64,000 bases of DNA from assembly GCA_963738405.1 (NCBI GenBank), contig CAVTWJ010000009.1, positions 160,001 through 224,000 on the forward strand, given 5' to 3'. Below are positions 1 through 64,000 of this stretch, one piece after another; the stretch's first letter is position 1; every line of letters begins with the position of its first letter. Made by a program: the position numbers and the translations under genes. The notes below the pieces were generated by a model that saw only the letters and a program-made list of their open reading frames with translations, was not told the DNA's origin and made no database searches. Source of the stretch: a candidate division FCPU426 bacterium. GTDB lineage: Bacteria; Oederibacteriota; Muellerivitia; Muellerivitales; Muellerivitaceae.

Positions 1-126
1 GCGGGCCCCCACACCGTGGAGGTGACAACTCTTTTTCAAAGGTCGAAGGCCCCTCCTGCGGTCTCGATACATCTCAAGGGCGACCCGAGCCCTCCCCGTT
101 CATTGTGGTCTGGCTTTGTTTTTTAG
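1..126 (+). CDS. 3' end (partial) of a GT-C/PA14-like membrane protein, paralog of 6542..9265
   Basis: Frame 1 reads AGPHTVEVTTLFQRSKAPPAVSIHLKGDPSPPRSLWSGFVF*, aligning with the C-terminus of 6542..9265 (PGYHSVEVDTCFQFSRGAP...QSLWSSFEF*). Confidence 0.75.
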   Translation, partial: AGPHTVEVTTLFQRSKAPPAVSIHLKGDPSPPRSLWSGFVF

Positions 127-211
127 AAATGGACAGATCCAAGCGACAGATAAATTTTCTGGAATGGGCGGTATCTTCATTGAAATATAACGGTTTAAAT
201 TTTAATAAGAA

Positions 212-1291
212 TCAATTTTGGAAATCGACCTTACCCTTGGAAAAAAAAAGAGGTTTGGGATCAAACTGGTTCCTGAAAGGGAACCGAGCTTTTTTTAGAT
301 AATCGATGGCGAAGATTTGGTTGCCATAGGGCCAAATTATCTTGCCTAAGATCTTTCCATCCCCAAGCCTTACCGCCACCACACCGCACCGACTTTTTTG
401 ATGGCTTAGTCCCGGGGCATAGGCATGGAATCTGGGAAGAACACGGGAAATCCCGACGAAGAGGACATCCTCAATGAAGCAAAGACCCCGGGTCCACCCC
501 TCCAGTTGAACCAGCGGATGAAAAAAGCCCTCCTTGATCCGACCGACCTGTCCGTACCCGCTGTTATCCACCCACAATTCCTTGCCGTGAAGACGGGCCG
601 AGTGAGGACGGGTTAACCCGAAGGCCATGGGCTCACGCGATTTTCCTGAAAAAATGACGCCGGTTCCATCGACGGGAAAATCCGGGTCCCCAGGGACCTT
701 CGTGAGCATGCGGTCACTGGAGGCGGAAAAGAAGGAATCGGACAACGTTTTTCCTGCGGCGATGGAATTTAATTGCAGGTGGTTTTGATGAAAAACAGGT
801 TTGGTTTTTTCAATGCATCGGGGCCACCAAACCCTCTGGGCCTCCCGGTCATAACCCAAACGGACAACTGCATTGTGGCCCACCGCGTTTCCATATAGAT
901 CTTCTTGGATCAGGGCCAAATCATGCAAATAAAGCGATCCTGGCAGCACCTTGATTCGAGAGGGAAAAAGTGTTTCGCCCTTCAGTTCCATCAAAAGGTT
1001 GGGATTCCGGGTGCAGGCGATATGAACCGTATGCCGTTTCCAGTCCACCGCGAGCCCAGAAGGATGGGGGAGAGGGAGCCAGGAAGTTTCTTTTGGGCCC
1101 AGGGCAAGGACCAAATGCTCGTATTCACGGGTAACCAAAAGGGTGACATCCAACCTTTTAAGGGTTTCTTTCCAGCCCCGATCCGCTTTGGATTCAAGGA
1201 CTTTGGGGTTAGTGTCTAGCCCAGTCCATAAACCGAAGGCCTGGGCTGGTTCCCGAAAAAGGGAATTCTGTATTTTGTGAAGGGTACTCAT
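212..1291 (-). CDS. TIGR03032/DUF4915 family beta-propeller-like protein
   Basis: Motifs LHDLA, HLQLNSIA, RPHSAR, GWTRGL; ATG at 1291 (MSTLH) overlaps the GT2 stop (ATGA). Confidence 0.75.
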   Translation of the reverse strand: MSTLHKIQNSLFREPAQAFGLWTGLDTNPKVLESKADRGWKETLKRLDVTLLVTREYEHLVLALGPKETSWLPLPHPSGLAVDWKRHTVHIACTRNPNLLMELKGETLFPSRIKVLPGSLYLHDLALIQEDLYGNAVGHNAVVRLGYDREAQRVWWPRCIEKTKPVFHQNHLQLNSIAAGKTLSDSFFSASSDRMLTKVPGDPDFPVDGTGVIFSGKSREPMAFGLTRPHSARLHGKELWVDNSGYGQVGRIKEGFFHPLVQLEGWTRGLCFIEDVLFVGISRVLPRFHAYAPGLSHQKSRCGVVAVRLGDGKILGKIIWPYGNQIFAIDYLKKARFPFRNQFDPKPLFFSKGKVDFQN

Positions 1292-1965
1292 TTCATGACC
1301 CCGCGAAGCTGAAAGGCGCCTTGGTACATTCGCAATGCGCTCTTGAAGCCGGTGGTGGATTTGCCCCCGTGGCGGCTCCAGCCGGTCTGGGGAAGTTCGA
1401 GGATGGGTATCTTTAACCTCGCGCAATGGGCTAAAAGCTCGGCGTCCATTAAATCTCCTGGCGAAATCAATTCGATCTGTTTTAGAAGCTGGCGGGAAAA
1501 CATTTTGGGAGTACCGTTCACGTCATGACAGGTCACGCCGAATAAGAGCCTGCATTCCAGGTTGTAAAGGGCGGAGCCCATCTCTCTCAAAAAATGGTGG
1601 CGTTCATACCGAGAAACCTTAGCCAATCCCCCGGCATTTTTTTTTAACAGATTAAATAGGAGGGGAAGGGTCGTTGGATCGGTTCGCGCCGAATTGGCAT
1701 ATGAAACAAATTTCCCCCGGCAGGCCTTTAAGCCCACCCGTACCGAAAGGCCCCAGCCTCCCGGAGGATTTTCCACTACCCGGACGGATTTGTGCTTTTT
1801 CGCGATGAATTGGCAGATGCGGGGGGAATTGTCCGTGCAGGCGTTGGGAACCAGGATGTATTCCCATTTCCGGCCCTTTAATTGGGCAAGATAGTTTTGA
1901 ACGACGCCGCCGATATGATCCGCCTGATTCCTCACGGGAAGCACGACGGATAATTCAGGGACCAT
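1288..1965 (-). CDS. Glycosyltransferase family 2 (dolichol-phosphate mannose synthase-like)
   Basis: N-terminal LSVVLPVRNQ; DVNGTPKMF; the usual DxD positions are atypical (VPNACTD, YANSA). Confidence 0.8.
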   Translation of the reverse strand: MVPELSVVLPVRNQADHIGGVVQNYLAQLKGRKWEYILVPNACTDNSPRICQFIAKKHKSVRVVENPPGGWGLSVRVGLKACRGKFVSYANSARTDPTTLPLLFNLLKKNAGGLAKVSRYERHHFLREMGSALYNLECRLLFGVTCHDVNGTPKMFSRQLLKQIELISPGDLMDAELLAHCARLKIPILELPQTGWSRHGGKSTTGFKSALRMYQGAFQLRGVMK

Positions 1966-1967
1966 AC

Positions 1968-2879
1968 TTAGTTTTTGCCCAGAAGGGATCGAATTTCGTC
2001 CTCAAGTGCCACGGGTCCAATCCCAGCGTGATCGCACATAAACCGGCGGGAACCGGTCACTCCCAGCGGAATGGTCCGAACGGCCATGGATTTAAAGACC
2101 GCGGGATGACCGGAGGCCGCCAGGGTCTCGGCAATCAAGGAACCCAATCCACCTTGGGCATAGTGTTCCTCAATCGAAATCACGGCTTTGAAATTCTTAA
2201 TCAATTGAAGGAGGGATCCGGTGGGCGCTGGATTGAGTGTTGAAACGATCCCAACCGTTCCCTTTTTGAGTCTTGTGGATACTTCCACAACCTCCGGAGC
2301 CAGGGAGCCCGTCGTCAACAAAAGAACTTCTTCGCCCTGGCCGATGGTTTCGACCGTTGCAAATGAAAATCTTCCGTTCAATCCCGGGACCTCGGCGTCT
2401 CCGCCCTTGCCGATCCGGTAATAAACAGGTCCCATGTGGTCAAATGTCGCTCGGATCGCCGTCCGGGTTTGGGCGGGATCGGCCGGGGCGATGACGACCA
2501 GACCTGGCTGGGTTCGCATGATGGAAAAATCCTCCAGGGCGTAGTGGGTAATTCCCGCATGTCCATAGGCGAAGCCCCCGCCGATGCCAATGACACGGAC
2601 CGGAAGCCGGTGCAGACTGGGTCCATTGCGAATCTGTTCGTAACCGCGCATGGAGGCGAAGGTGGCGATGGAATATACATAGGGGATCCAGCCTTCGCAG
2701 GCCAAACCGGTGGCTAGTCCGATCATATTGGCTTCCGCCACACCCACGTTGATGAACCGATTGGGGAAAGTTTTCGCAAATTTTTCCAATACCGTAAAGC
2801 CCAGATCCCCCGTGAGAAGACAGATCCTCTTATCTTTCTCGGCTAGTTCCATGAGGGTTTCGATGAAGGCGGTTCTCAC
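1968..2879 (-). CDS. Transketolase-like protein, C-terminal subunit
   Basis: RFINVGVAEANM, THYALED, IEEHY..GGLGS motifs. Confidence 0.9.
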   Translation of the reverse strand: MRTAFIETLMELAEKDKRICLLTGDLGFTVLEKFAKTFPNRFINVGVAEANMIGLATGLACEGWIPYVYSIATFASMRGYEQIRNGPSLHRLPVRVIGIGGGFAYGHAGITHYALEDFSIMRTQPGLVVIAPADPAQTRTAIRATFDHMGPVYYRIGKGGDAEVPGLNGRFSFATVETIGQGEEVLLLTTGSLAPEVVEVSTRLKKGTVGIVSTLNPAPTGSLLQLIKNFKAVISIEEHYAQGGLGSLIAETLAASGHPAVFKSMAVRTIPLGVTGSRRFMCDHAGIGPVALEDEIRSLLGKN

Positions 2880-3649
2880 GCTTGTTTCTCCAATTCAGAC
2901 AGGGCCTGGCGTGTTTGTTCAGAAGTGAGGGGGAAATAATGCCATTCCAGCTTGCCTTCCATAAAGGAAACGCCTTTACCGGCCACGGTGCGGGCCACGA
3001 TGGCCAAGGGCTTGTCCCCGTGAAAAGTTAGGGCCTCTTCCAAGGCTCGGAGGTCATGCCCATCTACTGTCCGGGCGTCCCACCCAAAAGCCTTCAACCG
3101 GTTCTCCAGGGGTTGCAGATCGAGGATGTCCCGGGTCGGCCCCATGGCCTGCATGCCGTTATCATCAATAATCATGATGAGATTGGTCAGCTTGTGTTGG
3201 GCCGCGAACATGACCGCTTCCCAGATGGAACCCTCGTTGCATTCGGCGTCGCTGACGAGCACATAGACTTTCCAGGCCGATCCCCGCTTTTGAGACGAAA
3301 GCGCCATGCCCGCACCCACCGACAAACCCATTCCCAGAGATCCGGTCGAGATTTCAATGCCGGGGGTCCCAAATTCGGGATGGACCCCGAGGGCCGAGCC
3401 CTCCTTGCAGAATGTTTCCAATTCTTCCTGTGTGATCAGCCCTTTTATTCGAAGTGCCGCATACTGGGCCAGGGCGGCATGGCCTTTGGAAAGAATAAAG
3501 CGGTCGCGGTCAGGCCCGGGAAAGTTTTGGAGAATTTTGCCGTAGAGAAGAGAAAGGATATCGCAAATGCAGAGAGCCGAAGAAATATGGCCCACTTTTG
3601 CCAACAGGGAAGTCTCGATTACGATTCGACGCAGATCGTTTCCGGTCAT
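2876..3649 (-). CDS. Transketolase-like protein, N-terminal (ThDP-binding) subunit
   Basis: GHISS, DRFILSKGHA, GVHP, TGSLGMGL, SDAECNEG...N motif, TVAGKG. Confidence 0.9.
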   Translation of the reverse strand: MTGNDLRRIVIETSLLAKVGHISSALCICDILSLLYGKILQNFPGPDRDRFILSKGHAALAQYAALRIKGLITQEELETFCKEGSALGVHPEFGTPGIEISTGSLGMGLSVGAGMALSSQKRGSAWKVYVLVSDAECNEGSIWEAVMFAAQHKLTNLIMIIDDNGMQAMGPTRDILDLQPLENRLKAFGWDARTVDGHDLRALEEALTFHGDKPLAIVARTVAGKGVSFMEGKLEWHYFPLTSEQTRQALSELEKQA

Positions 3650-3692
3650 GCCCGCCGCCTCGTCTGAATTTGATTTGAATCAGGAAAGACCG

Positions 3693-4622
3693 TTACCGCC
3701 AAAAGTTTTCATAATTCAATATTTGAAGCCAGGGGCCGGCCCGCTGGGCCACCTCCGCGCGCTCACTTTCAGTTAATTCTTTGGCCGTGGCGAGATTGGC
3801 CTCAGGGGTAGGGGTGCGGATCGTGCCCCAGGGATAGACGGTCGTGAGAGGTTGGCTGTTCCAAGTGGGTTTGGCTAGTGTTGGCGAAGGTTTCAATCCA
3901 ACCTTTTGGCAGAATTCGCCGAGGACTTTTTCAGGGTCCTGAATGATGTCCTCGAACCGGAGGACATGAACCCGTTTGGGTTCGCGGTCCCTCCACATCA
4001 GGGCGTAATACTGGCAAAGGGTCCAGCCGATCATGTAGTGCTCAAGAGAAAGAGGAACTGCGCGCTTTTTGGTGTCGGCAAAGGCGGACCAGGGATTACG
4101 GACGATGTGGAGCATATGGCCATCCGGCAGGTCGGCCATGATCTTGGCCGCATCCACAACAAGAATCGGACTGTAGCCTAGGAAAGCCTGAGGATCGGAG
4201 GGCTTCTTGTAATCTTTCCAAGCTTCAAAGGTTGCCTTGAAAAAGGTCTCGACCAGATTTCCCCTTGTGCGGGGCATTTTGGACATTAAATCGATAAAGA
4301 TTTTTTTCCGTTCTTCATCATCCAACTGCATGGGCGTGTCGCGGAATTTGCTCGATTGCGGGGTGCGATATCGAACCTTTCCCTCTTCATCAATGATGGC
4401 GTGATAATCCCCGGACAGGGAGGCGCTTAAATCAAATACTGGCCAGCGATATTTTTGAGGAAAAGTGGTCTCAAAATGATCCCGAACCAGCTTGGACCCT
4501 AATTGGGATTCGAAAGGATAAACATACAATTGAGGATGGCCGTCCAACAACCGATGGGTGGTGTTTCCACCATTTTCATACATGGCGGAAATCATGATGA
4601 GTTTCAGTTTTTGATTATCCAT
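3693..4622 (-). CDS. Sulfotransferase-fold protein (divergent)
   Basis: GGNTTHRLLDGHP, HIVRNP, LRFEDIIQDPEKVL pattern typical of the Sulfotransfer_3 family. Confidence 0.7.
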   Translation of the reverse strand: MDNQKLKLIMISAMYENGGNTTHRLLDGHPQLYVYPFESQLGSKLVRDHFETTFPQKYRWPVFDLSASLSGDYHAIIDEEGKVRYRTPQSSKFRDTPMQLDDEERKKIFIDLMSKMPRTRGNLVETFFKATFEAWKDYKKPSDPQAFLGYSPILVVDAAKIMADLPDGHMLHIVRNPWSAFADTKKRAVPLSLEHYMIGWTLCQYYALMWRDREPKRVHVLRFEDIIQDPEKVLGEFCQKVGLKPSPTLAKPTWNSQPLTTVYPWGTIRTPTPEANLATAKELTESERAEVAQRAGPWLQILNYENFWR

Positions 4623-4671
4623 AAAGTTGTGTTGAACTTTATCAATGGTTCAGAATGCTGTCAACCTGGAA

Positions 4672-6180
4672 CTAAATCTTGCTCGGTATGAAGAACTTAA
4701 GTCGTTGCGATATCCGAAGTAGAGCGCCAGCGAGTCGGGTGTGGGGCTTGCCTGTCCAGAGATCTTTTAAAAGTCTCCAAATTCGAAAGGGCCTGATTAA
4801 AAAGCTGGCAGAAAAGAAAACAACGATACCAATTCCCCTAAAAAAGAAGAGGGACCAGGTAGGGATGAATTCTGAAAAGGAACGGGTGTTGGTTAAGAGC
4901 CTATAAAAGTAGGGATCGTTTAATGAAACCTTGTTTTCTTTCTGAAGTCTTTCGAACAGGGCTGAACCAGGGTAGGGTGAAAAAGGGAAAAAGGATAGTT
5001 CGTGCAGGCCTGCAAAGGCCAATTGAAGAGAGAACCCGTAACTGGCGAACACATCCACGATCCTTTCATCGGGAAACCCTACAATAAAATTGGCTTTGGT
5101 GACGATCCCCACTTCGACGGCTTGTCGGACTGAATCCGCCATTTTACCCTTATGAATTTTCTTTTTGATGAGTTGAAGCATCCGCGCCGACCCGCTTTCC
5201 GGGGCGTAGATGATGTGGCGGCATCCGGATTTGTATAGAAGCTTAGAAACCTCCCCATCCAGAATTTCCGAGCGCGTTCCAGAGGGAAGCTGCCATGTGA
5301 TAGGAAGACCGCTGTCAATTATGATTTTGGCCATCTTAAGAATCCAGTCGCGTTGAACGATCATAGTCAAATCGTAAATGTCGAAGTTTGTCACCTTGTA
5401 TTTTTCAAAGTAACCCTTCATCTCGGCTAGAACCAGGGCCGGATCCCGGGCTTTCCAAATATTTCCCCACATCTGGGGATTGGAACAAAAAGTGCATTGA
5501 AAGGGGCAGCCGCGACTTGCCAACATCGGGATTGTCCGGCCCAGATCCACGCCGGCCATGGCTTTGCTATCAAGATATTTATTGATAGGAAAAAGGTCCC
5601 AGGCAGGAACGGGGATTTGATCAATCTCCCGCACCCTATCCCGACGAGGATTGCGTTGAACCTCTCCCTCGGTATTGCGAAAAGCGATGCCTTGGACTTG
5701 GCTTATGTCCGACCCTGATGAAAGGGTATTGGCCAAATCGACCATGGTTTGCTCCCCCTCTCCCAAGGCGCAATAATCCAATGCGAGGCAAGTTTTTAAA
5801 ACAAATTCCGAGCAGGAGGTAATGTGTTCACCGCCGGCCAAGAGGGTCGCTTTTGGAAAACTTTTCCGAATTCGGTTAATAAGCAAGCGTACTTGGGGCC
5901 ATTCGGTTGAGAACATGCAAGAAAACCCGATAAGGTCACAGTCGGGTGGCAATTGAGTTGCGATTTCATCGTCCGATATACCCAACCGCAGGATTTTGGG
6001 AAACTCAGGAATCGGACTAACTCTAGTCAAGCCTTCTCCCACGGCGTCCACGACTAACACTTCATGTCCAGCCGCTAAGAGGGAACCGGCGATGTAGGCC
6101 AGGCCTAAAGGAGGTACGGCATTTGGTCGGATTTCTAATTTACTAAAAATGGTGGGTGGGCGAAGTAGAGCAATTTTCAT
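4672..6180 (-). CDS. B12-binding domain radical SAM protein
   Basis: PPLGLAYIA, GGEH, GEGE, SRGCPFQCTFC (CxxxCxxC), APESGS. Confidence 0.9.
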   Translation of the reverse strand: MKIALLRPPTIFSKLEIRPNAVPPLGLAYIAGSLLAAGHEVLVVDAVGEGLTRVSPIPEFPKILRLGISDDEIATQLPPDCDLIGFSCMFSTEWPQVRLLINRIRKSFPKATLLAGGEHITSCSEFVLKTCLALDYCALGEGEQTMVDLANTLSSGSDISQVQGIAFRNTEGEVQRNPRRDRVREIDQIPVPAWDLFPINKYLDSKAMAGVDLGRTIPMLASRGCPFQCTFCSNPQMWGNIWKARDPALVLAEMKGYFEKYKVTNFDIYDLTMIVQRDWILKMAKIIIDSGLPITWQLPSGTRSEILDGEVSKLLYKSGCRHIIYAPESGSARMLQLIKKKIHKGKMADSVRQAVEVGIVTKANFIVGFPDERIVDVFASYGFSLQLAFAGLHELSFFPFSPYPGSALFERLQKENKVSLNDPYFYRLLTNTRSFSEFIPTWSLFFFRGIGIVVFFSASFLIRPFRIWRLLKDLWTGKPHTRLAGALLRISQRLKFFIPSKI

Positions 6181-6541
6181 AATTGAATTGTCAGATAATC
6201 CCACTAAAAAAGTAAGTGGTCAACCCAGAGGGTGTATTGAAATTAAAATCTATTCGATTGACGCTTATTCTTTTTACTTAGTAACATGCGATTTTGATGG
6301 ATTGTCATAATTCTGACTGATTAATTGCATTTTAATTTAGTTGTTTCCCAAAAATGAATCCTTGAGGATCATTTATTAAGGAGCTGAATTCTCTTTCCAA
6401 CATTTGAAATGACTTTGGGATAAAGATGTAAGGTTTTAAATCTGGTATATATTTTAAATTACCGTCAGGGTTGAAGTTGAAAGCAGGTTGTTTCGTAATT
6501 TAGGCAAAATCGACCTAATAACAACTTCTTGAAGGATAGGT

Positions 6542-9265
6542 ATGGCGCGAAAAACTCGATTGTCGAAAAAAAATCTTCCCCCTGGTAGTAAGGAAGCGTC
6601 TTTTAATTCCACACCCGATCGACAACCTCCCGTCGAAAAATCATTCGCGCTTAAATATCTCAGCATGGCCTCCATGTTTTTGCTCATTATTGCCCTTTTT
6701 TGTTTTATGCAAAACACAATGTCATTAGGGGTGGTTTTAGTTGGATTGGCTTGTATCGCACAAGTTTCGAGTGTTCTTTTTGAAAACCGGCCTCCCTGGC
6801 TTTCTCGTATCCTAACCTTCTTCATTCCCGTGAAGGGCGTCGGACTTCTTTTTTTTATAATTGCTATCGTGGCTTTTGGCGGGTATCTCCTGACTTTCGA
6901 GAATTTTACCTGGTTGGCCCCGCCTAAAATTTTGACCCTGCCCTTTCAACAATCATTTGTAATTCTTTTGATTTGTTTTCTCGCGCTCGTCGGTTCATTC
7001 CGCCTAATGCCCCAAGAGCAGACAAAAGATTTTTCTTCTTGGACCGCACGGTTTTGGCTTTTTGTGGCCCTTGGGATAACCGCAGTTCTAGGACTTCATC
7101 ATGCCGATTGGCCAGTTGGAAGCTATTGGGAAGACATGGTGGACGCGGAAGTGGGTTTGGTCCGGAGAGTCGCCCAGTTGCACGATTACCGTGGAGCGTT
7201 CATTTTCGGTGGGATTGTAGAGCCCTTTTATGATTATTTCGAAATATTCATGTTCAGGTTATTTCCCGATGCCTCATCGCTCTTTATACAAAGGCTGTCC
7301 TGCGTTCTGATGGATATGGGGACTGTCTGGGTTTGTTACCTCTTGGGAAAGGAGCTTGTGGACCGGAAAACGGGAGTTTTTGCCGCTGCCGCTATCGCGG
7401 TCAGCAAACCTTTACTTTTCAAAATATTTTGGGGTATTCGATTCATCTGTTTGCCCCTGGGAACCGCCTTAGCGCTTTTATTTTTCTTTCGGGTCTTGAA
7501 GAAACCTTCCCTCAAACATTTTCTTCAGTGGGGAGTGATGTTGGCTTTAGGAGCCTACACCTATTCAACCTTTCGCCCCTTCGTGCCCTTTTTTATTTTC
7601 TTAACCTTTGGATGGGTGTTGCTGAATGATTGGAAAAATAATCTTCGCTGGATCGAATGGGGTTACGTGGGCATTAACGCCTTCGTTTTGCTCACATTCT
7701 TGCTTTACACAAATAACTTCATGCCGAGCGATAACTTTATTTCTCGTTGGCTAGATGCTTCCGGAGCTTTTCTCCCCAGCGTTGTGTTGTGCGGACTCTT
7801 TCTGCTAACCCTGAAGGTTTATCCGAAAATGATTGAGGATGAGGGTAAGCAAAGGTTAACGGCTTGGATAGCGGGGTCTTGGGTGTGTATTTTATTGTGT
7901 TACCCGGTCATGGCCAGTTCCGAAATTATTGAACGAATGCGCAATATGGAACATATCCAGGATTTCTCGACCTTTTTTGACCGAACTCTTTTAAATTTGC
8001 GGTGGACCCTTCAAGGGCTCTTCTTTAACGGCGCTGATCGGTCGGACATGAATATCAACCAAGACGCCTTTTTCAGTTATTCCGAGGATTTGTTAGCCGC
8101 CATCGGATTGGCCTACGCCTTGGCCCGGCCTAATCTTTGGAAAGGCATTCTTATTTTATCGGCATTTGTGGGCATCGCGCCTCATTTCGCCTCGGCGGGC
8201 GCCCACAGCGGCAGGGAGCTGCCTTGTATCGTGCCCTTATTCATTTTAGGAGCAGCTGGTCTCACCTATGTATGGGACCAGACCCTCGCGCTAACCCACC
8301 GGAAGTTTTTGGGGTCCTTGTTAGCTTCAGTGCTTTTGATTTGTTTTTGGCTATGGAGTGCGGGAGTCACCTTTGACCGTTCTTACGATCAATGGGCTGA
8401 GAAATATTTAAACGCGCATATCACTGTCCGGAAATCGGTTTTGCCGGACGAAGAACAAGGGAACCGGGTTTATCTGGAATCCAGCATGCTGGCCGTGGCT
8501 TCAGTTATCTATGAGGGTCACCCGGTCTTTCGATTTTTAGAAAACAAAAACCGAATTTATTTGGATGAAACCGAGAAAACGCCAACGGGTGTCGTCATTT
8601 ACACAAGCGGTGATTCGACCGTTTTGAAGAACAAGCTTCAGCTCGTATTTCCCCAAGCGCAATGGAAGAGCATCTTTATGACGGGCTTTCACTCGGATAA
8701 TCCGGTGGCCTATCGCTGCGCCCTCCCCTTTTCAGCCGTCAAAGATTATTCCGATCAATACCAAATCAAATTAGCCCATAACCCGAAATTAGAGCAAACG
8801 CAGCCTCCCCTTTTCGAGGTTGTCAAGGTATCGAAACCCTACTGGGATCGACTTCTTTCCCCCGGCTATCGGGGCATGACGTGGGGTTGGTTAGCGGATT
8901 GGGACAAGGTCAATCAGGGTGATGCCCCTTTTCGCCCGGACCTTGATTTGGATCAAATGTGCGTGCGGTATTTAGGCTCGATTCATGTGAATTCAAATGG
9001 ACGCTACGATTTGCTATGGGCTTTGGATAACCGTACTTGGGTCAAATTGGATGGGAAACGGGTTCTCGATATTTCGTTCCCGATGACGGATAAATTTATT
9101 TCCCCTCCAGCGAAAGGGAAGGTAGGCCTAACCTTAACCCCGGGTTACCATTCAGTAGAAGTTGATACTTGCTTTCAATTTTCCCGAGGTGCACCCGACT
9201 TGGCATTGTTAAAGAAGGGTGGCTCAGGAAAAGGGCAATCGCTTTGGAGTAGCTTTGAGTTTTAG
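6542..9265 (+). CDS. GT-C (family 39/ArnT-like) multipass glycosyltransferase with C-terminal PA14-like domain
   Basis: Many hydrophobic segments, YWED acidic loop, YTYSTFR; C-terminal GSIHV..GRYDLL..DNRTWVKLDG..LTPGYHSVEV resembles PA14. Confidence 0.7.
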   Translation: MARKTRLSKKNLPPGSKEASFNSTPDRQPPVEKSFALKYLSMASMFLLIIALFCFMQNTMSLGVVLVGLACIAQVSSVLFENRPPWLSRILTFFIPVKGVGLLFFIIAIVAFGGYLLTFENFTWLAPPKILTLPFQQSFVILLICFLALVGSFRLMPQEQTKDFSSWTARFWLFVALGITAVLGLHHADWPVGSYWEDMVDAEVGLVRRVAQLHDYRGAFIFGGIVEPFYDYFEIFMFRLFPDASSLFIQRLSCVLMDMGTVWVCYLLGKELVDRKTGVFAAAAIAVSKPLLFKIFWGIRFICLPLGTALALLFFFRVLKKPSLKHFLQWGVMLALGAYTYSTFRPFVPFFIFLTFGWVLLNDWKNNLRWIEWGYVGINAFVLLTFLLYTNNFMPSDNFISRWLDASGAFLPSVVLCGLFLLTLKVYPKMIEDEGKQRLTAWIAGSWVCILLCYPVMASSEIIERMRNMEHIQDFSTFFDRTLLNLRWTLQGLFFNGADRSDMNINQDAFFSYSEDLLAAIGLAYALARPNLWKGILILSAFVGIAPHFASAGAHSGRELPCIVPLFILGAAGLTYVWDQTLALTHRKFLGSLLASVLLICFWLWSAGVTFDRSYDQWAEKYLNAHITVRKSVLPDEEQGNRVYLESSMLAVASVIYEGHPVFRFLENKNRIYLDETEKTPTGVVIYTSGDSTVLKNKLQLVFPQAQWKSIFMTGFHSDNPVAYRCALPFSAVKDYSDQYQIKLAHNPKLEQTQPPLFEVVKVSKPYWDRLLSPGYRGMTWGWLADWDKVNQGDAPFRPDLDLDQMCVRYLGSIHVNSNGRYDLLWALDNRTWVKLDGKRVLDISFPMTDKFISPPAKGKVGLTLTPGYHSVEVDTCFQFSRGAPDLALLKKGGSGKGQSLWSSFEF

Positions 9266-9375
9266 CCGAGTTGAATATTCATAATCGGTTTTTTCCTTTT
9301 TTTGTGATTCGCTCTCACTTATGTGAAGAATCAACTGATTTGAATTTCGAACGATCCTGAAACAGGGAGGCGATT

Positions 9376-10056
9376 ATGTTTTCAATTTTTTTAAAAGGAT
9401 GCTTGGGATTGATCCTAATGTCTGCAACCGCTTTGTTAGCCCGGGAACGAACCGGCGAGCTTGCTCCCGTGGAGGTTCAAAAGACTCAGCAAGAGGTTAT
9501 GAAGGCCCTTAAAGAGGGTAATGAGTTTCACATGGCCCACCTAGTTCGAAAATCAGGACTCCCCAAGGTGATGGTGGTCAGTTGCGCTGACTCCCGGGTG
9601 CCTCCTGAAGTGGTTTTTCACATGAAGCCGGGCGAGCTTTACACCAACCGAGCATTCGGCAATATTGTGGATAAAGTGATCTTGGGCAGCCTGGAGTATG
9701 GAGCCGATCGGTTGCATTGTTCCGTACTAGTGGTTTTAGGCCACACCGATTGCACGGCCCTTCAAGAGGCTATAAAAGAACATGATCATCCCAAAGCCAG
9801 TAAGGAACTTTGGCGCTCTCTTAACTTGGAAGACTTAAATGACCGGCTTCAGCCGGCCGTAGAGGCCGTCACCGAAACAAGCCTCACCGAGGAACAACGT
9901 TTGGACGCGACGGTGCGCACCAACGTGATCAATACCATGCGCACCATCCGCGAGCAAAGCCCGACTCTTTGGCAATTGGAGCAGGGAGACCTTCTGAAAA
10001 TTGTGGGCTGTGTTTACCATATCGATGGGGGCCGGGTGGAATGGATCAAGGAGTAA
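9376..10056 (+). CDS. Beta-class carbonic anhydrase with predicted signal peptide
   Basis: SCADSRV and GHTDC zinc-ligand motifs; GGGAGG RBS; hydrophobic N-terminus. Confidence 0.88.
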   Translation: MFSIFLKGCLGLILMSATALLARERTGELAPVEVQKTQQEVMKALKEGNEFHMAHLVRKSGLPKVMVVSCADSRVPPEVVFHMKPGELYTNRAFGNIVDKVILGSLEYGADRLHCSVLVVLGHTDCTALQEAIKEHDHPKASKELWRSLNLEDLNDRLQPAVEAVTETSLTEEQRLDATVRTNVINTMRTIREQSPTLWQLEQGDLLKIVGCVYHIDGGRVEWIKE

Positions 10057-10176
10057 AGGGCGGTCAATAATTCCGAACAGCATGGATCAAACGATTTTTT
10101 CTGTCGGGGCCATTTTTTCCTGAGAACATTTAATATAAACTCCGAATATCTCTCCCTAATTAAAGAAGGATTTTAA

Positions 10177-10890
10177 TTGCCTACCGTTTTTTTTAGCGTC
10201 AGTTCCACCCTGCTTCTTTTTTTCATCCTGACTTTGGTCTTGGGTTTCGGCCATTTCCTGCCGATACCCCTTCATGCCTTGTGGGGGCTATTCCTCGGGC
10301 TGGTCCTTGTGCTTCTTCAATGTTTGGTTTTTGGTTTCTTTATTGGAAGCGGCAAGACGATCAAAAAAAAGGTAAAAGAAGCGGCTCTAAGCGGGGATTG
10401 GGTCGAAAAGACCAAGGATTACAAAAACCGGGCCTATCCGAGCTTGATGCTTGCCATTGTTCTTCTGGTAGCGGCGGTGGCCGCCGGAGGGGCGGTTTCG
10501 GTTGGCCTTTTGCCTCCCTGGATTCACGGAGGATTGATGTTATTAGCGCTGGTGGTGAATGGACGGTCCCTATGGATTTCCTATCGAACGATATCTGAAA
10601 ATGTCCAAGCGATACACCAAATCAACCGGCAAATAGAAACCAGGGAGTTGGCTAACGGGGACCAGCCCCCCCTATCTGATATTTCAATTGAACAAGCCAA
10701 AACTGCGGTTGTTCTCAAGCTGTCTGCCCCCAACCTGTATTTTTTGGCCTTCGCCATTTGGGTTCCCTATATGTATATGAGATGGTCTTTGGGTGACCGG
10801 GCCATTTCTTTTTGGCCCTTTCTGATCGGGAGTTTGGGGTTGGGAATCGTCGGTTTTTTGTTTTCTTTCGGCAAAACTAACAAAAGTTGA
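10177..10890 (+). CDS. Hypothetical multipass membrane protein
   Basis: About 6 hydrophobic segments; AAGGA RBS before TTG. Confidence 0.65.
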   Translation: MPTVFFSVSSTLLLFFILTLVLGFGHFLPIPLHALWGLFLGLVLVLLQCLVFGFFIGSGKTIKKKVKEAALSGDWVEKTKDYKNRAYPSLMLAIVLLVAAVAAGGAVSVGLLPPWIHGGLMLLALVVNGRSLWISYRTISENVQAIHQINRQIETRELANGDQPPLSDISIEQAKTAVVLKLSAPNLYFLAFAIWVPYMYMRWSLGDRAISFWPFLIGSLGLGIVGFLFSFGKTNKS

Positions 10891-11041
10891 CACCTGCCAT
10901 AGGTTGAATGCGTCCAAAGAGGGACATCTTTTTAATCGGCTTTTCAGGGAAATCAGCTACAATGTCGCCCTTGTTCCAAACCTGAAGGCAACCGGCCTTA
11001 AGTCACATGAATTTTGAGTATTCTCGAGGATTTTAACAGGC

Positions 11042-11803
11042 ATGAAATTTAACTTTTTTGCTCTCGTGGGTGTTTTAGCCTCCATCCTCACGGCGGGCCC
11101 CCTTTTTGCGGATAATCCAAACGATCTGGTTCATTCCCGTACCTATATCGGGGTTGTGGGAACCTCCATTAGCGTCAGCAATAGCGGTGAATTTTCCGGC
11201 ACCCATTACGCCCGCACCGACACACCGGCTTATGAAGTCTTTTTATTGCCGTCCTTACAGCAAAATTTCGGTTATGGGTTTCTTCTGGGCCACCGGGAGG
11301 ACGCTTACGCGGTGGAAGTCAGTTATTGGGCCTCCAATCACACCGCCCTATTCGGCCCCACGGCCGTTAATTCCAACAACTATCCCGCCCTCGTCAACCT
11401 GCCTCAATATCAGGACACCGCCACTTACCAATCGATCAATGTGGATTTTAAAAGATATTTTTTTACCGAGCAAAACATCCAGCCTTTCGTCAATCTAGGA
11501 GTGGGTTTCCCCTGGATCACTGTCAATAATGCGGATATGAATTCATCTCCAATCCCAGGGGCTATGGGTTCCATTGGCTCGGTAACTCTCTCCGGGTTGG
11601 CTTTTGATTTGGGATTGGGTGTTGAATACTATTTTGATGAGCATTTCGCGGTCCAAATTGGCGCTATTGACCGTTTTGCCAGTTTTGACCAATTCAAAGG
11701 TTTCACTGGCCAATACAATTCCTTGGCGCAGTACACACCCTCTTCGAGCGACGATGGAAGCGGCCTATTGTTTTCAATCGGCACTTCCATTGGGTTTGAG
11801 TAA
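11042..11803 (+). CDS. Small outer-membrane beta-barrel protein
   Basis: Signal peptide (PLFA), alternating amphipathic strands (QPFVNLGVGF, FDLGLGVEYYF). Confidence 0.75.
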   Translation: MKFNFFALVGVLASILTAGPLFADNPNDLVHSRTYIGVVGTSISVSNSGEFSGTHYARTDTPAYEVFLLPSLQQNFGYGFLLGHREDAYAVEVSYWASNHTALFGPTAVNSNNYPALVNLPQYQDTATYQSINVDFKRYFFTEQNIQPFVNLGVGFPWITVNNADMNSSPIPGAMGSIGSVTLSGLAFDLGLGVEYYFDEHFAVQIGAIDRFASFDQFKGFTGQYNSLAQYTPSSSDDGSGLLFSIGTSIGFE

Positions 11804-11809
11804 ATCACC

Positions 11810-12862
11810 ATGACCAGGAGCAAGTCTTCCGTGAAAAAAGTTCTTCTATTCCTTCTTTTAACGGTTTTGGGCGCGACCGCGATGGTCATTGGGCTGGCTT
11901 GTTCCGCCAACCCGACGGGCGCCAATTTTCAGGCTCCCATTCAGACCGTTCAAGCGGGGAACCCTACCCTCACCCCCACTTTTACTCCTACCTTTACGAT
12001 GACGTTTACGATCACCCCGACACCGACCAGTACGGTTACCCCGCTACCTCAATTGACGGTCTCGTGGGGAACTGGATTCGGCTCGTATTCATTTAAAAAC
12101 CCTTCAGGAATAGCGGTTCAAAATTCACCCTCGGTTTATGTTTATGTGGCGGATACGGGCAACAACCGGGTCGAGAAGTTCACGAACACTGGAAGCCTGG
12201 TGACATCATGGGGTGCTGGCGGCAAGGGCAAGGGAACAATCAATATCCCAAGTCCCGAGGCGGTCGCGATCAATTCTAATGGAACAACCCTTTACGTTGC
12301 TGAGTCGACTGGGATTGGGGTATTTGACCTCAACGGCAATTACCTCACTACCTTTACAAACCCTGGGACGGGTACCTTCAGCAATCCCCAAGCCTTGGCT
12401 TTGGATGGCACAGGTGACTTATTTGTTGGAGATACGGGAAATCACCGCATTGTTGAATTATCTTTTAACGGTTCCGCCCTATCTTATGGGTCGGCTGGCG
12501 GGATAACCATCACAGGCCCCAATGTCACGGGGTTGGTGGTGGATTCTTCCGACAACGTTTATGCCGCTCTCAGCAACAATACAATTGAAGGATTTACCTC
12601 CGGGGGAGTTTCCTTTTCCACGGTTCTAGGTTTCAACAATCCGAATGGTCTTGCCATGGATGCATCGAGCGATCTGTTTGTGGCGGATACAGGCAACAAG
12701 AGTATTGAGGAATTTCCAAGCCCAGCTCCCTACCAATCTCCAACAGTTTTCATCAATCCCAACTCAACACTCAACTCGCCCAAAGGCGTCGCGGTGGATG
12801 CTTCGGGGGAAATTTACGTGGTCGATTCGGCCAATAACACTGTTTATAACTTCGCGCCATGA
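11810..12862 (+). CDS. NHL-repeat lipoprotein with Thr/Pro-rich stalk
   Basis: Lipobox GLAC; TPTFT repeats; repeated P.G.A.D...YVADTGN.R. Confidence 0.85.
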   Translation: MTRSKSSVKKVLLFLLLTVLGATAMVIGLACSANPTGANFQAPIQTVQAGNPTLTPTFTPTFTMTFTITPTPTSTVTPLPQLTVSWGTGFGSYSFKNPSGIAVQNSPSVYVYVADTGNNRVEKFTNTGSLVTSWGAGGKGKGTINIPSPEAVAINSNGTTLYVAESTGIGVFDLNGNYLTTFTNPGTGTFSNPQALALDGTGDLFVGDTGNHRIVELSFNGSALSYGSAGGITITGPNVTGLVVDSSDNVYAALSNNTIEGFTSGGVSFSTVLGFNNPNGLAMDASSDLFVADTGNKSIEEFPSPAPYQSPTVFINPNSTLNSPKGVAVDASGEIYVVDSANNTVYNFAP

Positions 12863-12882
12863 TGGGCTTTAGAGGATTTGAA

Positions 12883-14121
12883 ATGAAAAAATGGTTATTA
12901 TTGTTTTTGGTTGTGGGAGTCCTGGCCTTTCCTTGGGCCTGTGGCAACTCGCCCACCAGCCCCGTCGCCACCCCTACCTTTACACCCACAGCAACCAATT
13001 GGAACAATTTAACCTCGACCAACACCATGACGCAAACCATGACAGCAACACCTACCGTGACGGCTACAAGTACCCCTACAAACCAAAACGGTACACCAAC
13101 AGTTACTTTTAGCCCTTCAGCAACATTCACACCTTATTCCTACACTCCCACCCCCACTACCACAAACACAATTACCTTTACGAATACTATTGCTTGGACA
13201 AACACGCTAACACCTACGAACACCCCCGTTCCAACCAGCACTCCTATTTCGGGAAGCACCCCGGCCCCCGCTTTCTCGGCGCAAGTGACGACTGGGATTC
13301 AGTATCCAAACGGAGTGGCTGTGAGCGGGGCCACTCTCTATGTGGCGGAAGGAAACCCCTCTGTTGGAGTTGCAAAGGTTCAAGTGTTCACGATTTCAGG
13401 AACTGCGCTTTCACCTGTTACGACATGGACGGCTTTCGGCTCCACCAACTTTGTGGAACCCTATGGCGTGGCAGCCGCGGGATCTACTATTTTCGTTTTG
13501 GATAACGGCGGGGGATCCAACGGCACGGGCGTCCTTTATGCTTTTGATTCGGCTGGAACAACCTTGGGTTCCATTGATAATTACTCTTCCGCTTCTTTCT
13601 CATTTCCTGAAGGTGTTGCTGTCGATTCAACAGGAACCACGGTTTATGTTTCGGATACAGAAAATAACAAGGTGGATCAATTCACTTTTAACGGGACTGT
13701 TTTTACCCCTCAAAATCAATGGTCCGGCGGAACCCTAAACTTTTTGGAACCTAGCGGAATCGCCGTCAATGCATCCGGAACCGTTTACGTGGCCGATTCG
13801 GGCAATGAAGTCATCCAATCCTACAGCGGTAGTTGGACAACCTTCGCTTCCACCAATAATTTCACTTCCAACATTTCGGATGTTTATGGGGTTGGGGTGG
13901 ATTCGAGAGGCTATGTTTACGCTTGTGACGTGGCCAACAGCGTCGTTCAACAGTTTGATAATAACGGTAATTACCTGTCCTATAGCTCGGGCGGTTCAGG
14001 CAATGCGGTTTTTGAAAGCCCCGACGGAGTTGTTTATACGGGTTCCTATTTAATTGTTTCTGACTATGAAAACGGCGCCGGACCCGCCTACACAGGTTCC
14101 TTAGAGTTCTTATCGCCCTAA
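12883..14121 (+). CDS. NHL-repeat lipoprotein with long Thr/Pro-rich stalk
   Basis: GAGGA RBS before ATG 12883; lipobox PWAC; NHL repeats PEGVAVD..VYVSDTENNKV. Confidence 0.85.
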   Translation: MKKWLLLFLVVGVLAFPWACGNSPTSPVATPTFTPTATNWNNLTSTNTMTQTMTATPTVTATSTPTNQNGTPTVTFSPSATFTPYSYTPTPTTTNTITFTNTIAWTNTLTPTNTPVPTSTPISGSTPAPAFSAQVTTGIQYPNGVAVSGATLYVAEGNPSVGVAKVQVFTISGTALSPVTTWTAFGSTNFVEPYGVAAAGSTIFVLDNGGGSNGTGVLYAFDSAGTTLGSIDNYSSASFSFPEGVAVDSTGTTVYVSDTENNKVDQFTFNGTVFTPQNQWSGGTLNFLEPSGIAVNASGTVYVADSGNEVIQSYSGSWTTFASTNNFTSNISDVYGVGVDSRGYVYACDVANSVVQQFDNNGNYLSYSSGGSGNAVFESPDGVVYTGSYLIVSDYENGAGPAYTGSLEFLSP

Positions 14122-14215
14122 GAACAATCCTAAAAAGTCTTCCTAAAACACCCTTTTCCTAAGATTTCCTACTATTTCCCAATAAGCTTGAGTTACAATA
14201 AATGCCAGAAAGCTT

Positions 14216-14234
14216 GGCAAAGATACACTTTGCC
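14216..14234. promoter_or_regulatory. Inverted repeat GGCAAAG-N5-CTTTGCC upstream of the second beta-barrel gene (candidate operator or 5'UTR hairpin)
   Basis: Perfect 7-bp inverted repeat, downstream of a TACAAT -10-like hexamer. Confidence 0.35.
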
Positions 14235-14269
14235 GACAATCCACAGGTTCAGGGAGGGACTGAAAGCGG

Positions 14270-15046
14270 ATGAGTCAAAAAACACTACTTTTTACAATGC
14301 TCGCTTTGATTTTGTCCGTAGGGGTCGTTCAAAAGATTTTCGCCCAAGATGATGATGCAAGATCGGCGGATTTCATCAAAAGCCGTACTTACATTGGTCT
14401 TTTGGGTACTTCCGCCACGCTTGATCAATGGGGCAATTTAAACGGAGGTTATCATTTTTCTTACGGCCCGGCGACGGTGGTTAGTGGGGCTCCTGTCACT
14501 GAAGTCGATTTGATTCCATCCATCACAAGAGAATTTGGATTTGGCGTTCTGGTAGGCCACCGGGAAGGTCCTTGGTCCGGAGAAATCAGTTTTTGGCGAA
14601 GCGATCATACCGCGACCTATGTAAATTCCTCTGCCGTGACTTTCACCAACCCTGCCAGCCTACAAGCGATTAATATCGACTTTAAGAGATATTTTCTGAC
14701 CCAACTACCCACACAGCCCTTTGTCAGCCTGGGGATGTCTTTTCCCTGGCTTTGGGTTCGTGGATTTTCATTGGTTCAAGACGGCTCCGGAAACACGTTA
14801 TATAGCGACGATGAAACCCTTTCAGGAATTGGTTTTAACCTGGGCGCGGGACTGGAAATTTACTTCGATAATAATATTTCCATATTGGGGGGCCTTTACC
14901 AGCGTTGGACCGGTTTTAATCAAATCAACGGAGCTTTTAAAATTCCCTCAAATAAACTTTACCTTGATGGCAACTCTAATGATGTGGGCGCCCTTGAAGG
15001 GGACGGCCTGAATATGTACGTCGGTACGACAGTCGGATTCGAATAA
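14270..15046 (+). CDS. Small outer-membrane beta-barrel protein, paralog of 11042..11803
   Basis: Shared SRTYIG, GHRE, INIDFKRYF, QPFV.LG..FPW and C-terminal GT..GFE. Confidence 0.78.
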   Translation: MSQKTLLFTMLALILSVGVVQKIFAQDDDARSADFIKSRTYIGLLGTSATLDQWGNLNGGYHFSYGPATVVSGAPVTEVDLIPSITREFGFGVLVGHREGPWSGEISFWRSDHTATYVNSSAVTFTNPASLQAINIDFKRYFLTQLPTQPFVSLGMSFPWLWVRGFSLVQDGSGNTLYSDDETLSGIGFNLGAGLEIYFDNNISILGGLYQRWTGFNQINGAFKIPSNKLYLDGNSNDVGALEGDGLNMYVGTTVGFE

Positions 15047-15177
15047 CTTAAAGTTCTCTTTTTTATTTCGCGGACCAGTTTAGGGTTGGGAATAGATTTT
15101 CACCCTAACTCCCCAAAATCGTAAAAGTTGGGTAAAATTAGTTTAATGTTTATCGATAAAAGAGGGGTGAGGCGAGA

Positions 15178-16368
15178 ATGAAAAAATCTTTGTTCTTTGC
15201 CATTTTGTTGCTTGTGAGTTTATTTATTCCCTGGGCCTGTAGCGACAACAACAATAACCCTACCAAACCCCCCAACGCGATCGGAGGGGCCACGAACACC
15301 CCGACGCCTCTTTCAGGCAGTACGCCTGCGGGAACGCCTTTACCCATTACGCTTACCCCCACTCCGACTTTCGTGAACAACTACGGCACTTCCGCGTCGC
15401 CAAATGGAATGTATTACGATGGGCTTGGAAATCTTCAAGTTATGGAAGGTGTGCCCGGAGTAACAAATTGGGCGACCTATAATGTCAATGCCGGCACGGG
15501 TACCCTTACTCGAATCGGGTTGGGAAATTTGATAGCCGTCGGGGTACCCACTCCCAATGCGACTCCGGGACCTTGGGTGGCGCCGGTTACCAATGTTTTG
15601 CAATTGCCCCAGGGTTTTGCTTACACTCCCGTGGGGAATGGTGGGGCTGGGTGGTACGGAATTTTGGATTCTTCCCCATCTGGTTCCGCAATTTTCTATG
15701 AAGGGAACAATTGGCCGACCTTTGGTTTCGACGTCCCGAATTACACAGTCGGATATGCATCTATCACTTTTTCTTCCCCTAGAGCCGTGGTCGGGGATTT
15801 GCTGACTGAAAACTTCTATATCGCGGACACAGGTAACGGTTATGTCGACGAAATGGGAGGGGCAAGCTTCGCGAACGGGGGCCTTGTTGACATTAACTGG
15901 CCTCACCGTTGGAACGGCTCTACGTCCAATTTTCAATTCAAAAAACCTGTTGTTCTGGCGATTGATGCGAACGACAACCTTTTTGTCGGTGATCAAGGCT
16001 ACAATCCGTCGGTGGTAGAGGAATACGCCCAGCAAGGAACCTATCTCGAAGGTCAATGGGTATTGACCGCGGGTTGTTCCATCGTTGGGTTGGCTGTGGA
16101 TAGCCTTACACCCGAGGATATTTATGTCTCGGATGCTGCCAACGGAGGCCAAGTGGAGGAATACCAAATCACAGGATACAATACCGTCTCACTCGTGAGA
16201 ACTTGGAATATTCCAGTCAATACGATTTCACTCAACGGGTATCATGAATACAATCCCTTCAGTCCCTCTTGCATTGCCCTGATCCAAGCGGGATTGGCCG
16301 CCGTTCCGCCAACGCAAATTGTTGTGGGTGACGTGAACAATAACCTCATAGATGTTTTTGGCCCTTAG
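15178..16368 (+). CDS. Lipoprotein with Thr/Pro stalk and divergent NHL-like beta-propeller
   Basis: Lipobox PWAC; FYIADTGNG, LAIDANDNLFVGD. Confidence 0.78.
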   Translation: MKKSLFFAILLLVSLFIPWACSDNNNNPTKPPNAIGGATNTPTPLSGSTPAGTPLPITLTPTPTFVNNYGTSASPNGMYYDGLGNLQVMEGVPGVTNWATYNVNAGTGTLTRIGLGNLIAVGVPTPNATPGPWVAPVTNVLQLPQGFAYTPVGNGGAGWYGILDSSPSGSAIFYEGNNWPTFGFDVPNYTVGYASITFSSPRAVVGDLLTENFYIADTGNGYVDEMGGASFANGGLVDINWPHRWNGSTSNFQFKKPVVLAIDANDNLFVGDQGYNPSVVEEYAQQGTYLEGQWVLTAGCSIVGLAVDSLTPEDIYVSDAANGGQVEEYQITGYNTVSLVRTWNIPVNTISLNGYHEYNPFSPSCIALIQAGLAAVPPTQIVVGDVNNNLIDVFGP

Positions 16369-16417
16369 CTTCCTCATTTTCAACAAGCCAATCAGCTTGG
16401 CTTGAGTCGTCTTCCCG

Positions 16418-16449
16418 AAAGCCCGAGGATTCCCTCGGGCTTTTTATTT
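16418..16449 (+). terminator. Rho-independent terminator
   Basis: AAAGCCCGAGG-ATTC-CCTCGGGCTTT stem followed by TTATTT. Confidence 0.85.
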
Positions 16450-16558
16450 AAACCCTGGCATATGTCAAAGCGCCCAACCCGCACTTGGCCTTAAAAAGTC
16501 CGTTTTTTGTGTTAGGCTGTGCCGCCCTGAAAACTCTTCTTTTTCATTGAGGTTGAGC

Positions 16559-17182
16559 ATGCTTCAAGCCATCAAAGCCTTCGCCCTCTTAGGGGGGGAA
16601 TGGGTTCTTTTTATTCTTTTGGGGCTCTCCCTTTGGTCCATCGCTGTGATGGTTCAAAAGATCCTCGAGTTCAGGGCCCGATCCCAGGGCGTGGGCGATC
16701 TTGAATCCAAGGTGCCGCGGCTTTTGGCCCAAGGCGAATTCAAACAGGCGGAAATACTGGCCCTCGCTTCCCCTTCCGCCGAAGGGGCTGTTTTAAGCAT
16801 AGGGTTGGCCAATTTGAACTTGGACCCGGAAGCCCTGGAACAGGTTATGGAAAGTCAGCGACTCCAGGAACGCCTCCTGATGGAAAAAAATATTTTGGTT
16901 TTGGGCACGCTTGGCAACAACGCGCCCTTTATCGGGCTTTTCGGGACGGTTTTAGGAATCATCAAGGCTTTCAACGACTTGGCCATCGCTGGAACCTCTG
17001 GCCCCACCATCGTCATGCGGGGGGTTTCAGAAGCCTTGGTGGCGACGGCCGTGGGGCTTCTTATCGCCATTCCCGCCGTGGCGGCTTACAACTACTTCCA
17101 AAGCCGTATCAAAAGATCCCTCGCTTCCGCCGACCGTTTTGCCCGGCTTCTCCTCGCCTACTCGGGCAAGAAAAAGCGGTAG
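16559..17182 (+). CDS. exbB: MotA/TolQ/ExbB proton channel family protein
   Basis: LGTLGNNAPFIGLFGTVLGII, SEALVATAVGL.AIPA. Confidence 0.88.
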   Translation: MLQAIKAFALLGGEWVLFILLGLSLWSIAVMVQKILEFRARSQGVGDLESKVPRLLAQGEFKQAEILALASPSAEGAVLSIGLANLNLDPEALEQVMESQRLQERLLMEKNILVLGTLGNNAPFIGLFGTVLGIIKAFNDLAIAGTSGPTIVMRGVSEALVATAVGLLIAIPAVAAYNYFQSRIKRSLASADRFARLLLAYSGKKKR

Positions 17183-17185
17183 GCC

Positions 17186-17590
17186 ATGGCCCATATCAGC
17201 CCCGATTCGGACGAGGCCATCACCCAAATCAATGTGGTGCCCTTGGTAGATATCATGCTGGTGCTGTTGATCATCTTCATGCTGACCGCCAGTTTTATCT
17301 CCACTCCCTCGATTCCGGTGAAGGTTCCCAAGGCCCTAACCTCCAACCCCACCGCTCCCGCCAGCCAGGCGCTTGTCCTGACGATCAAGGGAGATATTTA
17401 CTACCAGAACCACAAAACCGACAAGACGGCCCTCGCCCAGGCGCTTTACGAGGCCGCATTGCTTAATCCTAATCTTCGCCTGGTCCTGTCGGCGGACGCC
17501 CAGGTCACCCACGGCAAGGTGGTGGAACTGTTGGACTTGGCCCGGCAGGCGGGGGTAACCCAAATCGCGCTGGGAGTGACAACTCCTTGA
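17186..17590 (+). CDS. exbD: Biopolymer transport protein ExbD/TolR
   Basis: INVVPLVDIMLVLLIIFM; LSAD..V.HG.VV. Confidence 0.9.
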   Translation: MAHISPDSDEAITQINVVPLVDIMLVLLIIFMLTASFISTPSIPVKVPKALTSNPTAPASQALVLTIKGDIYYQNHKTDKTALAQALYEAALLNPNLRLVLSADAQVTHGKVVELLDLARQAGVTQIALGVTTP

Positions 17591-18189
17591 GGCCTCGTGA
17601 TTTTATGGCCGCGCCCCTCGGGCCCTGGGGAGTTTCCCTTGGCTTGCACCTTCTTTTGATTGGGATCCTTCTCTTCTTGGGCCGGCAACAGACCTTGGAT
17701 TTAAGTCTTTTCGATCTAGATATTTCCGGAACCAATTCACCGGTCGCTATCGCTCCCCCCGCCCCGGAAGATGAACTTTGGCAGAAACCTTTTTTAAAAC
17801 ATCGGCCTCCCCCTTCCAAGACCGTTGAAAAAAAAGCGGAACCGCCTGCGGCCCTTTCCACGGGCCCGGCAGAATCTTCCGGCAATGGAACTGGTTCCTA
17901 TCGTTCCCTCGCGGAAGTCAGCCAGCTTCCCCATTTCATCACCCAGGTGAAGGCCCTCTACCCTGACGCCGCGAAAAGGGCCAATATCGAGGGTATGGTG
18001 ATTTTACAAGTGGACATCGACGCCACCGGTGCGGTTAAAATGGTGAAATTGATCCAGGGATTGGGTTGCGGCTGTGATGAGGCCGCCATGTCGGCCGCCC
18101 AGCAATCGGTTTTCTCGCCCGCTTACGCGGGGGATGAACCGGTTCCGGTCCGCCTCCGAATCCCCTATCGTTTCAAGTTTGACCAATAA
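17587..18189 (+). CDS. tonB: Energy transducer TonB
   Basis: TM with SLGLH, Pro-rich linker, YPDAAKRANIEGMV C-terminal domain. Confidence 0.88.
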   Translation: MRPRDFMAAPLGPWGVSLGLHLLLIGILLFLGRQQTLDLSLFDLDISGTNSPVAIAPPAPEDELWQKPFLKHRPPPSKTVEKKAEPPAALSTGPAESSGNGTGSYRSLAEVSQLPHFITQVKALYPDAAKRANIEGMVILQVDIDATGAVKMVKLIQGLGCGCDEAAMSAAQQSVFSPAYAGDEPVPVRLRIPYRFKFDQ

Positions 18190-18216
18190 AAACTTATTCT
18201 GAAGGAGAAAGACCCC

Positions 18217-18945
18217 ATGCGACAGGCCTTCCAAGCGTTTTGGATATTGGTATTGTTGGGTGCAGCCCTAGGCCCCATTCAGGTTCGGGCCGATCAAGAG
18301 GTTTACCTTTCCCAATCGCCCAACGGCCAATTCCGGGTCGTGGTGGATCAGGTCATCGACCGCAGGGTCGGAGATCAGATCTTTTTCCGTTATCCCATCA
18401 GTCTGGTCGACTCCAAAACCCTGAGGCATTTCGAGATCCGGGAAGGTGTCCCGCCCCTCATCCAGGAAACCGACCGGGGTACCTTCACCGCCCACTGGGA
18501 CCCTAAGGATTTCCATTGGGGCCCCGACAGCCAGAAACTTATCTTCAATATGGAAATTCAGGAAGGGTCCTGGCGGACTTATTTCGTGGATGTGAAGCTG
18601 GGGAAAACCCTGGACGTGACCTCCGACCTGGAAGGCAAACTCTACGACCGTATCCAATCCCACGGCTGGGCCTACCAAAGCGCGACCGTGGACCTGGTGG
18701 AATGGGTCAAGCCCCACCTGGCTTTCCTGAAAATCACCACCGATTGCGGAAAGAAGAAAAATCAGGAAAACGCCAAGCTGTTCGAGGTGACCGATTCGGT
18801 GCTTTACGACACGGTGAAGCAGGCCGTCGTTTCCGATTGTTCGGACTGCAAGGACCCGGATTCCGAGAAAAAGTTCGAGAAGTTCTTTGAAAAGTCGCAA
18901 GTCACGCCCACCCCGACGCCGGACGAGACCCCCACGGCCCAATAG
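18217..18945 (+). CDS. Hypothetical exported protein with C-terminal TPTPT tail
   Basis: AAGGAG RBS, signal peptide ending VRA. Confidence 0.7.
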   Translation: MRQAFQAFWILVLLGAALGPIQVRADQEVYLSQSPNGQFRVVVDQVIDRRVGDQIFFRYPISLVDSKTLRHFEIREGVPPLIQETDRGTFTAHWDPKDFHWGPDSQKLIFNMEIQEGSWRTYFVDVKLGKTLDVTSDLEGKLYDRIQSHGWAYQSATVDLVEWVKPHLAFLKITTDCGKKKNQENAKLFEVTDSVLYDTVKQAVVSDCSDCKDPDSEKKFEKFFEKSQVTPTPTPDETPTAQ

Positions 18946-19081
18946 CACTAGACCCTTTCTGTGGGGCCGAGGGAATTTCCGGGTTCCTCCACCCGGAGTT
19001 CCAACGTGAATAGGCCAAATACTAAGGTCCGAAATTCCGAAAAACCTTTGATACGGTCCGAATGGCTTTTAAACTAGGTCC

Positions 19082-20986
19082 ATGGCTTTTTTGGGCAATA
19101 AAAATTCTCTCATTCTCTTCCTGATTTTTTCGGCCCTTTCTATCCTCATGGCTTTGCCCCGAATCTTGGGTGATTCCTTGACGGCGGATGAGCCCACCGA
19201 CATCGTGAATGGCTACTATTACCTTACTCAAGGCGACACCCTCCACAACCCCAACCACCCTCCCCTGGCGGGGGCGTTGACTTCCTGGCCCCTTCTTTTC
19301 ATGAACTTGAAAACACAGCCCTTTGAGTTTGGGGGTTCTCCAGCCCAATCGGCACTCACCAGCGATGGCCATCGGTTGAATCGGCCAGATCAAGTTCCCG
19401 ATTCTCTTAAAGAATCGGGATACCCAAGTCTCGGGCCTCGGCTTGTGGCCTCGGCCCAGGGGGTCAGTTCTAATATGGAACAGACACGCCTAAACAGAGA
19501 ACCTCGACCTGTGGTCTCGGTTCAAGGCGACTTCTGGGATCGGGCGCATCTGTTTCTGTTTAACTGGAATCTCGACCGATTAAATGAAATGACCCTTTGG
19601 ACCCGGCTTACCAGTTTGGGAATGGGGTTAGGGGTGGGTTTCCTGATTTTTTGGACCTTTAAAAAAGAACCCCTTTGGCTTTTGGGGGCCCTAGGGCTCT
19701 GGGCATTCGACCCCCTGATGGGGGCCCTGTCGAGCCTGGCCAAAACGGACATCGCCCCAGCTTTTTTTTACCTATGGGCGGTTCTGGCTTTCCAGCGGGC
19801 CCTGGGTAAAACATCATGGGAAGCTCCCGTTACGGCAGGGGTTCTTTCCGCATTCATGGTGGGTTGCAAGTTTTACGGGTTAGTTCTCATCCCCCTTTTC
19901 ATTATTCTCGAATGGTTAAATGAAAGGGAACGGTTCAAGCCCCGCGCCTTTACCTGGAAGGTGGCCCGGGGGATGTTCCTGCGCTGGGGACTGGGAACGG
20001 CGGGGTTTTGCCTTATGCTTTTTCTATTATTTCTTCCCGGCACCCTCTCCCAGCCCGGGCATCCCATGCCCTGGAATCTGATCCTTGAGAAACTGGGCGA
20101 GGATTTCGCTTACGCCCCCCAGGCCCGGCCGGTTTTCTTTTTCGGGCAAGCGGGCCTCATCAGCCATTGGTACTATTTGCCCTGCGCTTTTGTTTTGAAG
20201 GAGCCCATCCCTTTTCTGGTCCTTCTGGTCTTAATTCTGCTTCTCATATTAAGAAAAAGGGTCATAGTCCCAGCTTGGCAATGGGCGCCCCCCTTGATTT
20301 TTACTCTGACGCTATTAAAAGCTCCCAACTTGGGGGTTCGGTACCTGCTTCCGGTTTTTCCATTTCTTTACCTTTTAGGGGGAAGGGCCTGGGCGTGGAT
20401 GGTTCAAGCGGAGCATGGAAACGACCAAAGGGCCTGGCGTCTGGCGGCTTTCGGGCTCTTGGCTTGGCAGGCTTTGAGCGTGGGGCTTCAATCCCCAAGG
20501 GCGATCAGCTATTTCAACGACTGGGTTCCGGACGACCAAAAGATTTTCCTATTGGGTGATTCCAACCTGGATTGGGGACAGGATTTAAAAAGGCTGGCCG
20601 CCGAAAGCGGGATAAGGAAGTGGGGAAGGGTCAAACTGGCCCTTTATGGCGCGGTCGATCCCAAGGTCTATGGCTTGGATTGGGAACCCTGGACAACCGA
20701 GGATTTAAAGGGGCCCCAAGCCGGGTTTGCCTACGCTGTGAACGCTTCGTTTCTGCAAATCGGCCCCATCGCCTATCCCCCCACCCGGGAAATTGCCCAG
20801 AGTTGGATTCGAAACCTTCCGCCCTCGGGCCGCGTGGGGGAAACCTTTTATTATTTTGAGATTCCAGGGAAAAAGAAAACCGAACATGCCAGGTTGGGAA
20901 TGAAGGGGTCCGGTGATTTTCTTCTCTCGGCACCCTATCTGCAAATCCGGGGTTATGCCGACCCCGCTTTCAATGTGATTCCCTAG
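19082..20986 (+). CDS. GT-C family 39 (ArnT/PMT-like) glycosyltransferase containing a 66-codon insertion
   Basis: TADEP, NPNHPPL, RYLLP, DSNLDWGQDL motifs. Confidence 0.8.
   Translation: MAFLGNKNSLILFLIFSALSILMALPRILGDSLTADEPTDIVNGYYYLTQGDTLHNPNHPPLAGALTSWPLLFMNLKTQPFEFGGSPAQSALTSDGHRLNRPDQVPDSLKESGYPSLGPRLVASAQGVSSNMEQTRLNREPRPVVSVQGDFWDRAHLFLFNWNLDRLNEMTLWTRLTSLGMGLGVGFLIFWTFKKEPLWLLGALGLWAFDPLMGALSSLAKTDIAPAFFYLWAVLAFQRALGKTSWEAPVTAGVLSAFMVGCKFYGLVLIPLFIILEWLNERERFKPRAFTWKVARGMFLRWGLGTAGFCLMLFLLFLPGTLSQPGHPMPWNLILEKLGEDFAYAPQARPVFFFGQAGLISHWYYLPCAFVLKEPIPFLVLLVLILLLILRKRVIVPAWQWAPPLIFTLTLLKAPNLGVRYLLPVFPFLYLLGGRAWAWMVQAEHGNDQRAWRLAAFGLLAWQALSVGLQSPRAISYFNDWVPDDQKIFLLGDSNLDWGQDLKRLAAESGIRKWGRVKLALYGAVDPKVYGLDWEPWTTEDLKGPQAGFAYAVNASFLQIGPIAYPPTREIAQSWIRNLPPSGRVGETFYYFEIPGKKKTEHARLGMKGSGDFLLSAPYLQIRGYADPAFNVIP
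19328..19525. mobile_element. Putative miniature palindromic element inserted in frame (198 nt)
   Basis: Multiple hairpins, TTGAG...TTCAA boundaries; removal gives ...KTQPFEGDFW... Confidence 0.55.
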
Positions 20987-21846
20987 GGGTTCCGTTCCTT
21001 GTGCCAGAGGTTGGACCAGCTGAATTGCCCCCGAGCCCCTAAAAATGGCTGTTTTAAAAGTTCGGTGAGGGATTGATCCTGGGGGGCGCGGTGGTAGTCC
21101 AATCCTAAAATCAAACCTTCCTGCCCCTTGTTCGAGTCGGCCCGATAGGTCATCAACACTCGATCCCAAAAACTCAAAATGAAGCCGAAGTTTGAATTGG
21201 TTTCCTTAGGTTCGCGAGAATGGTGGACCCGGTGCATGTCCGGCGTCACGACCAAGAGCCGTACCCATGGCTCCAAATGGTTGGGCAGGCGGGCGTTGGT
21301 ATGGTTAAACAAGTTCGCCGTCAAGCGAAGGGCCTCGTAGGCCAGAACGCCCAATAGGGGAGCGCCCAGACCCAAAATGAAAAGCCCCTTCCAAAGAGAG
21401 GTCATCAGTTCCTCCAGGGGATGAAACCTTACGCCCGTGGAGGTTTCCACCTCCATGTCCGTGTGGTGCACGCGGTGAATGTTCCAGAGGAAAGGAATGG
21501 CGTGGTACATCCGGTGAAGGTAATAGGTCATCCAATCGAGAACGACCACGGTGAATGGCAGGGAGAAGAGGATCGGCATTTCCATCCAGTTGAAGAGTCC
21601 CCAATGGAGCCGAGCGCCCAAAGCGGCGGCCCATAGAAACGGCATTGAAAAAATCAGGCGAAGGACCAACAAATCGATAAAAGCCAGCCCCAAGTGGTTC
21701 TTCCATCTTTCCTTAAGGGAGGCCGGGGGCTTTCGGAATCCCCGTTTGTACTGCCAAAGGGCCATCAAGCCAAAGCTCAGGAGAAAAACCAGGAGCAGGA
21801 AGAGAGAAGTGTTTCCCAAACGATACATCAGGACATTGTCGTTCAT
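20983..21846 (-). CDS. Sterol desaturase / fatty acid hydroxylase family protein
   Basis: His boxes HRMYH, HRVHH, RFHP, HTN, HRVHH; NFG. Confidence 0.9.
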   Translation of the reverse strand: MNDNVLMYRLGNTSLFLLLVFLLSFGLMALWQYKRGFRKPPASLKERWKNHLGLAFIDLLVLRLIFSMPFLWAAALGARLHWGLFNWMEMPILFSLPFTVVVLDWMTYYLHRMYHAIPFLWNIHRVHHTDMEVETSTGVRFHPLEELMTSLWKGLFILGLGAPLLGVLAYEALRLTANLFNHTNARLPNHLEPWVRLLVVTPDMHRVHHSREPKETNSNFGFILSFWDRVLMTYRADSNKGQEGLILGLDYHRAPQDQSLTELLKQPFLGARGQFSWSNLWHKERNP

Positions 21847-22022
21847 CGGTTTTTCTCCTTGATAGGCGCGGAATGTGGGGAATAGCGAAGAAACTGTTTA
21901 TGAATCTTATAAAAGTATATTCCCCCTTTTTAAGATGAAAAGGAATCTCGTTGGCTTAATGATTAGGACGGGCGAAAATTAGAAAAACCCCTAAAATATA
22001 AAGTGTTCCAGGAGGGAACCTC

Positions 22023-23900
22023 TTGCCTCAACCCGTCCCCCGATTACTCCTGTCTGACACCCCAAAACCCACCAGACCCCTCATGGTTTATGACGGGGAC
22101 TGCGGTTTTTGCCGTCTTTGGATCAAGCGCTGGGGTTTTTTATCAGGGAATCAGGTGGAATACCGGCCCTATCAGGAGGCGGCCTCCCAATATCCTGAAA
22201 TTTCCCTGGACCAATTTAAGGCTTCAGTCCAATTGATCGAACCCGATGGAAAGGTCACCTCGGGGGCCTTGGCGGTTTTCAAAAGCCTTTCCTTCCGGAA
22301 AGGCTTGGGATGGATTTCTAAAACCTATGAAGGGGTCCCGTTACTGGCGGGGATCAGCGAAAGCGCCTATCAGTTCGTCGCGAACCATCGGAGGTGGTTT
22401 TCCATGGCGGGTTCCTGTGGAACGGCTCCTGCGGATGAAAAACCCCGCTACCGCATTTCCCGCTGGCTGTTCATCAAGATGCTGGCCTTGGGGTTCTTGG
22501 CCGCCTTTTTATCCCTGGGTTCCCAAGTGGACGGCCTGATCGGAAGCTCGGGCCTACTGCCCGTCTCGAATTTTCTAAACGAAGTCCATCGTCAAGCGGG
22601 CGCCGTGGGTTTTTACGAGGTGCCGACCCTTTGCTGGCTGAGCGACAGCGACGGTTTTTTGCATTTTCTTTGCGGGGCGGGGGCGGTACTTTCGGTCTTC
22701 CTTCTCCTGGATATTGCTCCGGCCCTCTGCCTTTTTCTTCTCTGGCTTTTTTACTTGTCCTTGGTAAAAGCGGGCCAGGATTTCATGAGCTTTCAGTGGG
22801 ACAGCCTCCTATTGGAAGCGGGCTTTCTGGCCCTCTTGGCGTCCCCCCTAGCCATAAAGCCCGGATCGACGGCCAAGGCCGATCCGCCCGCTCTATTGCT
22901 TTTCCTGTTCCAGTGGCTTTTGTTCCGCCTCATCTTTTGCGCCGGGGTCGTGAAGCTTTCCAGCGGCGACCCCTCTTGGCAGAACCTGACCGCCCTTTGC
23001 TTCCATTACCACACCCAACCCCTGCCCACTCTCTTGTCTTGGTATTTCGACGGCCTTCCGGTTTGGTTTCAAAAATTTTCCTGTCTTTTCATGTTTTTTA
23101 CGGAGCTGGGGGTTCCCTTCGCCCTTTGGGGCCCCCGAAAACTTAAGCCCTATGCTTTCGGTTTTTGGCTGGCGCTTCAAATCTTGATCGCCCTGACTGG
23201 GAATTACTGTTTTTTTAACTGGCTAGCGGCGGGACTAGGTCTTTTCTTTTTGGAGGACGCGGCCTGGCCGGGCGTCGTTAGGCGCATTTTTTATCCTGTT
23301 GGAGCTAAAGAAACGCCTCCAGGTGCTGGGACCTGGCACAAGTGGATCCAACGGGCCTATCTGGTTCTGGTTTTAATCCTCAGCTCTATGCAAATGACCT
23401 TCTCCTTTAAGGTCCCGATGGCCTGGCCCGCGCCTTTGGCCCTGCTTTATGACGCGGCGGGTCCTTTTGAAACCGTCAACAGCTATGGTCTGTTTGCCAT
23501 TATGACGACTAACCGCGATGAAATTGTATTGGAGGGCAGCGAGGACGGCAAACTGTGGAAACCCTATGGCTTCAAGAACAAACCGGGCGATCTTCAAAAG
23601 GCTCCTTCCTGGTCAGCGCCCCATCAACCCCGCTTGGATTGGCAGATGTGGTTCGCGGCTTTGGGGGATTATCGGGACAACCCCTGGTTTCTTTCCCTGG
23701 AAGCGGCTTTACTGCGAGGGAATGAGGAAGTTTTAAACTTATTGGGCTCGAATCCTTTTCCTGACAGGCCGCCACGCTTTTTAAGGGCACGGTTTTATGA
23801 GTATCGTTTTACGACCCGTCAAGAAAAGGCCGCGACGGGAGCCTGGTGGTCGAGGGAAGAAAAAGGATTTTACGGCCCTACCCTTTCCTTGAGGGAATAG
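22023..23900 (+). CDS. DCC-family thiol-disulfide oxidoreductase fused to lipase maturation factor (LMF1) domain
   Basis: YDGDCGFC; FQWDSLLLEAG, TQPLP, TGNY.FFN, PHQPRLDWQMWF. Confidence 0.88.
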   Translation: MPQPVPRLLLSDTPKPTRPLMVYDGDCGFCRLWIKRWGFLSGNQVEYRPYQEAASQYPEISLDQFKASVQLIEPDGKVTSGALAVFKSLSFRKGLGWISKTYEGVPLLAGISESAYQFVANHRRWFSMAGSCGTAPADEKPRYRISRWLFIKMLALGFLAAFLSLGSQVDGLIGSSGLLPVSNFLNEVHRQAGAVGFYEVPTLCWLSDSDGFLHFLCGAGAVLSVFLLLDIAPALCLFLLWLFYLSLVKAGQDFMSFQWDSLLLEAGFLALLASPLAIKPGSTAKADPPALLLFLFQWLLFRLIFCAGVVKLSSGDPSWQNLTALCFHYHTQPLPTLLSWYFDGLPVWFQKFSCLFMFFTELGVPFALWGPRKLKPYAFGFWLALQILIALTGNYCFFNWLAAGLGLFFLEDAAWPGVVRRIFYPVGAKETPPGAGTWHKWIQRAYLVLVLILSSMQMTFSFKVPMAWPAPLALLYDAAGPFETVNSYGLFAIMTTNRDEIVLEGSEDGKLWKPYGFKNKPGDLQKAPSWSAPHQPRLDWQMWFAALGDYRDNPWFLSLEAALLRGNEEVLNLLGSNPFPDRPPRFLRARFYEYRFTTRQEKAATGAWWSREEKGFYGPTLSLRE

Positions 23901-23930
23901 AGGGGGGACGGTATTTTGGAGGAATCGATA

Positions 23931-24065
23931 ATGAAATTTGGAAGAATGACGGGGTTTTTCCTCGCGGCGGAGGTATTATTTATCTATGGCCTGATGGTCA
24001 ACCTCCCCGTGTGGGGTTTTGGCTGGCCTGTGGCTGGCGGTATTTGGATGATCTTCGAGAAATAA
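23931..24065 (+). CDS. Small hydrophobic protein (44 aa), below the ORF-track cutoff
   Basis: GGAGG RBS at 23918-23922; MKFGRMTGFFLAAEVLFIYGLMVNLPVWGFGWPVAGGIWMIFEK*. Confidence 0.55.
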   Translation: MKFGRMTGFFLAAEVLFIYGLMVNLPVWGFGWPVAGGIWMIFEK

Positions 24066-24081
24066 GGGAGAATCGCCTTAA

Positions 24082-24882
24082 ATGAAATGTCCGAGCTGTG
24101 GATTTGAGCAGCCAGATACCCGTGTTGATTGCGAGTACTGCGGCCTGGTTTTCGCCAAGTGGAGGGCGAAACAGGAGGCAGTCCAAAAGGCATTGGAACC
24201 CAAGCCGCCGGAGGTCCAGGAAAAAGCCTTGGAAGCACAAAGCGATCTTAAGGACAAACCCCTTTCTGAAAAAGTGGAGACGTCTTCAGGGTCCTTTCCC
24301 AATCCCCAAAGGATATTTGAACTCTTGGGGGCGCTCTATCTTCAGCGTAATGCCGAAGGAGACTGGTTTTATTTCCCCTGGGGCGCCTTTGGGCACGGAT
24401 TCTCCGTGAGCGATCCCGCCCTACTTCGACAGGTTCAAAGGTTGGAAACGATCTTCAGCCTTTTTCAGGCCTCCTGTTTTTCTACTTTGGTCCTTGCCAC
24501 CCTTTCCACATATTTTTACCAGCCTGAAGGAGCAAATCCCTGGATTTGGTTCTTAATGGCTTACTTGGTGTTTGCCTACGGTTTATACGCTTATCATTCG
24601 GGTAATTTGAAAAGGGATTTACCTCTTGCGCGCAGGAAGTTCGATCAGCAACAGTACATGCGAAAGTTGGGTTCTTGTTTCGCTCCCGTTTCCCTTTTGA
24701 GTCCAGAATCGATCACTCTGTTGTCGACCCTGGGCGCAATCCTAGCCATGAATTCCACAAAATTGTTGTTTTTGGTTGGGGAGTCGGCTGAGTTTGTGGG
24801 ATGGCTTTGGATGAGCCTTTCCCTCGTAGGCTTTATCCTTTTTTCTTATCTCTTTTATTTTGAAAAACCCAGCCGCCCGTGA
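24082..24882 (+). CDS. Zinc-ribbon N-terminal membrane protein
   Basis: MKCPSCG...CEYCG; four C-terminal hydrophobic segments. Confidence 0.7.
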   Translation: MKCPSCGFEQPDTRVDCEYCGLVFAKWRAKQEAVQKALEPKPPEVQEKALEAQSDLKDKPLSEKVETSSGSFPNPQRIFELLGALYLQRNAEGDWFYFPWGAFGHGFSVSDPALLRQVQRLETIFSLFQASCFSTLVLATLSTYFYQPEGANPWIWFLMAYLVFAYGLYAYHSGNLKRDLPLARRKFDQQQYMRKLGSCFAPVSLLSPESITLLSTLGAILAMNSTKLLFLVGESAEFVGWLWMSLSLVGFILFSYLFYFEKPSRP

Positions 24883-25535
24883 GCCAAGGCTTGTTTCAAA
24901 AGGAATATTGGGAAAGAAAATCCCTGGAAGAAAGACGCCCCCCCGACCACCCCGTGGTTCGGCATTACGCCCTCTCCAAGGTCCACGAGATCCAAAAAAA
25001 TCTCCGGCTTCCTGCCAACCCCAAAATTCTTGATCTTGGCTGCGGGAATGGTTTTTTCTCCCTTCCATTCAGCGAATTTGGCGTAACGGTGGGGGTGGAC
25101 TACTCCAGCCGGATGCTTCAAGCCAATGCCTTGGAACGGAAGGCTGAAATGGATGCCAACCATCTGGCCTTCCAAGACATGGCCTTTGATGTGGTTTTTT
25201 GCCACGCGCTTTTGCACCATGTGGAGGACCCAGCGAGGGTCCTTTCGGAGATGCGCAGGGTCAGTTCCAAATATGTGGTGGTCATGGAACCCAACCGCAA
25301 TAATCCTCTGATGTGGCTTTTTTCCGCGCTGGTACCGGAGGAGAGGAGAGCCCTAAAGTTTTCTCTTACCTATTTGAGGGGACTACTGGAACAAAACCAA
25401 CTAAGGGTGGTGGAGGCCTTTTCCCATGGACTTACGGTGCCCAACAAGACCCCCGGGTTCTTATTGCCCCTTGTGAAGCCTTTGGATTTCCGCTATCCCT
25501 TGGGCATGACGAATATTTTGATTGCCGAACGCTAA
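24879..25535 (+). CDS. Class I SAM-dependent methyltransferase
   Basis: ILDLGCGNG, GVDYS, FDVV..LHH. Confidence 0.88.
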   Translation: MSQGLFQKEYWERKSLEERRPPDHPVVRHYALSKVHEIQKNLRLPANPKILDLGCGNGFFSLPFSEFGVTVGVDYSSRMLQANALERKAEMDANHLAFQDMAFDVVFCHALLHHVEDPARVLSEMRRVSSKYVVVMEPNRNNPLMWLFSALVPEERRALKFSLTYLRGLLEQNQLRVVEAFSHGLTVPNKTPGFLLPLVKPLDFRYPLGMTNILIAER

Positions 25536-25540
25536 CCTCT

Positions 25541-26212
25541 TTAAACACCGGCTTTTCCTTTTTTCACCCGATCCAAAAGTTCCGCGAGAGATAAGTTGGA
25601 CATGGATTCAATGCGCTCATCCGCGTGGGCCAGATCCAGCCGGATTGTGACCGAGTTCGGCACCGCCACGCAAAAAAGTCCCGCGGCCCGGGCGGCCCGG
25701 ATGCCGTTGGGGGAATCCTCAAAAGCCAGGCCCTCTTCGGGCCGCGCGCCCAGGGCCTCCAGGGCGGATAGATAAAGCTCCGGATCGGGCTTCACCTTTT
25801 TCACGTGATCGGCGGTGCGGATCACCTGGAAATATTCCCTTAATCTCAGCCGGTCCAAGTGGCCTTCCACCCAATCCCGGTGGGAACTGGAGGCCACCGC
25901 GAGGGAAAGGTTTTTCCGGCGGGCTTCCACCAGGTAATCCAAAACCCCCGGGCGTGGTTTCATGTCTTTCAACAGTTCTTGATACCGGGTTTGGTGGCGC
26001 TGTTTGATCTCTTCACGGGGAAGGGGCTTGCCGGCTTTTTTTTCCAGGTCGGTATAAACGTCAAAAGCATGGTGAGAGGTGCCGATACAGGAAGCCCAAT
26101 CGGAAAGAAACAGTTTCCCCCCATAGGAGTCGTAGATTTCTTCCCAAGCCTGGAAAATCACCGTTTCGGTGTCCAGGATGAGGCCGTCGAAGTCGAAAAT
26201 GAGTGCTTTCAT
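25541..26212 (-). CDS. HAD superfamily hydrolase (beta-PGM/CbbY-like)
   Basis: FDFDGLILDTE, KPDP, FEDS.NG. Confidence 0.9.
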   Translation of the reverse strand: MKALIFDFDGLILDTETVIFQAWEEIYDSYGGKLFLSDWASCIGTSHHAFDVYTDLEKKAGKPLPREEIKQRHQTRYQELLKDMKPRPGVLDYLVEARRKNLSLAVASSSHRDWVEGHLDRLRLREYFQVIRTADHVKKVKPDPELYLSALEALGARPEEGLAFEDSPNGIRAARAAGLFCVAVPNSVTIRLDLAHADERIESMSNLSLAELLDRVKKGKAGV

Positions 26213-26340
26213 GCGGCGGGATTTTACCAGCGGTGGGGTGAATGTCCAGCCTTTCCCCGGCGGATTTTCAACGCCCTAGGGGCAGACAAAAAAATCTCTT
26301 GGGATAAACTAAGGCCATCCATTTCGGAAGCGGAGTTTAC

Positions 26341-27129
26341 TTGAATCAGAAACCAAACGGCGGGGAAGCGGTCTTAGAGGTAGATAACATCACTCTGGCC
26401 TTCGGCGGCCTGGTGGCGGTGGATCATTTTTCCCTCACTCTCCATGAGGGGGAACTGGCCGGTCTTATCGGGCCCAACGGCGCGGGTAAGACGACCGTCT
26501 TTAACTTGTTATCTGGCATCTACCGGCCTGCGGAGGGAGAAATCCGCTTGAAGCGACAATCCCTTCTGGGCCTCAAACCCAACCGGATCACTCATTTGGG
26601 GCTGGTCCGGACCTTTCAGAACATCCGCCTTTTCAAAGATCTTACCGTTGAAGCCAATATCCAAGTGGCCTTCCACCACCAAAACCCCTACGGCCTTTCC
26701 GCCGCGCTTCTTCACACCAAAAGATTCCTGGACGCCGAAGAACGTTTCGCTGGTGAAACCTGGAAACTCATGGAGGTTATGGACTTAACCCATCGGGCGG
26801 GAACCCTGGCGGGGGCCCTTCCTTATGGCGACCAGAAAAAGCTGGAAATCGCCCGGGCTTTGGCGACGGGGGCGAGGGTATTGCTTTTGGATGAGCCGGC
26901 GGCGGGCATGAACCCCCAGGAGACCCTTTGGCTGACCCAGGTCATCCGCAGGATTCGGGAGGAATTCAAACTATCGATTCTTTTGATCGAGCACGACATG
27001 AGGGTGGTGATGGGCATTTGCGAGAGAATCCACGTAATGGACTACGGGGTCAAGATAGCGGAAGGAAGCCCCAAGGATATTCAAAACGACCCCAAAGTCA
27101 TCGAAGCTTACTTGGGAAAAAAGAAATGA
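26341..27129 (+). CDS. livG: Branched-chain amino acid ABC transporter ATP-binding protein
   Basis: GPNGAGKT, RTFQN, LDEPAAG, IEHDM, VIEAYLG. Confidence 0.88.
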   Translation: MNQKPNGGEAVLEVDNITLAFGGLVAVDHFSLTLHEGELAGLIGPNGAGKTTVFNLLSGIYRPAEGEIRLKRQSLLGLKPNRITHLGLVRTFQNIRLFKDLTVEANIQVAFHHQNPYGLSAALLHTKRFLDAEERFAGETWKLMEVMDLTHRAGTLAGALPYGDQKKLEIARALATGARVLLLDEPAAGMNPQETLWLTQVIRRIREEFKLSILLIEHDMRVVMGICERIHVMDYGVKIAEGSPKDIQNDPKVIEAYLGKKK

Positions 27130-27872
27130 CGCCACCATTGCTTGACATCCAAAACCTGGGCGTTTATTACGAGGCTGTTCAAGCGCTTCGAGGAGTAAGT
27201 CTTCATGTAGATAAGGGTTCCATCGTTAGTTTAATTGGCGCCAACGGGGCGGGTAAGTCGACCGTGTTGAGGTCTGTTTCTGGCTTGAAGCGTCCTTCCA
27301 CGGGCGAAATTGTCTTTAATGGAGAAAACACCTCAAAAATACAGCCCCATGAGCTGGTTCAAAAGGGAATCGTGCAATGTCCGGAGGGAAGGGGAATCTT
27401 TCCCAACCTAACCGTCCTAGAAAATTTGGACCTGGGAGCTTTTGTAAGGAAAGAAAAGCTGGAAATCCGAAGGGATTTGGAGCATATCTATTCCCTTTTC
27501 CCAAGGCTTCACGAAAGAAAAGGTCAGTCAGCCGGAACCCTCTCCGGCGGGGAACAACAGATGCTGGCCATCGGGCGGGGCCTCATGGCCCGTCCCCAAT
27601 TACTGCTTCTGGACGAACCCTCGCTGGGCTTGGCGCCACAGGTAATTGAGCTGATTTTTGAGATCATCAGAAAAATTAATGACGAAGGAACCACTATCCT
27701 ATTGGTGGAGCAAAACGCCCAGTTGGCGCTCGAAATTTCCAATTACGCCTATGTTTTGGAAACGGGTTCCACTCTTTTAGAGGGGCCAGCCGATCAAGTC
27801 TTGGCGAATCCCAAGGTAAAAGAAGCTTATTTAGGTGAAACGGTCCTGGATGGCTCCGCCCAACCCCGTTGA
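27126..27872 (+). CDS. livF: Branched-chain amino acid ABC transporter ATP-binding protein
   Basis: GANGAGKS, PEGR, LSGGEQQM, LDEPSLGL, VEQN; ATGA overlap with livG. Confidence 0.9.
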   Translation: MTPPLLDIQNLGVYYEAVQALRGVSLHVDKGSIVSLIGANGAGKSTVLRSVSGLKRPSTGEIVFNGENTSKIQPHELVQKGIVQCPEGRGIFPNLTVLENLDLGAFVRKEKLEIRRDLEHIYSLFPRLHERKGQSAGTLSGGEQQMLAIGRGLMARPQLLLLDEPSLGLAPQVIELIFEIIRKINDEGTTILLVEQNAQLALEISNYAYVLETGSTLLEGPADQVLANPKVKEAYLGETVLDGSAQPR

Positions 27873-28051
27873 CCCTTAGGTTCCAAAAATAATCCTGATT
27901 TAGCACCTGTTTTATTGATGATATAATCCATTTGCTTTCTGGCTGGGATTGAAGTCCCTGGCGTACCGGCATGAATTTGAACCTGAGGCCTTCGCTGAAA
28001 CGGGGGAGCGGGCTTTCGTTTGATGAATTATTATTTTTATGGAGGATTTTC

Positions 28052-29008
28052 ATGAAACGCCTGCTGAGCCTATTCATTTTTCTCGCGTTGTTAGCCGTCT
28101 CGCTCCCCGCCGCCAGCCAAACCGCCAATGCCGCCGCCTATTACAATTACGGCAACCAGCTTTACGCGGCCAAAGATTACGCGAAGGCGGTTTCTTATTA
28201 CAAATACGCGACCCAGCTGGATCCGACCAACGCGGCGGCTTTCCAGGGATTGGGCAACGCCTATTACCAGTCGGGTGACAAATCAAACGCCTTGGCGGCT
28301 TATCAACAAGCCAAGACCTTGAACCCCTCCAACACCCAATTGGATCCAGTCATCAATTACCTTCAAACCCAGGTGAGCGCGACTCCCCCCATGCCCGCCA
28401 CTACAACCGAGGGCAATAGCCAACTTTCGAATAAAAACGCAGACAAGAAATTGGATGTGGACGTCCACGCCGGGTTTGGACTGGGGACCAACAGCGGATA
28501 TGGATTCGGATTTGGCGGTGGCGCGGGTGCTTTCTACATGCTGGATAAGAGCTTGGGGCTGGGAGCCGACGCGGGTTTTTACACTTTCGGCCTTGGTTCG
28601 GCGAGCGGAAGCTCGGGAGGAACCACGGTATCAGTTAGCGCAAGCCAAAGTTTCTTTGAAATCGCAGCTTGCGGGAAATACGTCATGGAGGGCGATAGCC
28701 TTCGCCCCTTCCTTTTCGGCGGAGTTGGAATAGCGGATGCAATTTCCTCCGTCTCCGGTTCCGCATCCGGCTCTGTCACTGGTTCCGGATCCGAATCTTC
28801 CTCCGAAGTGGACCCACTGATTGTCTTAGGCGGCGGGTTTAACATTCCGGCGGGACAAAACATGGACTTCTTTGCCCGTGTCAAGGTCAGCATTGTGATG
28901 GTCCCGGGAGTCGCGGTGACGAATGCTTACAGCGGGGGCACTACGACGGTGGGCGGCGGAACCGTCATGTATATACCCGTTGAAGGCGGGTTGGCGTTCA
29001 ATATGTAA
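28052..29008 (+). CDS. TPR domain fused to outer-membrane beta-barrel
   Basis: GGAGG RBS; signal peptide; TPR helices (AFQGLGNAYY); Gly/aromatic-rich strands. Confidence 0.75.
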   Translation: MKRLLSLFIFLALLAVSLPAASQTANAAAYYNYGNQLYAAKDYAKAVSYYKYATQLDPTNAAAFQGLGNAYYQSGDKSNALAAYQQAKTLNPSNTQLDPVINYLQTQVSATPPMPATTTEGNSQLSNKNADKKLDVDVHAGFGLGTNSGYGFGFGGGAGAFYMLDKSLGLGADAGFYTFGLGSASGSSGGTTVSVSASQSFFEIAACGKYVMEGDSLRPFLFGGVGIADAISSVSGSASGSVTGSGSESSSEVDPLIVLGGGFNIPAGQNMDFFARVKVSIVMVPGVAVTNAYSGGTTTVGGGTVMYIPVEGGLAFNM

Positions 29009-29018
29009 AGTTTGGGGA

Positions 29019-29063
29019 TTTCCCGCCCTTTTTCCCCGGGGAGAGGGGCGGGAAAACTTTTTT
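29019..29063 (+). terminator. Rho-independent terminator
   Basis: TTTCCCGCCC...GGGCGGGAAA stem followed by a T-run. Confidence 0.75.
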
Positions 29064-29097
29064 AAATTTGATCCTCCTCTTGTAGGGTAAATCCACT

Positions 29098-29496
29098 ATG
29101 AAAATCTCCGTTTTCTTTCTCATGCTATTCTTGATTTTAGTATTTCAAAATCCGGGTACAGTCTGGGCGCAGGAACACGCTCCTGATTTTCTGCGGTTGG
29201 GCACCCAGGCCTTTCGCAATAAGCAGTACGACATGGCCATTTCCTACTACAATTCAGCTATTGATGAGGACACGAATTATTGGCCCGCCTATCAAGCCCT
29301 TGGAACCCTTTACTACATAAAAAAAAACTACAAGGAAGCCCTGAAAAATTTCCAAAAAGCCTTCGATCTGAATCCCGATAGCGAACCCTTAAGAAAGTTC
29401 GTGAGTTATCTGAGAGTGAAACAGGGCCAATCACCCCTGCCGATGGCGACTCCCACGCCGGTTTTTAAGATGCCCCAGGCCGTTCCGGCCCAGTAG
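29098..29496 (+). CDS. Exported TPR protein
   Basis: Signal peptide; AYQALGTLYY..A...FQKAFDLNP. Confidence 0.8.
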   Translation: MKISVFFLMLFLILVFQNPGTVWAQEHAPDFLRLGTQAFRNKQYDMAISYYNSAIDEDTNYWPAYQALGTLYYIKKNYKEALKNFQKAFDLNPDSEPLRKFVSYLRVKQGQSPLPMATPTPVFKMPQAVPAQ

Positions 29497-29571
29497 GGAA
29501 TTCCCAAAAACCTTGTTTTGACCCCATACGCCTCGTAAGATAGCCCCCGTTTGTCTTCCGGAGGCCCGTAG

Positions 29572-30987
29572 TTGCGCAATACATTCAAAAATATCTTCAA
29601 GTTTCTTTCTTCCCTCAAGCTGGCGGTTCCCCTTCTCTTCATCCTGGTGGTTCTGTTGGCGACAGGAACCATCGTGGAATCAAGATCCTCCACCTGGGCG
29701 GCCAAGCATTACGTCTATTCCACATGGTGGTTTGGGTCTTTTTTGTTCCTCTTAGGAACCAACGTGTTTTGTTCCGCCCTCTCCCGATACCCCTGGAAAA
29801 AACACCAGACTGGTTTTGTCATTACCCACTCGGGGATTTTGCTCGTCCTATTCGGCTCCATGGTGACCCAGCAGTGGGGAAATGACGGCCAGATCGCCCT
29901 GTCCGAGGGCGAGTCCGGGCATATCTTTCAAGAAGACAAGCCCACCTTTTACACCCAGGACGGGGACGACGCTCCCCAGACCTTTTCCGCCCAGTTCACC
30001 TTTGGGACGCCCGACCCCGACCATCCCAAAACCTGGAAACTGGATAAGGGCGGGCTGGCTATCGTGAACCAATATTATTTCAACGCCCAAAAGAAGATAT
30101 TGGCCCAGGCCCCGGAAGAAGGAAAAAAAGGCGTCCCGGCGGTGCGTTTGGTTTTGGCCAGTTCCTTCGTGAACCAGGACCAATGGCTATTCCTGGGGGA
30201 TAAGGATTACAGCCAGATCGATTTGGGCCCCGCTTCGGTTTATTTCATGACTCCTTCCGCCTGGAAGGCGAAGGTCAAACAATTGGGCGGCAATCTTCCC
30301 CCGAACGCCTTGGTCCTTCTCTCCGGCCCCCAGGGTGACATCCATTACCAGACCCGGCACCGGGGTGAATGGACTCCGCTACAACCCCTGACATTGGGGG
30401 CGGATAATTCCACCGGCTGGATGGACATGCAGTTTAAGGTCACGGATCAAAGGGCCCAGGCGGTGCCTGAAGAAGAATTCGACGCCCAGCCCCTGCCCGA
30501 ACAGAAGGACCCCGAACCGGCCCTGCATTACGAGGTCTTAAGGGGAGCCGAAAGGCATGAAAGCTGGATCGGCTACCAAAGCCAGCAAAGTTTCACCTTA
30601 GGGGGCAAAACCTTCGCGGTGGCCTTCGGCCCCCGGCAGATTCCCCTGCCTTTTGGCATCCAACTGGTCAAGTTCAAGCTGGGGCTCGATCCCGGCACCG
30701 ACAAACCCGCCTCCTACGCCAGCGACGTCAACGTGCTCGACCCGGAAAATGAAACCCAGGTTCCCACCCAGATCTTCATGAACCATCCCCTGCACCGGGA
30801 CGGCTATACCCTCTTTCAGGCCAGCTATTCCAAGGACCCGGACGGGAAATATATCTCGGTTTTTGCGGTGGGGAAGGACCCGGGCATTGTCTATAAATAT
30901 GGCGGGGCACTGGTTATGATCTTTGGAATCATCTTAATGTTCTGGTTCAAGAATCCCGCCTTAAAAAAAGGGGAAGCGAATGCCTAA
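29572..30987 (+). CDS. resB: Cytochrome c biogenesis protein ResB/Ccs1
   Basis: LSSLKLA, THSG, MNHPL..GY.LFQ, KDPG; directly upstream of ccsA. Confidence 0.82.
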   Translation: MRNTFKNIFKFLSSLKLAVPLLFILVVLLATGTIVESRSSTWAAKHYVYSTWWFGSFLFLLGTNVFCSALSRYPWKKHQTGFVITHSGILLVLFGSMVTQQWGNDGQIALSEGESGHIFQEDKPTFYTQDGDDAPQTFSAQFTFGTPDPDHPKTWKLDKGGLAIVNQYYFNAQKKILAQAPEEGKKGVPAVRLVLASSFVNQDQWLFLGDKDYSQIDLGPASVYFMTPSAWKAKVKQLGGNLPPNALVLLSGPQGDIHYQTRHRGEWTPLQPLTLGADNSTGWMDMQFKVTDQRAQAVPEEEFDAQPLPEQKDPEPALHYEVLRGAERHESWIGYQSQQSFTLGGKTFAVAFGPRQIPLPFGIQLVKFKLGLDPGTDKPASYASDVNVLDPENETQVPTQIFMNHPLHRDGYTLFQASYSKDPDGKYISVFAVGKDPGIVYKYGGALVMIFGIILMFWFKNPALKKGEANA

Positions 30988-32770
30988 AGAAACGACAAGA
31001 GATTTACCACCAAGGCACCAAGGCACCAAGAACGACCTAAAAGTTTTGGATAAAAACAACAAACCTGAATTTTTTTCGAGTTTAAAGCTGTTAAAAAATT
31101 TTTTGTCTTTCTTGGTGTCTTGGTGTCTTGGTGGTTCAATTGCCGTTTTGTTGTTGTTGGTTTCTCCGGTTTTCGCGGACGGATTGGATTTTTCCGCTCT
31201 GGCGAAGATCCCCATCCAGGATGGTGGCCGGGTGAAACCTTTGGATACCTTCGCTCGGGAAAGCGTGCGTATGGTGACGGGCCGGGAGCAATTTGAGGGG
31301 CGCAATTCCCTCGATACCCTCATGCAATGGCTGGCCCAGCCGGGCCCCTGGGACACGAAAGAATGTATTCTCATTGAGAACCTGGGATTGAAAGACATGC
31401 TGGGAATCCCCAAGGATCAGAAAAGGGCCATGCCGGTTTCCCTCATCCACAACGAAGGTTTCATCGCTTACGCCAACTCCAGTTTCAACAAACAGCAGAA
31501 AAAAATGACTCTGGACCCGACGGCCAAGGAAGCTTTGGCGGTTTTTGGAAGGCTCCAAAGGCTGGAAGATATTGAATCGGGCGCGGCCATGAACGTGATT
31601 CCCCTGCCGGACCCGACCACCCAGAAATGGGCCTCGCTGGACGATTTCCGCCAGGCCTATGAGCGGGACGGTTCCAAAATGCCCGACGCCGCCAGAACTA
31701 TTTTGGCAACCTTTGGCCACCTCATGGAAGCCTACAAGGCTGGCGATGCCGCTAATTTCACCACGGCTTGCGAAAACTTCGACCAGATTTTGCGCGAGGT
31801 CGGGGCCAAGGATTACCCGGACCCGGGAAAGTTATCCTTGGAAATCCAATACAACTCGGTCAAACCCTTCCGCTGGGCCTGGATCATCCAGCTCACCGCC
31901 TTTCTCTTGATGGGTCTATCGACCATGCTGGGAATACGCGCCCTCTATTGGCCGGGCTTCGGGCTATTCGTCGGGGGAATTCTCATTAGCGTCTACGGGT
32001 TCACCATGCGCTGTCTCATCGCCGGGCGCCCGCCGGTTTCCAATATGTACGAGTCGCTTATCTGGGTTACCTTTGGCATGACGGTTTTCGCCTTGATCTT
32101 TGAACTGATCTTCAAGAACCGCCAATTCGCCACGGCGGGGTCCGTCTTGGCCGTCATCGGCTTTGTGTTGGCGGACAACGTGCCCACAGTTTTGGACCCA
32201 TCCATTCAGCCCCTAGAGCCGGTTTTGCGTAGCAACTTTTGGCTGACCATCCACGTTTTGACTATTACACTAAGTTACGCAGCCTTTCTTCTTTCACTTG
32301 GCATCGGGCATATTTGCCTCTGGACCCTCTGGGCCCACGGCAAAGACCCGGACCGTCTGAAGCGCCAAACACGGCTTCTGTATAGGGTGGTGCAGGTGGG
32401 GGTGGTCATGCTGGCGGCGGGAACTATTTTGGGCGGCGTTTGGGCCAACTATTCTTGGGGCAGGTTTTGGGGCTGGGACCCCAAGGAAACCTGGGCTCTG
32501 ATCGCCCTTTTGGGATATGTGGCCATCCTTCATGGCCGCCTTTCAGGCTGGCTGAAGGAAGCGGGTTTTACCATCGGCGTGGTCTCGGCCTTCTTGGGGG
32601 TCTTGATGGCCTGGTACGGGGTCAACTTTGTATTGGGCGTGGGACTTCACAGTTACGGCTTTTCCAAGGGCGGTCTGCCCTACGTCTGCACCTTCGTGGC
32701 GGCAGAAATCATTCTTGTGACGGTGGTGGGTTTAAAAGTTAAAGCCGAAAGAATCGTTAAGGTCGCTTAA
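30980..32770 (+). CDS. ccsA: Cytochrome c biogenesis protein CcsA/ResC
   Basis: GRPPVSNMYES, WLTIHV, WANYSWGRFWGWDPKETW (WWD domain), GLHSY. Confidence 0.92.
   Translation: MPKETTRDLPPRHQGTKNDLKVLDKNNKPEFFSSLKLLKNFLSFLVSWCLGGSIAVLLLLVSPVFADGLDFSALAKIPIQDGGRVKPLDTFARESVRMVTGREQFEGRNSLDTLMQWLAQPGPWDTKECILIENLGLKDMLGIPKDQKRAMPVSLIHNEGFIAYANSSFNKQQKKMTLDPTAKEALAVFGRLQRLEDIESGAAMNVIPLPDPTTQKWASLDDFRQAYERDGSKMPDAARTILATFGHLMEAYKAGDAANFTTACENFDQILREVGAKDYPDPGKLSLEIQYNSVKPFRWAWIIQLTAFLLMGLSTMLGIRALYWPGFGLFVGGILISVYGFTMRCLIAGRPPVSNMYESLIWVTFGMTVFALIFELIFKNRQFATAGSVLAVIGFVLADNVPTVLDPSIQPLEPVLRSNFWLTIHVLTITLSYAAFLLSLGIGHICLWTLWAHGKDPDRLKRQTRLLYRVVQVGVVMLAAGTILGGVWANYSWGRFWGWDPKETWALIALLGYVAILHGRLSGWLKEAGFTIGVVSAFLGVLMAWYGVNFVLGVGLHSYGFSKGGLPYVCTFVAAEIILVTVVGLKVKAERIVKVA
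31006..31135. repeat. MITE-like element with 27-bp terminal inverted repeats built from tandem 8-mers
   Basis: ACCACCAAGGCACCAAGGCACCAAGAA (31006-31032) vs TTCTTGGTGTCTTGGTGTCTTGGTGGT (31109-31135), 25/27 complementary, AT-rich spacer. Confidence 0.8.
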
Positions 32771-34287
32771 AACCCATAAAGCGGGCCGAATTTTCCTTCC
32801 AAATATTTCAAAAAGGGTTCCGGGGATAATTCCCTACCCGTGACCTTTTGGCAAAGGTCTCCTGCTAGGTAGGTCTGGCCCTTGGCGTGGATGTTCCTGT
32901 TCAGCCATTCCTTCAATTGTTTGAAATCACCCTGCGCAAACTTTCCGCCAAAAGTCCCGATTTCCTTTTCAGCGGCCTCAAAGAATTGGGCTGAAAAGAG
33001 GTTCCCTAGCGTGTAAGTGGGGAAGTAGCCAAAGCTTCCATGGCTCCAATGAACATCCTGCAGGCATCCTTTGGCATCGTCAGGGGGGGTGACCCCAAGG
33101 TATTTCATCATCAACTCGTTCCAACGGGCCGGTACATCGGTTGTATTTAATTTTCCCGATAGAAGGTCGGTTTCGATCTCATAACGCAGGCAAACATGCA
33201 GGTTATAGGTCACCTCGTCCGATTCGGTGCGGATAAAGGAAGGCGCCGAATGGTTAATGGCGAAATGGAACTGGTCCACCGTCAAATCGTCGAAGGTGCC
33301 GGGGAAGGCTTTTTTCAGCTCGGGGAAGAAGAAGTTCCAGAAGGGCCTGCTCCGCCCTACCAGGTTTTCCCAAAGGCGGGACTGAGATTCGTGAATACCC
33401 AACGAAACCGCCGAAGCACGTGGTGTGCCAAATAGTTCCAGCGTGTGGGGAAGGCCTTGGTCGTAAATACCGTGGCCAGCCTCGTGTAGGGTGGAAAAGA
33501 AGGCATTTTCAAAATTGGTTTCCTCGAAGCGGGTGGTGATGCGGGTGTCGCCAGGCCCCAAGCCGGTGGTGAAGGGATGGGCGGAAACGTCAATGCGGCC
33601 CCGGGTAAAATCGAATCCTATGGCCTCAGCCAGCTTATGGCAAAAGGCCTGCTGAACGGGTACGGGGCAAGGGCGCTTCAAAATCGATAGATTTGGCTGG
33701 CGTTTGGAAGAAGTAATCTTGGCCGAAAGTTTGGAAAGCCGATCCCTTAAAGGGGGGAACAAGGCGTCGAGTTTCTTGGTGGTGAGGCCCGGTTCGTAAT
33801 CCTCTAATAAAGCGTCATAGGGATGGTCCTGATAACCGTAACATTTTGCCTGTTCCTGAACCAATTTAAGAATCTTCTCCAGCCAGGGTTGGAACCTTTT
33901 GAAATCGCTGGCCTTGCGGCCTTCCACCCATTCCACTTGGGCGTTCGAAGAGACTCGGGCCATTTCCTCCACCAGGCTTTGGGGAAGTTTGGTGGAACGG
34001 TCGTAAGACCTGCGCCATTCGCGGATATTCACCGCGCTGTCTGAAACCGTATTCCCGGTTAGGTTTTTATCCGCTTCCGCGGAAGAGATCCATTCACCTA
34101 CCTTGGGATCGGTAAATTTCTGGTGGATCATACCCGCCAAAAGGGATTCTTGTTCCGCCCGGTAGGGGGCGTTGGCTGACGGCATATAGACTTCCTGATC
34201 CCAGCCCAAGACCCCCGCCGTATTTCCTAGAAGGGCGATTTCTTTCATGCGTTTCAACAGCTCTTCGTAGGCGGATTCGGTTGTCAT
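32767..34287 (-). CDS. Carboxypeptidase M32 (Taq family)
   Basis: HPF, HEAGH, HESQS, IRTESD, QDVHW, YFPTY. Confidence 0.95.
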   Translation of the reverse strand: MTTESAYEELLKRMKEIALLGNTAGVLGWDQEVYMPSANAPYRAEQESLLAGMIHQKFTDPKVGEWISSAEADKNLTGNTVSDSAVNIREWRRSYDRSTKLPQSLVEEMARVSSNAQVEWVEGRKASDFKRFQPWLEKILKLVQEQAKCYGYQDHPYDALLEDYEPGLTTKKLDALFPPLRDRLSKLSAKITSSKRQPNLSILKRPCPVPVQQAFCHKLAEAIGFDFTRGRIDVSAHPFTTGLGPGDTRITTRFEETNFENAFFSTLHEAGHGIYDQGLPHTLELFGTPRASAVSLGIHESQSRLWENLVGRSRPFWNFFFPELKKAFPGTFDDLTVDQFHFAINHSAPSFIRTESDEVTYNLHVCLRYEIETDLLSGKLNTTDVPARWNELMMKYLGVTPPDDAKGCLQDVHWSHGSFGYFPTYTLGNLFSAQFFEAAEKEIGTFGGKFAQGDFKQLKEWLNRNIHAKGQTYLAGDLCQKVTGRELSPEPFLKYLEGKFGPLYGF

Positions 34288-34322
34288 AGCGGTTTATGTT
34301 TTCCTTTGTTGTTTGAAATGAC

Positions 34323-34880
34323 TTACAGGTCTTCCATCAATCCGAAAAAGATGGGAACATCCTGCTGGGTGAGGTTGTTATAAAGCAAGAAGCTGTACCG
34401 GCCTTCCACAAACAAATGCTCGCCCGGATGCAGGTCAAATTGAAGGCCCAAGCCGACATTTCCCGCTACGGAGGAGGTGTTGTACCCGCTGGGATTGTCG
34501 ACTTGCACATCGTAACCGGGGCCGAAGAGAAGATAAGTCACATAACCCTTGCTGGGCATGCTTAAACGCATATCGCAAAAAACACGGGTGTCATAGATGG
34601 AACTGCCGGCGCCGGTAAAGAACCAGGGGTTCAAGTCCACTTGAACGGCCCATTGGGAATCCAGTCGGTATCCCCCGAAAATGTTTCCGCCGCCGCCCAA
34701 AATAAAATTCGTGTTCCAATCCTGTGCCGGGACCGCGACCCCTAGGCCGATTCCCAAATACCCGGGTGAGACAATGGCGTTCTGCATGGCATTTTGATTT
34801 GAGGAATCCCCGTTATCCTGGGCTTGAGCCTGAGACTGAAACATTAAAGCAAGTGCCAGAACCCATAGGATCTTTTTCAT
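34323..34880 (-). CDS. Small outer-membrane beta-barrel protein
   Basis: GGAGG RBS, MKK signal peptide ending AQA, amphipathic strands (LFVEGRY). Confidence 0.72.
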   Translation of the reverse strand: MKKILWVLALALMFQSQAQAQDNGDSSNQNAMQNAIVSPGYLGIGLGVAVPAQDWNTNFILGGGGNIFGGYRLDSQWAVQVDLNPWFFTGAGSSIYDTRVFCDMRLSMPSKGYVTYLLFGPGYDVQVDNPSGYNTSSVAGNVGLGLQFDLHPGEHLFVEGRYSFLLYNNLTQQDVPIFFGLMEDL

Positions 34881-34987
34881 ACTTCCTCCCTGAAGTAACA
34901 GAATTTCGCTCTTGAGCTTAGCGGTAAAAGAGTAAAGAAAAAACCCCCTCAAGTGCGCCAATTCCCATATGGAATCGGCAATGCGAA

Positions 34988-35956
34988 TCAGGTAAAAACC
35001 TGTCTTATAAAGGCCACATCCTCCGACGACAGGGGCTTATCTTGGCCTGATAGATTGACCTGCACCTGGTTTAAGTTCCTAAAGCCTGGAATCACGCAAG
35101 CCACCACCGGATTAGCTAAAAGATACTGTAGAGCCACCCGGGCCAAGTCCTTCACATCCGAGCCGAAACGGGATTTCAATTTCTCAATCTTGGGTTGGAG
35201 TCCTTCCAGGGTTTCAGTGGTGAATCGCTTGTCCCCGAGGCGGTGGTCGCCCGACTCAAACTTGGGAGGATTTTTGGGGTCAAATTTGCCCAAGAGCAGG
35301 CCCTGGTTGAGGGGGGAAAAGGCCACGAAACTTATTTTTTTCTCTTCCATCAGTTTCCTGACCGGTGTCCCTTCCCGGATGAATTGGTCGTCCATGATAT
35401 GGGCCCAGCTTTGGAGTACGTCTGGTTTGACCTTAGGAACCACTCTTGTGAAATCGTCATTGGAATAGGCGGACTGCCCGATCAGGCGGATCTTGCCTTC
35501 TTTTTTCAGCTTGTGCATGGTTTCTACCGCCCCATCCAAATAAAAGTCCTGGGGACCGAAGAAGCCATGGTGGAAATAATAAAGATCGATCACATCCCTT
35601 TTCAGGTTAATCAAGGACTGTTCGCACTGGTGGCGGATATGGGCCGGTTCGTAGGCATGGGCCGCGGTTCCTGGGAACCAGCCAACCTTGGTGGCGACGG
35701 TCAGTTTTTTGGATCGGTCGCCCAAAATACGGGCAAGCATTTGTTCCGCCTTGCCGTTGCCGTAAACGTCCGCGTTGTCGAAATGGTTCACGCCCTGGTC
35801 GAGGGCGTGATCAATGGCCCTTCTCACCTCGCCCTCATCCACATTGGCCCAGCCGTTGGCCTCACCGTTGACCCAGTTCAAACCTCCCATAGTCCAACAG
35901 CCCAAGCTGATCTCCGAAACCTCGATATCCGATTGTCCAAGACGGCGGTAACGCAT
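34988..35956 (-). CDS. Aldo/keto reductase
   Basis: LGCW, FDNADVYG, ATK, IDLYYFH, SPL.QG, VIPG. Confidence 0.92.
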   Translation of the reverse strand: MRYRRLGQSDIEVSEISLGCWTMGGLNWVNGEANGWANVDEGEVRRAIDHALDQGVNHFDNADVYGNGKAEQMLARILGDRSKKLTVATKVGWFPGTAAHAYEPAHIRHQCEQSLINLKRDVIDLYYFHHGFFGPQDFYLDGAVETMHKLKKEGKIRLIGQSAYSNDDFTRVVPKVKPDVLQSWAHIMDDQFIREGTPVRKLMEEKKISFVAFSPLNQGLLLGKFDPKNPPKFESGDHRLGDKRFTTETLEGLQPKIEKLKSRFGSDVKDLARVALQYLLANPVVACVIPGFRNLNQVQVNLSGQDKPLSSEDVAFIRQVFT

Positions 35957-35990
35957 AAAGCCTCCAAAATATAATAAAAGCTTTCGAAAT

Positions 35991-36935
35991 TTAGTTGCCT
36001 GTTTTACTGCCTCCCGCCCGTTTCAGGCGGTCGTTAATGGCCCGTCCCAAACCTTCTTCTGGAACCGAAAGGGCCAAGATGCCGTCCAATCCCATCCCAT
36101 CCAGTTTTCTCAATGTGGAAAACAAATTGGCCGCTGCTTCCCGAAGGTTTCCATCGGCTGAAAGGACTTCCGCCGTCTGAAAGGAGCCTGCTTGAGCGTG
36201 AGGTTTCAGGGTTAGGAGACCCCAGCGTCCGGAGGGAATATCATTTAATTCCTTCAAATATTTTAAAGGGGTGGAGGGCGAGTAGTGGCTAGGTAGCTGG
36301 CCCGGGGCCAAGGGGATGGGCCCATCCCCGCCAAGGGTGACCGGGCCTAAAAGGGTTTGAAGTTCTTCCAAACTGATCCCGCCTGGCCGGAGGATGACGG
36401 GCACTCCCGAAATAAAAGAAAGAATGGTCGATTCCACCCCCACCTTGCAGGGGCCTCCATCCAAAATCATGTCCACATTATCGCCCAGGGATTGCCTCAC
36501 ATGTTTGGCGGTTGTGGGGCTGACCCCCCCGAATAGGTTCGCGCTGGGGGCGGCAATGGGTCGACCCGATTCCCTTATCAACTCTAGGGCCATGGGATGG
36601 TCCGGAACCCGAAGGGCCACCGTGGGTAGGGAAGAAGTCACCAAATCGGGGATCAAGGAGCTTTTTTCAAGAACCAGGGTTAAGGGACCGGGCCAAAAGG
36701 CTTCCGCAAGTTTGACGGCTTTGGAGGGAAGTTCCTTAACTAAAATTTCGGCCTGGCGCAGGTCGGCGACATGCACGATGAGGGGGTCAAATTGCGGGCG
36801 GTGCTTGACCTCGAAAATCCGGGCCACCGCCATGGGGTTCAAGGCGTCCGCCCCCAGGCCGTAAACGGTCTCGGTGGGGAAAGCCACCAAACCGCCTTCC
36901 TGGATCATTTGGGCGGCCTTTTCAATTTCCTTCAT
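35991..36935 (-). CDS. sua5: L-threonylcarbamoyladenylate synthase (Sua5 type)
   Basis: FPTETVYGL, K.RP..DPLIVH, APSAN, APG....HYSP. Confidence 0.93.
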   Translation of the reverse strand: MKEIEKAAQMIQEGGLVAFPTETVYGLGADALNPMAVARIFEVKHRPQFDPLIVHVADLRQAEILVKELPSKAVKLAEAFWPGPLTLVLEKSSLIPDLVTSSLPTVALRVPDHPMALELIRESGRPIAAPSANLFGGVSPTTAKHVRQSLGDNVDMILDGGPCKVGVESTILSFISGVPVILRPGGISLEELQTLLGPVTLGGDGPIPLAPGQLPSHYSPSTPLKYLKELNDIPSGRWGLLTLKPHAQAGSFQTAEVLSADGNLREAAANLFSTLRKLDGMGLDGILALSVPEEGLGRAINDRLKRAGGSKTGN

Positions 36936-37035
36936 TCAAAAGGGCCTTTCCTGAAAAGGAATCGATTGCATAGGGTCATTGGAAGAATAAAGGGTAACGG
37001 TTGGATGGAAATCACGCAAGGCCGGGAAAGCAGAC

Positions 37036-39858
37036 TTAACCGGTGTTTTTAAGGCCCGCCGCGATGCCATTGATGGTCATCAGGATGGCTTCCTGGAGTT
37101 GGCTTTTAAGTTCCTCGCCGGGGTTTGACCGCAGGCGCTTGATGAGTTCCAACTGGATGAAACTCAAAGGATCAATATAGGGGTTGCGCAATTTGATGGA
37201 TTGGTAAAGCTGAGGTTCCTTCTCCAGCATCTCATTCACTTGGGCAATTTTTCGGATAGCCGAAAGGGTTTCCCGATATTCGGTCTCGATTCGGCCGAAA
37301 ATTTCCTTTCTCAGTGCCTCATCGGGGCAAAGGGCGGCATAGCGGCGGGCGATGTCCAAATCGGCTTTGGACAAAATCATTTGGGCGTTGTCCAAGAGCT
37401 GTTGAAAGAAGGGCCATTGCCCGTACATTTCTCGCAATTGGGAAAGACCGTCCGGCGAAGCTTGCAGATATTCCCTCAAGGCGGAGCCTAGACCGTACCA
37501 ACCGGGCAGGGTGGCGCGGGATTGCATCCAACTGAAGACCCAGGGAATGGCTCTTAAGTCCTCGATATGGTCGCTCACCTTTCGGCTGGCGGGGCGGCTG
37601 GCGATGCGGTGTTGGCTGATTTCAGAAATCGGGGTGGCCAGGCGGAAATATTCCACGAACCGGGGATGGCCGTAAACCAGGTCCCGATACGCCCGGTGGG
37701 AGGATTCGGAAAGTTTTTCCAAAAGCTGTTCCCAGCTTTTCTTGGGTAATACTTCCTTGGAAGGAAAGGAAGCCCGAAGGGCCGCGTTGACGATCTGCTC
37801 CAAATGATGCCGGGCCGCCACGGGCTCGCCGTAATGGTCGCTGATGACCTCCCCTTGCTCGGTAATCTTTAAGGCGCCCCGGATGGTTCGGGGAGGTTGG
37901 GCCAAGATGGCACGTCCTGCGGGGCCTCCGCCCCGGCCGATGCTTCCGCCCCGGCCGTGAAAGAGGCAGAGGAAAATAGCATGCTGGTCGGCGGTGCGGG
38001 TTAGGTCCATCTGGGCGCGGTAAAGAGCCCAGTTGGCGGCCAGGTAGCCGCTTTCCTTATTCGAATCGCTGTAGCCGAGCATGATTTCCTGGCGGTCGCA
38101 CCTTTTGGAAAGGTGGCCCCGATAAACTTCGGTCTTGAAGAGGCGGTCCATGAAGGGGCCGGAACGCCTTAAATCTTCCCGGGTTTCAAAGAGGGGCACC
38201 ACATCCAGGCGGCTGTGGGAACCGTATAAAAACAATCCCGCCTCACGGGCCAACAGAAGCACCGATAAGACGTCGCTGACATTCTTGGTCATGGAAATGA
38301 TGTAGGTTTGAAGCGCGGAGGGGTCCAAGTGTTCCTGCACCGCCGCGATCATGCGGAAGGTTTCCAAGGTTTCCCGGGTCGCAGGAGATAAGCTGAGACG
38401 TTCCGGAACCAGCGGCCGTGCACCCCGCAGTTCCTGAATCAGGAGGGATTGTTTCAGGTCTTCATTGAGGGCGGCGTAGTCGTCGGTGAGGCCGATCATC
38501 TTGAAAATTTCAGCCAAAGCGTTTAAGTGCCGGTCGCTATGCTGGCGCACGTCCATAGCGGCCATTTGAAAGCCGAAAACCTCCACCCGGCGGATCAAGT
38601 CCGCCAAAAACCCCTGGGCTAAGATTTCGCCCTTATTGCCCATCAGGCTTTCGGACATCCGTTTTAAATCCGCCAAAAGATCGACTGATTTGGGATACCA
38701 GGACCCAGGGGTGGGTTTTTCCAGACCCTTTTGCCATTGGGCCGCGAACAGGTTGTTGTAAGCCAGGGTTAGGCGCAGTTTTTCCTCGATATAGGCGCAC
38801 TTGTGGCGGTAGGGCTCGTGGGGGGAACGCCGTTTCAGGTTTTCCGCGAGGGTGGGAAACCTCCTTGCGTCTTCCTCCAGGGATTGAAAAAGGGGCTCGG
38901 AAATTCCGACCCAACGGTCGGAGGTGGAAAGGCGGGAAGAAAGCATTTCCATCGATTCCAGGGTAAATTCCAAACCCACCCCCCGCAGTAGGCAGAGGGC
39001 CTCAACCGTCACGGAGGGGGTTACAAAGGGGTTCCCGTCCCGATCGCCGCCCATCCAGGTGCCGAAGTTCAAAAAGGGTTTCAAGGGCCAGGAGCTTTTG
39101 GGATATTCCTCCTCCAGGGCCTTTTCCAGTTCCCGGTAGAGGTCGGGAATGACCCGCATGAGAGTTTCCTTATAGTAATAAAGATGACCCCGCACCTCGT
39201 CCAACACTTCCGGTTTGGTCTGGCGGATCTCATCCGTTTGCCAGAGGGAAACCAACTCTTCCTTCAAATGACGCAGACAGCCTTCCATTTCCTCCCGCAA
39301 AAGTTTCTCCTGGCTGATTCGAAATGCCAATTTGCCGATGCGGTGAAGTTTGTCCAAAATAGTGGGGCGTTTGGACTCGGTGGGGTGGGCGGTATAAACC
39401 ATGGTGACGCGGGCCTGGTCCAAAAGGGCTTGGAGCTTCTTGGCCGGAACCCCCTGCTCCCGCAGAAGCCTCACCGCCGCAGGAAGAGTGCCTTCCCTTT
39501 TATCCTGGGGAGTGAGCAGGGATTCTTCCCTGATTTGAAAAAGAAGCTCCAGTTTTTCCGCCAGGTTGATGAGGCCGAAATAATGGGTAAAGGCCTTGGT
39601 CAAGAGGTTGAGTTGTTCCAGGGATAGCCCGGCGATGATGGAAGCCACTTCCTCGGCGGTGCCCTCGTCGCTGGTGAGGCGCAGCTGCTTGCAGAGGGAA
39701 CGGACCTTTTCAACCAGGCTCAAGGCCTGGGGACCATCCTGATCGGAAATGATCTGGCCGAGGTTTCGAGCCAAAAAGCGAACCATATGCGACAGGGTAT
39801 AGTCCCCCTGTTGGGGGGCGCCGTCGGGTTGGGGATCGGTTGGATCTTCCTGAAACAT
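37036..39858 (-). CDS. ppc: Phosphoenolpyruvate carboxylase
   Basis: TAHPTE, WMGGDRDGNP, MLGYSDSNK, FHGRGGSIGRGG, LRAIPW, C-terminal KNTG. Confidence 0.97.
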   Translation of the reverse strand: MFQEDPTDPQPDGAPQQGDYTLSHMVRFLARNLGQIISDQDGPQALSLVEKVRSLCKQLRLTSDEGTAEEVASIIAGLSLEQLNLLTKAFTHYFGLINLAEKLELLFQIREESLLTPQDKREGTLPAAVRLLREQGVPAKKLQALLDQARVTMVYTAHPTESKRPTILDKLHRIGKLAFRISQEKLLREEMEGCLRHLKEELVSLWQTDEIRQTKPEVLDEVRGHLYYYKETLMRVIPDLYRELEKALEEEYPKSSWPLKPFLNFGTWMGGDRDGNPFVTPSVTVEALCLLRGVGLEFTLESMEMLSSRLSTSDRWVGISEPLFQSLEEDARRFPTLAENLKRRSPHEPYRHKCAYIEEKLRLTLAYNNLFAAQWQKGLEKPTPGSWYPKSVDLLADLKRMSESLMGNKGEILAQGFLADLIRRVEVFGFQMAAMDVRQHSDRHLNALAEIFKMIGLTDDYAALNEDLKQSLLIQELRGARPLVPERLSLSPATRETLETFRMIAAVQEHLDPSALQTYIISMTKNVSDVLSVLLLAREAGLFLYGSHSRLDVVPLFETREDLRRSGPFMDRLFKTEVYRGHLSKRCDRQEIMLGYSDSNKESGYLAANWALYRAQMDLTRTADQHAIFLCLFHGRGGSIGRGGGPAGRAILAQPPRTIRGALKITEQGEVISDHYGEPVAARHHLEQIVNAALRASFPSKEVLPKKSWEQLLEKLSESSHRAYRDLVYGHPRFVEYFRLATPISEISQHRIASRPASRKVSDHIEDLRAIPWVFSWMQSRATLPGWYGLGSALREYLQASPDGLSQLREMYGQWPFFQQLLDNAQMILSKADLDIARRYAALCPDEALRKEIFGRIETEYRETLSAIRKIAQVNEMLEKEPQLYQSIKLRNPYIDPLSFIQLELIKRLRSNPGEELKSQLQEAILMTINGIAAGLKNTG

Positions 39859-39968
39859 CTAGTTCACCCTTATTGAAAATGGATGGCAGATTAACGTAGA
39901 AGGGCGCCTAAGATAAAGGGCGGGAAGGCTCTTTTTTTATGGAGAAGGGTGGGAGAAAAACTTGAAGG

Positions 39969-40454
39969 CTAATCCAGTTTCTCTTTCAAAATTTTATCAG
40001 CCTGATCCTTACGGAACTGGCGGAGTTTTTCCCTCAAGTCGGGACGCTTATTCGCCAGGATGGCAATGGATAAAAGAGCTGCGTTGACGGCCCCGGCCTT
40101 GCCCACGGCGAGGGTGCCCACGGGGATTCCGCCCGGCATTTGGGCGGTTGAAAGAAGGGAATCGAGCCCTAAGAGCTTGCTTTCCATGGGCACTCCCAGA
40201 ACAGGCAAAAGAGTATGGGCGGCGCAGACACCCGCCAGGTGGGCGGCACCCCCGGCGGCGGCAATGACCACCTCCACGCCCCGGCTTTCAGCGCCGGTCA
40301 CGTATTCGGCGGTTTCCTTGGGGGTGCGGTGGGCCGAGAGAACCCGGCATTCATGAATGATGCCGAATTGCTTGAGGGTATCGGAGGCGTTTTTCATGAC
40401 TTCCCAATCGGATTTGCTTCCCATCAGGATATTCACCAGCGAGGTTTCGGCCAT
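39969..40454 (-). CDS. purE: N5-carboxyaminoimidazole ribonucleotide mutase
   Basis: MGSKSD, SAHRTP, AGGAAHL, QMPGGIPV; start at MAETS. Confidence 0.95.
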   Translation of the reverse strand: MAETSLVNILMGSKSDWEVMKNASDTLKQFGIIHECRVLSAHRTPKETAEYVTGAESRGVEVVIAAAGGAAHLAGVCAAHTLLPVLGVPMESKLLGLDSLLSTAQMPGGIPVGTLAVGKAGAVNAALLSIAILANKRPDLREKLRQFRKDQADKILKEKLD

Positions 40455-40590
40455 GGTCGGTCCTTTGGTGCGGAGATTGCCTTGAGTTTCGCTTTTGGGG
40501 CGCCGAAGGTCAAGATGGATGAAAGACGGGGGGCTTTCGGAGGTCCTTTTTCTATCGGACCCTCCCCCCAATCCTGTAAAATAGGCGCCC

Positions 40591-41283
40591 ATGTGGAATG
40601 AAACTTTCAAACTTATTTACCTCGCCATCACCCAGGGCCTGATCTTCGGTTTTGGCAGCGCGGTCTTGATCGGCCCTGTGAATTTTCTCGCCATCCGCCG
40701 CGGCATTATCGGCGGGTTTCAACAAACCTTCATGGTCGGGGCCGGCGCCGCCTTGGTGGACGCCAGCTTCGCCTACATTGTTTTCGTTGGAATTTCCAAG
40801 GATGGGATCGTCGGCATCGGAAAGATCATCATCTGGGGCATCTCGGCACTCTTTTTGATGTTTCTGGCCTATTCTGTTCTGACCGAGATAAGGGAAAACC
40901 CCGAGGCCATGGAAAACATCACAGTCCGCAAGCAGGTTCAGTGGATGGATAATTCCTTTGTCATGGGCCTATTGCTGGTGGCCACCAACCCCTTCGCCTT
41001 GATCTGGTGGGTGGGCTGGGTCAGCACCCTGCAGTTAACTGGCAACATTCCACTGACGGGCGGGGCGGCGACTAGCTTTTTCTCGGCGGTGTTGGTGAGT
41101 GAATTGATTTGGTATTCCTGCCTTGGCTTAGGAGTGCATTACACCCGCAACCTTTTCAACCGCAAGGCCTTGACGGTCATTTCATGGATTTGCGGGCTGG
41201 GGATGCTGGTCTATTTCCTTCTTTATGTCACCAAGGTGGTGGTGAACCTAATCCAGCACGGGGGCGCGGCGGTTGCCCCCTAA
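40591..41283 (+). CDS. LysE family transporter
   Basis: IGPVN..AIRRG, GA..D, G......NP..W pattern. Confidence 0.82.
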   Translation: MWNETFKLIYLAITQGLIFGFGSAVLIGPVNFLAIRRGIIGGFQQTFMVGAGAALVDASFAYIVFVGISKDGIVGIGKIIIWGISALFLMFLAYSVLTEIRENPEAMENITVRKQVQWMDNSFVMGLLLVATNPFALIWWVGWVSTLQLTGNIPLTGGAATSFFSAVLVSELIWYSCLGLGVHYTRNLFNRKALTVISWICGLGMLVYFLLYVTKVVVNLIQHGGAAVAP

Positions 41284-41327
41284 GTTCCATCCTTGCGATT
41301 GTTTTATTGTTAGGGGGCCGAACGGCC

Positions 41328-41516
41328 CTAGTCCTGTTCCCGCCCTGCTTCCCATTCCTCTATCTCACCGTGGCGTACCTTTGCCCTTAAGGCAATAGGC
41401 CGACAGCAGTTTTCACAGTCCGAAGTCCATTCCTGGAGTCCGCTGACCGGGTCCACCGGGGAAAAATTGGTATATCCGCAGTAGGGGCATTCAAACTCGA
41501 GTTGGAGGGGGTTCAT
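41328..41516 (-). CDS. CPXCG-motif cysteine-rich small protein
   Basis: CPYCG...DCENCCRPI. Confidence 0.85.
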   Translation of the reverse strand: MNPLQLEFECPYCGYTNFSPVDPVSGLQEWTSDCENCCRPIALRAKVRHGEIEEWEAGREQD

Positions 41517-41538
41517 CGGGGGGCGGGAAGCGCCGGAA

Positions 41539-42213
41539 TCAATTCATCAAGAAGTTGTTGTCGCCGGGGGCCACCCGGGGATCGCCGTCGAAGAACTTGT
41601 TGAAATTCGTCCAGTCGATATCCTCAACGGGTTCGGGGTCCTTTTCAGCCATGACTCCGTTTTTCCAGCGGCGCTGGGAATGCTGAATGGTCATTTTTTC
41701 CTCATGGTCCTTGTCGATGACCCGCAGGTCTCCCAAAAAATACTGGACGGTCAGGAGGGTCTGGTCCGGGTCATAGGCCACCCGGGCGCGGGTATCATTG
41801 ATGGATGTTACCACGGCTCCGGTATTGATCTCGAAAAAGCTTTGGCGGGAATCGTACCCGTTGGTTTTGAGAAACAGGACGCCCTTTTGGAGCACCAGGC
41901 GGATCTGGCGGTCCGGCCCCTCGAGGAAAAATTCATCCACATTAACGATCGTTTGGCCGTAAAGGCCGTCCAGGCCGATGCGCGCTCCGTTATGGGTTTT
42001 GAGGATGACCCAGCTTTGATCGTAACAGGTTACCGTATCCCCCTTTTCAACGGTGCTTCCGGTCATGAGGGCGGTGGGAGCCGAAGCGTTTGCGTGCTGA
42101 ACCATGATCGTTCCCTGCAAATCGACCACTTCCAACTCGTTGAAGGCCTTGGCCCAGAGAAGGGAGGGAAGGGATAGGACAATCATCCAGCCTAAAAGCG
42201 TTTGAAGGCGCAT
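41539..42213 (-). CDS. Exported FecR-domain-like protein
   Basis: Signal peptide; G.V......L..G..V..GD.V, L.L..G, F.I.T pattern. Confidence 0.65.
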   Translation of the reverse strand: MRLQTLLGWMIVLSLPSLLWAKAFNELEVVDLQGTIMVQHANASAPTALMTGSTVEKGDTVTCYDQSWVILKTHNGARIGLDGLYGQTIVNVDEFFLEGPDRQIRLVLQKGVLFLKTNGYDSRQSFFEINTGAVVTSINDTRARVAYDPDQTLLTVQYFLGDLRVIDKDHEEKMTIQHSQRRWKNGVMAEKDPEPVEDIDWTNFNKFFDGDPRVAPGDNNFLMN

Positions 42214-42370
42214 GCTCACACCTCGAAAAGGGTGAAAAACCAAGCAATCGCCCCCATCCTAACGGTTTTCACCCGGTTGGGCAATGCGCAAGCCTTATTG
42301 GCGGCCTCATTACTGGTGCTTCGGTGCTCTGGAACGAATTAGACTATCAGTCGTTCATTCTGGAGGGCGA

Positions 42371-43225
42371 GTGGAAAACCAAAAAACTGTTTTAATCACG
42401 GGCTGTTCTTCCGGCATTGGCTTGGAGACAGCTGTCCTCCTCGCCCAACAGGGCTGGAGGGTTTTCGCCACTCTTCGGGACAATAAAAAATCCGGCCCTT
42501 TAAAAGAAAAAGCCAAGGGACTTTCCGTCGAAATCTTGCCGATGGATGTGGATGATCCCCTTTCCGTGCGCAAGGGTGTTGCGGCTGTCTTTAAAAAGAC
42601 CGGTTCCCTGGACGCGCTGGTGAATAACGCGGGGTGGGGGGCCTTTGGGGCCCTGGAGGATTTTTCGGACGATGAAATTTTGGCCCAATACGAAACGAAT
42701 TTTTTTGGACTCTTTAGGGTTATTCGAGAAGTTCTTCCTTCCATGAGGGCGCAGGGCCGGGGAAGAATTCTCAACGTGAGTTCGGTGGCGGGCAAGATGA
42801 CCTTCGCGGGGATTGGTCTTTATTGCTCCTCCAAACACGCGGTGGAAGCCCTCACGGAAAGTTTGAGGCTTGAGTTGAGGCCCTTTGGAATCCAGGTGGG
42901 GATGGTGGAACCGGGGCAGTTTCATACCCGCTTCAAGGATAACCGCCTGAAAAACAAGATGTTCCTCGCCGGGAAGTCACCCTATCAAGGGGTGCTGGAA
43001 AAAATCCTCCAATATGGAAACAGCCAATCGGCCCAGGCCCCTGGGCCGCAAATCGCGGCGAGGACGATCCTAAAGGCCCTTGAGGACGAAAAGATGGCCT
43101 TGCGCTACCCGGTCGGAAATGACGCCCGATGGTTTCCCTTCGCACAAAGGTTTTTACCCGACTCCCTCTATGATCAGATCATGGTCCGCACCCTTACCCG
43201 GTTTCAGGGGGTGAAAAGTGAGTGA
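42371..43225 (+). CDS. SDR family oxidoreductase
   Basis: TGCSSGIG, NNAG, YCSSK; GGAGG RBS before GTG 42371. Confidence 0.92.
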   Translation: MENQKTVLITGCSSGIGLETAVLLAQQGWRVFATLRDNKKSGPLKEKAKGLSVEILPMDVDDPLSVRKGVAAVFKKTGSLDALVNNAGWGAFGALEDFSDDEILAQYETNFFGLFRVIREVLPSMRAQGRGRILNVSSVAGKMTFAGIGLYCSSKHAVEALTESLRLELRPFGIQVGMVEPGQFHTRFKDNRLKNKMFLAGKSPYQGVLEKILQYGNSQSAQAPGPQIAARTILKALEDEKMALRYPVGNDARWFPFAQRFLPDSLYDQIMVRTLTRFQGVKSE

Positions 43226-44072
43226 AAAGCCAGTCGCCCTCGTCACCGGCGCCAATTCGGGGATAGGGTTGGCCGTCACCCAGGCTCTGGCCTACAAAGG
43301 ATGGAAGGTTTACGGCACCTTTCGAACCCCTAAACGTGCCGGACCCCTCATGGACCTCGCAAAGACCCTCCCAGTGGTACCTATTGCCATGGATGTGGAT
43401 AAAACCTCCTCAGTTAGGAAAGCCGTCGGCCTCTTGGCCAAAAGGGAAAAGGGACAGGTGGATTTTTTATTGAACAACGCCGGATTTGTCATGGCAGGTT
43501 TCTGGGAAGATTTGTCCGATAAGGACCTGAAGGCGCAGTTTGAGACAAATGTCTTCGGGCTTTTGCGTGTGACAAGGGAAGTTTTGCCCCTGATGCGACG
43601 CAGGAGATGCGGGAAGATCATCAATGTCGGAAGCGTGGGAGGGCTGGTGGCCCTTCCCGTGTTGGGGCCCTATTCAGCGACCAAGTTCGCGGTAAGGTCC
43701 CTCACTGACGCTTTGCGAATGGAAGCGGGTCTGTTCGGGGTGGAGGTTTCGGAATTGGTTCCCAGCGAGATTAAGACGGCGGTGGCGGAAAATGCCCGCC
43801 GGGCCGAAAGGGCTCTGTCGAAAGATTCGGCCTATAGCGTCTTCACCCGGGATTTCGAAAAGTTCAGCCAAGAAAGATTCAAACATGCCGACCCGGTGGA
43901 AAAACTGGTGAAGGTGGTTTTAAAAGCCTTGTCGGACAAGCCCATGAAACGGCGTTATCTGGTGAAGGGGGAAGACCATGCCTTGTATTTCATCAAAAGG
44001 TTTCTTCCTGATTTTCTTTTGGAAAAGGCATTAGCCTCCCAATTTTCATGGTGCAAGGAACCACCCCACTGA
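43218..44072 (+). CDS. SDR family oxidoreductase (tandem paralog)
   Basis: TGANSGIG, NNAG, YSATK. Confidence 0.92.
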   Translation: MSEKPVALVTGANSGIGLAVTQALAYKGWKVYGTFRTPKRAGPLMDLAKTLPVVPIAMDVDKTSSVRKAVGLLAKREKGQVDFLLNNAGFVMAGFWEDLSDKDLKAQFETNVFGLLRVTREVLPLMRRRRCGKIINVGSVGGLVALPVLGPYSATKFAVRSLTDALRMEAGLFGVEVSELVPSEIKTAVAENARRAERALSKDSAYSVFTRDFEKFSQERFKHADPVEKLVKVVLKALSDKPMKRRYLVKGEDHALYFIKRFLPDFLLEKALASQFSWCKEPPH

Positions 44073-44224
44073 AAGCCTTATCGTGAATTTTTTAGGGTTA
44101 ACCATTTTCCTCTCGCCCCTCGAAATTGGAAGCTGAAGTGGGGTATGGTTCCATATAATCGATCTCCATGAACCGGAAAAGATGAACCCCTTCCGGGAAA
44201 ATCAAAGTTGATGAAAAGGTATTT

Positions 44225-45385
44225 GTGCCTACGCTTTCCTCGGTTAAAAACAGGGCCTATTCTCTCCAGGTTACCCTCTTTTTCTTTCTTTCTCTTTTAA
44301 TGTGGTCGGCTGTTTCGGGCGAAATGGTTTGGCTTTATACCCACAACCTGACCCTCAGCCTCGAGGTGTTCGGGGTGGCGGCTTTGGTGCTGGCCACTTG
44401 GTGGTTTCTTTTTCAATGGCAGTCCAAGGTGACCTGGTATTGCCGGTTGCAGTGGATTTTGTTCAAGTCTGGCGCCCTTCCCGAGAGCTGGCGTTTTGGG
44501 GAGGAGGCTTCCCCCTTCAATGTGGATCAAAAGATGGAAGAGGTGGTGAACGAGGCGGCGGCAATCGTGCAGGAAAACCTCAGAAGCCTGGCTTCCAACC
44601 GCCAAACCCTGGACCGTTACCTGGGAAGCCAGGGTTCCAAACATGTGCTCCAATCGGCGGGCAGTGGCGGCAGCACTTTAGGGGGACAGCTTCAACTTTC
44701 TTTCATTCTTTTTTCCGACATCCGCGGGTTCACCCAGATGACCGAGCAGTTAACCAGCAAGGAAACCCTCCGGGTGTTGAACCAAATTTTCACCGGCATC
44801 CAGGCCTCCATTGAAAAATACGGGGGGGAAATCAACAAATTCATAGGGGATGCGGCGTTGATTTACTTCAAACGCACAGCCGAGAATGAGAAGGAGGAGG
44901 CTGAACGGGTGGTCCGCGCGGCTTTTGAAATGCAGAAAAATTTCCTGACCGTGGCCCGAACCAACGCGGACCTTAAAAACCGGAACGTCAAGATCGGCAT
45001 GGGCATCGGTATCGTGGCCGGGCATTGCATCATGGGCAACTTAGGTTCCCGCAACCGGATGGAATTCACGCTGATTGGAAACTCCGTAAACCTGTCTTCC
45101 CGCCTCTGCTCCATCTGCCCTCAGGACGAGATATTGGTGAATGAGGAGTTGGCCCTATTGGTCAGCGATAAATTTCATATCGAGTCCCGCCTGCCCGTCC
45201 AGCTCAAAGGCATACGGGATAAGGTCACGCCCTACTGTGTCCTGGGGGACCTGGAAAATAGAGGGTTTGTGCGCAGAACAACCGATCCGGAAGAATCTTC
45301 TCTCCAATCATCGTCCCCGCCCCAGGCCAAAGCGGATTCCCTCGCTTCAAGATTTTTAGACAGTCTGGGCACTGAAAAGGAATAA
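44225..45385 (+). CDS. Membrane-anchored class III adenylate/guanylate cyclase
   Basis: Two N-terminal TMs; FSDIRGFT, KFIGDA, FTLIGNSVNLSSRL. Confidence 0.9.
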   Translation: MPTLSSVKNRAYSLQVTLFFFLSLLMWSAVSGEMVWLYTHNLTLSLEVFGVAALVLATWWFLFQWQSKVTWYCRLQWILFKSGALPESWRFGEEASPFNVDQKMEEVVNEAAAIVQENLRSLASNRQTLDRYLGSQGSKHVLQSAGSGGSTLGGQLQLSFILFSDIRGFTQMTEQLTSKETLRVLNQIFTGIQASIEKYGGEINKFIGDAALIYFKRTAENEKEEAERVVRAAFEMQKNFLTVARTNADLKNRNVKIGMGIGIVAGHCIMGNLGSRNRMEFTLIGNSVNLSSRLCSICPQDEILVNEELALLVSDKFHIESRLPVQLKGIRDKVTPYCVLGDLENRGFVRRTTDPEESSLQSSSPPQAKADSLASRFLDSLGTEKE

Positions 45386-45394
45386 GTAAGAATC

Positions 45395-46969
45395 CTATTG
45401 GCAGACAAAGAGGCTGGCGGTTAAGGGGGGCAGGGAATAATCAAACTTGTTTTGGCTCAAGGTTCCAGAGCCCACGAGTTTAACTTCCGCCGATTGGGAA
45501 TCGAAGCCGTACCTCTGCCAGCTTTGATAGATGGTCTTGCCCTGGATCTCGAATTTTCCAGAAACGCTGTCCTTTTGGTTTTTGTTCAAGACCACCACCC
45601 ATAGGGTGCCGGCGCGTTTGGAGTCGGCGGCGGCGTAAATGGAGGTTTGCGAGATGTCGTCGCTGCCGGATGAAATTTCAGTGTCGCCGAAAGCCGAGCC
45701 CTTGCCGTCATAGTCGTGGTAAAGATGAAAGGCCGCCAGATTGTAGGGTTTTAACTTTCCCCAATAGGCCGCGAGAGTCACGCCGTATTTCCCAAAAATG
45801 CCCAAAACATCCGCCTGGGCGATCCCTCCTGAGACATGGTCCCCAGCGCCGTAATCGTACTCGCTGAATCCCAGGCCCGTGCCTGGGTAATCCTGCTCGA
45901 TTTTCCCCTTCAGCCAGGGGATGAGCTGGATGGCTTGGCCTTGGGTGGAGGAAGCGGTGATCCAGCTTTTTTCAACATAGCCCGGGTCCCAGAGGCTCCG
46001 GGGCGCCTGAAGCCGGGCTTCCACCGAATCGGGGGAAACGTCGCCCTCGGTGATGCGCTTGCCCCCGCCCTGGGCCTCGGGATACCAGTGCAGGTCCAGG
46101 ATGTTCAAGAGGCGCCTGCCGTCGTGGCCCTCCAGGGCCTTCATCTGCTTGAGATAAAAGTCGAGGAAGGTTTCCTCAGTCTTGTTGATCTCCGCGCTGT
46201 CGGGGGAATTTTGCAGGGTCAAGAATTCCTGCCAGCCGTAGGAAACGGGCCCCAGAATTTGAGCTGTGGGATCTACCTTGGTTACCGCAAAGGCCAGCCT
46301 TTCGGTCCGGTTGGCCATTTCCCAATAGGTTGTTGGCTTGGGATGAATGCGGGGATGGGTCTCATTCCAAATGCCCGGTTCGTTGTCCAAGTCGTAAAAC
46401 TTGACGCCCCCTTCGGCGGCGGTCTTGTAATTTGAAATCAGGAAATTTACGAACTCGTCGTCGTAAACATATTTGTCTTTTGGATTGGGGGTAAGAGTGA
46501 ATTTTCCTTTTTTGTGGAAGACCACTTCCTTCCAGCGTTTGGAGGGGGCCTTCTCGTTTTCTCCCACCTCGCCGTCCTTGTCGGCCGCCACAAAACCCGC
46601 CATGGGAAGGGTGATGAGGCTTTCCATCCCGGCTTTTTGATTTTCTTCCACAAAATGTTTCACCAGGGCGCCCGGCTGGTCGCAGTCCGTGTAATGGGCC
46701 TGGTCGCAGAGCCAGTTGTCGCTGGTGTGTTTCCAGTCTTTCCCAGCGTTGGAGGCGTTATTGACCCAGTTGTAGCCAGTCAGGCGGTTGCCCCCGAGGC
46801 GCCTTAAGGTTGCGCCCGAACCCGTTGGGTCCTCATCGTTGATACCGTAGATGTAGGAGCTGATAGTTCCGACGACCGTGTCAGGCAAAATTAAAAAATG
46901 GACGTCGGCGGCGCGGAGGGGAAAAGCCAGAAATATCAGTATTAGAGTTTGGATCGCGCGCCAGGTCAT
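45395..46969 (-). CDS. Secreted glycoside hydrolase family 44 (endoglucanase/xyloglucanase)
   Basis: RLGGNRLTGYNW.NNASNAG.DW, LDNEP, DLHWYP, RSLWD, SEY. Confidence 0.9.
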   Translation of the reverse strand: MTWRAIQTLILIFLAFPLRAADVHFLILPDTVVGTISSYIYGINDEDPTGSGATLRRLGGNRLTGYNWVNNASNAGKDWKHTSDNWLCDQAHYTDCDQPGALVKHFVEENQKAGMESLITLPMAGFVAADKDGEVGENEKAPSKRWKEVVFHKKGKFTLTPNPKDKYVYDDEFVNFLISNYKTAAEGGVKFYDLDNEPGIWNETHPRIHPKPTTYWEMANRTERLAFAVTKVDPTAQILGPVSYGWQEFLTLQNSPDSAEINKTEETFLDFYLKQMKALEGHDGRRLLNILDLHWYPEAQGGGKRITEGDVSPDSVEARLQAPRSLWDPGYVEKSWITASSTQGQAIQLIPWLKGKIEQDYPGTGLGFSEYDYGAGDHVSGGIAQADVLGIFGKYGVTLAAYWGKLKPYNLAAFHLYHDYDGKGSAFGDTEISSGSDDISQTSIYAAADSKRAGTLWVVVLNKNQKDSVSGKFEIQGKTIYQSWQRYGFDSQSAEVKLVGSGTLSQNKFDYSLPPLTASLFVCQ

Positions 46970-47003
46970 GGAAGTTCCTTCGTAAAGGGATGTGAAAGGT
47001 CTG

Positions 47004-48446
47004 TCAATAATAACTCAGCGGCCTGCGTTCTCCCAGCAAACGGTAGTCCTTTTGATCAATCGCCCGGGTGAACCGATCACGGTCACGATAGAGGGAATAG
47101 GCCGGATAAATCCGCCAGGCGAAGGCCGCCTGGAAAATAAAAGCCGCCGCCAGGATCATGACCGCGAAACGGCGCCAAAAGACTGATGGCGCCAGGCAGC
47201 TCCAAACGTAAAGGGAAAAGAGAAACATGATAGGAAAGGTCGCGTCATAAAAAATATGCGACAGGGGCCATTTGCCGGTGAACCAGAAGCTGGCCCACAT
47301 GAGGATCAGGTTGAACAGGGCCAGTGCCCGAACCCAGTCCCAATTTTTTAATTCTTTATTTCGAACGAAACCCATCACTAGAAGCGCGACGGCTTGAAGC
47401 AATCCCGTGATCCACAAGAAAAGGCCGGGATAAAGCAGTAACGGGGAGCCCATGAGAAATTCGATTCGGGCATGGGTGCTGTGCCCCGGTTGAAGAAAAG
47501 TGGGCCAAGCCCAGCCGTCCCAATGGGGGCCGGAAGCCATGTCCCAGGTGGTGAAACCGGGTGAACCGGGCGGATCGAGAAAAACGGGCATCTCGAAGGT
47601 CGGCAGGGCCAGGGTGCGCCCCAGGATGGTAAAGAAGGCTTTGAAGTTATCGAAGTTAAAAAGGGTGGCGAAACTTCCAGGGCTTTTCCCGCCGGGTATG
47701 CCGTAAACGACCAGGGTAGGAACGATCAGGGCAAGGGTGGGAAGACCCCCTAATAAAAAGAAGCCCAGGGACCTAAAGGCCAAAGGCTTGGATTCCCGAA
47801 ATTGGAGAAGCAGGGACAGGACAAAAAAGGCCGCCAAGTAGACCCAAGACATATGGAACTGTATGACCCAGAAGAAAGCGAAACCCATCATGGTCGAGGC
47901 GCATCCGGGGTTGATAATTCCCATGCGGAAACCCGGCAGTGACTCAAAAAAACCCACGAAGAAAACACAGCTTCCGAATAAGCACCAGGCCCGAGTGATC
48001 ATGCCGGTGTTCTCGTGCAGGGTCCAGGGGAGGATCACCAGGGTGGCGAAGATAAACCAGGGAGAGAGGGTAGGAACCTTTTGCGCACAGTACCAGGTTA
48101 AAAGCGCGATTCCGGCCAAGGACAAGAGGTTCAGCAGGATAAAGGGGGCCTCGGGGATGGGCAGCCAATGGAAAGGAAGGCCCACGACCAGACCCTCTAG
48201 GGCCCCGGGTATCTGGTTGAAATGGGAGGTTTCCGATCCCGCCAAGTCGGGACCGAAATAGGGCCAGGTGCCGGTCGTGTAGCTTTTAAGGCCAAGCAGG
48301 TAGGTTTGAAGCTGGTCATCGGGAAGCAGGGGAAGGGACAGGCCAAATCCTAATCGAAAAAGGAAACCCCCCAAAAGGGCAAGCAGGATAATAGGGACGC
48401 TTGGCCATTGGAGTTGAGTGGGCGGGGTTGGTTTCGTGCTTTTCAT
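47004..48446 (-). CDS. Multipass membrane protein, putative GT-C fold (paralog 4 of 4)
   Basis: PDDQLQTYLLGLK..WPYFGPD..QIPGALEGL; QFHMSW; C-terminal LLGERRP. Confidence 0.7.
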   Translation of the reverse strand: MKSTKPTPPTQLQWPSVPIILLALLGGFLFRLGFGLSLPLLPDDQLQTYLLGLKSYTTGTWPYFGPDLAGSETSHFNQIPGALEGLVVGLPFHWLPIPEAPFILLNLLSLAGIALLTWYCAQKVPTLSPWFIFATLVILPWTLHENTGMITRAWCLFGSCVFFVGFFESLPGFRMGIINPGCASTMMGFAFFWVIQFHMSWVYLAAFFVLSLLLQFRESKPLAFRSLGFFLLGGLPTLALIVPTLVVYGIPGGKSPGSFATLFNFDNFKAFFTILGRTLALPTFEMPVFLDPPGSPGFTTWDMASGPHWDGWAWPTFLQPGHSTHARIEFLMGSPLLLYPGLFLWITGLLQAVALLVMGFVRNKELKNWDWVRALALFNLILMWASFWFTGKWPLSHIFYDATFPIMFLFSLYVWSCLAPSVFWRRFAVMILAAAFIFQAAFAWRIYPAYSLYRDRDRFTRAIDQKDYRLLGERRPLSYY

Positions 48447-48468
48447 TCTGGCGGCAGTCCTGGTTTTT

Positions 48469-49779
48469 TTAATTTTGACTTCCCGGTCTGCGTTCCCCGA
48501 ACAAGTGGTAATTCTTCTGGCTGATGGCGTCCGCCACGGTCTGGCGGTTGGTGTAGAGGGATTGTACCGGCATCAGCTTCACAGCGTACCCCAGTTCGAA
48601 AAGCACGCTGGCAGCCAGACAGACCATGCCGAAGATCCTCCAGGCTTTGCGCTCCGCTAGCCAGGCGTATACATAAAAAGAATAAACCACAATCAAGGGC
48701 AGAAGAACGTAATAAGAGACCGCGGGTGCGCTCTTGGCATTAAACCAGAAGGCGATCCAGGTCAGAAGGAATCCCCCGAAAACAAGCCGATTGATCATGG
48801 CCCCGTCTGGTTTTTGATAGGGAATAAAAAACCCGACGAGGCCTAACAGGGCGGCCTGGGCGAAACCCGCCAGCCATAAAAGAAAACCCGGCAGGATGAG
48901 CCAGGGGGATTCAAATAGAAAATCAAGCCGGTAGCGGGTTCCGGCCCCTAAGAAACGGGGAAGCTCATAAGAGGCGAGTGAATAATAACGGGCTAGAACC
49001 GTGAAAAATCCAAAAAAGTTGTCCTTGTTAAACCATACGGCCATACCCATGCCACCCGCGCCCTGCTGAAAACCGAACTTAATGAGCGTAGGCAAAAGAA
49101 AACCCAGTGGAAATGCGGACCCGGCTAGGAATCCGCCCAGATCGTGAAGCGGGTTCAATTCCTTTTTCCATAAGCGCCAGCCAAGAGCCAACGCCAGAAA
49201 GGGAAGCATGAGAATCCAAGAAAAATGAAATTGCATGTTCCAGAAAATGCCGAAACCCATGAGGGCGAAGGCTAGGGGAGCGGAAATCCAATTTAAGGTT
49301 AACCATGGAAGGGATTCTAAGAATCCTACAAAGAACAGGGAGCTGCCGATAATGAGATAGGAAGGGTTGATGATGTTCGTAGTTTCGTGAAGGTTCCAGG
49401 GGAGAAGGGCAGTCCAAGCCAGGATAAAGGAAAAGGAAATCGAGGGAACCCTCTTATGGATATACCAGCACAAGAAGGCTAATGCCGAGAGGGTTAAGAG
49501 GTTTAGGAGCAGAAAGGGAGCTTCCGGGATAGGCAAGACGCGAAAGGGCAGGCCGACCAAAAGGCCTTCCAGGGCCCCGGGAATTTGGGACTCGAAGTTT
49601 TTATCTTCCCAATAGATGTCCGGACCGAAATAGGGCCATTGGTTTTCGGTGTAGCTCTTGAGACCGATCAGGTAGGTCTGACGCTCATCGGGCGAGAAAA
49701 AGGGCTGAGAAAAGCCAAATCCCAAGCGGAAGGCGTAAAGAAACAGGAAAACCAAAATGTATTGGTTGCGTTTGGACAT
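48469..49779 (-). CDS. Multipass membrane protein, putative GT-C fold (paralog 3 of 4)
   Basis: PDERQTYLIGLK..WPYFGPD..QIPGALEG; QFHFSW; GERRP. Confidence 0.7.
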   Translation of the reverse strand: MSKRNQYILVFLFLYAFRLGFGFSQPFFSPDERQTYLIGLKSYTENQWPYFGPDIYWEDKNFESQIPGALEGLLVGLPFRVLPIPEAPFLLLNLLTLSALAFLCWYIHKRVPSISFSFILAWTALLPWNLHETTNIINPSYLIIGSSLFFVGFLESLPWLTLNWISAPLAFALMGFGIFWNMQFHFSWILMLPFLALALGWRLWKKELNPLHDLGGFLAGSAFPLGFLLPTLIKFGFQQGAGGMGMAVWFNKDNFFGFFTVLARYYSLASYELPRFLGAGTRYRLDFLFESPWLILPGFLLWLAGFAQAALLGLVGFFIPYQKPDGAMINRLVFGGFLLTWIAFWFNAKSAPAVSYYVLLPLIVVYSFYVYAWLAERKAWRIFGMVCLAASVLFELGYAVKLMPVQSLYTNRQTVADAISQKNYHLFGERRPGSQN

Positions 49780-49818
49780 GAATTCCTTTCGGAGGGGTAT
49801 GGTAACGGGTCGGTTGTT

Positions 49819-51147
49819 TTAATACAAAGATTGCGGACGACGATCCGCCAAGATCTGGTAATTCTTTTGGTCAATAGCGGTTTGAATCTTGGCCCGGTCC
49901 AAATACAAGGACCTCTTGGGCATCCAATAGATCAAAAATCCCAATTGAAACCAAAGACTGGCCACAAGGCAGACAAGAGCGAACTTTCTCCAACCGGCAT
50001 AGGGGGCCAGCTGGGCCCAGACATGAAATGAGAAAACGGTTACGAGTGGAAAAAGAATGAAGAGCGCGTGGGCGACCGGAGCTTTGTAAGTGAAGCAAAA
50101 GGCCATGAAAACCATAATGAAAACCGACCAAGCGGCCGCAAAAACAGCTTGAGCGCTTGGACGGGTTGGGTCTTTGCGCCATCCAAAGATCAAGAATGAG
50201 AAAGGCTGGGCCCAGCCCACCATAGTTAAAAAGATCCCCGGCAAGGCAATCCAAAGAGCATCTTGAAGAAAGGCGATCCGGTCCATGGTGTGTTCGCCAA
50301 CGAATTGAGGCATTTCAAAACAAGCCAATGATAAATATTTAGCCAGGGTTGAAAAGAAACGGAGAAAGTTGTGGAGGTTAAAACCTACTACCGTGGCGCT
50401 CCCACCGTAAAGGGTATGGAATCCATAAACAAAAAGGGTGGGTAGCAAAGCGCCCAAAGGAATCAGAGCGCCCATTAGAAAAGAACCGGCTGTTTTGAAA
50501 AGGATCTTTAGCCCATGTTGTTGAACCGACGAGGCGAAAGCTGCTAGGCCCAGAGGCGGAAGGAGTACCCAAGAAAAATGAAACTGCATATCCCAGAACA
50601 ATCCGAAACCCATCAGTGCAAAAGCTTTAGCGGGGCTTAACCAGTGGGTTGAAAGGGATGGGACAGCTTCCAGGAATCCAACGAAAAACAAAATACTTCC
50701 GAACAAAAGAAAACAGGGGTTGTACATATGGGTGGCGTCGTTCAAGGTCCAGGGCAATAGCGCGATCCAGCTGAAAGTAAAAAGAAAGGAGATTTCAGGA
50801 ATTCTTTTGTGGATGTAGAAGGCGAGAAGTGCAATGGCTGTTAAAGAAAGCAGATTGAGAAAAAGAAAGGGAGCTTCCGGAATGGGCAAAAGAAAAAAGG
50901 GAGTGCCGATCATCAGACCTTCCAAAGCTCCTGGAATCTGAAAATAAAAATGGGTATCGTCCACGATCAAGTCGGGTCCGAAAAAGGGCCAGCCATGGGT
51001 CGTGAACCATTTCAACCCGATGAGGTAGGTCTGCAATTCGTCGGAGGTCCAAAACTTGAGGCTTAAGCCGAAGGCGGTACGGAAAAGGTAAAGAAATAGA
51101 AACAGAGCTATGAATACGAACTTGGAAGAGATTGGTTTCTTATTCAA
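49819..51147 (-). CDS. Multipass membrane protein, putative GT-C fold (paralog 2 of 4)
   Basis: SDELQTYLIGLK..WPFFGPD..QIPGALEG; QFHFSW; ADRRP. Confidence 0.7.
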   Translation of the reverse strand: MNKKPISSKFVFIALFLFLYLFRTAFGLSLKFWTSDELQTYLIGLKWFTTHGWPFFGPDLIVDDTHFYFQIPGALEGLMIGTPFFLLPIPEAPFLFLNLLSLTAIALLAFYIHKRIPEISFLFTFSWIALLPWTLNDATHMYNPCFLLFGSILFFVGFLEAVPSLSTHWLSPAKAFALMGFGLFWDMQFHFSWVLLPPLGLAAFASSVQQHGLKILFKTAGSFLMGALIPLGALLPTLFVYGFHTLYGGSATVVGFNLHNFLRFFSTLAKYLSLACFEMPQFVGEHTMDRIAFLQDALWIALPGIFLTMVGWAQPFSFLIFGWRKDPTRPSAQAVFAAAWSVFIMVFMAFCFTYKAPVAHALFILFPLVTVFSFHVWAQLAPYAGWRKFALVCLVASLWFQLGFLIYWMPKRSLYLDRAKIQTAIDQKNYQILADRRPQSLY

Positions 51148-51165
51148 TTCTCTGTTTTTTCTCCA

Positions 51166-52488
51166 TTAATAAAGCGTGCCGGGGCGCCGTTCCCCGGCTA
51201 AGTGATAATTCTTTTGCTGGATCGCCTGGGCCAGGGGCTCACGGTTCTGATAAAGGCCGTCCCTTTGAGCCAGTATGGGCGAGTAAAAGCCCATGAAAAA
51301 AAGTCCAAGCAATACGAAAACCTTGGCTGTTATGCGCAGGGTTTTGCTTTTTTGAAAAAGATCCCAAACATAAAAAGAATAAACCATCAGCATGGGGTAA
51401 AAGACCATATAGATATGGGCTAAGGGAAGTTTGCTGGTAAACCAAAAACTTATCCAGATCATGAGAAAACAAGCCGCCATTAATCCCTTCATGGGCTCCC
51501 AATCCTTAAGGTTGTGTTTTTTCTTGAAAACCGTAAAAGCCAATAGGATGGGTTGGATGATGCCGCCCACCGAAAGGATCGTTCCTGGTATCAACAACAG
51601 GGGATGGGCCATTAAGAATCCCCATCTTTCGTGGGTGCCCTGGCCGATAAAACGCAATAGTTCAAAGGATACTAAGGACAAATAGCGAGCAAGAACCGTA
51701 AGCCCCTCGGTGACATTGTAAAAATTAAAGGAAACCAAAAAGCCGGAAGCCGTTTGTCCGGGGTTAAGCCCGTATTGAATCCAGGTTGGAATAACCAATC
51801 CAAGAGTTGGAAGGGCGCCGAGGACAAAGCCAAGAGTAGGATAAAGAGATTTGTCTTTCCAAAATCGAGTTCCTAAGGCCAAAAGGGCGAGGGGAATGAG
51901 ATAGATATAAGAAAAATGAAATTGCATGATCCAAAAAAGGGAAAAACCCATCCAAGCCGCGGCCCAGGGCGCCGAAAGGTATCCGGTTGAAAAGACGGGG
52001 ACACATTCGAAAAAACCGATAAAGAATAATATGCTCGGCAAAAAATCATAGGCGGGGTTAATCACATGCGCCCCCTCGAAAAGACCCCAGGGGGTCACCG
52101 AAATCCAGGTAAAGAGCCAGGGCCAAGAAAATCGGGGTACCTTACGGTGGATATACCAGGCCAGTAAGGCCGCTCCCAGGGTGGACAGCAGGGTTAAAAA
52201 GACTACCGGGGTTTCAGGGAAGGGAAACAACCTTAAAGGCAACCCAATCAATAGCCCTTCCATGGCCCCTGGGATCTGGGCGTTAAAAGCCTGATTTTCC
52301 TGGCCGTTCACATCCGGCCCAAAATAGGGCCATTGGGCGGTCGTGAAGTATTTCAAGCCTATAAGCCAGGTCTGGCGTTCATCCACCTCCCACCATTTAC
52401 ATTCGCAGAGTCCAAAGTAGAGACGAAACATGAACAGGACAATGAAAAGCGCCCCAACTCCAAGAAGGCGTTGACGTTTTATTTTCAT
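51166..52488 (-). CDS. Multipass membrane protein, putative GT-C fold (paralog 1 of 4)
   Basis: VDERQTWLIGLK..WPYFGPD..QIPGAMEG; QFHFSY; GERRP; start could be as far up as 52542. Confidence 0.7.
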   Translation of the reverse strand: MKIKRQRLLGVGALFIVLFMFRLYFGLCECKWWEVDERQTWLIGLKYFTTAQWPYFGPDVNGQENQAFNAQIPGAMEGLLIGLPLRLFPFPETPVVFLTLLSTLGAALLAWYIHRKVPRFSWPWLFTWISVTPWGLFEGAHVINPAYDFLPSILFFIGFFECVPVFSTGYLSAPWAAAWMGFSLFWIMQFHFSYIYLIPLALLALGTRFWKDKSLYPTLGFVLGALPTLGLVIPTWIQYGLNPGQTASGFLVSFNFYNVTEGLTVLARYLSLVSFELLRFIGQGTHERWGFLMAHPLLLIPGTILSVGGIIQPILLAFTVFKKKHNLKDWEPMKGLMAACFLMIWISFWFTSKLPLAHIYMVFYPMLMVYSFYVWDLFQKSKTLRITAKVFVLLGLFFMGFYSPILAQRDGLYQNREPLAQAIQQKNYHLAGERRPGTLY

Positions 52489-52595
52489 AAACCGGGAAAA
52501 CCTTTCGTGAGGAACGAATATCCACCCTTTACCTTTCCGCATGGAGAGGGCGTGTAATAATATAGTACGGCTTCACCCTTCATCAGGAGATTTCG

Positions 52596-55500
52596 TTGGC
52601 CTACTACCTCACCTCTGCAATTGATCCGTTAAACCGTGAGAAGCTTTCCGATGACGCGTTAGACTTGGCTTTGGGCGCCCAGTTGTTTTTTCTGGAGGAG
52701 GAATTCCACAAGCAGGGAGCCTCCTGGATGAAGAGGGTTTCCAGTGGGGTTTGGGCCTACTTTGAGAAGGAAAACCCCCTGCCTTTCACCGTTCGACTGC
52801 GATCAGGGCTGCTGGCCCAGGATTGGGAAGGCACGGGGGCCGCTGATTTGCGTGTCGGCATCCACGCCGCGCCCCCGGAAAAGATCCTTCGCACTGGGTT
52901 GGGACCGGCCTTGGATCACGCAAGGGCTCTTTTAGACGCCGCTCCCCGGGGTCAAATTCTTCTTTCCGCTGAAGCCCGAAAAACTTTAACGGTGCCGGAA
53001 GGTTATGACTTTCAAGACATGGGCCTCCATCTTTTGAACGACCTCCTGGAACCCGAAAAGGTTTTTGTCTTGAAAACCAAAGGCCGAGGCCCGGACGACC
53101 CCCCCCCCCTGGTTTCCCTTCAAACTTTTCCTCAAAATCTCCCGGTCCAAAGCGTCCCCTTCCTGGGGCGGGAGGAGGAAATCGAATTCATTCTTCAAAA
53201 CCTTGGACAGCCCGACAAGCGCCTTTTCACGCTGGTAGGGCCGGGAGGTTTCGGAAAAACCCGGCTTTCGCTTCAGGCCGCCGCGCGCTTGATGCATTGT
53301 TTTCCCGACGGTGTTTTTTTTGTAGGGCTGGCGCCCCTCTCCTCCGCCCGATACATGGTGGAAAGCCTGGCCCAGGCCCTTAAGTTTGTTTTTACCGGCG
53401 GCGGGGACGCGGAGCGTCAGCTGTTGAATTACATCCAAGACAAACGCATCCTCCTCATCATGGACAATTTCGAGCATGTGTTGGAAGGCGCCGAACTGGT
53501 GAGCCATATTCTGGAGGGCGCATCCCAAACAGCCATCTTGGCGACCAGCCGGGAAATGTTGAAGGTGGTTGGGGAAACGGTTATGGAAATCAAGGGCCTT
53601 TCCTATCCGGGGCCCCAGGACGCCGATGAACCTGAAAATTACGCTTCCGTCCGGCTTTTTCTCCGGCATGCCCTGAGGGTGGTGCCTCTGTGGGAGCCCG
53701 GCCCAGAGGAGAAGCTCGGCATTTGCCGTTTGAGCCGTGTTTTGGAGGGTATGCCCCTGGGGCTTGAGCTTTCCGCTTCTTGGCTAAAAAGCCTGAGCCC
53801 TTCCGATATCGCGGACAAAATTGAATCTAACCGTGATTTTTTGGCCGCCGAAATGCCGTTTCTCCCCGCCCGCCAGCAGTCCCTCCGGGCGGTTTTTGAA
53901 TATTCCTGGGTTCTGTTGAGTGAACCGCAAAAGAAGGCCCTTCGGGCGGCCTCGGTTTTCAAGGGAGGTTTTACTCCCCAAGCGGCCGCGAAGGTGGCAG
54001 GGGTGACCCCTTCGGTGTTTAAAGAACTGACGGACAAGTTTTTGGTGAGGGCCAAACCCAACGGCTATCTGGAACTGCATGAGCTTCTAAAATTTTACGC
54101 CAAGGAAAAGCTATTCAAGGACCTAGCCGAGAAGGAGCGTGTCCAGGACGCCCATAGCGCCTATCTGGCCCGGGAACTTCGACGCAGGGAAAAGGATTTG
54201 CTGGGCGCCAAGCAGGGGCAAACCATGGCCTATCTGCTGGACGAGATCGGGAATATCCGGGAGGGATGGCGACGGGCGGTGGAGCAAGGTAATGAAGGCT
54301 GGATGGGGGATTACCTGGATTCTCTCTACGCGCTTTATGAAACGAAAGGCTGGTACCAGGAGGGCGTTGAGGCCTTCCAATCGGCGGTTCAAGCTTTGGA
54401 GGCAAAAGCTGGTGGAAAAAAGGCGCCGCGGCCGATTCGGATACTCATGGGAAAGTTGACGGCCCGATGGGGGATGCTGCTTCAGCGCAAAGGGGAAATG
54501 CAAAAGGCCCGGCTGGCTTTTGAGGAAAGTTTGGCTCTCCTGGAAAAAGAGGGCGCCATGAGACAAGCGGCCTTCACCTACAACGGATTAGGATACGTGA
54601 TGGAATCCCTTGGGAGGGACGACCAAGCCCTCGTCTATTACCGGCGCGGCTACCAGATTTACCACAAGGCCCGAGACAAAGCGGGAATGGCCTTCGCCCT
54701 AAACAACATGGGCCATATCGCCCTCCATCTGGGCAACCTTTACGAGGGCCAAAAGACCCTCCGTAAGGCCATGCGCTATTACGAGTCGACCGGATCCCAG
54801 GGCGGGGCCGCCAATTCCTACAACTTGATGGGCGATATCCTCCATGAGTTGTCCGATTACGACCAGGCCCGGTACTATTACCAGAAGGGCCTCTCGGCTT
54901 TCGTGGCCTGCGGGGACCGCAAGGGCGTGGCCTGGTCCTTTAATAACCTGGGCAGGGCCATCGAGGCGATGGGAAATTTCGAGGGCGCCAAACAGATGTA
55001 TAAGGAAGGGCTTACCCTTCACGAGGAATTCGGCGACAACCGGGCCACTGGATGGTCCCATAACCTGTTGGCGGGGGTGCTTTGGGCCATCGGCGATTAC
55101 ACCGCCGCCAGCCAGTTCGCCAAAACCGGATTGGAACTTTACACCCAAGTGGGCGATCCCCGGGGACAAACTTGGTCGTTGGACCTTCTGGGAAACCTGG
55201 CGGTGGCGGAGCGACGTTTCGATGAGGCCAGGCTGTTTTATGAGCGGGGGCGCCAGATCCAGGAAAGGGGGGACGTCAAACCCTTGAATCTTTCCTGGTA
55301 CGCCTATCACCGGGGGACGTTGTTTTTTGCCGAGGGAAAACTAGGACCCGCCCGGCGGCACCTGGAGTCAGCGTTAGAGCAGTTCAAGCGCCGTTCGGAC
55401 ACGATTGGTACCGTGGCCGCCTTGATCCTATTGGCGGAAGTTTCAGTGGAAAGCACCCGTGTTCCCCAGGCCCGCAAGTACCTGGAAGACGCTTTCGACC

Positions 55501-55847
55501 GGGCCTTGACCTCCCGCATTACCCCCCATTTGGTGGATGCCATGGTGACCCTGGCTAAATACATGAAGGCCCTGGGAGATGAGCGCAATGCCTTCGCCTA
55601 TCTGGCGGTGGCCATTCACCAACCCACCTGTCGGCGCGAGACCAAAGACAAGATCGTGCGGTTCGCACAGCTTTTGGAATCCCGCCTTCCCCAGCAGGAT
55701 GTCCGAGACACGGTGCAATGGGCAAGGGCCGCCAACATCGAGGATGTGGCCCAGGACTGGCTTTTGAGCGTCAGGCGGCGGAGTCCAAAAAAGATATCCC
55801 GTGGCCCTAAGGTAAAGAAAAGGGCGCCGGCCCGGCGCAAGAAATAA
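52596..55847 (+). CDS. STAND (NB-ARC-like) ATPase with TPR repeats and degenerate N-terminal cyclase-like domain
   Basis: NLP...FLGRE, GPGGFGKT, LLIMDNFE, GMPLGLEL, RQQSLRAVF; many TPRs. Confidence 0.85.
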   Translation: MAYYLTSAIDPLNREKLSDDALDLALGAQLFFLEEEFHKQGASWMKRVSSGVWAYFEKENPLPFTVRLRSGLLAQDWEGTGAADLRVGIHAAPPEKILRTGLGPALDHARALLDAAPRGQILLSAEARKTLTVPEGYDFQDMGLHLLNDLLEPEKVFVLKTKGRGPDDPPPLVSLQTFPQNLPVQSVPFLGREEEIEFILQNLGQPDKRLFTLVGPGGFGKTRLSLQAAARLMHCFPDGVFFVGLAPLSSARYMVESLAQALKFVFTGGGDAERQLLNYIQDKRILLIMDNFEHVLEGAELVSHILEGASQTAILATSREMLKVVGETVMEIKGLSYPGPQDADEPENYASVRLFLRHALRVVPLWEPGPEEKLGICRLSRVLEGMPLGLELSASWLKSLSPSDIADKIESNRDFLAAEMPFLPARQQSLRAVFEYSWVLLSEPQKKALRAASVFKGGFTPQAAAKVAGVTPSVFKELTDKFLVRAKPNGYLELHELLKFYAKEKLFKDLAEKERVQDAHSAYLARELRRREKDLLGAKQGQTMAYLLDEIGNIREGWRRAVEQGNEGWMGDYLDSLYALYETKGWYQEGVEAFQSAVQALEAKAGGKKAPRPIRILMGKLTARWGMLLQRKGEMQKARLAFEESLALLEKEGAMRQAAFTYNGLGYVMESLGRDDQALVYYRRGYQIYHKARDKAGMAFALNNMGHIALHLGNLYEGQKTLRKAMRYYESTGSQGGAANSYNLMGDILHELSDYDQARYYYQKGLSAFVACGDRKGVAWSFNNLGRAIEAMGNFEGAKQMYKEGLTLHEEFGDNRATGWSHNLLAGVLWAIGDYTAASQFAKTGLELYTQVGDPRGQTWSLDLLGNLAVAERRFDEARLFYERGRQIQERGDVKPLNLSWYAYHRGTLFFAEGKLGPARRHLESALEQFKRRSDTIGTVAALILLAEVSVESTRVPQARKYLEDAFDRALTSRITPHLVDAMVTLAKYMKALGDERNAFAYLAVAIHQPTCRRETKDKIVRFAQLLESRLPQQDVRDTVQWARAANIEDVAQDWLLSVRRRSPKKISRGPKVKKRAPARRKK

Positions 55848-55856
55848 GGGCTCGGA

Positions 55857-57263
55857 TTGAAAAGCGCCTTCTTGGTTAACCAAAATTCTATTGGTTATAC
55901 ATGGATTGCTTTAACGGCGGTGTTGTTTTGTCAGCCGCAAGCCTTCGCGGATGAGCCTTCGGGCAAGCAAGTTTCCTCCATTCGAGAATATGCCTATGGC
56001 AAATCGGGGGAGTGGCTTTATGAAGCCCTTTCCAAGATCCATTGGCCCAGGACCCGGGCCCTCGCGGAGAAGGAAAGGCTGTTTAAGATTCCCGTCGATT
56101 GGCAAAAACAAGAATACGAAAATAAAGAAGGGTTCCCCTATCTTTTCCCCTGCGCCCTGGATTACGCGGCGGGAAGTCCCTCCACATCTGTCATCGCGAC
56201 CGGCTACCGTGTTAAGTACCACAGCAACGCCAAAAAATTGTTCGATGATTATTTTGCGAGGATTCAGTCCTGCCGTTTTTTGAACACAAAGGCCAAAGCT
56301 TTAATCGCCCAGCAGGAAGAGATGACGCGGGACAAGGCCATGGTTTTTTACATTTCCTTCGATCAAGGCCAAGTCCAAAGCGTTTATTATCCAGGAAAGA
56401 TTGAGTTCAAGGGGGGGGACCGGCGTCATATGGAAAAATGGCTTCCGGAAGCGCGGGAGGATGAAAAAAGCTTTAAGAAGACCGACTATGCCTTGGTGCA
56501 AAATTCCCAGGGGCTTCTCGCGATCCTCAACGGGACCTTTGACCGGGAAGATAATTTCGTTTGGTGGAATAAGGACGCGGCCAAGCGCCGTTACGCGGGG
56601 CTTCAGTTTGACGGCCGTCTCTTTTTGCCGGTTCAACCGGAGATGGCCACCTTCGCTTTATACGAGGGGGGAGGGGTAACCTTGGGGACCTATCAGAGCC
56701 TGAAGAACAAGGAAAAAATAAAAACCCTTGTTCAGAACCGGTTTATGGTGATGGCGGATGGGGAAGAAGGAAAAGACGAGTTTCCCGACGCCTACTGCGG
56801 ATTTTACGACAACATCGCGCGGTCTTATCTTTTCACCGACAAACACCACCGTATCGGTTTTCTATGGTCCCTTTACACCCCTCCCAGCGTTCTGGTGCCA
56901 TTAGCCAAGGAGATGGGAATTGAGAACATGATGCTGTTGGATATCCATTCACCGGTGGCGGCAACCCTATCGGACCCGGCGGGACCCTATGATTACACCA
57001 ACTTCAGGGACTACATGAAACGGTCTTTCGACCTGATTCCCAATTTTTTTAGGCTTTATCCCCTGCGGTCGGCCATCGTCTGGCTATCCCGGGCGCTTCA
57101 AAGCGGCATTCAAACCCATTATGTCTTGGAGGCGTTTCAGAATGGGGATGAGGACTACTTTGCGTTTTTCTTAAAGGGGTCGCCGGAAGCCCAAAGGGTG
57201 GAAAGAATGGGAGGGCAGACCCTTTCCACACCGAGCCTCAGTTCTTCCGGCTCAGTAAAATAA
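55857..57263 (+). CDS. Hypothetical exported protein, possibly phosphodiester glycosidase (NAGPA)-like
   Basis: ILNGTF, LVQN, ARS.L....., MG...MMLLDI pattern; start uncertain. Confidence 0.5.
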   Translation: MKSAFLVNQNSIGYTWIALTAVLFCQPQAFADEPSGKQVSSIREYAYGKSGEWLYEALSKIHWPRTRALAEKERLFKIPVDWQKQEYENKEGFPYLFPCALDYAAGSPSTSVIATGYRVKYHSNAKKLFDDYFARIQSCRFLNTKAKALIAQQEEMTRDKAMVFYISFDQGQVQSVYYPGKIEFKGGDRRHMEKWLPEAREDEKSFKKTDYALVQNSQGLLAILNGTFDREDNFVWWNKDAAKRRYAGLQFDGRLFLPVQPEMATFALYEGGGVTLGTYQSLKNKEKIKTLVQNRFMVMADGEEGKDEFPDAYCGFYDNIARSYLFTDKHHRIGFLWSLYTPPSVLVPLAKEMGIENMMLLDIHSPVAATLSDPAGPYDYTNFRDYMKRSFDLIPNFFRLYPLRSAIVWLSRALQSGIQTHYVLEAFQNGDEDYFAFFLKGSPEAQRVERMGGQTLSTPSLSSSGSVK

Positions 57264-57278
57264 AAGCGAAAATACCCG

Positions 57279-57986
57279 CTACCATTTCAATTCATGGCCG
57301 TCGTGATAAATGAATTGTCCCGTTTTTTGAAGGGATAATTCTTTGGCGGTTTTGACGATGGCCGAAGTGGCTTCCTCGGCCGACAAGGGGGCGCTAGGGC
57401 CTCCCATGTCGGTTTTGACCCAGCCCGGGTCCAAACAAACGACCGTGATGCCTTCCTCCTTGAATTGGAAGGCCATGGTGCGGGTGAGCATGTTGAGGGC
57501 CGCCTTGGAGGCGCCATAGGCATAAAACCCGCCTTCGTTTTTTCCGGAAAGGGAAGCCAATCCGGAAGTGATATTGACGATCCTGGGATTTTTGGATTTC
57601 CGCAGGAGTGATAGGAATTCCCGTGACACCCTCATTGGCCCTATCACGTTTATTTCGTAGGCGTCACGGCAGTTTTTAAAATCCACTTCCTCCAACTTGG
57701 CAAAGGCCGGGCCGGGGGATATGCCCGCGTTATTGATCACGATATCCAGATGATCGGTTTGGCCCGCGACTTCCAGGGCGGCTTTTTTTGCCGATTCGTC
57801 CGAGTCCACTTCCATCGGGATTAAAAAAAGTGAATTGGGATTTTTTTGTTTGAGGGTTTGAAGCTTGGAATTCTGTTGCGGATTTCGGCAAGCCGCGTAC
57901 ACGCGGTCTCCCTGGGTTAGAAATACTTTCGTCAATCCCAATCCGATTCCACGGCTGGCTCCGGTAATGAGCGCGCTTTCGGGCAT
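57279..57986 (-). CDS. SDR family oxidoreductase (CsgA/C-factor-like)
   Basis: TGASRGIG, NNAG, YGASKAALN, PGWVKTDMGG. Confidence 0.92.
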   Translation of the reverse strand: MPESALITGASRGIGLGLTKVFLTQGDRVYAACRNPQQNSKLQTLKQKNPNSLFLIPMEVDSDESAKKAALEVAGQTDHLDIVINNAGISPGPAFAKLEEVDFKNCRDAYEINVIGPMRVSREFLSLLRKSKNPRIVNITSGLASLSGKNEGGFYAYGASKAALNMLTRTMAFQFKEEGITVVCLDPGWVKTDMGGPSAPLSAEEATSAIVKTAKELSLQKTGQFIYHDGHELKW

Positions 57987-58043
57987 ATTTTGTCTCCTTC
58001 AGGATGCGAAATGAAATTTTTAAATGATTTCAGTTATTTAGAA

Positions 58044-58121
58044 TTGAAGCGGTTTCAAAAAGAAAACTGATTCGAGATTTTAGCTGTTCATCCCGGAGGT
58101 TCAAGATTGATACCGCTTTCA
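58044..58121. promoter_or_regulatory. Two LacI/CcpA-type operator-like sites
   Basis: TTGAAGCGGTTTCA (58044-58057) and TGATACCGCTTTCA (58108-58121; reverse TGAAAGCGGTATCA matches TGWAANCGNTNWCA). Confidence 0.5.
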
Positions 58122-58273
58122 GTTTGAAGAATCAGGTCCCGAGACTCGAGGAGGCTGATGCGTTAAACCATATTTTTCAACGAATCAACCATTCTTGAGC
58201 CGTGGATAAGGTATATTTTTAAAATCCGGAGAAAAAATTCTTCGGCATATTTTAAAGTCAGGGGCCAGAAAAC

Positions 58274-61200
58274 TTGCAACGCGCTATCTTCATCTTTTTT
58301 TTGTGCCTGGCCGCTTTTGCCCTTCCCGTCAAACAAGTAATAGCCCAAAACGTCAATGGAACCGCGGGAAATTTTCCTTTTCCCCAAAACCGTGACAACC
58401 CTTACGGCTATCACTCCTCCCTTAATAACAATGCTGATGTTTTAGCGGCCTACAACAAGTGGTACTCGGACTGCGTGGTCACTGACAGCTCCACGGGCTA
58501 TCAAAGGGTCACCCGGCCCAACGACTCAGGATTGAATCTCAATTCCACCGTATCCGAGGGGATCGGCTACGGACTGGTAATCGCCGTTTATATGAACGAT
58601 GAGAAGTTATTCGACAGCATTTGGAATTACGAACAGAAGCACCTAGATGGAAACCACCTGATGAATTGGTATATCGATCAAAGCGGCGCAAATGACGGAA
58701 CTGGAGCCGCCACCGACGCGGATGAGGATATGGCTTGGGCCCTCTTGATGGCCAATCGGCAATGGGGAGGGAGCGGGACATTAAGTAATACCTACCTTAA
58801 CTTCGCTGTCAGCCAAATCAATAACATCTATGCCACTGAATTGAACGGAGGGGTACCAGACGGAGGGGACGGGTTTACCCCCATCAACCCATCTTATTTC
58901 GACCCGGGCTATTATCGTGAATTCGCTTCGGCCACAAACAATTCAGGCTGGTTGGCAGTGGCCGCCAGCTGTTACACCGTTCTGAATGACAACCTTTCCC
59001 AAGGGTACGGCAACGCGAATAACGGGCTGGATTCAGCCTGGTGTACCAACGCGGGAGTTTCCACCGCCACCAACAATTCGCCTTGGGATTACCAGTACGA
59101 CGCTTGCCGTACGCCTTTTAGAACTGTCAAAGATTTTCTTTGGTTTGGCACTGCTTCCGCCCAGACCTATTTGACCAAGACCAGTAATTTCTTTTCGGGA
59201 ATCGGTGCGGTCTCAATTGTGGACGGCTATCAATTAAACGGCACACCCCATCCCCAACTTCCCACACTGAAGGTTTCGCAAAACCCCGGGTTCCAGTCGG
59301 CTGCTTTTGTGGGGCCTGCGGGATGTGGTGCCATGATCAGCAATACTTACCAGGGTTATATAGACGACACTTACAAGAATCTGGTGGGCTCCAAACTTCT
59401 GGTGGGGGGTACCTATTATGATGAATCCTGGACGGTGATGTCCCTGCTGATGCTCTCAGACAACTTTTTAGACTATAACCTCTATGTTTCCCCCACCCCC
59501 ACACCGACCTTGTCTGCTTATGCGCCTGCAACCATACGGGTCGACACCGGGTCGGTCACACAACTCGTAGATAGCGCCGGAGCGACCTGGGCGGCGGACA
59601 AACAGTTCACGGCCGGAAGCTGGGGGTACGATTCGGCCTCTGCGGGAAGCACTTCCGTTTATTCCGGCCAGGCTGTCAGCGGAACGGTTAACAATCAATT
59701 AGGCCTATACCAAACTGAGAGGTGGGGAAACCCAACCTACCATTTCACGGTTCCAAATGGCTATTACCAGGTGCTCTTCAAGTTTTGTGAGAATTATGAC
59801 GGTGATTCGCATGTTGGTGGAAGGGTATTTAGTGTGGTGGAGGCGGGAGACCCAGTTATTACCAATTTGGATGTCTATAAATCCGTGGGAGAGCACGCGG
59901 CTTACGATGTCCCCACGACTTGCGTTGTATCTACCGGCCAATTGGATATCGTCTTTAGTTCAAGTGCTGATACCTCGCAAGTGAACGCTATACAGATTAT
60001 CCGGCTGCAGACCCCGCCAACGCCCACCATAACCCCAACTAAGGTAGCGACGGCCACTAACACACCGACTACCCCACCGAGTCCGACGCCTGGGGGCCCC
60101 ACGGCTACCAATACCTTTTCTCCTACCATTACTCAGACCCCAACTGCCTCCTTTACAAAGACGATGACGGGTACTTCTACTTTTAGTCCAACGCCTGGGA
60201 GCCCCACGGCAACCCCAACCATTACGAATACCTTCACGGTTACGGCCACCGCCACCGCGACATCTACAGGCACGGCGACCTTTTCAGTGACGCCTACCGC
60301 GACGCCCACTCCGCTTTATGTCAATTGCGCTGGTCCCTTAACTGTTGATGGAGGTGGTATCTCTTGGCTCGCGGACCAGGCCTACACCGCTGGAAGCTGG
60401 GGTTACACTTCTGGGACGTCCTATAGCAGCGGGGGGCCGATTGCCAATACGGTGGATCCAACACTCTATGAAACGGAAAGAGCGGCGGGAGGAGTAACTT
60501 ATAAATTCACCCTTCCCAATGGAGTCTACGACGTGGTGTTGAAATACGCAGAAACTTATTACACCACCATTGGAGCCAGGGTGTTCAATGTGGCCTTAAA
60601 CGGAGTTACGGTTTTGAGTAATTTTGACATTTACAAAGACTCGGGCGGAAAGAACATCGCTGACGACAAAACCTTCGCGGTTACGGTTACAAACGGAACC
60701 CTGGAATTAGACGAAACGGCGTCCGTGCAAATTGCGACGATTCAGGCCATCGGCATTACCTATCTGGTTCTTCCCACTTCGACCCCGACCGCTACCTCGT
60801 CTTTCACCCCGACGATTACTTTGTCCGCAACCCGGACTCCCTCTTCTACCCCGTCAACAACTTTTACCCCCGTTTTAACCAACACCCCCACCGCAACTTC
60901 TTCCTACACCGCAACAGCGACGCCTACCGTTACTTCAACGTATACTTCGAGCCATACCTTTACTTCCACGCCTTCAAATACGGCCACATCGACCTCAACG
61001 CCAGGGTTTACCACCACCCTCACACCGACTTTTTCTTCGACTTACACCGGGACAGCCACCTTGAGCCCCACCGGAACACCCACCCTTACCTTTACGCCTC
61101 CCTTCACGGCGACGCCAACCATGACGAGAACTTTCACTCCAACTGTCTCCTTATCTTTTACGGTTAGTTTTACTCCTACACTTACCGGCACACCCACCCT

Positions 61201-62005
61201 CTCGCCTACTAAGACTTTGACTCCGGTTTTGAGTTTTACCTTCACTTCCACGACTACCCCAACTCTAAGCCCAACCCCAACACCCACTTACACCTCAACA
61301 GCGACTTCCACCGCCACGGGAACGGGTACGCTAACCCCTACCAGAACTTTCACGCCCGTATTTAGTTTTACTTTTTCTGCGACCACAACCTCTACCGCTA
61401 CAAGGACCTCCACAGCTTCCGCGACTCCAACCTTCACGCCCTCGGTCACAAATTCAATAACGACTACCGCGTCTCTTACTGCGACTCGAACTTTCACCTC
61501 TGTTTTCAGCGCTACCTATACGCCAACTCTTTCGGCTACATCTACTCAGGTTTATTCTCCGACTTACACCGGGACGGCTACATTTAGCCCCACTCGAACT
61601 TTCACGACTGTTTTTACCAGCAGCCCAACGTCGACAATAACGGTTACTCCCACCTGGACTTGGACCCAATCTCCCACCCCAACTCTTTACAACACCTTCA
61701 GCCCAACCTATTCGCCCATGCCCATTACGGGTGGAAAGCCTGTTGTTTTCCCTAATCCCTCGAACGGAACCAAGCCGGTTTTGATCCATTTCCCGTCAGG
61801 TGCGCTGACTAACGGCAAAATTCAGCTTTTTACAACAGCCTTCCGAAAAGTTTTGGATATTCCTTACTATTTACAGACGGGAGAAACAAATTTCTCATTT
61901 GAAGTAAAAGACCAAAGCGGCAATCTTTTGGCCAGCGGTTTGTACTACCTTGTTTTGACCAATTCTCAGGGAAAGCAGATACTGAAATTGCTGGTTCTTC
62001 GATAG
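58274..62005 (+). CDS. Secreted GH8 endoglucanase with two malectin-like domains, long Thr-rich region and T9SS/FlgD-Ig-like C-terminal domain
   Basis: TVSEGIGYG, ATDADED, YQYDACR; two W.AD...LY.TER...F.E.Y..RVF.V malectin modules; FPNP...ASGLYY.VL...KLLVLR. Confidence 0.9.
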   Translation: MQRAIFIFFLCLAAFALPVKQVIAQNVNGTAGNFPFPQNRDNPYGYHSSLNNNADVLAAYNKWYSDCVVTDSSTGYQRVTRPNDSGLNLNSTVSEGIGYGLVIAVYMNDEKLFDSIWNYEQKHLDGNHLMNWYIDQSGANDGTGAATDADEDMAWALLMANRQWGGSGTLSNTYLNFAVSQINNIYATELNGGVPDGGDGFTPINPSYFDPGYYREFASATNNSGWLAVAASCYTVLNDNLSQGYGNANNGLDSAWCTNAGVSTATNNSPWDYQYDACRTPFRTVKDFLWFGTASAQTYLTKTSNFFSGIGAVSIVDGYQLNGTPHPQLPTLKVSQNPGFQSAAFVGPAGCGAMISNTYQGYIDDTYKNLVGSKLLVGGTYYDESWTVMSLLMLSDNFLDYNLYVSPTPTPTLSAYAPATIRVDTGSVTQLVDSAGATWAADKQFTAGSWGYDSASAGSTSVYSGQAVSGTVNNQLGLYQTERWGNPTYHFTVPNGYYQVLFKFCENYDGDSHVGGRVFSVVEAGDPVITNLDVYKSVGEHAAYDVPTTCVVSTGQLDIVFSSSADTSQVNAIQIIRLQTPPTPTITPTKVATATNTPTTPPSPTPGGPTATNTFSPTITQTPTASFTKTMTGTSTFSPTPGSPTATPTITNTFTVTATATATSTGTATFSVTPTATPTPLYVNCAGPLTVDGGGISWLADQAYTAGSWGYTSGTSYSSGGPIANTVDPTLYETERAAGGVTYKFTLPNGVYDVVLKYAETYYTTIGARVFNVALNGVTVLSNFDIYKDSGGKNIADDKTFAVTVTNGTLELDETASVQIATIQAIGITYLVLPTSTPTATSSFTPTITLSATRTPSSTPSTTFTPVLTNTPTATSSYTATATPTVTSTYTSSHTFTSTPSNTATSTSTPGFTTTLTPTFSSTYTGTATLSPTGTPTLTFTPPFTATPTMTRTFTPTVSLSFTVSFTPTLTGTPTLSPTKTLTPVLSFTFTSTTTPTLSPTPTPTYTSTATSTATGTGTLTPTRTFTPVFSFTFSATTTSTATRTSTASATPTFTPSVTNSITTTASLTATRTFTSVFSATYTPTLSATSTQVYSPTYTGTATFSPTRTFTTVFTSSPTSTITVTPTWTWTQSPTPTLYNTFSPTYSPMPITGGKPVVFPNPSNGTKPVLIHFPSGALTNGKIQLFTTAFRKVLDIPYYLQTGETNFSFEVKDQSGNLLASGLYYLVLTNSQGKQILKLLVLR

Positions 62006-62220
62006 AATTCGTTCATTTCGTCAAAAAACTGAAGGAAAATTGCCAAATCCTGACAAAAAGTTCTTCTTGAGGATCATTTTCAGCTTCGTTCCATCCCCAA
62101 ATCATGTTTTTTACCGATAAACCCCTTTCGCTCTAAGGTATGGAAATTGCTCCTTTAACTCTTCACCTAGTTGAGGTAGCCTTTTAGTCCGGCCTCAAAT
62201 TTCACCAAAGAGAAATCGAT

Positions 62221-64000
62221 TTGATATTGTTTAAACAATTACCTTTTATCGGCTTCTTCGCTTTATGCGCTGGTATAGCCAATGCCCAACACGTGAATTC
62301 GGGCGCTGCCGCCAATAATTTCCCCCACGCCACAAGTGCCGCAAACTACTACAAATATCAAACTTTGTATGTTAATTCGGCAACTTATCCCCAAGCCACC
62401 ATGAATGCTTCCGTTTCAACCATGTACAACACTTGGTATGCGGATGCTGTCACTACGGGTGGAGCGGGCGGAACGGATAGCCATGGGACACAGCGGTTAA
62501 GGGTTTGGGGAAATTTCACAAATAACGGCACGCAGAATGGGGCAACCGTCTCGGAAGGAATTGGCTACGGCATGCTCATTGCTGTGATGATGAATGACCA
62601 AACAAGCTTCAATGGCTTTTGGGCTTATGCTCTTCAGTATATGCCGGACGACGATGGCAGTTTTTTGATGCAATGGATGATCAATTCCGGCGGGAGTGTC
62701 GTAGGCCACAATGCCGCTACTGATGCTGATGAAGATATGTGCATGGCCCTTTTGATGGCTGATAAGGTTTGGGGATCGAGCGGTACCTATGATTACAAAA
62801 CCAACTTTCAAAATATGCTCAATGCGATTTGGTCCAGAGAGGTTGACGTTAGCGGAAACGCATTCGTAAACCCGGGGGATGCTTATTCGAGCCCGGTTTA
62901 TTCCAGTTACATGACACCCGCTTGGTACAACTGCTGGGGGGAATCGGGCATTGATTCTCTGAGTCACAATTGGTCCTCCATCACTAATTGGGTTTATAAC
63001 TCGTATTACGGCGCCAATTACGCGAATGGATTTGTTCCTGAAACCCAGGGCGGATCCCAGATGCTGAATGACGCTTCCCGTTGCCCGATTCGTATCGGCT
63101 TGGATTACCTATATAACGGAACTGCCAAAGCAAAAACAGTTGCCCAGGCATTCGCTACCAATGTTGAAACTGGCGTTACGGCCAACGGATATAGCGGAGC
63201 GAGCGGCGAAATTCAATCCGGTTGGAATATCTCAAATGGAAGTGTGGTGGGTCCGGCAAACAGCTCGGTTCAAATGGCGGGAGTGGTGGTGACGGCCATG
63301 TGTTTAACTAATAACGTGGCCAACCAAAATTATCTAAACGGCGCTTATGACGCGATGCAGCCGGGAAAAGCCGGGGGTTTTGCCAATCCCAATCAGGGAG
63401 GGTTTGAATATTTCCAGGACACCCTCTGCCTGTTGGGGAATTTGATCGCTTCGGGCAATTTTCCGAATATCGTATGTGGTACACCTCCATGCGGTAGCAA
63501 TACCTGTACGCCTATCCCGACAGCCACACCCCAGTCCTGTTACATGGTTTCAGACGACATTGATGACACTTCCCAAAACCATCTTAATGGATATTGGTTT
63601 ACCTTCGCTTATGCCTCGGCTGCCAATACTCCGGTTACCACCCCGGGCATCTCATGGGTCTTTCCCTCGGCCAATATCGTGGATGGATCACAATTTGTTC
63701 CGGGACAAGCTGATTCAGATAGCGTATCTGGTTATTGTTACATTAATGGTGGAGCTACATTGGTGGGGGGAACAAGCAAAACGGTTTATGCGGGTTATGC
63801 CTTGGGAACCCAATTGACTAACGGATACACAAATCTCTCAAACATGACAAATGTTAGTTTTTACATCCGATCCAACACGATACCAGCCACTATTCGCTTC
63901 CAATTGACTAACCCGAACATCGATTTCGCCTCTTCGGGAGGCGTCGGGAATTCAAATCAATATGGCGCTGATATCATCATTACAGCCGCTAATACTTGGC
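62221..64000 (+). CDS. Second secreted GH8 protein (partial, runs off the window) with downstream CBM11/CIA30-like domain
   Basis: Open from TTG 62221 (or 62227): signal peptide ending ANA, TVSEGIGYGML, AATDADED, NDASR, then TPIPTATP and GYWFTF..VSFYIRS; absent from the ORF track because there is no stop codon. Confidence 0.85.
   Translation, partial: MILFKQLPFIGFFALCAGIANAQHVNSGAAANNFPHATSAANYYKYQTLYVNSATYPQATMNASVSTMYNTWYADAVTTGGAGGTDSHGTQRLRVWGNFTNNGTQNGATVSEGIGYGMLIAVMMNDQTSFNGFWAYALQYMPDDDGSFLMQWMINSGGSVVGHNAATDADEDMCMALLMADKVWGSSGTYDYKTNFQNMLNAIWSREVDVSGNAFVNPGDAYSSPVYSSYMTPAWYNCWGESGIDSLSHNWSSITNWVYNSYYGANYANGFVPETQGGSQMLNDASRCPIRIGLDYLYNGTAKAKTVAQAFATNVETGVTANGYSGASGEIQSGWNISNGSVVGPANSSVQMAGVVVTAMCLTNNVANQNYLNGAYDAMQPGKAGGFANPNQGGFEYFQDTLCLLGNLIASGNFPNIVCGTPPCGSNTCTPIPTATPQSCYMVSDDIDDTSQNHLNGYWFTFAYASAANTPVTTPGISWVFPSANIVDGSQFVPGQADSDSVSGYCYINGGATLVGGTSKTVYAGYALGTQLTNGYTNLSNMTNVSFYIRSNTIPATIRFQLTNPNIDFASSGGVGNSNQYGADIIITAANTW

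Follow-up and report, generated by a model that had tools for sequence, protein, structure and literature searches.

The window analysed, a stretch of 64,000 nucleotides of a single contig, carries at 19082..20986 on the plus strand an open reading frame of 634 aa for a membrane glycosyltransferase of the GT-C fold (PMT_2/GT39-like). Upstream of this gene lie what we take, from the sequence, to be a TonB-ExbB-ExbD-like cluster (16547-18189) and three NHL-type lipoprotein-like ORFs with long Thr-Pro linkers (11810-16368). The DE motif of the protein (D36-E37, invariant alignment columns) is intact, and a match to Pfam PF13231 was obtained under the curated cut-off (E 4.6e-5). For the AlphaFold model of the protein (mean pLDDT 87.9, pTM 0.88), the top Foldseek matches were Pmt4 (9i5k, E 1.2e-6) and ArnT (5ezm, E 7.5e-5). 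Coverage of the window by one DNA sequencing run was confined to 20141-20291.

A protein search with the glycosyltransferase returned 186 homologues, and the best 53 of the 186 were aligned. No insert was present between the HPP helix and the G-D motif in 48 of the 53; three had shorter inserts (+18, +22 and +24 aa), one began within the insert, and one was without the region. Because five insert-free homologues read exactly PFQGD, the net insert in the gene studied is 66 codons long: compared with this empty allele, it takes up 198 nt at 19325..19522 on the plus strand (residues 82-147), and its boundaries can slide by a few bases. A preliminary description of this DNA had reported 66 extra codons, packed with hairpins and bounded by TTGAG (19323-27) and TTCAA (19521-25). 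When the sequence was read again, these motifs and all the listed stems were found in place; the extra codons proved to be a real insert, and empty alleles do exist, in the PFQGD homologues and in the congener G002.

In the structural model, the insert lies in the loop that follows membrane helix 1 of the GT-C fold; from the known topology of this fold, we take this loop to be the first external one. Residues 93-147 had a pLDDT below 50 and the surrounding host fold was confident; the low values were expected, since the insert is absent from most of the alignment rows. The strong folding attributed to the insert was borne out in one respect only. Folding was better than in dinucleotide shuffles (RNA z -3.6, DNA z -4.2; 0/200 as good), but not significantly better than in synonymous-codon controls (RNA, plus strand: z -1.5, 17/200 as good), the remaining three tests of this kind being weaker still. 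The synonymous-codon control is a weak one because the peptide fixes most of the stem bases.

The 66 extra codons consist of a 66-base repeat with two hairpins, present three times head to tail (3 x 22 codons), in register and partly decayed; they are not the single 198-nt element, bounded by left and right ends, that had been proposed. Unit 2 (19397..19462, plus strand) is intact. Its first hairpin, P1 (19397-19419), is followed by a linker (19420-19432), a second hairpin, P2, which holds a TC/TC internal loop (19433-19457), and the tail AGGGG (19458-19462); it scored 85.6 bits with the covariance model, to whose training set it belongs. Unit 3 (19463..19528, plus strand) is moderately decayed (37/66 positions identical to unit 2), with P1 at 19463-19485, the linker at 19486-19498, P2 at 19499-19523 and a tail at 19524-19528 that overlaps the host Gln-Gly codons. 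Unit 1 (19331..19396, plus strand) is strongly decayed, with 30/66 positions identical to unit 2 and 27/66 to unit 3, and was missed by the covariance model. A profile built from 141 other copies peaks exactly at its start, 19331, in register with units 2 and 3, and just 82 of 3,179,025 plus-strand positions score as high. The 10-bp stem and the GGGCC..GGCCC stem of the preliminary description are P1 and P2 of unit 2, and the next two hairpins listed there are P1 and P2 of unit 3, although the 66-nt periodicity had been missed; the left-end TTGGG..CCCAA and the 12-nt palindrome are present in the decayed unit 1 but are not conserved features of the family. Searches of the same genome with BLASTN and nhmmer gave many matches, to the middle and right thirds of the insert alone, and a perfect 66-nt tandem of the repeat on another contig.

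In the repeat family, P1 is a hairpin of about 9-11 bp with a loop mostly of 5 nt, and the 13-nt linker has a conserved AC..CCAA. P2 consists of 5 bp, an internal loop (TC/TC in 105/141 copies), 3 bp and a 5-nt loop beginning with TTG or TGG. The unit ends in a tail, AGGNG, with AG in 126/141 copies, and end-to-end pairing is absent from it. The TTCAA that had been read as the end of an element belongs partly to the 3' arm of P2 and partly to the tail. The stem sequences vary widely yet remain paired. Forty copies aligned with plain MAFFT showed changes on both sides at 17/18 pairs, and in 141 distinct model-fitted copies covariation was found at 17/17 pairs, with 92.5% of cells paired and far lower values in slid controls; in paralogous copies, such figures can be inflated by template-switch repair of palindromes, by relatedness and, for the 141 copies, by the structure-fitted alignment. 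In P2, A-C exceeded G-T by 47:18 on the plus strand of the 141 copies; this suggests that the reverse strand is the one that folds, and on that strand the internal loop reads as a tandem GA/GA. In P1, G-T and A-C were balanced (40:37) or the plus strand was favoured (33:12).

An HMM of the repeat matched 56 places in this genome and one in the reversed genome, and the covariance model found at least 59 matches, so that the other genomic copies foreseen in the preliminary description do exist. With the same model, the repeat was detected in 27/27 genomes of the family, at no fewer than 1-97 copies each, and outside the family in 1/18 genomes, weakly (E 0.007), with none in the other 17; all these counts are lower bounds, 101 candidates having been scored per genome. 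The replication-strand bias is weak (31/47 copies on the G-rich strand). Elsewhere in the window, a lone P1-type hairpin, a probable partial copy, lies between two genes at 34957..34979 on the plus strand (covariance-model match 34949-35001, E 3.7e-4); the gene upstream of it is presumably, judging from its sequence, aldo-keto-reductase-like. Rfam gave no match at gathering level in the window, where two chance matches both fell outside the insert, and none on two loci with intact copies. No description of the 66-nt repeat was found in Rfam or in the literature searched, which included PMC3733652 without its supplementary repeat tables. The repeat was not found in viral contigs with one pattern, and a blastn search with a single copy did not find it among plasmid and phage records. 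A strict pattern gave 0 matches, and a looser one 3 loci, in a contig database from which near genomes are possibly absent.

The number of units at the glycosyltransferase site differs within the genus. The congener G001 has one 66-nt unit, G002 has none, and G003 has a 100-N scaffold gap with matching ends. The inserts of the homologues P0003, P0004 and P0005 were judged from the peptide alone; that of P0004 resembles a single unit, again in this frame, and for P0003 the insert (+18 aa) was not assignable to the repeat family. In a tree of 19 rows picked from the top homologue matches, the insert carriers all fell within one 100/100 clade of 7 rows, which also contains the empty G002 protein. 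Since this clade, in which one member is empty, forms a polytomy, single and repeated insertion at the site are both compatible with the tree. The empty alleles carry CAR GGN at the site, which resembles the repeat tail in the same frame; no left-hand duplicate was recognisable at the insert.

Copies of the repeat were also found in frame, in sense or antisense orientation, in genes for QueC, a UvrD/AddA-like helicase (two copies), an esterase, PemK, ArsR, GNAT and ParB-like proteins. The first helicase insert (+69 nt, sense) is absent from 5/5 relatives; the second (+69 nt, antisense) is common to G003 and absent from G001 and G002, the two remaining relatives not being anchorable. These two inserts are flanked by direct repeats of 7 nt (one mismatch) and 10 nt. 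The esterase insert (+66 nt) has an 11-nt direct repeat (one mismatch), its empty allele being too diverged for base alignment. In QueC, separate antisense inserts occupy the same loop in two genera, in this genome, G000 (locus L059), and in G024 (L093), and three relatives are empty. Comparison of L142 with L091 revealed a clean 6-nt duplication, CAGGGG. In the cleanest pairs, the direct repeats include the repeat tail and sometimes the start of P1. The insertion without target duplication that had been assumed is contradicted by the 6-11 nt direct repeats of the clean empty/filled pairs. Copies with such repeats are a minority, however: upstream matches to a copy's own tail at 5-6/6 bases were found for just 13/101 single or first-in-array copies (control 2.3%), and a test for a CAGG motif upstream of P1 was null (14/101 copies vs 3-13 in control windows). 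Both results speak against integration at sites like the repeat's own junction. The period of the arrays is 66 or 69 within genes and also 65 and 67 between genes; the intergenic 65 and 67 beside the coding 66 and 69 indicate that frame-keeping reflects selection.

The copies, the covariation and the empty alleles support the earlier view of an inserted, hairpin-rich, non-autonomous and probably mobile DNA, which is tolerated because the frame is kept. We consider it likely that the insert, with its three tandem units of the 66-base repeat found across the family, is selfish, non-autonomous DNA in an outer loop predicted to be disordered, where it lies in frame and is probably translated as a neutral passenger peptide. 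A unit would be recognised in its folded state on single-stranded DNA (for P2, probably the reverse strand) and copied as a circle or a rolling-circle multimer. It may then integrate at short sites that look like the junction where two units meet head to tail (CAGGNG and the first bases of P1) and leave direct repeats of 6-11 nt. The host Gln-Gly codons (CAR GGN) mimic this junction in register, and hence the frame is kept. One unit likely entered the glycosyltransferase gene in an ancestor of the genus; growth to three units could have occurred by slippage, unequal exchange or repeated insertion, with decay afterwards. Rolling-circle elements of the IS91 type form tandem multimers and have the same short motif at both ends, and the repeat resembles them in both features.

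A link to the repeat was found for one gene family alone, that of membrane-anchored ParB/Noc-like proteins. In this genome, 13/14 full-length genes of these proteins contain or adjoin a repeat copy, the profile used having been seeded from those same 13 genes, and three shorter relatives have no copy. ParB-like genes hold 21/47 HMM matches to the repeat in 1.2% of the genome. In an independent test on the best 124 listed matches outside this genome (150 of 903 were listed; rows of G042 and two second-piece rows were excluded), 34 of the 124, in 9/16 genomes, lay in or beside a ParB-like gene, with 0.7 expected. Repeat and ParB-like gene counts were correlated across 28 genomes (rho 0.79), though the number of repeats also goes with genome size (rho 0.64) and related genomes among the 28 are not independent of one another. 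Ten genomes without a ParB-like gene at the threshold still had a median of 8.5 copies. The proteins have long floppy linkers and their genes lie in variable islands, and these two features could be a partial source of the enrichment without a direct role. The closest solved relatives of the family are Noc and ParB, and an ESM Atlas search with one of the proteins gave matches that were all below 0.8 and all ParB-like.

The 14 loci in this genome (L042-L054; contig:position) are C22:49033, C19:25491, C14:125320, C9:24949, C12:78082, C6:8844, C5:686, C14:238826, C23:8188, C4:46861, C5:30577, C23:146116, C1:103701 and C16:45785. They are solo ParB_N/HTH-transmembrane genes, whose C-terminal module is of one of two kinds. 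Judged by eye, about 10/14 of them have a variant hairpin in antisense orientation over the stop codon or shortly after it, and in several the stop codon is enclosed by such a hairpin of the repeat family. The gene at C14:238826 is followed by a remnant, captured second 3' end of the other module type, which suggests swapping of C-terminal modules at the repeats. Upstream of ParB-like genes without ParB_N, phased arrays of a gene-specific short motif, occurring about every 21 bp, were observed (C5:686-2257, C4:46861, C12:78082, C14:238826, C9:24949 and C14:125320). It is conceivable, albeit rather unlikely, that a REPtron-like system operates here, with the repeat as the cis partner. Its cognate would be the membrane-anchored ParB/Noc-like CTP-clamp protein and not an HUH transposase; this protein would bind or help to copy the folded two-hairpin DNA, its genes would end in and be flanked by the repeat, and peptides would be seeded across the proteins of an uncultured family.

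Other enzymes were searched for as well. Reverse transcriptases were present in 14/31 genomes, and a repeat copy was near 1/30 of their loci. IS110 was not found in 3/5 high-copy genomes, and 2/8 IS110 loci had a copy nearby. Neither of these two gene families was thus linked to the repeat. Searches for Y2_Tnp were blank, as was their control.

According to one alternative, gene cassettes in variable islands are recombined site-specifically at the repeat, which would be attC-, CALIN- or pdif-like, and the copies in the glycosyltransferase gene are strays from aberrant recombination. The sites called attC have a conserved structure with variable stem sequence, as does the repeat. Neighbouring copies are co-oriented 42:8 in relatives' loci, but those loci were selected for several matches and neighbours in this genome are not co-oriented (6:9). 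Copies often bracket toxin-antitoxin pairs and genes for AAA_14/DUF4143 ATPases, Fic and ORF6N, and a 982-bp duplication bounded by the repeat was found in G001 (L135:4366-5428). The segment duplicated there, exactly copy-to-copy, comprises a small gene and the 5' part of a Fic gene. In three loci of relatives (L087:3041-4214, L088:3241-5314 and L086:3318-4368), toxin-antitoxin pairs and AAA_14/DUF4143 or zeta-like ATPase genes lie between co-oriented repeat arrays. Against cassette sites, the integron integrase TIGR02249 was found in 0/31 genomes, though its control was blank too, and 0/6 tyrosine-recombinase loci of this genome had a covariance-model match. The boxes of attC are RYYYAAC/GTTRRRY, and the repeat consensus is without them; moreover, single units lie inside conserved genes in both orientations. 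We regard the cassette explanation as improbable.

A small chance was given to the idea that the repeat has been domesticated, as an element acting in RNA stability or termination or as a docking site for a protein; it would then have spread by gene conversion, and its coding copies would be selected for an effect on mRNA or DNA. The strong covariation, the linker and loop bases conserved across the family and the antisense variants over the stop codons of several ParB-like genes favour this idea, but the repeat occurs in genes in either orientation, its copy number ranges between genomes over the lower bounds given above, its occurrence among congeners is patchy, and the copies in the glycosyltransferase gene are decaying.

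The preliminary description had thought of a non-autonomous, HUH-mobilised miniature element or an omega-RNA relic; in a model of the IS200/IS605 type, TnpA would move it by peel-and-paste, with TTGAG as the target and TTCAA as the right end. Elements of this type have a conserved TCAA/TTCAA right end and make no target duplication. Like their miniature derivatives, the repeat is probably recognised as single-strand hairpins, imperfect ones that likely fold as single-stranded DNA; YCAA occurs in the linker shortly after P1, and Y1_Tnp genes are present in 22/31 family genomes. However, the insert has three units and not two ends, the tail has AG as its predominant start, and direct repeats flank the clean sites. 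TnpB was found in 0/31 family genomes (its control rang in 8/14), which makes an omega-RNA relic unlikely. Neither a tnpA, a tnpB nor a RAYT gene could be tied to the repeat: the 3 Y1_Tnp loci of this genome had no covariance-model match, and in relatives a copy lay within about 1.5 kb at 3/28 such loci and on both sides at 0/28. No Y1_Tnp was found in the high-copy genomes G021 (99% complete, at least 69 copies) and G041 (89%, at least 63 copies). Two of the own Y1_Tnp loci carry unrelated terminal inverted repeats. In these (L039:722-1927 on C19 and L041:895-1925 on C12), genes of about 320 aa have terminal inverted repeats of 38-39 nt starting GGGGTCAGGCCT and form an IS-like family unrelated to the 66-nt repeat. 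The single-element model is largely refuted by the unit structure, the AG tail and the absence of TnpB, and its chances are slim. Removal from the mRNA as a self-splicing or self-excising RNA, also suggested earlier, is extremely unlikely: the predicted fold is stable and removal would give back a family-like loop, but Rfam has no match, the units are tandem and variable in number, antisense copies exist beside sense ones in genes, and coding copies keep the frame, which splicing does not require.

Of the described systems, Rickettsia palindromic elements (RPEs) can be compared with the repeat favoured here as a selfish passenger. RPEs are long stem-loops of 105-146 bp with terminal inverted repeats, according to the section of PMC2229807 that deals with them, and are tolerated by host enzymes such as guanylate kinase (PMC2229807, PMC10969869). 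Like them, the repeat is lineage-specific, dispersed and palindromic, and is found between genes and in frame in unrelated conserved genes, where it yields a recurring peptide (PMC2229807, PMC10969869, sections on RPEs); multiple copies restricted to one lineage, conserved stem-loops and in-frame inserts with empty orthologues are all present. It differs from the RPEs outlined in PMC2229807 in that its unit of about 66 bp has two separate hairpins, a 13-nt linker, a fixed internal loop and highly variable covarying stems, forms tandem arrays and is linked to ParB-like genes. Assignment to the Rickettsia RPE family proper was rejected, because neither a single stem-loop of 105-146 bp nor terminal inverted repeats, as given in that section, were found. 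The repeat is the phenomenon of Rickettsia palindromic elements in a new lineage and with a new architecture; it behaves like RPEs and intragenic REPs but belongs to none of their sequence families.

With REP/BIME-RAYT systems, as far as described in the relevant part of PMC2817692, it shares imperfect hairpins with compensatory changes, modular tandem arrays and clustering around one gene family; rayt genes show capture of 3' ends next to repeats, as does the ParB-like gene. Intragenic copies adding 20-30 aa are also known for GTAG/CGTC-tagged REPs, but the repeat has no conserved GTAG or CGTC head of the kind presented in the main text of PMC3733652 (top head position 61/141). In addition, it does not flank rayt genes (none of the 3 own or 28 related Y1_Tnp loci was flanked on both sides), and the associated gene is ParB/Noc-like with membrane segments and not an HUH transposase. 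Ssn nucleases with NTS/SRM likewise have hairpin repeats tied to a cognate gene, and P1 is loosely similar to the dRS3 palindrome (PMC11893778, in the part on these repeats); unlike in the Ssn-SRM system of that part, GIY-YIG loci with the repeat numbered 0/29 in relatives and 0/2 in this genome, whose own Ssn-like gene has other flanking repeats. This small gene (C9:12096-12525, L062) lies between inverted hairpin repeats of a different family. Caulobacter CIR repeats, which also have two inverted-repeat arms and a linker, are about 110 bp long, contain GANTC, are closed in all frames and, in the account of PMC2229807 drawn on here, are not found in genes; the 66-nt repeat is shorter and sits in genes in frame. 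Unlike IS200/IS605 derivatives, it has no TnpB and no linked TnpA.

The origin and movement of RPE-type coding palindromes have been an open question since their description, and the reviews of such repeats name no mobilising enzyme in the sections concerned (PMC2229807, PMC10969869). The present family offers what RPEs lack, namely hundreds of strongly covarying copies and young empty/filled pairs with readable ends, together with one site that has 0, 1 or 3 units and a strong association with a single gene family. In this lineage, what is likely selfish DNA adds 22-residue modules to conserved enzymes, among them a GT-C glycosyltransferase, QueC and a UvrD/AddA-like helicase.
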